Positions 1-23,968 of a DNA stretch of 23,968 nucleotides are shown here, piece after piece; the first letter of the stretch is position 1, and each line of letters begins with the position of its first letter. Under the pieces are notes generated by a model that had not been told where the DNA came from, did not search any database, and saw only the letters and a list, made by a program, of their open reading frames with translations. Source of the DNA: Paramecium tetraurelia (Eukaryota). A program made the position numbers and the translations under genes. The DNA is taken from positions 248,001 to 271,968 of the forward strand of contig CT868014.1 of assembly GCA_000165425.1 (NCBI GenBank). The letters run 5' to 3'.

Positions 1-652
1 AAATAGTCTATCAGTTTAACTCTAAAAAGATTCTGAATATACGTATAAATTTACAGTTATTCATATGACCTTAAAGGTCGAGATAGCTTTTTAGTTTTTA
101 AGTTGACTCATGTGATTTATATTTGCCTAGACCATAGTTATCTTCCTTATAATCTTTTACTTGCATCTAAGATAGCAAATAATATTACAGCACTAATTGG
201 TAAATTAATTCGATGAGAAAAGTCTTGTTGTCGTTATTCACAAGTTCTAAAATGATAAATTTAACATACTTTAAAATTCTTTTCGAATCCTTTTAAGAAC
301 TTTCGTTATTAGCATTATATCTAATATTTGATGAACATCTTTTCTCTGGTGATTGAAATTTGTCTAAACTTGGAATCAATGTTCTTTTGGTATTTGAATC
401 TTCTCGTGACTTTCTCTCTGTGGCATAATTTTTTGGTCTGGTTATTTCACTCTTGATTGGTGTAGTATTTTCCTTAAAAATTTCAGAACTCTAATGTAGT
501 TTCTTATAAGCCTCATTGTTAGGATTTCTCTTCCCACTCAATACTGTTGGATGCTATTTTTTGCATGATGAATTTAGAGCCTCATAATTGCTTGTAGTAT
601 CTTTCTTATTGGTTAACCTTAAAAACAGTTGGTATTTGTCGTATTATTCCAT
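1..652 (-). CDS. Hypothetical hydrophilic protein; 3' end lies beyond the left edge of the window
   Basis: ATG at 652. With code 6 it reads MEQYDKYQLFLRLTNKKDTTSNYEALNSS... and stays open to position 1 after removing three GTA..AG introns: 247-269 (23 nt), 167-188 (22 nt) and 33-54 (22 nt). No recognisable motif. Confidence 0.75.
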
Positions 653-1096
653 TATATTGGCTAACAGATAATATTTATTTATATAATTTATTATAGATTT
701 ATAAAATCAAAAGAATTCATTATATTATCTTAAATGAATTCTGCAAAAATGCTTAAAGTTGTTTCAATAATTCAGACAAATCAATGATACTTAAAGGAAA
801 TTATTTTTTTTTATATAAAATAATAAATTTTTATAAGAAATTGGGAAAATAATAATTAATTCAAAGATTTTTTATTGAAACTAGATGAAAGTAGATAGAT
901 GTATGATTTTTATACCTTTAATCTGTCGGGATTTATTTAAGAATTATTGAAGATTCAAAAATTCTAAGAATTTAAATAATTTATACTATTTTAACCAATA
1001 ATGATTAAAATTCTTATGTATATACACTTTATTATGTATATATAAGATAAAGTTGAATAAACATTTAAGAAAATAGTGTAATTGCTGATTATAAAC

Positions 1097-1612
1097 ATGA
1101 AATAAGAATTCACCATCCAAAATATTAGATTAAAATATTATAGGAGAATGTTTGTTTGTTGAAGAAGTTGTCAATGCAACTGTAGGAGAAGAATAACTAA
1201 TATATATATATAAGCCATTACCACTTGAGTGATTATTAAAACAGACAATAAACCAAAGAAAAAAATTAAAAATGTTATGAAATAGTTGGAATCATCTTAA
1301 TTTTCGTAATGAGAGTATATGTTATATGAGGCAATTTTAGAAATAAGCTATAACATCAAATGTAAAAACATCAAGAAACTTAGATTGTTTGATTTTGCTT
1401 ATATGATAAATCCAACTCTATAAAAATTATAATCATAGAATTATCTAAATTTATAAATCTATCAAGCAATAAAAAGCTAATAAGTTCATGATTCAGATGC
1501 TAAATCAAACACCTTTCTTAAAAGAAAGATTAAGGACCTTCACTCTCTTAAAAGTTATCCTGTTAATCCTATATATGAATCTAATTATTCAAACTATTTT
1601 AAATTTTTTTGA
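1097..1612 (+). pseudogene. Possible decayed coding sequence
   Basis: Protein-like pieces (IIGECLFVEEVVNATVGEEQLIY..; ..HDSDAKSNTFLKRKIKDLHSLKSYPVNPIYESNY) are interrupted by in-frame TGA and a frame change. I could not build a clean intron model. Confidence 0.25.
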
Positions 1613-1645
1613 TCTACTTTAAAATCTAATATTTTTCTTTAACTT

Positions 1646-2809
1646 TCAAACTTCTGATTCTTGTTTATTCTCACTCAATTCTTCTTCTTGAATTATTATC
1701 TCATTAAAGTAGATATCAATAGATATGTTAGTATCAATATAAAGAACAATAATATCTCTTTCATTAATGAATAATAAACTAGCTGTATCATTTCTAGAAT
1801 TTTGGTCTTCATCAGATTAATTAGTTTGAAAACAATCCTTCTCCTGTCTAACTTTATCTATTAATTAGTTTAGTTTTTGACCTTTCTATAAACTCTGAAT
1901 TTTATCCATCAAGTTTGTCATCAATTTAATTTACGTTACTGTTAGGATTATCTTTGATTTAAGTTATGTTTCTTCTTCCTTCATTATGTAAGATGAGATG
2001 ATTCACTTAATCATTAATTTATAGTTCCCTCACCTTTATTCTACTTAACTTAGACAAAATCCATAGAATCCTATATTTTAATGCACATTCTAATTAGTGG
2101 ACTTAATAACTTTTTAATAATCTACATATATGATTCAATAAATGCTAAATTTATGCTAAAATTTAATTAAATTGAACATAATTTATCCTTTTTGATGAGA
2201 AATAGAATTCGTTGACATCTTGAGATAATATATTATATTCATCCTACAATTTGACAATGTTTACTTTGCGATTTGCATCGTATTTGTTTTTTGATAGAAA
2301 GACTATGAAGAAACGAGGATTTAGACTTTAGTTATTAGTTACTTAGTTATTTCTTCCAAAAGTTTATCCATTTGTTTTTATCAATCATGGAGAATAATAA
2401 ATTTGATAGATGCAGGAGGTTCTTTAAAAAAGAAAAAACTAGGATTTTAAGCCTTAATTTCTTTCCTATTTTAATTAGGTTAAACAAGTTTTTTAAGTTA
2501 ATTTCTATCTTTTAGCATCATAAAAAACTGAAATACTATTATTGGTCTTTGTGCATGTGATAAATTCACTATTTTGATAATATTTGGTCTAATTAGGTTA
2601 TTTATCTTCTCTTAAGTATTATAGAGTGAAATAGACATACTTTATTCCAATGTCTATTTGGTGAAGGATTATAATGATTAAGAATATTCTATGAAATTGA
2701 GTCTTCGATCTAATTTTATTCAATAGAGTCTTAATTGAGGCTGAAATTATATTCTCTTGGTTATAATTTTTAAAGCAGATATTCTTAAAGAATTATCTTG
2801 AGGTTTCAT
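1646..2809 (-). pseudogene. Probable decayed or unresolved gene of unknown function
   Basis: The 3' part is a clean code-6 frame (MKEEETQLKSKIILTVTQIKLMTNLMDKIQSL...IIIQEEELSENKQESEV, TGA at 1646-1648). Upstream, protein-like segments alternate between frames with TGA interruptions. Candidate ATG at 2809. Confidence 0.35.
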
Positions 2810-2906
2810 ATAAATAGTGTAATTATTTATTATCTTAATAATTAAAGGAAGTTTAATATATAAAATAATCAAATAAAAAATATTAAATATTTATACTATA
2901 GATAAT

Positions 2907-4014
2907 TCATTTATTTTGTACCTTAGGATGCTTTTTTGCTTATAGCAATAAATCTTCCACGTCTTTCTAAGAATAAGATTGGTATATACAGTTTATTAAT
3001 CTAAGTGCAACAAACATTCGCTTAAATTATTGACTATCTGATCCCATTCAGACTCTTCCTTTTCCAACCCTAGGATTTTCTCTTGTATTTTAACTACGTA
3101 ATTGATTTTACGTTCCAAGCCATCCAATTCCTTGCCCAATTATTTAATGGAGTCAATGAGTGATTCTTCATCTATTTCTAAAATTATATATTAATAGCAA
3201 TAATACCAAAAGATGTATCCTGTTAAGTAAGTTAATCGACAAGGGCAATTAATTAGGCATGAGTTTCGTCTTATTTTTTGCTGATATTCAAAAATACTTT
3301 ATTCCATTCATTATAATAGTTTTCAACCTTCTATGTATGATTTCTGCGATCCCCTTTCACCAAAGTTCTTTGCAATTATTATGGATTTGAATTGATTCCA
3401 AGTGTAGTAGCTGGCTATTATTATTGCTAGATATTCTTCAATGAGTTTTTCTCAATTAGTTACAAATTCTTTTAATTTTTCTCTATCTCCTCTTTGTTTG
3501 CTATTGCTTTAGTCAAGTTTTCAATATGTATTTTAGTTTGTTAATTAATTTAATTTAATGTGTAGTTTTTTGGTTATGCAGGTTGCTATTATGCAGTTGA
3601 TGGAGTTTGTTATGGTTATTATCCTAAACCTAAGGGTTGTTATTATTGAGGTTATCCAAGTAAATTGGGTTATTAGGTCTGTCCTAATTGTGGTATTTAT
3701 TATTGCGGTTGTCCTAATAATGAATTTGTTTATGGCTATTATCCTGTTAATAAAGTTTATTACTATTATCCTAAAAGTGGCTATTATTGTTATTATTGCT
3801 GTCCAAATATTCCAGTTGATTATTAGTTGTTTCCGAAGGTATTGGTCTATTGTGGTTATCCGAATATTCCTTATGGTTGTTACTATTACCCTAAGGGATT
3901 TTGATTCTGACCAAATAAGTTATTGGTAGGTGCAGGGTTGTTGAAAATTGAAGAAGTTAGGTTGCCTTATTGTTAGGTTGGAGCATTGTTGGTACCTGGA
4001 ATGTTTCCAAACAT
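2907..4014 (-). CDS. FG-repeat nucleoporin with C-terminal coiled coil (Nup62/Nsp1- or Nup58-like central-channel Nup), 351 aa
   Basis: ATG 4014, TGA 2907-2909, introns 3178-3206 (29 nt) and 2967-2989 (23 nt). The N-terminus is Q/N/P-rich with MFG, SIFN, NLFG, GIFG, TFG, GIFG and then LLG/LG units. The C-terminus is heptad-like (LIDSIKQLGKELDGLERKINYVVKIQEKILGLEKEESEWDQIVNNLSECLLHLDQQTKDVEDLL). The exact orthologue is an inference. Confidence 0.75.
3620..4014 (-). repeat. Low-complexity coding repeat: FG/LG units with poly-Gln spacers
   Basis: About 13 imperfect units of (x-I/L-F/L-G)-Q-rich spacer. The Gln runs mix CAA, CAG, TAA and TAG codons. Confidence 0.85.
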
Positions 4015-4129
4015 TATTAATTTAAATTTTAAGTAAAATGAAGAAAAATTATTTTGACAAAATAAGTATACAATTCTTATTTAACACTACTAATAGAAAA
4101 TTGTAATAATTATTGTTACTTTTTGAGCT

Positions 4130-6310
4130 TCAATTGTTGGTGGATTATGAATTATTTGTGGATAATAGATTGCTCAATTTGCTTTATACAATCAATTTAA
4201 ATTTAGCCTACTTATTGAAAACTAATTACTTGATAACAAGGATTATATTTGATACATCCATATTTATTATTATTGGTGCATGGTTGGGATTCAGTTTGAA
4301 AATCTTCAATTTCCATTTGAGGTTGTTCAATTGTTGATTTTTTATGATTCCCTTCTTGGATATCCTTTAATCTCATAAATCCTTTTCTCCTATTCTTCAC
4401 CTGAGATTAGTTTTCAGAATCAACCCTTGTTAAGATCATATCTTCAAATTGATATTCATCTTATTCATTCTACCATTCTTAGTTTCAACATAAATACCTT
4501 TATTTCAATGCCATCTTTATAGGTTTTTCTTTGTAATTTCCAAGGATTCCCACAAAATTAAGGTTCCAATCTTATCTCTGCTTCATCAAAATCCAAATCC
4601 ACATTTCTTAATGTTGGTTGAACTATTGGCATTTGGGGTAAACATGATTGAATTTCAAATTAAGGTAAGAATTTATTAAAATTGATATCCTTTGTTGATT
4701 AAGTAACTTATCTAAATTCGCATTTAATTTATTCCTGAAACCCTGTCTAATAGTTTTCACTGAAAGCAGCACAACAAATACTCTTTTTAGAAATATGTGA
4801 TTATCTATTTTTATAGTTTTCTTCATCAGCCATCTTTTTTATTTTTTGCACTTTTGCTTGATATGTTTTAACTTTTTACATATACAACTACTGATTTGTT
4901 TCATCTATTAAGAATAACAGATATCTAGAAATCTAATAAAAATTCAACAAATATGATACTTAGATGTTTTATTCTGCTAGATTCTTTTTAATGCATGGAG
5001 CATAATAATTTGGGATTGTTTACAAATATTATAGAAATTTTGACTCTACAGATCTTCGTGCATCATCTCTCGTATTTACTAACTGAGTCAAGAGTTCAGA
5101 ATAAATGTAAAAATTTGGAAAATAGCTGAAATTTATATAAATCTGTATTACAATCTTAATTCCATAGTGTTTTGACTTGATGAAAATAGAAACAAACCAA
5201 CTAAGTATTTTGTTACTTATTCATCTCTTTATTCTTGATAGAATATTGGAAATTGTAATAATTTACTCTTGTTTGTTGTTATACCCTGAACATATTTTAA
5301 TAAAGTTGCATTTTCTATTACAATCTCTTAAAATGGTATGTACTATGGTAATCTTGCTTGAAAAGTAACAGTGAAATCAACAAAATATTCAGGTACCGAT
5401 GGATAATTCTACTTACTTGATTTTATTTACATTGAAATCTACAAGAGGGTACTACTCGGGCAAATAGACTTTGGTGAAGATATTAACATGAGGAGCACAT
5501 CTTAATCTAGCTTAAGCAAATTGCTAATTAATTTTCTAAATAGATCTAACTAACCAAGAATTTTATGGGGGATGTACTTCTATTTTAGTTTTTTCAATCA
5601 CAGATTAGATTTCTTCATATCTAATCGTTTGATCTAACATTGTTAATTAAAGAGAGATTTGAGGGGAGATCAATTTAGGATCATCTAAAATTTAGAAGAG
5701 AATATTGTAATCTTAAATTTCAAAACAGACACCTTATCCTATTGATTAAGCGATGTTATGCCAATTAGTTTATATTTAGACTGGTGTAGACTCTTCAATA
5801 CCTGGTGGTTAGATCAAAAATACAAGAAGTCTATAATCCCATCTTATCAATTTATGGAAATCTAGGCCTGAGTACTCCCGATTAGTAAAAACTAACACTA
5901 TTGATGACTCTATCTTTTAGACATCTCTTCCACCATATAGATTATCAGTTCCTGCAATTAAAATATATATATAAATAACCATTTAATGTTCTAAATTTGT
6001 TTAAATTGTGGAAACACTCTTCTAAATTGAAATTGGTCTCAAATTATGGTTACACTGTTTTAATTCTTTGTAAAAAATGGCCAACATCATGTATCCAAGT
6101 TGAGATTGAAGAACTATAGACAATATGTAAAGAACAAAAAATTACTTAGACGAAAAAAGATGGTATTGATCATACTTGGTATTCTGGATTCTTAGTTCTC
6201 TTTTTAACAAAGTATTCAATAGCACTTTTGGCATAATCTAATATAGTAAGTCCATTATATGTTATTTAACAAGAAGATAAACAATTATCTATCATAAAAG
6301 TGAAATTCAT
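4130..6310 (-). CDS. INTS6: Integrator complex subunit 6-like protein (N-terminal vWA domain); +1 frameshift near 6172-6185, so possibly a pseudogene or an assembly error
   Basis: ATG 6310, TGA 4130-4132. Introns 6114-6145, 5952-5979, 5409-5430, 5126-5151, 4470-4497, 4208-4229, and possibly 4933-4959. Collinear matches to recalled animal INTS6 motifs: MNFTFMIDNCLSS..GLTILDYAKSAIEYFVKKR (cf. ILLFLIDTSASM..GTTYLDTAKGAVETFMKLR); FHNLNKFRTLNGTDNLYGGR (cf. FDLLNLNRLVTGIDNYGQGR); RWDYRLLVFLIQPPG (cf. RWDQRLFALVLRLPG); YLQTIPNYYAPCIKK (cf. YLKTMPPYYLGPLKK); CGNPWKL (cf. FGNPFKL). Confidence 0.85.
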
Positions 6311-6439
6311 TTATAAAGGATGTTTATTTTATATTTTAATTTATTTATTGATTCTAAAATGTTAAAACATACTTTATAATTAAATCTCTTTTTACATACT
6401 AATAACTATGATAAAACAAACATTTAATAATTACACATA

Positions 6440-7030
6440 TAATCAACTTCAAAGCAGATTGACATATATATTGTAAAGCGGAGAAGGATTCCATAATATA
6501 ATTCAAATAGACTCCCAATCGTTAATTATTAATAATCTACTGGACTTTGATCAAAATTCAATAGAATTTATAAATACCCTCTTTCCAAGGACTCTAAACA
6601 TTTAATTAAATCATATACATTCGATATATATATATAGATTAAGTCATGTAGGATTTTATTAAATAGTAAAAAACACTATACTAGCCAAGTTGGGGCTCTG
6701 GAAAAACGTGAAAATGATGTTTATTATTAGCCATCTTATTTATGCTATAATATCCACCTTTTCTATCCTTTTTAAATGTATTTATTTTTTTAACAATATT
6801 TGAATACCATTTTTCATCATCTAGAAAAAATATATATATTTATATGATAAATTGATGAAGTTAAATAAAATTTATTATTATTTATAACTACGTTTTACCG
6901 ATACCAAACAAAATTATAAAAAATAACAAAATCCTTTTCAAAGAGTATCTTCATAATTGTGTTGTATTGAGCCCAAGAATTTGAACTAGCCTTCCTGGCA
7001 CTCATTTCTTCAGATATTATTATAGTTCAC
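6440..7030 (-). pseudogene. Possible decayed gene remnant between INTS6 and the kinase
   Basis: Minus-strand protein-like pieces (EEMSARKASSNSWAQYNTIMKILFEKDF; DDEKWYSNIVKKINTFKKDRKGGYYSINKMANNKHHFHVFPEPQLG; QSPWKEGIYNSIEF) are broken by TGA codons. The roughly 1 kb gap is much longer than most spacers between intact genes here. Confidence 0.3.
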
Positions 7031-7285
7031 TATTTTAGATGCTTATAAATTAGCAATTTATATATATATAATATATAATGTTAATATCATAATTATATAA
7101 TAGTTTTCTCATAATTTTAGGGCTTTCAAGTATTGATTAACATAAATAGTGGAAATGAGCATGAAATTACTTATTAATTGTACAATTTCTATTTATATAT
7201 AATATTGAATGTTTGATTGTTGTATTGTTTCAATTTGCTTATTTTGCGCCTGAGATAATATATAAAATATTATATAAATATTAAA

Positions 7286-9071
7286 ATGATCTAGGAAGTG
7301 AATTCTTTTTTCGATATCCAAGAGAATCAAGGAAAATCCTCTAAAATCTGGTAACCTGTCAATATGGAAATATATAATGTAATATTCATTTTATAAACGC
7401 TACTAAGAATGACATCATAGTATTTTAGGATGACTGCAACAAAATCAGTAAAAAATCGAAACAACCAAAATCGATAACAATATAATTAGGGAATGAGCAT
7501 ATTTATCATATTAAAGACTCAAATATAACTTAGCTTAATATAACGGTAGCTGTCATGACAACTTACAAACATGACCAATTTGGCAATATCATTAGAATTT
7601 CTCGAAATGGAAAATTTGTTGATTTATAATTAGATGATTATGCTGTATTTAAGAATCTGATGTCATCGAGATGTCTATAAACAACTTTTCATGATGAATT
7701 CGGAGTTACAAAGATGATAGGAAAGGGAAGTTTTGCGAAAGTGTATTTCGCTACAAAGAAATCCACAGGAGGTAATTATGCGGTCAAAGCATTCAACAAA
7801 GAATTCATGTAAGAGTAATTCAAAGGAAGGGAATCATTAGAAAATGAAATCAAAGTCATGAGACGTTTAAACTAAGAAAATCTAGTAAGATTATACGAAA
7901 CTTATGAAACCCAGAATTCAATCTATTTTGTATTGGATATATTAAAAGGAGGTGAACTCTTAACTCGAGTCAAGTAATCACCCTTAAGTGCTCCAAGTTT
8001 ATAAAAATTAATGTACAATTTGATGAAAGCATTATGTCATTTGCATTCTAAAAAGTGTATGCATAGAGATTTGAAACCTGAAAATTTATTATTAAAAGAA
8101 AAAGATAATGATACAGATATTGTTATAGCAGATTTTGGATTAGCTAGTTTTTTAAATGAAGACATCTTATTTAAAAGATGTGGAACTCCAGGATTTGTAG
8201 CTCCTGAAATATTATTATACAAAGAAGGAGATCCATTTTATGATGAAAAATGTGATGTCTTTAGTGCAGGTGTTATCTTTTATGTTCTGCTAACAGGAAG
8301 ACAACCATTTTAAGGAACTGATTTCAAAGGTATTTTAAGAGCAAATAAGAATTGTGAAGTTAATTATGAAATAAAATAGATTCAAACTGTAATAAAATAT
8401 GATAATGAATATAGGCACCCCTTTAATTGGTAGATTTATTAAAGAAAATGCTATGTCCAGAACCAAAGACAAGAGTATCTTCAGAAGAATGTCTAAAACA
8501 TCCATATTTCAAGGAAATCTTTAAGGAATAAGATCTCATAGATGTTTAAGAGAGTCTCAGAGATTACGATAAGGACTTTGTCTATGGATTAGGCAAATAA
8601 TAAGGGTAAAACAGTAATTAATATCAAAGTCCACCAAGCTAAGTTGGTTCGATGTAATTGTAGTAGAGATAACCAGCATTGAATGGAAGGATTGACACAA
8701 TGGGTTCATTTTCAAATGTATCTAATAATGGATCAGTAACAAGATTAGATTAGAAACCACAATTACAATAAAGCAAATTTAGTTAATTTGGACATATAAA
8801 TAAGTAATAGCCTTAATCAGATGCAAGTAAGTTATTTGAATATATAGACTCACCTTAAATGAAGAAAAATTTGTAATCTGATCTACGTAAGACAGCATTA
8901 AAAAATTCTTTTTAATAACAAATTAATCAATTGAGCAAAGATGATGATTGTGTTAACGATGAGGCTGCTCATTTGGAAGATGCAATATCTAAATTGAATG
9001 CTTAAACACCCAAAATGGGAGGATTAAAAAAAGCAAGCTCATATAAAATACCAAAATCATCAATGGAATGA
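7286..9071 (+). CDS. Ser/Thr protein kinase, CAMK-group-like, with an N-terminal beta-rich (possibly PH-like) region and low-complexity C-tail, about 570-576 aa
   Basis: ATG 7286, TGA 9069-9071, introns 7379-7407 (29 nt, AAG acceptor) and 8389-8414 (26 nt), plus a possible in-frame intron at 8827-8847. All catalytic motifs are intact: IGKGSFAKV, YAVKAF, ENEI, HRDLKPEN, DFG, CGTPGFVAPE, DVFSAG, CLKHPYF. Confidence 0.95.
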
Positions 9072-9083
9072 GATATACTATAA

Positions 9084-9799
9084 TCATTAATCCCGTTTGC
9101 CTGAAAATATTCTATTTATCATCTTCAATTATTGTTTAGTCTATAAAAATGTTACAGGTTAACCAATATTTGGTAACTTGATTTAAGTTCCTCTTAATTG
9201 TTATTTATTAATTGATTGTTTCAATTGCAACTACTACATACATTATTTCTTTGGACATTCAATTTCTTATACGAAGTTGCTCATTGTCTCCCTTTTGCTT
9301 TATCCACTATGAATTCTTAACGCTTATCTGAATCCTTAACTAGAGTTTCTTTGTTAGAAGATTTCAGGGAGTTTCTTCAATTATTTGAAAGGAGGACTTT
9401 AATTTTCATCCTTCATCTATAAGAATTCATTCATAAATTGAAATTAATTTGCAAAACTAATTTGTTATGGGTAACTAGAACGTTGATTTACATTAGAACT
9501 AAATATTCGATAATTTTTTGATTATCTATCCTCAGAACCTATCTATAATTCACATCTTTTTTTCATTCCACTAATCTACGGAGGAGTATGCTATCCTTCA
9601 ATACCAGAATTATCAGAACTTCTCTTGGATGTAGTTCTTAGATATTTATATATTCAATTTACATTTGGGTTGAAGGGTTGGAGACATTATTCTAAACTGG
9701 ATGTTTCAACAATCTTCTTGAATGAACAAATTTTTATTTCATGCCTTAATTATCTACGGGAAAAAAAAAATTTGCTGTCTTTTCTAACTCATCATTCAT
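9084..9799 (-). CDS. Hypothetical basic, Q/S-rich protein, 229 aa
   Basis: ATG 9799, TGA 9084-9086, one 26-nt intron at 9637-9662 (GTAAAT..AAG). The spliced length is 690 nt and fully open: MNDELEKTANFFFPVDNQG...LKMINRIFSGKRDQ. Confidence 0.7.
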
Positions 9800-10038
9800 T
9801 TTTTATTTATTAAACTTAATGCTTAATTTTATTATAATTGCTAGCTTTTCTTGTTCATTCTATTTCTATCCATATAATTAATAATAATATCCAATTAAAC
9901 AATCTACAAAAAACACTTAAACTAATTTAAACTATGAATAATAATCCAGTTGAAAAATCAATAATAATTAGATATGTATTCTCAGAATTATTATATATAT
10001 GAACAATAAGATATATTATTTTGTATTTTATTTAATAT

Positions 10039-10414
10039 TCATTGTTTTGGAATTTGTTCAAAGAATTTAGTTAATTAATCTGGTGGCAACATTCCTGTAA
10101 AATTATTCACTTTCTTTCCATTTTAAAATAACATAACAGTGGGTACTACTTCAATATTATTTTAATTTGCTAATTATTCATGTTGATCAATGTCTATTTT
10201 TATAAGAGTTACATTTGGATGCTCTTTAACTTTTTGCTCCAATATTGGAGTCAATCTCTTGCATGGTCCACACCATCTAGGTTATTATTAAATAAACTTA
10301 CGTTGCATAAAAGTCAACTATGACTGGCTTGCTAGCTTTAACAACATCATTCTCCCAATTTGTGAAGTTTTAAATACTACCAAAGCTTTTAATTAACTTG
10401 TTTAATCTGAACAT
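10039..10414 (-). CDS. Thioredoxin (WCGPC), probably mitochondrial, 116 aa
   Basis: ATG 10414, TGA 10039-10041, one 25-nt intron at 10277-10301. Reads PVIVDFYATWCGPCKRLTP...IKIDIDQHEQLA..NIEVVPTVMLFQNGKKVNNFTG. The N-terminus MFRLNKLIKSFGS is basic and lacks acidic residues, like a presequence. Confidence 0.95.
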
Positions 10415-10604
10415 AATTAAAATAATATAATTAATTACTTTCACAATTGTAATTCCGATGACAGATGTGATCCTCATTAATCATTTCATAGATAAATATG
10501 AAGATCCTCGTCATTTTTAAATAAAATTTACAAATATATAAAATACTCTATTAATTGAAAGTTATTTAGATAAACAATATAATATAAAATATACCTATAT
10601 TTAT

Positions 10605-11819
10605 TCATAATTGTTATTCTTCTTCTTTTTCTCTATCCACTGAAGAATTTTACAATTCAACTTCTTAGTTTTGATTGATAATATTATATGCTTTAGCCTT
10701 TTTGCATAACTTAAATAAAATTGCAATTAATGACAGAGCGCCAAATATTATCATTATGTAATATATAGGGAAGGTACTTTTATTTTGTAATGAATAACTT
10801 TAGCAATCAATTTATGAAAATGAAAAACTCTTTTCATTTTGATTAATTGTTAAGTATAAATTATTTAAAAAAGTAACACCTAATATGAGAGATTTCTTTC
10901 TATAAATAGGTTAAAATTTCATACTTGGATTGCTTAAAAGGGAGTTGTATATAATCTCCAGAATAGTACAAAAATTGATATGGTTAATACTCTAAATAAA
11001 AGGTTTCATTTATATATATTTTAATCGCTGATATATTTTATAGTATAAATTTGTTCTCATGTATACTTAAATATCCATAATTCATAATGCTGAATCCAAA
11101 TTACTTGTAAAAATTTGCTACTTCGCTTTTATTAATTATTTTAATACCTGAAGATACCTTAGGGTAATTCAGTAAATGGGTTTAGAGAATCTACTTAAAT
11201 GTTCACGTTTTCAATATTGATACTTGCATTTAACCCTATTTACATTTGCTTAAATTTAAAAGAATAAACATTCTCATGTTAGAAATAAGGTATTGTTATT
11301 GAGTTTTGTTGATTCTTCTATTTTGATTTATGAATAAAGCCTAGAGATGAGAAGCACAATGAAACTACATTTGATACAAAGGTATTTTATGGAAAAGTAA
11401 AATTCTAATGATTTTCTGTCTTATATAATTAAATCGGTACATAGTCTTCTCATTCCAAATCCAATTTAATTAGTTTTAATGGAATGTAGAGCTATAAATT
11501 CTTCGAATTATTTATCTCCTTTAATATTTTCAATCTCTATCACTGATTCTTATAGAGTTCCATTCTACTCCAAGTCCAACTAATCTATAAATGTATATCG
11601 ACAGAGTTGATCGCAATATTGGCATTTATAATTAATATTGCATTCTTAATTGGTTCCATTAATATCAGTAACACTAAACTCATTATTTAAATCTATGGTG
11701 TATTCTTCCTTGTTAATAACAATGTAATATTTCAAAGTCAATTCATTTTGTCTAAGTGGGTATGTATCTTTAGGAAGATCAAAGCTTAAGACTAATTAAA
11801 ATAATATATAAATTAACAT
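10605..11819 (-). CDS. Type-I membrane pepsin-fold (peptidase A1-like) protein with degenerate catalytic motifs, 380 aa
   Basis: ATG 11819, TGA 10605-10607, introns 11416-11440, 11126-11147, 10900-10924. It has a signal peptide, Cys cluster, VVSLCFS, VDSLNPFTELP (cf. IDSGTTYTYLP), YQPYQFLY and LILGVTFLNNLYLTINQNEKSFSFSQIDC (cf. ILGxxFLxxxYxxFDxxNxRIGF..C), then a TM helix (IYYIMIIFGALSLIAILF) and a short tail. Confidence 0.75.
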
Positions 11820-11836
11820 TAATAATAAATAATTTA

Positions 11837-12985
11837 TCATTTCAGAACTTCTACTTCATTATTAGAAATCAATTGCTATTATTCAACATTTTTATTCTTT
11901 TTCAATAAGTGTTGAGCTCGTATCTTTCTAAATATTGCATAAATAATTATCAATATAATTATTATGAAGATAATCTTAAACATTAGATATTCAAAGATTG
12001 TTTCTTTCTTGATTTGATTAGGCTTGCATCTCTCTCCCTATAATTATTCTATAAAAATTTCTTTAGTTTCGGATTAATAATGAATAATCTTATTTTTCAG
12101 AAAACTATGACCTAAAACAATTTCAGACAAAAAGTTAGAACCAAAAAGCTTCAAAACATCTAACCCTCTATTTTCAAAATTATAATAGAGGTAATCCTCA
12201 GGCAAAATGACCAAGGGCTGGTGCTTAACATTATAAAATTTGATTAAATTTAAATTTTCAATTCTTTATTAATTTGTTTCTCTGATATATACTTCGTACT
12301 CAGGGATATAGGAACCTTAAATAAAGTCATGCGATAATGATTTAAATATTTTCATCATAAGTTCTATAGGAATACTACAATAATCTATTTGATCATTTAA
12401 GACGATAGAATAATTTGAGATATTAAAAATTTATTGTTCAACTTCCAAATAATCAATTCTAATTGAATAAAAATCGCTTATTTAATCAATTTCCTTTATA
12501 TTGCTCTTGATTCCATTCATTTTATTTTGATGATTAAAGATTGCTTCATTCTGATTAGTTTTAAGATAACCATCATCATGAGAAATGCATAATGTATACC
12601 CAAAATATACAAAAGAGTTGTAAATTGGTGAAAAAGGATTTAATGCTATAAAATTTTAGATATCTTCATTATCTTAATATTCCATAAAAAAATGGATAAA
12701 GGAAAAAATTTCTGTATTATATGAATGCTTTTCTTGATCATAAATATCAAATTCGCTAATTTTTAATTAGTATTAATTTATTTAATTATTTATACCAATC
12801 AGACAACCTTAAGTAGCATATGGGCAATATAAATAATCATTTTCATCTGAAATCTGTGAAAATTTGCCTTAAAAGGATATATATGCCTTTAGTGACTAGG
12901 CTATTTCAATCAATAGACCATCCTCTTTCACCTCTAAATTATATAAGGAATAAGCAATTTAGAGTAATGCAAATATAATAATCAT
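11837..12985 (-). CDS. Second, more divergent type-I membrane pepsin-fold-like protein lacking catalytic motifs, 382 aa, intronless
   Basis: ATG 12985, TGA 11837-11839, 1149 nt open in code 6. It has a signal peptide, YTLCISHDDGYL, FYSIRIDYLEV, IVLNDQIDYCSIP, ILPEDYLY and IVLGHSFLKNKIIHY..C, then a TM helix (IIFIIIILIIIYAIF) and a basic tail. Confidence 0.7.
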
Positions 12986-13029
12986 AATATAATATTTTCA
13001 ACAAGAATAGTTAATTAATCTCCAAATAA

Positions 13030-14480
13030 ATAGGTTCATATAATAATCTAGTACCTCCTTAATTTTAAGGAAAAACATAATTTTCATATTGACTTACAAA
13101 ATTTAAAGCTTAAATTGATAAATTAAAGTGAATATTTGATTCTTTTATGGAGGTCGATTGATGTTTAATATTAGTTCTTTATAATAGATAATTTAATTAA
13201 TAAATCAATGAATTTTAATAATAGGAGATAATAAAATTTTTAATTATGCCTAACATCAATTTGATTATAACGAAACTATATATTTAATGTTTCCTGGTTG
13301 ATGATTTTTTGGCATCACAACATATTGAATTTTTTAAAATCATATATAAACTTTGTTTATGTTTAAAATTTTGTTTGGAGTGATATTAAATATGATGTTT
13401 TAATTTCAAATAAAATGAGATCAACCAATCGATAATATAAATATAGAAAATAAATTCATCATACCTTAAACGTAAATATTAATTGAATAATAATAAGAGA
13501 ATTAGATACGTTTGAATTGATAAACTAATAAATAAAGTGGAGTTAATCTTACTAAAGTTCTGGTTGCATATTTTTTAAGAATATTATCGGATAAGAAAAA
13601 GATTGGGGTTTCTTCCAATAATATTTAGTAAAATAATTACTTTAACATTAGAAAGCTGCAAGATTTAAATAATTAACAAAGAGGATGAAAATAACAAAAG
13701 AACAAAGGCTGTAACAGAGAGTCTATTCTAAAAATCATCAATTGAAGCATAAACTAATATAGAAGAAAACATCAAGATAAACTAACAAGTAGGGAAAATT
13801 ATTAGCACTCAAAAATAATTGGTAGCAATACTACCAAGATTAGCAGGACTAGAATTAAATTACTATAATTTCTATTAAATATGAGAGTGTTTAATGATAA
13901 CTTCGATCAGCTTATGTATATTTGCTATGTTATAAGGAATAAATATCAAAATAAAGGAGACATACGAGATATATATATATGTGCAAGTCAAGTATTTAAA
14001 ACTTACATTTTTGAATACGTGGCGATTCTTTTTCAATTGAATTATTGACAAATAAGAATTTTACTTCTGAGTCGGCTTTTGATATTTATTTGTATTAAAC
14101 TCGGAGCTTTAGTGGAGATGTTTAGTAAATTTATAATGAAAGTTTTGGAAATCAATATTTAATTCCTAGCTTCTCTCTAATTGATGTTGATACTGGTTTA
14201 AAAATAAATATTTCATATTATCATTGGGGGGTCATTAAGATTCAATTTATTCTCATAGATTTTAAATGTCATCAAACCTTATACCTCTAGCATTTTAATA
14301 GGGAGGACTTAAGATAGTAATTTTCCTTTTCTCTTGTTGACCTGAGATTTATAGTATTTGGCAAATAAAACAATTAAAACTAATTACTATTTAACTGTAT
14401 TCTGCCTAATTTATCTGAGTAAATTGCTTTATTAGTATCTATCAACTCATGAAGGAATAGAATACTAATCATTTATAATC
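13030..14480. pseudogene. Coding-like but unresolved region, possibly a decayed gene
   Basis: Long TGA-free stretches occur on both strands: a minus frame with hydrophobic segments (VLIIFPTCQFILMFSSILVYASIDDFQNRLSVTAFVLLLFSSSLLII) and a plus frame (INKEDENNKRTKAVTESLF..LPRLAGLEL). I found no complete ATG-to-TGA model and could not decide the strand. Confidence 0.25.
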
Positions 14481-14750
14481 TTAAATATATTTAATGTACT
14501 GGTAATATTAATTAATAGCACTAGAAATTTACCTTTAAATAAAAAATTTTAAATAATAAATATATTTTCATAACCAAAGTTGAAATTGATTAATATACTT
14601 TAAAATTAAATGAGTTCAATTTATCCTCAAAAGTTCCTCTGATTAATCCTGTTTTATTTATACAAAAATAATCGAATAGAATTTTTTTTCAAATTTCTGA
14701 ATTGATGTTTCACTTTGAAATAAATTCAAATTTAATTATTAATATTTTTT

Positions 14751-17700
14751 ATGGAGGAAGCCTTATTAGCTTTAAAAGAGAATAGCATTTAATTGGCAAT
14801 AAACAAATTTCAAAGACAAAAAGTTGAGAATGAAGGAGCTAAAGTTCTTTTAAGTAAAATTAATGAGTTTTACTAATCATAAAGAGAGATGGCTTGTAAT
14901 TGGATCATTCGGAATGAACAAATTTCAATAGTTAATAAATTTCGAGCTTATAATATCTTAGGTATCAACTTATATATAATTAGGTTGTACCTTAGATGAT
15001 GAAAATGAGAAATATACAAATTTTGCAATGGCATTAAAAATGGGTATTAATTAGCATTTTGATATCTCTGACACTCTGATAAATTTTCAAAAGGTGTGCT
15101 TACGTTAATAAAAATATGATTATGTCGTTAAATTTGCTAAAGTTTCTAATTCATTTTAAGGAAGACATCGAGTAGTAGCATTATACAATTAAGCTAAAGG
15201 TCATCTTGGGTTAAATTAAATAAAAGAATGCAAAGAATGTTCGTAATAGGCTTATTAAGAATGTAAAAGTCTCTACGGACTGAAAGATCCTATGACGATA
15301 CGATTAGAGGAATACTTAAATTTATTAGAACAGAACTAAGATTTATATATAAGCTATCAAACACCTAATAATCTCGATTTATCAAGATTATCATTTTAGA
15401 GTAGTTAACCAAGAACCAAATAACGTTTTGATAGAACTTTTACCTAATTTGATAATAAAAATATGTCAAATGATTTCAAAAGAGAAAACCTAAATACATA
15501 AGAATTAAGAGCAGAGTTTTTTTATTAAAATAAAAAAACAAATACATTAGAGAATTAAAGTTTCTGTTGTGATTTAATCTAAGAGTTTTTCAGTTTTGCA
15601 GATATCACAATAATAGTAAAGAATGTATAACCTAATTCTCCTTGCTAAGCATTATTTTAAGATTATTAAAATTTACTCTAAGAAATTCTAGATGAAGGGG
15701 AAGAATAAAATAATTAAATATCTCAATTAAACAACATTTCAGAAGAAACTACTAAGAACAATGTATTAATATACTAATTAACACCACAGAATGAGAATAA
15801 TATATCCTAATTAGATAAAATGATCTACATTTAAAGAGCATAAATTTAGGGCCTTCTTATATAAAGTGTTTAAAAAGATATTAATTTAAAATTAGATGAA
15901 AACTTATTCTAATATCAAGTCATGAAAGGGTCTAAAGCAAAACAAGATGATATAAATGATTTCTTTCTGAACCTGAAAAATACTTTGGATAGTATTGTAA
16001 TATTAACATATAAATGTTAATCTGAGATAGAAGCAGATAGAATTCTAAACATTTTAAAATAAAAGATTATTTATAAAAATATTAGCAGACAACTGAATGT
16101 AGAAGATTTAGATATAATTTTATCATCTGAAATCAATCTAACTGATTTTTCAATTTATCCTACTTTATTAAGATAGGCTTAAAACTTAAAATCAAATACA
16201 AACTAGATTATAGTTATTTGTAAGCTAAGTAACCCATCTAATCTTTAGTAACTTTAGAATTAGTTCTAAGGATTGGTATAAAAATCCTAATATTTATAAT
16301 TAATAAAGGATTAATTTGATATAGAACTTGTATTTAATCCTGATGTAAATGATATAGATCAAAAAGGAAGGTAACTTTAGTAGAATGAAGAATAGTTTGA
16401 AATATCAGTATCATAACCAGAACTTAATGTTGGAAATAAAAAAATGTTTGTTGTTAATTCAGTAATACAATTCTGGATGGATAGTAGGACTTAATCGATG
16501 AATGAAGAAAAATAAATATTTACAAGAATCACACATTTAATATTGTAAATCTATTTTCCAAGCTTATCCATTACTGTAAAAGATGAAAAGCAAATGAAAT
16601 TATGGTAAAATTTCTTGTATCAATTTCATCCTAATAATCCAAAAGAATCTTACATTATTAATACATAGTTATTAATAGAAATATAAGGAGAATCAACTAA
16701 AATAGAAGACAAATATAAATCAATTATAAAAGAGTTAACAGAATTTCAGTTCAAGAGATTTTCCTTTGACGTTCAAGAGGAGATTGCAAAAGTTTTAGCA
16801 GAAGAACAAAATTTTGAAAACCAATTTAAATCTAGTTTAGAAAGAATTTCTCAAAAATAAGGGCAATGTCTAATTTAGATTGTTGGGGTTAGTAATAATA
16901 AAATATTAGTTGATGTTTATGTAAATGATAAAACAAAATTAAATAATATTTAAAGTGACCTTTAAAAAGATTTCTTTAATGAGTTATGTATACATGTAGA
17001 AAAGAACCTTGACATTGAAGATTTATACGCTTATTTAGGAATGGATAAATAATAGTTCAAAGCTGAATATGAAGTTGAAGTACATAGGTGCAATAAAGAG
17101 TATTTTTTCATTTGTTTAAATATACTTTTAGACGAGGTTAAACAATTAATTGAGTACACAAAATAGGAAAAAAAAGAAAATAGAAAAAATGAATGTATTG
17201 AGTGCAAAAATACCCTTGTATTCCTTGAAATAAAAAAATAATTCGTGAATGAATCAACTTATGGAAATGAAGAAATTCATATCAATTTTGCCTAAAATAA
17301 CAAAATTATAATCAAAGCATCGAAATAAGAGTTATTAAAAACAACATCTGAGACAATAATTTAAAAAATGAAAAATCTTGAAAATTAATTGATAAGTAAA
17401 GTTTGTACATTTTAAGAAAAACAGATGAAATTTTTCAAAAAGAAGTTCGAATCATAATACAAAGATTTAGAAAATGAGAAATCAGTAGCAATCAAATTTT
17501 AGACTAATTAATTTTCAATAATATCTAGAGTCTTATTCGAAGATAAAAAACTTCAGTTGATTTAAGCTAATATAATTTCATTAGAATGCGATGCTATAGT
17601 AAATTTTCATTGTTCACAAAAAAACAATTTTGGAGTTAGCACTTTAACACAAGAAATTTTAGATTTTGGAGGATCATTGTATTAGCAAAATTTTCTTGAG

Positions 17701-19505
17701 CTTTTAACAAACAATACTCCTTCATAAAATGAAATTGATATCACAATTTCTTAATTAAGTTCATTTCGAAATATCCATTATATTATCAATTTAATTATTC
17801 CTACTTCAAGCATCCTGAGTAATAGTAATCCTTAAACAATATAATAAATTATAGATAGTCTTTTCGATCACATTCAAAACAAATATGAAATCTCTAGATT
17901 AGCTATTCCAATATTTAATATTTGTGGGAATACTCATACCTAAAATATTTAAACATATCTTAATGCTATAATTTAGAGATTATTCAATAATGAACATCCA
18001 GTCAATTAAATCTATTTAGTTGAAATAGATCAATAAAAAATACAAATTGTAGATTCTGTTCTTTCGGATATTTCAAAAGTTTCTCCAAATAGTCACTCAC
18101 AGAATTAATGGCAATGGAGAGATACAATTAATTTTGTAAATTATAATGAGGATATAAATAAATAAATAGATGATGCTTATGAAAGATTTGAAAAATCAAA
18201 ATAAGAAATAATTATTGATTTAAAATTTCAGATTGAAAGCAAACCAAGTACTCATACTGTTGATCTAAAAAATTTAAAAATAAAGGAATTATCATCTAAT
18301 TTTGAGTAGAAAATAATTTTTGAAAGAAAAAGGAATAAAATAAGTTATTTCATTAACGATGAAGAATTAGAATAAGAACTGACTTAATATTTTATCAATA
18401 TGTATAATAAATAATGCTTTTTATTTGACATTTTTTGGAAAAATTTGTAAGTAGTATTTAATAACTAAGGTATGTATTAACTGAATACAAATACGAATTA
18501 TAAAAGAATTATTTAAAAAATTCCTTATTTGCAAGACAAGTTGGGAGCAAAACAACTATATGAATTAAATATTAATAAGATTTAAGATTGCTAAAATTAA
18601 ATTGTGATTTAATCTTTCGATTCTGATTTGAATGATATGATTTTAAGAGAGATTAAAGAAAAATTGTCTCAATCCTTAATTACTTAAAGAATAGTTTTAC
18701 CTTAATTGAGTAATAACGAACTAAAAAATTTTACTGGATATATAGAAAGCATAGCTTAAGTTATTCAAGGTAGAATGATGTCAGGATAAACTATTAATGT
18801 TGAAATTTTTAAAAATAAAGAAAAAAAGTTGTTTCAACAATTAGAATTAGTCAAAAGTTATGCAAAAGAATACCCTAAGAACTGGATAGCCTAAACAGAA
18901 AATTACATCAAAGTTCTTCTTGATTAAAATTCCTAGGAATATAAATAAATTAAAAATCTGTTTTAGAAAACAGAGAAGGGATCTATTAAAGCTATTTTTA
19001 GGATATAGAATAAAGTGTTATGGGATAATTATATTGTAGAGAGGAACAAGTTATTTGAAATTCATAAAAAGTAATCAGGACTATTACTTCCAGAAGAACG
19101 GGAGAGATATCTGTGGCATGGAGTATATTCATAACATCCATCCGTAATATACAAGAATTAGACAGAAGCTTTTGATGTTACATATAGTAGAGTAATAAAT
19201 TTAATTCAAAATAGGTTGGATTATGGGGATAAGGTATTTATTTTGCCGAAAATGCCTCCTACTCCAGAACTTATTCTTATAAAATTTAAATTCAAGATGA
19301 TCCTAAATATGCGGGCAATTTAGTATTTTTATGTTGCTTAGTTACAACTGGTAAAGCTGAAAATTGTTAGCAAAATAATAATATTAGAAAACCAAGCGAT
19401 GGATTTGATTGTGTTACTGGATTTACAAATGGAAGCAACATATTCGTTATATATTAAATGCATGTAAGAAGAGCATACCCAGCATATGAAGTTATCTATT
19501 CATGA
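14751..19505 (+). CDS. Multidomain PARP-family mono-ADP-ribosyltransferase: TPR-like N-terminus, long central region, macro domain, two WWE-like domains, ART catalytic domain; 1569 aa
   Basis: ATG 14751, TGA 19503-19505, introns 14962-14983 (22 nt) and 19192-19214 (23 nt), 4710 nt spliced. Macro domain at about 17545-18066 (LQLIQANII..CDAIVN..EILDFGG..YIINLIIP..RLAIPIF). WWE at about 18106-18327 (QWQWRD..FVNYNEDINKQIDDAYE..HTVDLKNL). Second WWE-like at about 18340-18525 (VVFNNQGMYQLNTNTNYKRIIQK). ART at about 18870-19502 (RIQNKVLW, YLWHG, WGQGIYFAENASYS, LVTTG, FDCV, NIFVIY, AYPAYEVIY). Confidence 0.93.
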
Positions 19506-19559
19506 TTAAACTTACATTATTTAATTTTATAATAAGATTACATGACATTGTTGTTTTTA

Positions 19560-21000
19560 ATATATCTGATTTGAACTTCAAATAAATTTATAGTTTAATC
19601 CAAATTTTTATTTTTTCAATTTTCTTATTCTAATAAACTTCATCTTATGTAGAAACCAATTATTATAAGAACCCTTTTCTAAATTATGAAGGATTGATAG
19701 AAAGAACCTTCAAATATATAAGATTCTAAAATATTGATTGCGTTCGTGTAAATACTATCCAAATAATAGAATATATTAAATTATGGTCTTTATACAAAGT
19801 TAAATTTTATTTTCCTAAAGAAATTGAAAATACTGATCTTTGGCATCTGAATAACAGTAAGAAATTTAAATTATTACCTGAAGTAGATTAAACTTTAAAA
19901 GTAAATTTAACTAACTTTTGTGTAATATCTAATTTAAATATATATTATTTAATTTTATGAGTAGTTTTAGAAATTAACCATCCTTTCTAATAATTATTCT
20001 CTCTCAAAAATTTCGAAAAGACTAATAGAGAATCTGTTATGAAAATAATCGTTAATTGTAGTAAAGATAAAAAAAGCTCATCCAGCTCAAAATCATTTAA
20101 GCTTGATAATTTTCCCAATAGATTTTAATTGAAAAGTAGAACCTAAAAAATACGTTTTAACTATATTTTATTTTTAATCACAAATTAGAATTCAAATTAT
20201 TTTACTCTAAAAGAATAATCTTTATTAATAATTAATATGGTAGAGATTGAAATTGTTTTAATAGGAACTAAAAGAAGAATTTGAGATTAAACTTAAAATT
20301 TAACATGTAATAAAATGAGTTAACTCGCCTTCTCCTAAAAATACTAACTGCTTTGAATAGACTCAAATTAATGACCCTGATGTGTTACAAATAAAAACCT
20401 AAAAAATAAGTTTAAAATCTTAAAGAGAGTAGTAGAACTATATATTTTGATATAGCGATTCCTTCATATTAATAAATCACATTCGCACGATATAAAGTTC
20501 TTCCCTCAGTGGGATTCAAAATGATATTTAATTTGCCATAACCATTTTCTTAATTTATAAAACTAATAGAATTAGAATCAGATCTTAAATCAATTTCCTA
20601 ATAGAAAAGGTCTTTGATACATCTTTTAGTGCTCCTTATCTATTCTTGATCCCTCTTCCTAAATCATAGACCTAATTACTTTTATGCAGATTGCTCTCTA
20701 AATAGGAATGGGTTATATATTTATTATTTCTAAATTTTAATTGGTTAAGGAGAAATTTAATAATCTTCTCTTCTTCTTATTTTAGAAATATGATAAGTCC
20801 TGCAAATAAATACTATTTTTTTTAAGATTCTTATTCAGATAATCCCAGCAAGTAATAATGGACAATTTGTAATACGAAATGACATCTATCATAAAAGGAT
20901 AAGCTTTTATAATTTTTTGTTCCTACATTGTTACTTCAACCCTAGGGTTTATTGTTAAAGGAACTTAGAAATAATATAACAATATTTTTGGTCTAATTGA
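19560..21000. pseudogene. Coding-like unresolved region, probably a decayed gene
   Basis: Protein-like fragments occur on the minus strand (GLIIFLKQEEEKIIKFLLNQLKF..YDLGRGIKNRQGALKDVSKTF; DAKDQYFQFLQENKIQLC), and there is a TGA-free plus frame at about 19645-20042. No consistent model. Confidence 0.25.
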
Positions 21001-21467
21001 TTTATTCAAGTATTTATATAATTTTATGAGGAATGATACTGATATTATTTATAGTTTAAATGTGATATTTCATTTTTCAAAAAGGTTACAACTAATTTAA
21101 AGATAAGTGGGTAGTTAAAATATTTATTTAATCCTGATCGATTTGAAAACACAATAACCATTGTATAATAATTTTTATTTTTTTTTCATTTTTTTTATGA
21201 TCCAAGATAGATTAAGTCAATTTAAACGTATCTGTATGATTTTATAATTTAAGTATCAATTTGCTAAAAAAAATGAATGCATCTCTTTTGAAAATGCCAA
21301 ACTTTGAAAAAAGAATAAACTACTATCATTTAATATTTTCGATTAATTTATTAATAAAAAAACAAATTATATATATAAATATTGAAAATTTAATTATATA
21401 TATAATATCATTTATCTTCTAATAATCTCACAAGCATATCCAATAATATCTTATAATATTGCCTTTC

Positions 21468-23968
21468 ATGATAAAGCACTCAATATTTTATTCAATTTAA
21501 AGTACTTTGATTTTTGCGACCTGTGAAATTTTACACACTAATTCAACATTATTGCACATCTTTTTTGACTCAGTATAAATATAAAAGTTACAAAAAATCT
21601 ATGAACCTTACAATCCCTTGATCATTCTTGGCAAAAGCTCCTTATCATGCGCATCCCACTGTAAGATAACTACTTCTTTATGCAAAAAAGAATATTCAAT
21701 AACTATAAATATGATGATAAATATAATATCCAATTTAAATATTATTTATTGAGACATAGAAATCTTTCAAAATTATATGATGTAGCTAGCAATGAAAGAA
21801 TTACTATTTTCTGAACCAAATAATTCTTATAATTATAACTATTTAATAAAAACTAGATTTTTCCTCATAATTGAAATACCAATAAGATTACTAAAGCTAT
21901 TAGTATTAAATCTAAAATAAAAGTCAAATCCTATAATTTTGTACAAAGAATTAGAGATTTTAATTACATATTCAAGATAATGTTTGTTACTTTAAGAAGG
22001 TTTGAATCATAATATTTTCGATTACATAAAATTAGGAAAAAGCGAGAATTTTCTTATTTGTCATTTGATTTAATTCCTCTTTTCCATTTAATTGTAGCGA
22101 AATTACTTTAGGACATGCCAATAATATTTAAAATTTAAATTGATATTTTGACGACATATACATAGATATGAGAGTTCCGAAAGTAAAAAAAATGAAGAAA
22201 ATTAATATTCTATAACATAGGATTAATCAAAAGTTTATGTAAATAATTTAGGCATCAAAATTATAAAAGTAACTTATATTATTATTCAACATAATATTTT
22301 TCTTAAATAGCAAATTTAAAATGATCCAATCAGATATATCAAGAAGGGAGACTCCACTATAAAGAATTTAATGTAAAAATCTCTGAAAAGGCTAGATGAG
22401 TGAACAGAATAGTCCCTTTAAAAAATAATTTATCTTTCATTTATTATGATGGAGGATTTTATGAATTATTTAACATGAATATAGAAGAACTTATTCTAAA
22501 GGGAAAACTTCCTGATAAATTAACGTTTTTTCTTGAACTTTACACAAAGTAATTTTTAACAATATTTAAAAGATTTTTGGTATTTCATGATACCCACAGA
22601 TGTTTAAATCAAAATATTAGACTTGAATGTTAATTAAGCCAACCTTAATTTGCTTTTAGATCAAATGAAAAAATAGTAATAAATAGTGACGAATTGACTA
22701 GAGAAATATTTAATGATAGTAATATAATATTAGATATTATGAATTTAGGCTTTACTTTCTCGATTGTAAGGCGAAAAGGCTAAATATTTGATATCCTAAG
22801 AATTAGAAAAGTAAAACTCAAATAAAAGTTTTTCTAATCTCACCCGGTACAATTTAGCATGAAATGAAAATTATAAATTTCTCTAATCTAACTAATCCTT
22901 AGTAAAAATTTCAAGCTTCTGAATGAAATAGAATGGTAAAATTGTGATATAGAATTTCTAAATATATTCAAGCTCAATCAAATGAGAGGGACTTTTCATC
23001 ATAAGAATTACAGAAATTAATGGTTTATAGTAATATTGATTTGAGAGAGCAAAAAAATTGAATATCAAATATGCGTAAATCGTAAGCTAAATTTTTAATT
23101 TTAGAGAGTTTTGTATGAATTGATAATCCTATGGAAGTAAATGATGTACTTTGGCGTTTGTTAAACATTAAAGAGACCAGCCAATTCTCTTAAAATATAA
23201 AACATGTTTGATGTTTCTAGAAATAGTTGCGATTTCATCAAAATATAAGATTCATTGTATTATGTTAAACAATTTATAGAGTTAATTCTTATGATTTGTA
23301 TTTTATATTATACAGATCATTTGCATATGAATTATTAAAAAATATCATTTTTAATACAATTTGTATTAAAGATTAAATTTTTACTATTATAGTTGAATTT
23401 AGAATCATCCTTATTCTTCAAGGATTATTAATTTAACACAGAGATTAATAATTAAGTAATCATCTAGATCATATAAAGTATAAATTAAAATAAGATAGTG
23501 AATGTTGAGGAAATAAACAATACACGTAGAAAGGTGTTTAAACTTGTTTTTTTATGAATATAAAGAAAACAAGCGAGATACTGTTTTCGCTCTTATGCAT
23601 TCATCTTTCCATACTTTGGTGAATGAAGATATTTACTATCATATATTCTAACAGGATAGTGTTGATGGAATCCATCATGAAATATAGTAAATTATACTTA
23701 GCATGCTTTAATCAAATTCACCCAATCCAAAAAGTTAATCTATGAGTGATGTTCCAATAATATTTACAATTAATTAGAATTATTCATGAAATTATTAATA
23801 ATCATATTACTATCATTAATATTGATTAGAAAATGTTGTAGAAATAATGAAGGAAGAAAAAAATCAATTATAAGAGGAAATTATAGAAATGTGCTGTAGT
23901 TAAATAGTGGAGCCCTTATAAGTTCAAGAAAAATGAACAATTTTTTTGAAGGAGGTTAAACATCATTG
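21468..23968 (+). pseudogene. Probable decayed large secreted or surface protein gene, continuing past the window edge
   Basis: A signal-peptide-like start (MIKHSIFYSIQSTLIFATCE) is followed by successive I/F/Y/N-rich open segments in different frames, each ended by TGA without intron-like junctions. One example is DGGFYELFNMNIEELILKGKLPDKL..FQSHPVQFSMK at about 22448-22867. Confidence 0.4.

Follow-up and report, generated by a model that had tools for sequence, protein, structure and literature searches.

The described proteins closest to the one examined here are PARP14, an antiviral protein of animals whose age has been put at about 700 million years (PMC13224862), the PARP14-like proteins of amoebozoans, choanoflagellates and sponges (Citarelli 2010, Clade 3D; Perina 2014), which are near relatives, and a macro+PARP protein of Clade 3 from Paramecium tetraurelia itself (Perina 2014; PMC4245714). 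In the part of the latter study considered here, the macroPARP ancestor is placed in unikonts and the Paramecium protein is treated as a possible independent gain of a macrodomain, and in Tetrahymena the Clade-3 proteins are reported to carry no other known domains (PMC2964712). We analysed a window (that is, the whole stretch of 23,968 nucleotides from P. tetraurelia contig CT868014.1, positions 248,001 to 271,968) in which a preliminary description, made from the sequence alone, had proposed a PARP14-like protein and called it the best candidate for an undescribed system. That layout is supported and, as profile alignments suggest, probably goes deeper than was noted, with a KH array included; the claim of an undescribed system was overstated, since a macro+PARP protein had already been reported in this species.

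Gene structure and expression

The 1,569-residue product (code 6) is identical to the P. tetraurelia database protein GSPATT00031850001 (P0003) and is encoded on the + strand by three exons separated by two GT-AG introns, from 14751 to a TGA at 19503-19505 (Table 1). The spliced model and the database protein agree with the start, end and length given in the preliminary description; its 'one ORF', however, does not hold, as the product needs both introns removed. The sole long stop-free frame (14830-19545; 1,571 residues, code 6) is wrong at both ends, and the single-ORF reading was therefore dropped, whereas excision of the two introns yields exactly 1,569 residues. Three poly(A) reads, all from one of four runs, leave the genome at 19193 and resume in exon 3; for intron 1, no supporting read is listed in the four runs. 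Over 13400-20400, three runs gave 16, 44 and 19 sense-strand poly(A) reads, and a small-RNA run gave two partial reads. The gene is real and weakly expressed.

Table 1. Positions in the window of the exons, introns and protein regions of the gene, with the support for each.
Feature	Residues	Position	Strand	Support
Exon 1, start of helical/TPR region	1-70	14751..14961	+	Conserved in orthologues P0004-P0008
TPR-like region, about three TPR_12-type repeats	~29-190	14835..15342	+	ESM Atlas 0.96; without Pfam match
Intron 1, 22 nt, GT-AG		14962..14983	+	Database model; position shared with a 22-nt intron of the C687 remnant
Exon 2	71-1473	14984..19191	+	Translation
Conserved middle region; C-terminal half (~633-912) a probable KH-like array, 262-630 without domain assignment	262-912	15556..17508	+	Profile alignment; HMM
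Macrodomain fold, degenerate pocket	~918-1100	17524..18072	+	Paralogue alignment, motif survey, family profile
WWE1	~1111-1176	18103..18300	+	Pfam E 4.7e-6 (cut piece); hhalign
WWE2	~1190-1251	18340..18525	+	Alignment; hhalign
Probable KH7b half-domain (~1274-1301) and KH8-like region (~1302-1364)	~1274-1364	18592..18864	+	Profile alignment
Clade-3 ART, split by intron 2	1366-1569	18868..19502	+	Pfam, profile, alignment
Intron 2, 23 nt, GT-AG		19192..19214	+	Three reads; position common to the C28 and C19 paralogues
Exon 3 and TGA	1474-1569	19215..19505	+	Translation

Domain architecture and a putative KH-like array

The macro, two WWE and ART domains are all supported by sequence tools, in the order first noted. 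For the N-terminus, the proposed kinesin-light-chain-type TPRs are supported by the ESM Atlas (first match to TPR_12 clusters, at a score whose calibration was not measured for parts of proteins; ten of the ten best family matches fall in one clan) but not by Pfam, which detects no TPR on the window protein and is silent on P0003-P0008; the repeat count is inferred from the sequence pattern. The TPRs of P0003-P0008 have no detectable kinship with those of P0009/P0047 (E 0.16 vs 0.22 reversed). A TPR match at C687 was considered as the donor gene of the TPRs and as a recent ohnologue, and was rejected as both because C687 proved to be a truncated member of this family, with no synteny to the window detected.

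The protein has one macrodomain, on which Pfam Macro gives no match; this region can be aligned over its whole length with paralogues matching Pfam Macro at E 1e-13, and the family profile matches the solved macrodomains of macroH2A (E 4e-11) and PARP14 (E 2e-9). Binding and hydrolysis of ADP-ribose by macrodomains are judged by the NAAN motif, the loop-1 Gly and the loop-2 motif (PMC7729036, PMC10221186). All four pocket motifs are lost or changed in the window copy (Asp to Asn933, the second Asn of NxxN to Cys, the loop-1 Gly to Thr, and loss of the Gly-rich loop 2); the C28 and C19 paralogues, which are TPR-less and match Pfam Macro, keep them and are without the loop-2 aromatic needed for hydrolysis. 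The Gly-rich loop 2 is missing from all eight TPR-bearing proteins and present in all five of the named TPR-less ones; other pocket residues persist unevenly in the TPR clade (Asp in 4/8, loop-1 Gly in 3/8, second Asn in 1/8). Identity to orthologues is 54-56% for the macrodomain and 72% for the ART in the TPR clade, against 85% and 77% in the TPR-less clade, and stays at 68-71% for the WWEs. With its pocket degenerate, the earlier label of 'reader-writer' is doubtful for the window copy.

The two WWEs directly follow the macrodomain, about 110 residues upstream of the ART. By hhalign, both can be aligned with the tandem WWE that relatives carry (E 1.3e-10, 132 columns), and the Pfam match seen on the cut piece is absent on the full protein; WWE2 is without the W-x-W start and retains the invariant Q1236, N1238, T1241 and R1245. 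In the ART, Pfam PARP matches residues 1387-1544 (E 7e-15), and among solved structures the family profile scores best against the ARTs of PARP15 and PARP14 (E 1e-19 to 1e-16), with tankyrase behind them; the other PARPs fetched from G000 are far more distant. The triad consists of H1449 (19117), Y1482 (19239) and, presumably, I1549 (19440), a position that we set from the alignment and the PARP14/PARP12 motif. H and Y are invariant in all 12 named full-ART Paramecium members and the third residue is I or V, an aliphatic third residue being a mark of Clade-3 mono-ARTs (PMC2964712). The H-Y-I triad supports a Clade-3 ART of mono-ART type, for which mono-ADP-ribosyl transfer is predicted.

A KH array, thought absent in the preliminary description, is apparently present, in which case the TPRs would replace the N-terminal cap only. 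The C-terminal half of the middle region aligns by profile, in register, with the end of KH3 to KH7a of PARP14 (hhalign E 1.1e-4 and 0.0035 for the middle region against animal PARP14, and 1.8e-7 against a protist set; reversed controls E>0.6 throughout), and the profile of the WWE-ART linker (residues 1276-1357) aligns to residues 1248-1333 of Conger PARP14 (E 5.3e-4; reversed E 0.6), a protein in which Pfam KH_PARP14_8 covers 1278-1341. Two separate regions are thus in register on either side of the insert, KH7a just before the macrodomain and KH7b-KH8 just before the ART. Of 24 proteins picked solely by macro-to-ART similarity, 12 score higher with a Paramecium pre-macro HMM than 99 of 100 shuffles do (9 of 21 once three close sister proteins are set aside), and this HMM matches P0215 and P0091 at the place where Pfam KH also matches. 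Single-KH profiles reach E 0.018-0.39, and an Atlas search of residues 262-910 gave weak KH leads (0.78 and 0.76). A first hhalign comparison, with one group only, was not significant (middle E 0.15, linker E 0.048). Pfam KH gave nothing under E 0.3 on any of ten Paramecium pieces, a motif scan of the middle region found no GxxG, and Pfam found no RRM on the window protein. Against KH7b-KH8, the window linker sequence alone was not significant (28/200 shuffles), none of four Paramecium linkers taken singly rose convincingly above shuffles (5-64 of 200), and the linker HMM did so in just 6 of 27 single sequences. Given that the middle region and the linker align in register with KH3-KH7a and KH7b-KH8, we suggest that the protein probably has the KH chassis of PARP14, with macro-WWE-WWE inserted in a split KH.

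Family turnover, origin and role

The family turns over in Paramecium, as it holds a truncated, frameshifted remnant (C687) as well as ART-less and ART-dead copies. The ohnologue dN is 0.34, against 0.08 and 0.18 in two flanking pairs (of four flank comparisons, two in non-coding frames were dropped, and an internal stop occurs in one of the flanks retained), and dN/dS is about 0.28 for the C28/C19 pair, so no positive selection is shown.

The macro-WWE-KH-ART order is common to dictyostelid, amoeba, Diphylleia, Pharyngomonas and glass-sponge proteins and differs in bilaterian PARP14. Whether the layout is ancient or convergent was left undecided in the preliminary description; the evidence leans to ancient, but the ART tree resolves its deep nodes poorly; it has a bilaterian PARP14 clade (100/100) that leaves Paramecium out. 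A tree of 77 rows was a quick one only. Convergent assembly, in which a ciliate Clade-3 ART would have gained macro and WWE independently and the middle region would consist of unrelated alpha/beta repeats, seems unlikely to us: the independent macro gain raised in the part of Perina 2014 considered here would fit, as would a tree position of Paramecium and its sister groups that lies outside a group of protists, sponge and bilaterians (92.8/94), the weakness of the KH similarity and the capacity of amphipathic repeats to line up by pattern, yet the in-register matches on both sides of the insert, the reversed controls and the pre-macro matches among proteins picked by macro-to-ART similarity speak against it. 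Slightly less likely again is a shared origin through lateral transfer, with an amoebozoan or another protist as donor, not descent from the LECA; the distribution is patchy, with no Tetrahymena, Stentor or Oxytricha protein among the named matches (a minority of all matches), and the Tetrahymena Clade-3 proteins without other known domains point the same way, but the named carriers span Amoebozoa, Diphylleia, a heterolobosean, a glass sponge and P. bursaria, and Paramecium is nested in no named group. The PARP14-like layout in Paramecium hints that the PARP14 design predates animals and, if the KH chassis holds, this design would be older than the divergence of the ciliate line from that of animals and amoebae.

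The explanation that we favour, and regard as reasonably probable, is a single-macro mono-ADP-ribosyltransferase of the PARP14 lineage that has turned into a targeted writer, with a KH scaffold and a structural macrodomain. The KH-like array would serve as a long scaffold whose split KH, like that of PARP14, holds the inserted domains, the TPRs and KH surfaces without GxxG would choose the protein target, and the ART would attach single ADP-ribose units. As the macrodomain would now be structural, the window copy would neither read nor erase the mark through it, and reading may be left to the WWE pair and to C28 and C19 with their intact pockets.

A conditional response to stress or conflict is the most likely role, and an anti-pathogen role is possible, at clearly less than even chances. 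The defence function proposed earlier is unsupported beyond hints of an indirect kind: the four family IDs searched are all missing from the Caedibacter DEG table, and the gene IDs have no match in the searched supplement files of PMC4535620 and PMC3091696. A rival reading, which bears on the role alone and agrees with the biochemistry favoured above, falls just short of an even prospect; the protein would be a low-level housekeeping or developmental mono-ART (for example, in RNA granules, autogamy or proteostasis) with no antimicrobial role, and its fast change would reflect weak constraint on a poorly expressed gene. Very low expression, a purifying dN/dS, absence from the Caedibacter table and retention in five aurelia species are in keeping with this, whereas the repeated loss and gain of domains is similar to the way in which macrodomains turn over in immune macroPARPs (PMC10221186). 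It is very improbable that the window copy is decaying toward a pseudogene: its lost macro pocket, few reads and damaged sister copy at C687 would fit decay, but the 4.2-kb exon is without TGA at 24% GC, full-length orthologues occur in four other species (ART 72-87% identical) and spliced mRNA is observed. More tentatively, and on balance somewhat unlikely as a whole, the PARP14 chassis may be as old as the LECA, with macro-WWE-KH-ART as the ancestral order that was rearranged in bilaterians, and Paramecium may hold a divided, fast-turning conflict system of dead-pocketed TPR writers (whose TPRs may have been acquired twice), reader-writers without TPRs, and regulators that are ART-less or ART-dead and analogous to PARP9/PARP13. 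Because RNAi is available in Paramecium, along with known endosymbionts and with paralogues naturally divided into writer, reader and dead forms, the pre-interferon job of a PARP14-type enzyme is practical to test here.

Comparison with known systems

The P. tetraurelia protein of Perina 2014 is probably the C28 or C19 paralogue, both of which match Pfam Macro; it differs from the window protein in that macro and PARP only are given, with no WWE, KH, TPR or pocket loss, in the part of that study considered here, and we did not find the KH chassis, WWE pair, TPRs or dead pocket of the Paramecium protein in print. Among the near relatives, the Polysphondylium, Luapelamoeba and Oopsacas proteins share the single macrodomain, WWE, KH7b-KH8-like linker and ART, but the N-terminal cap is CAP-Gly/U-box/RRM in Luapelamoeba and an RRM in Oopsacas, and the macro pocket motifs of the amoebozoan, choanoflagellate and sponge relatives are largely intact where aligned. 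PARP12 and PARP13 likewise carry, ahead of the ART, a pair of WWE folds that retain their motifs to unequal degrees (PMC9720839), although the Paramecium protein shows no CCCH fingers and its WWE pair follows a macrodomain. With vertebrate PARP14, it shares a mono-ART-type ART, macro and WWE and, probably, the KH array, the split KH with a macro insert and KH8 before the ART (PMC10450202). Vertebrate PARP14, in contrast, has three tandem macrodomains rather than one, a single WWE after KH8 rather than two that probably lie inside the split KH, and N-terminal RRMs where the Paramecium protein has a TPR-like cap and no RRM detected; in the window protein the macro pocket is degenerate, and Paramecium has no interferon system.

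Gene model and domain content

The preliminary description read the gene as one 1569-aa open frame, of which the length stands and the single frame does not. The sole long open frame in the code 6 translation of the window, 14830-19545, has outermost residues (the first 51 and last ~117) without homology to anything found, and we dropped it on these grounds and given that a two-intron model matches a known protein exactly: the spliced product is 100% identical to P0003, on record as P. tetraurelia GSPATT00031850001 / A0BSV1. By our estimate, expression lies at ~0.1-0.4 fragments per kb per million. In the interval 13400-20400, three poly(A) runs yielded 16, 44 and 19 reads (part of them on an upstream gene), all oriented as a + strand transcript would be in a stranded library; three reads from one poly(A) run span intron 2, a small-RNA run gave two partial reads, and none were seen 3' of the gene (19506 to 20400) in the runs examined. 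The contig ends ~4.5 kb past the gene, with no telomere repeat seen there.

Features of the window and of related P. tetraurelia loci
Feature	Position	Strand	Remarks
Q/N-rich protein with LFGQ/IFGQ repeats	window 3043-4014	-	No Pfam match; presumably nucleoporin-like
Ser/Thr protein kinase	window 7555-9071	+	Ordinary neighbour
Thioredoxin	window 10039-10477	-	Ordinary neighbour
At least two adjoining genes, apparently secreted or single-pass membrane proteins	window 10605-12985	-	No Pfam match
Window protein	window 14751-19505	+	1569 aa after splicing out two GT-AG introns (22 and 23 nt)
AT-rich stretch reaching contig end	window 19506-23968		Weak coding signal
Frameshifted, truncated family remnant	L011:7955-8743 (C687:24954-25742)	minus	Similarity to P. 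octaurelia P0008
ART-less paralogue	L014:3833-7240 (C51)	minus	Consists of middle region, macro, both WWEs and half the linker
Degenerate-ART pair	L015:3186-6817 and L016:3181-6761 (C19 and C28)		WWE, linker, ART without His motif

The domains named previously are in the main supported by sequence comparison. The ART matches Pfam PARP, and PARP15 and PARP14 are the top-ranked structures for its family profile; WWE1 matches Pfam when searched as a cut piece, both WWEs align with the tandem WWEs of relatives (E 1.3e-10), and the macrodomain was detected through paralogues and profiles. The proposed TPRs are backed by ESM Atlas (first 200 residues, 0.96 against TPR_12 clusters) but not by Pfam, which gives no match there. 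H1449 and Y1482 of the ART triad are invariant and the third position is I/V in 12/12 of the named Paramecium proteins whose ART is complete; by this triad, the ART is predicted to be of the Clade-3 mono-ART type, in which H-Y is followed by an aliphatic residue (PMC2964712).

A probable PARP14-type KH chassis

Human PARP14 carries a KH array, a split KH bearing the macros, then KH8, WWE and ART (PMC10450202), and the window protein probably has a chassis of this type, as judged from profile comparisons. With the TPR-to-ART region as profile, 997 proteins matched at E<=0.001, the best 150 of which were listed. The 260 residues preceding the Paramecium macro align to the equivalent region of protist (E 1.8e-7) and animal PARP14 (E 1.1e-4) sets selected partly by that same region, with reversed-sequence controls at E>0.6. 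A set of 24 proteins was picked by macro-to-ART similarity alone (25 new matches minus one without a macro match); for 12 of them (9/21 without three close sister proteins), the score of a Paramecium-only pre-macro HMM exceeded >=99/100 shuffles. Two good matches, P0215 and P0091, have Pfam KH matches in that region. In a longer alignment, aa 633-912 correspond to 497-768 of Conger PARP14 (E 0.0035), that is, the end of KH3 (Pfam coordinates) through KH7a, whose boundary is our own assignment; after the WWEs, aa 1276-1357 correspond to Conger 1248-1333 (E 5.3e-4; reversed control 0.6), which is KH8 plus the stretch preceding it. Several results count against such a chassis: single-KH profiles were weak (E 0.018-0.39), Paramecium WWE-ART linkers were not significant one by one, and a Pfam KH search of the Paramecium pieces gave nothing under E 0.3. 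A motif scan found no GxxG in the KH-like regions of the window protein, so canonical RNA binding by them is doubtful.

Pocket loss, family turnover and possible role

The macro of the window protein is altered at four pocket motifs: the Asp that precedes the first strand motif and has a role in the pocket, the NxxN at its second Asn, the Gly of loop 1, and the Gly-rich loop 2. Loop 2 is missing in 8/8 TPR-bearing proteins, which retain the Asp in 4, the second Asn in 1 and the loop-1 Gly in 3, and all four motifs are retained in 5/5 named TPR-less proteins, P. bursaria among them; the form with a TPR cap and no pocket is therefore the derived one. The roles of the NxxN, loop-1 Gly and loop-2 motifs are taken from PMC7729036 and PMC10221186; by the criteria of the latter, the pocket-intact paralogues would be readers and not hydrolases, because they are without the loop-2 aromatic. 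Within the TPR clade, orthologues are 54-56% identical in the macro and 72% in the ART; within the TPR-less clade, the values are 85% and 77%.

At least three genes with an intact ART occur in the P. tetraurelia genome (C31, the window gene; C28; C19). The C687 remnant has 72-81% identity and covers only aa 2-223 of full-length P0008, the remainder not being found within 7-37 kb of that contig. The ART-less paralogue shows frame changes (introns or breaks) and resembles P0049, P0053 and P0061 (P. sonneborni, P. primaurelia). The degenerate-ART copies, one of which is P0066 (GSPATT00030042001), each share a contig with an ART-intact paralogue, at a distance of 40-50 kb, and may possibly be dead enzymes in the manner of PARP9/13. 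The ART-intact C28/C19 genes form a syntenic pair (dN 0.34, dS 1.20; two flanking pairs, dN 0.08 with dS 1.24 and dN 0.18 with dS 0.76) that is fast-changing, yet under purifying selection. No relatedness was detectable between the TPRs of two sub-groups of the family.

From domain content and motif states, the window protein is most likely a targeted mono-ADP-ribosyltransferase: the TPR and KH-like scaffold would choose a target, the ART would place the mark, the macro would now be structural, and the mark would be read either by the WWE pair or by paralogues whose pocket is intact. Its activity, targets and location are inferred, as is the division of labour. A conditional role in conflict fits the low expression and the birth and death of family members, which also fit weak constraint. 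A Caedibacter study (PMC5814942) lent no support: it lists a different PARP, and 0/4 family IDs appear in its Table S1, a negative weakened by low counts.

Ancestry and comparison with animal PARP14

The system is not undescribed as such: Perina 2014 (PMC4245714) already reports a Clade-3 macro+PARP protein of P. tetraurelia and suggests that the macro was gained independently. The same paper describes amoeban and choanoflagellate proteins of PARP14-like type that combine macro, RRM and WWE. Citarelli 2010 (PMC2964712) did not find Clade 3 in Paramecium, and a 2026 review gives PARP14 an age of 700 million years (PMC13224862). For ciliate macroPARPs, our search, mostly outside subscription papers, found no literature on KH, WWE, TPR or loss of the pocket.

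The order of one macro, WWE, a ~110-150-aa linker and ART recurs in Diphylleia rotans, Luapelamoeba hula, Pharyngomonas kirbyi, Polysphondylium violaceum, Oopsacas minuta and many further proteins, the protist labels coming from transcriptomes that possibly include prey sequences. An animal KH7b-KH8 HMM scored the linkers of these proteins above 199-200 of 200 shuffles, and 14/19 proteins tested reach <=2 of 200. In relatives, the shared core is capped at its N-terminus in various ways: NYN, DUF4145, CAP-Gly+U-box+RRM, RRM and SAM (P0091, P0095, P0116, P0019, P0015). Separately, the multi-macro proteins P0058 (from Amphiura) and P0068 have a C-terminal Deltex DTC domain in place of the ART.

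An ART tree of 43 rows and 196 columns, with a single distant Clade-1 sequence as root, recovered Paramecium (SH-aLRT/UFBoot 100/100), TPR-bearing rows nested inside it (99/99), bilaterians (100/100) and protists+sponge+bilaterians (92.8/94), with weak support at most other deep nodes. Of the ancient or convergent origin previously envisaged, the tree is compatible with the former, short of proof. Bilaterian PARP14s have several macros and a WWE downstream of KH8, whereas the protist and glass-sponge type has one macro and a WWE before the linker; likewise, the WWE follows KH8 in human PARP14, whereas both WWEs precede the KH8-like stretch in the window protein.
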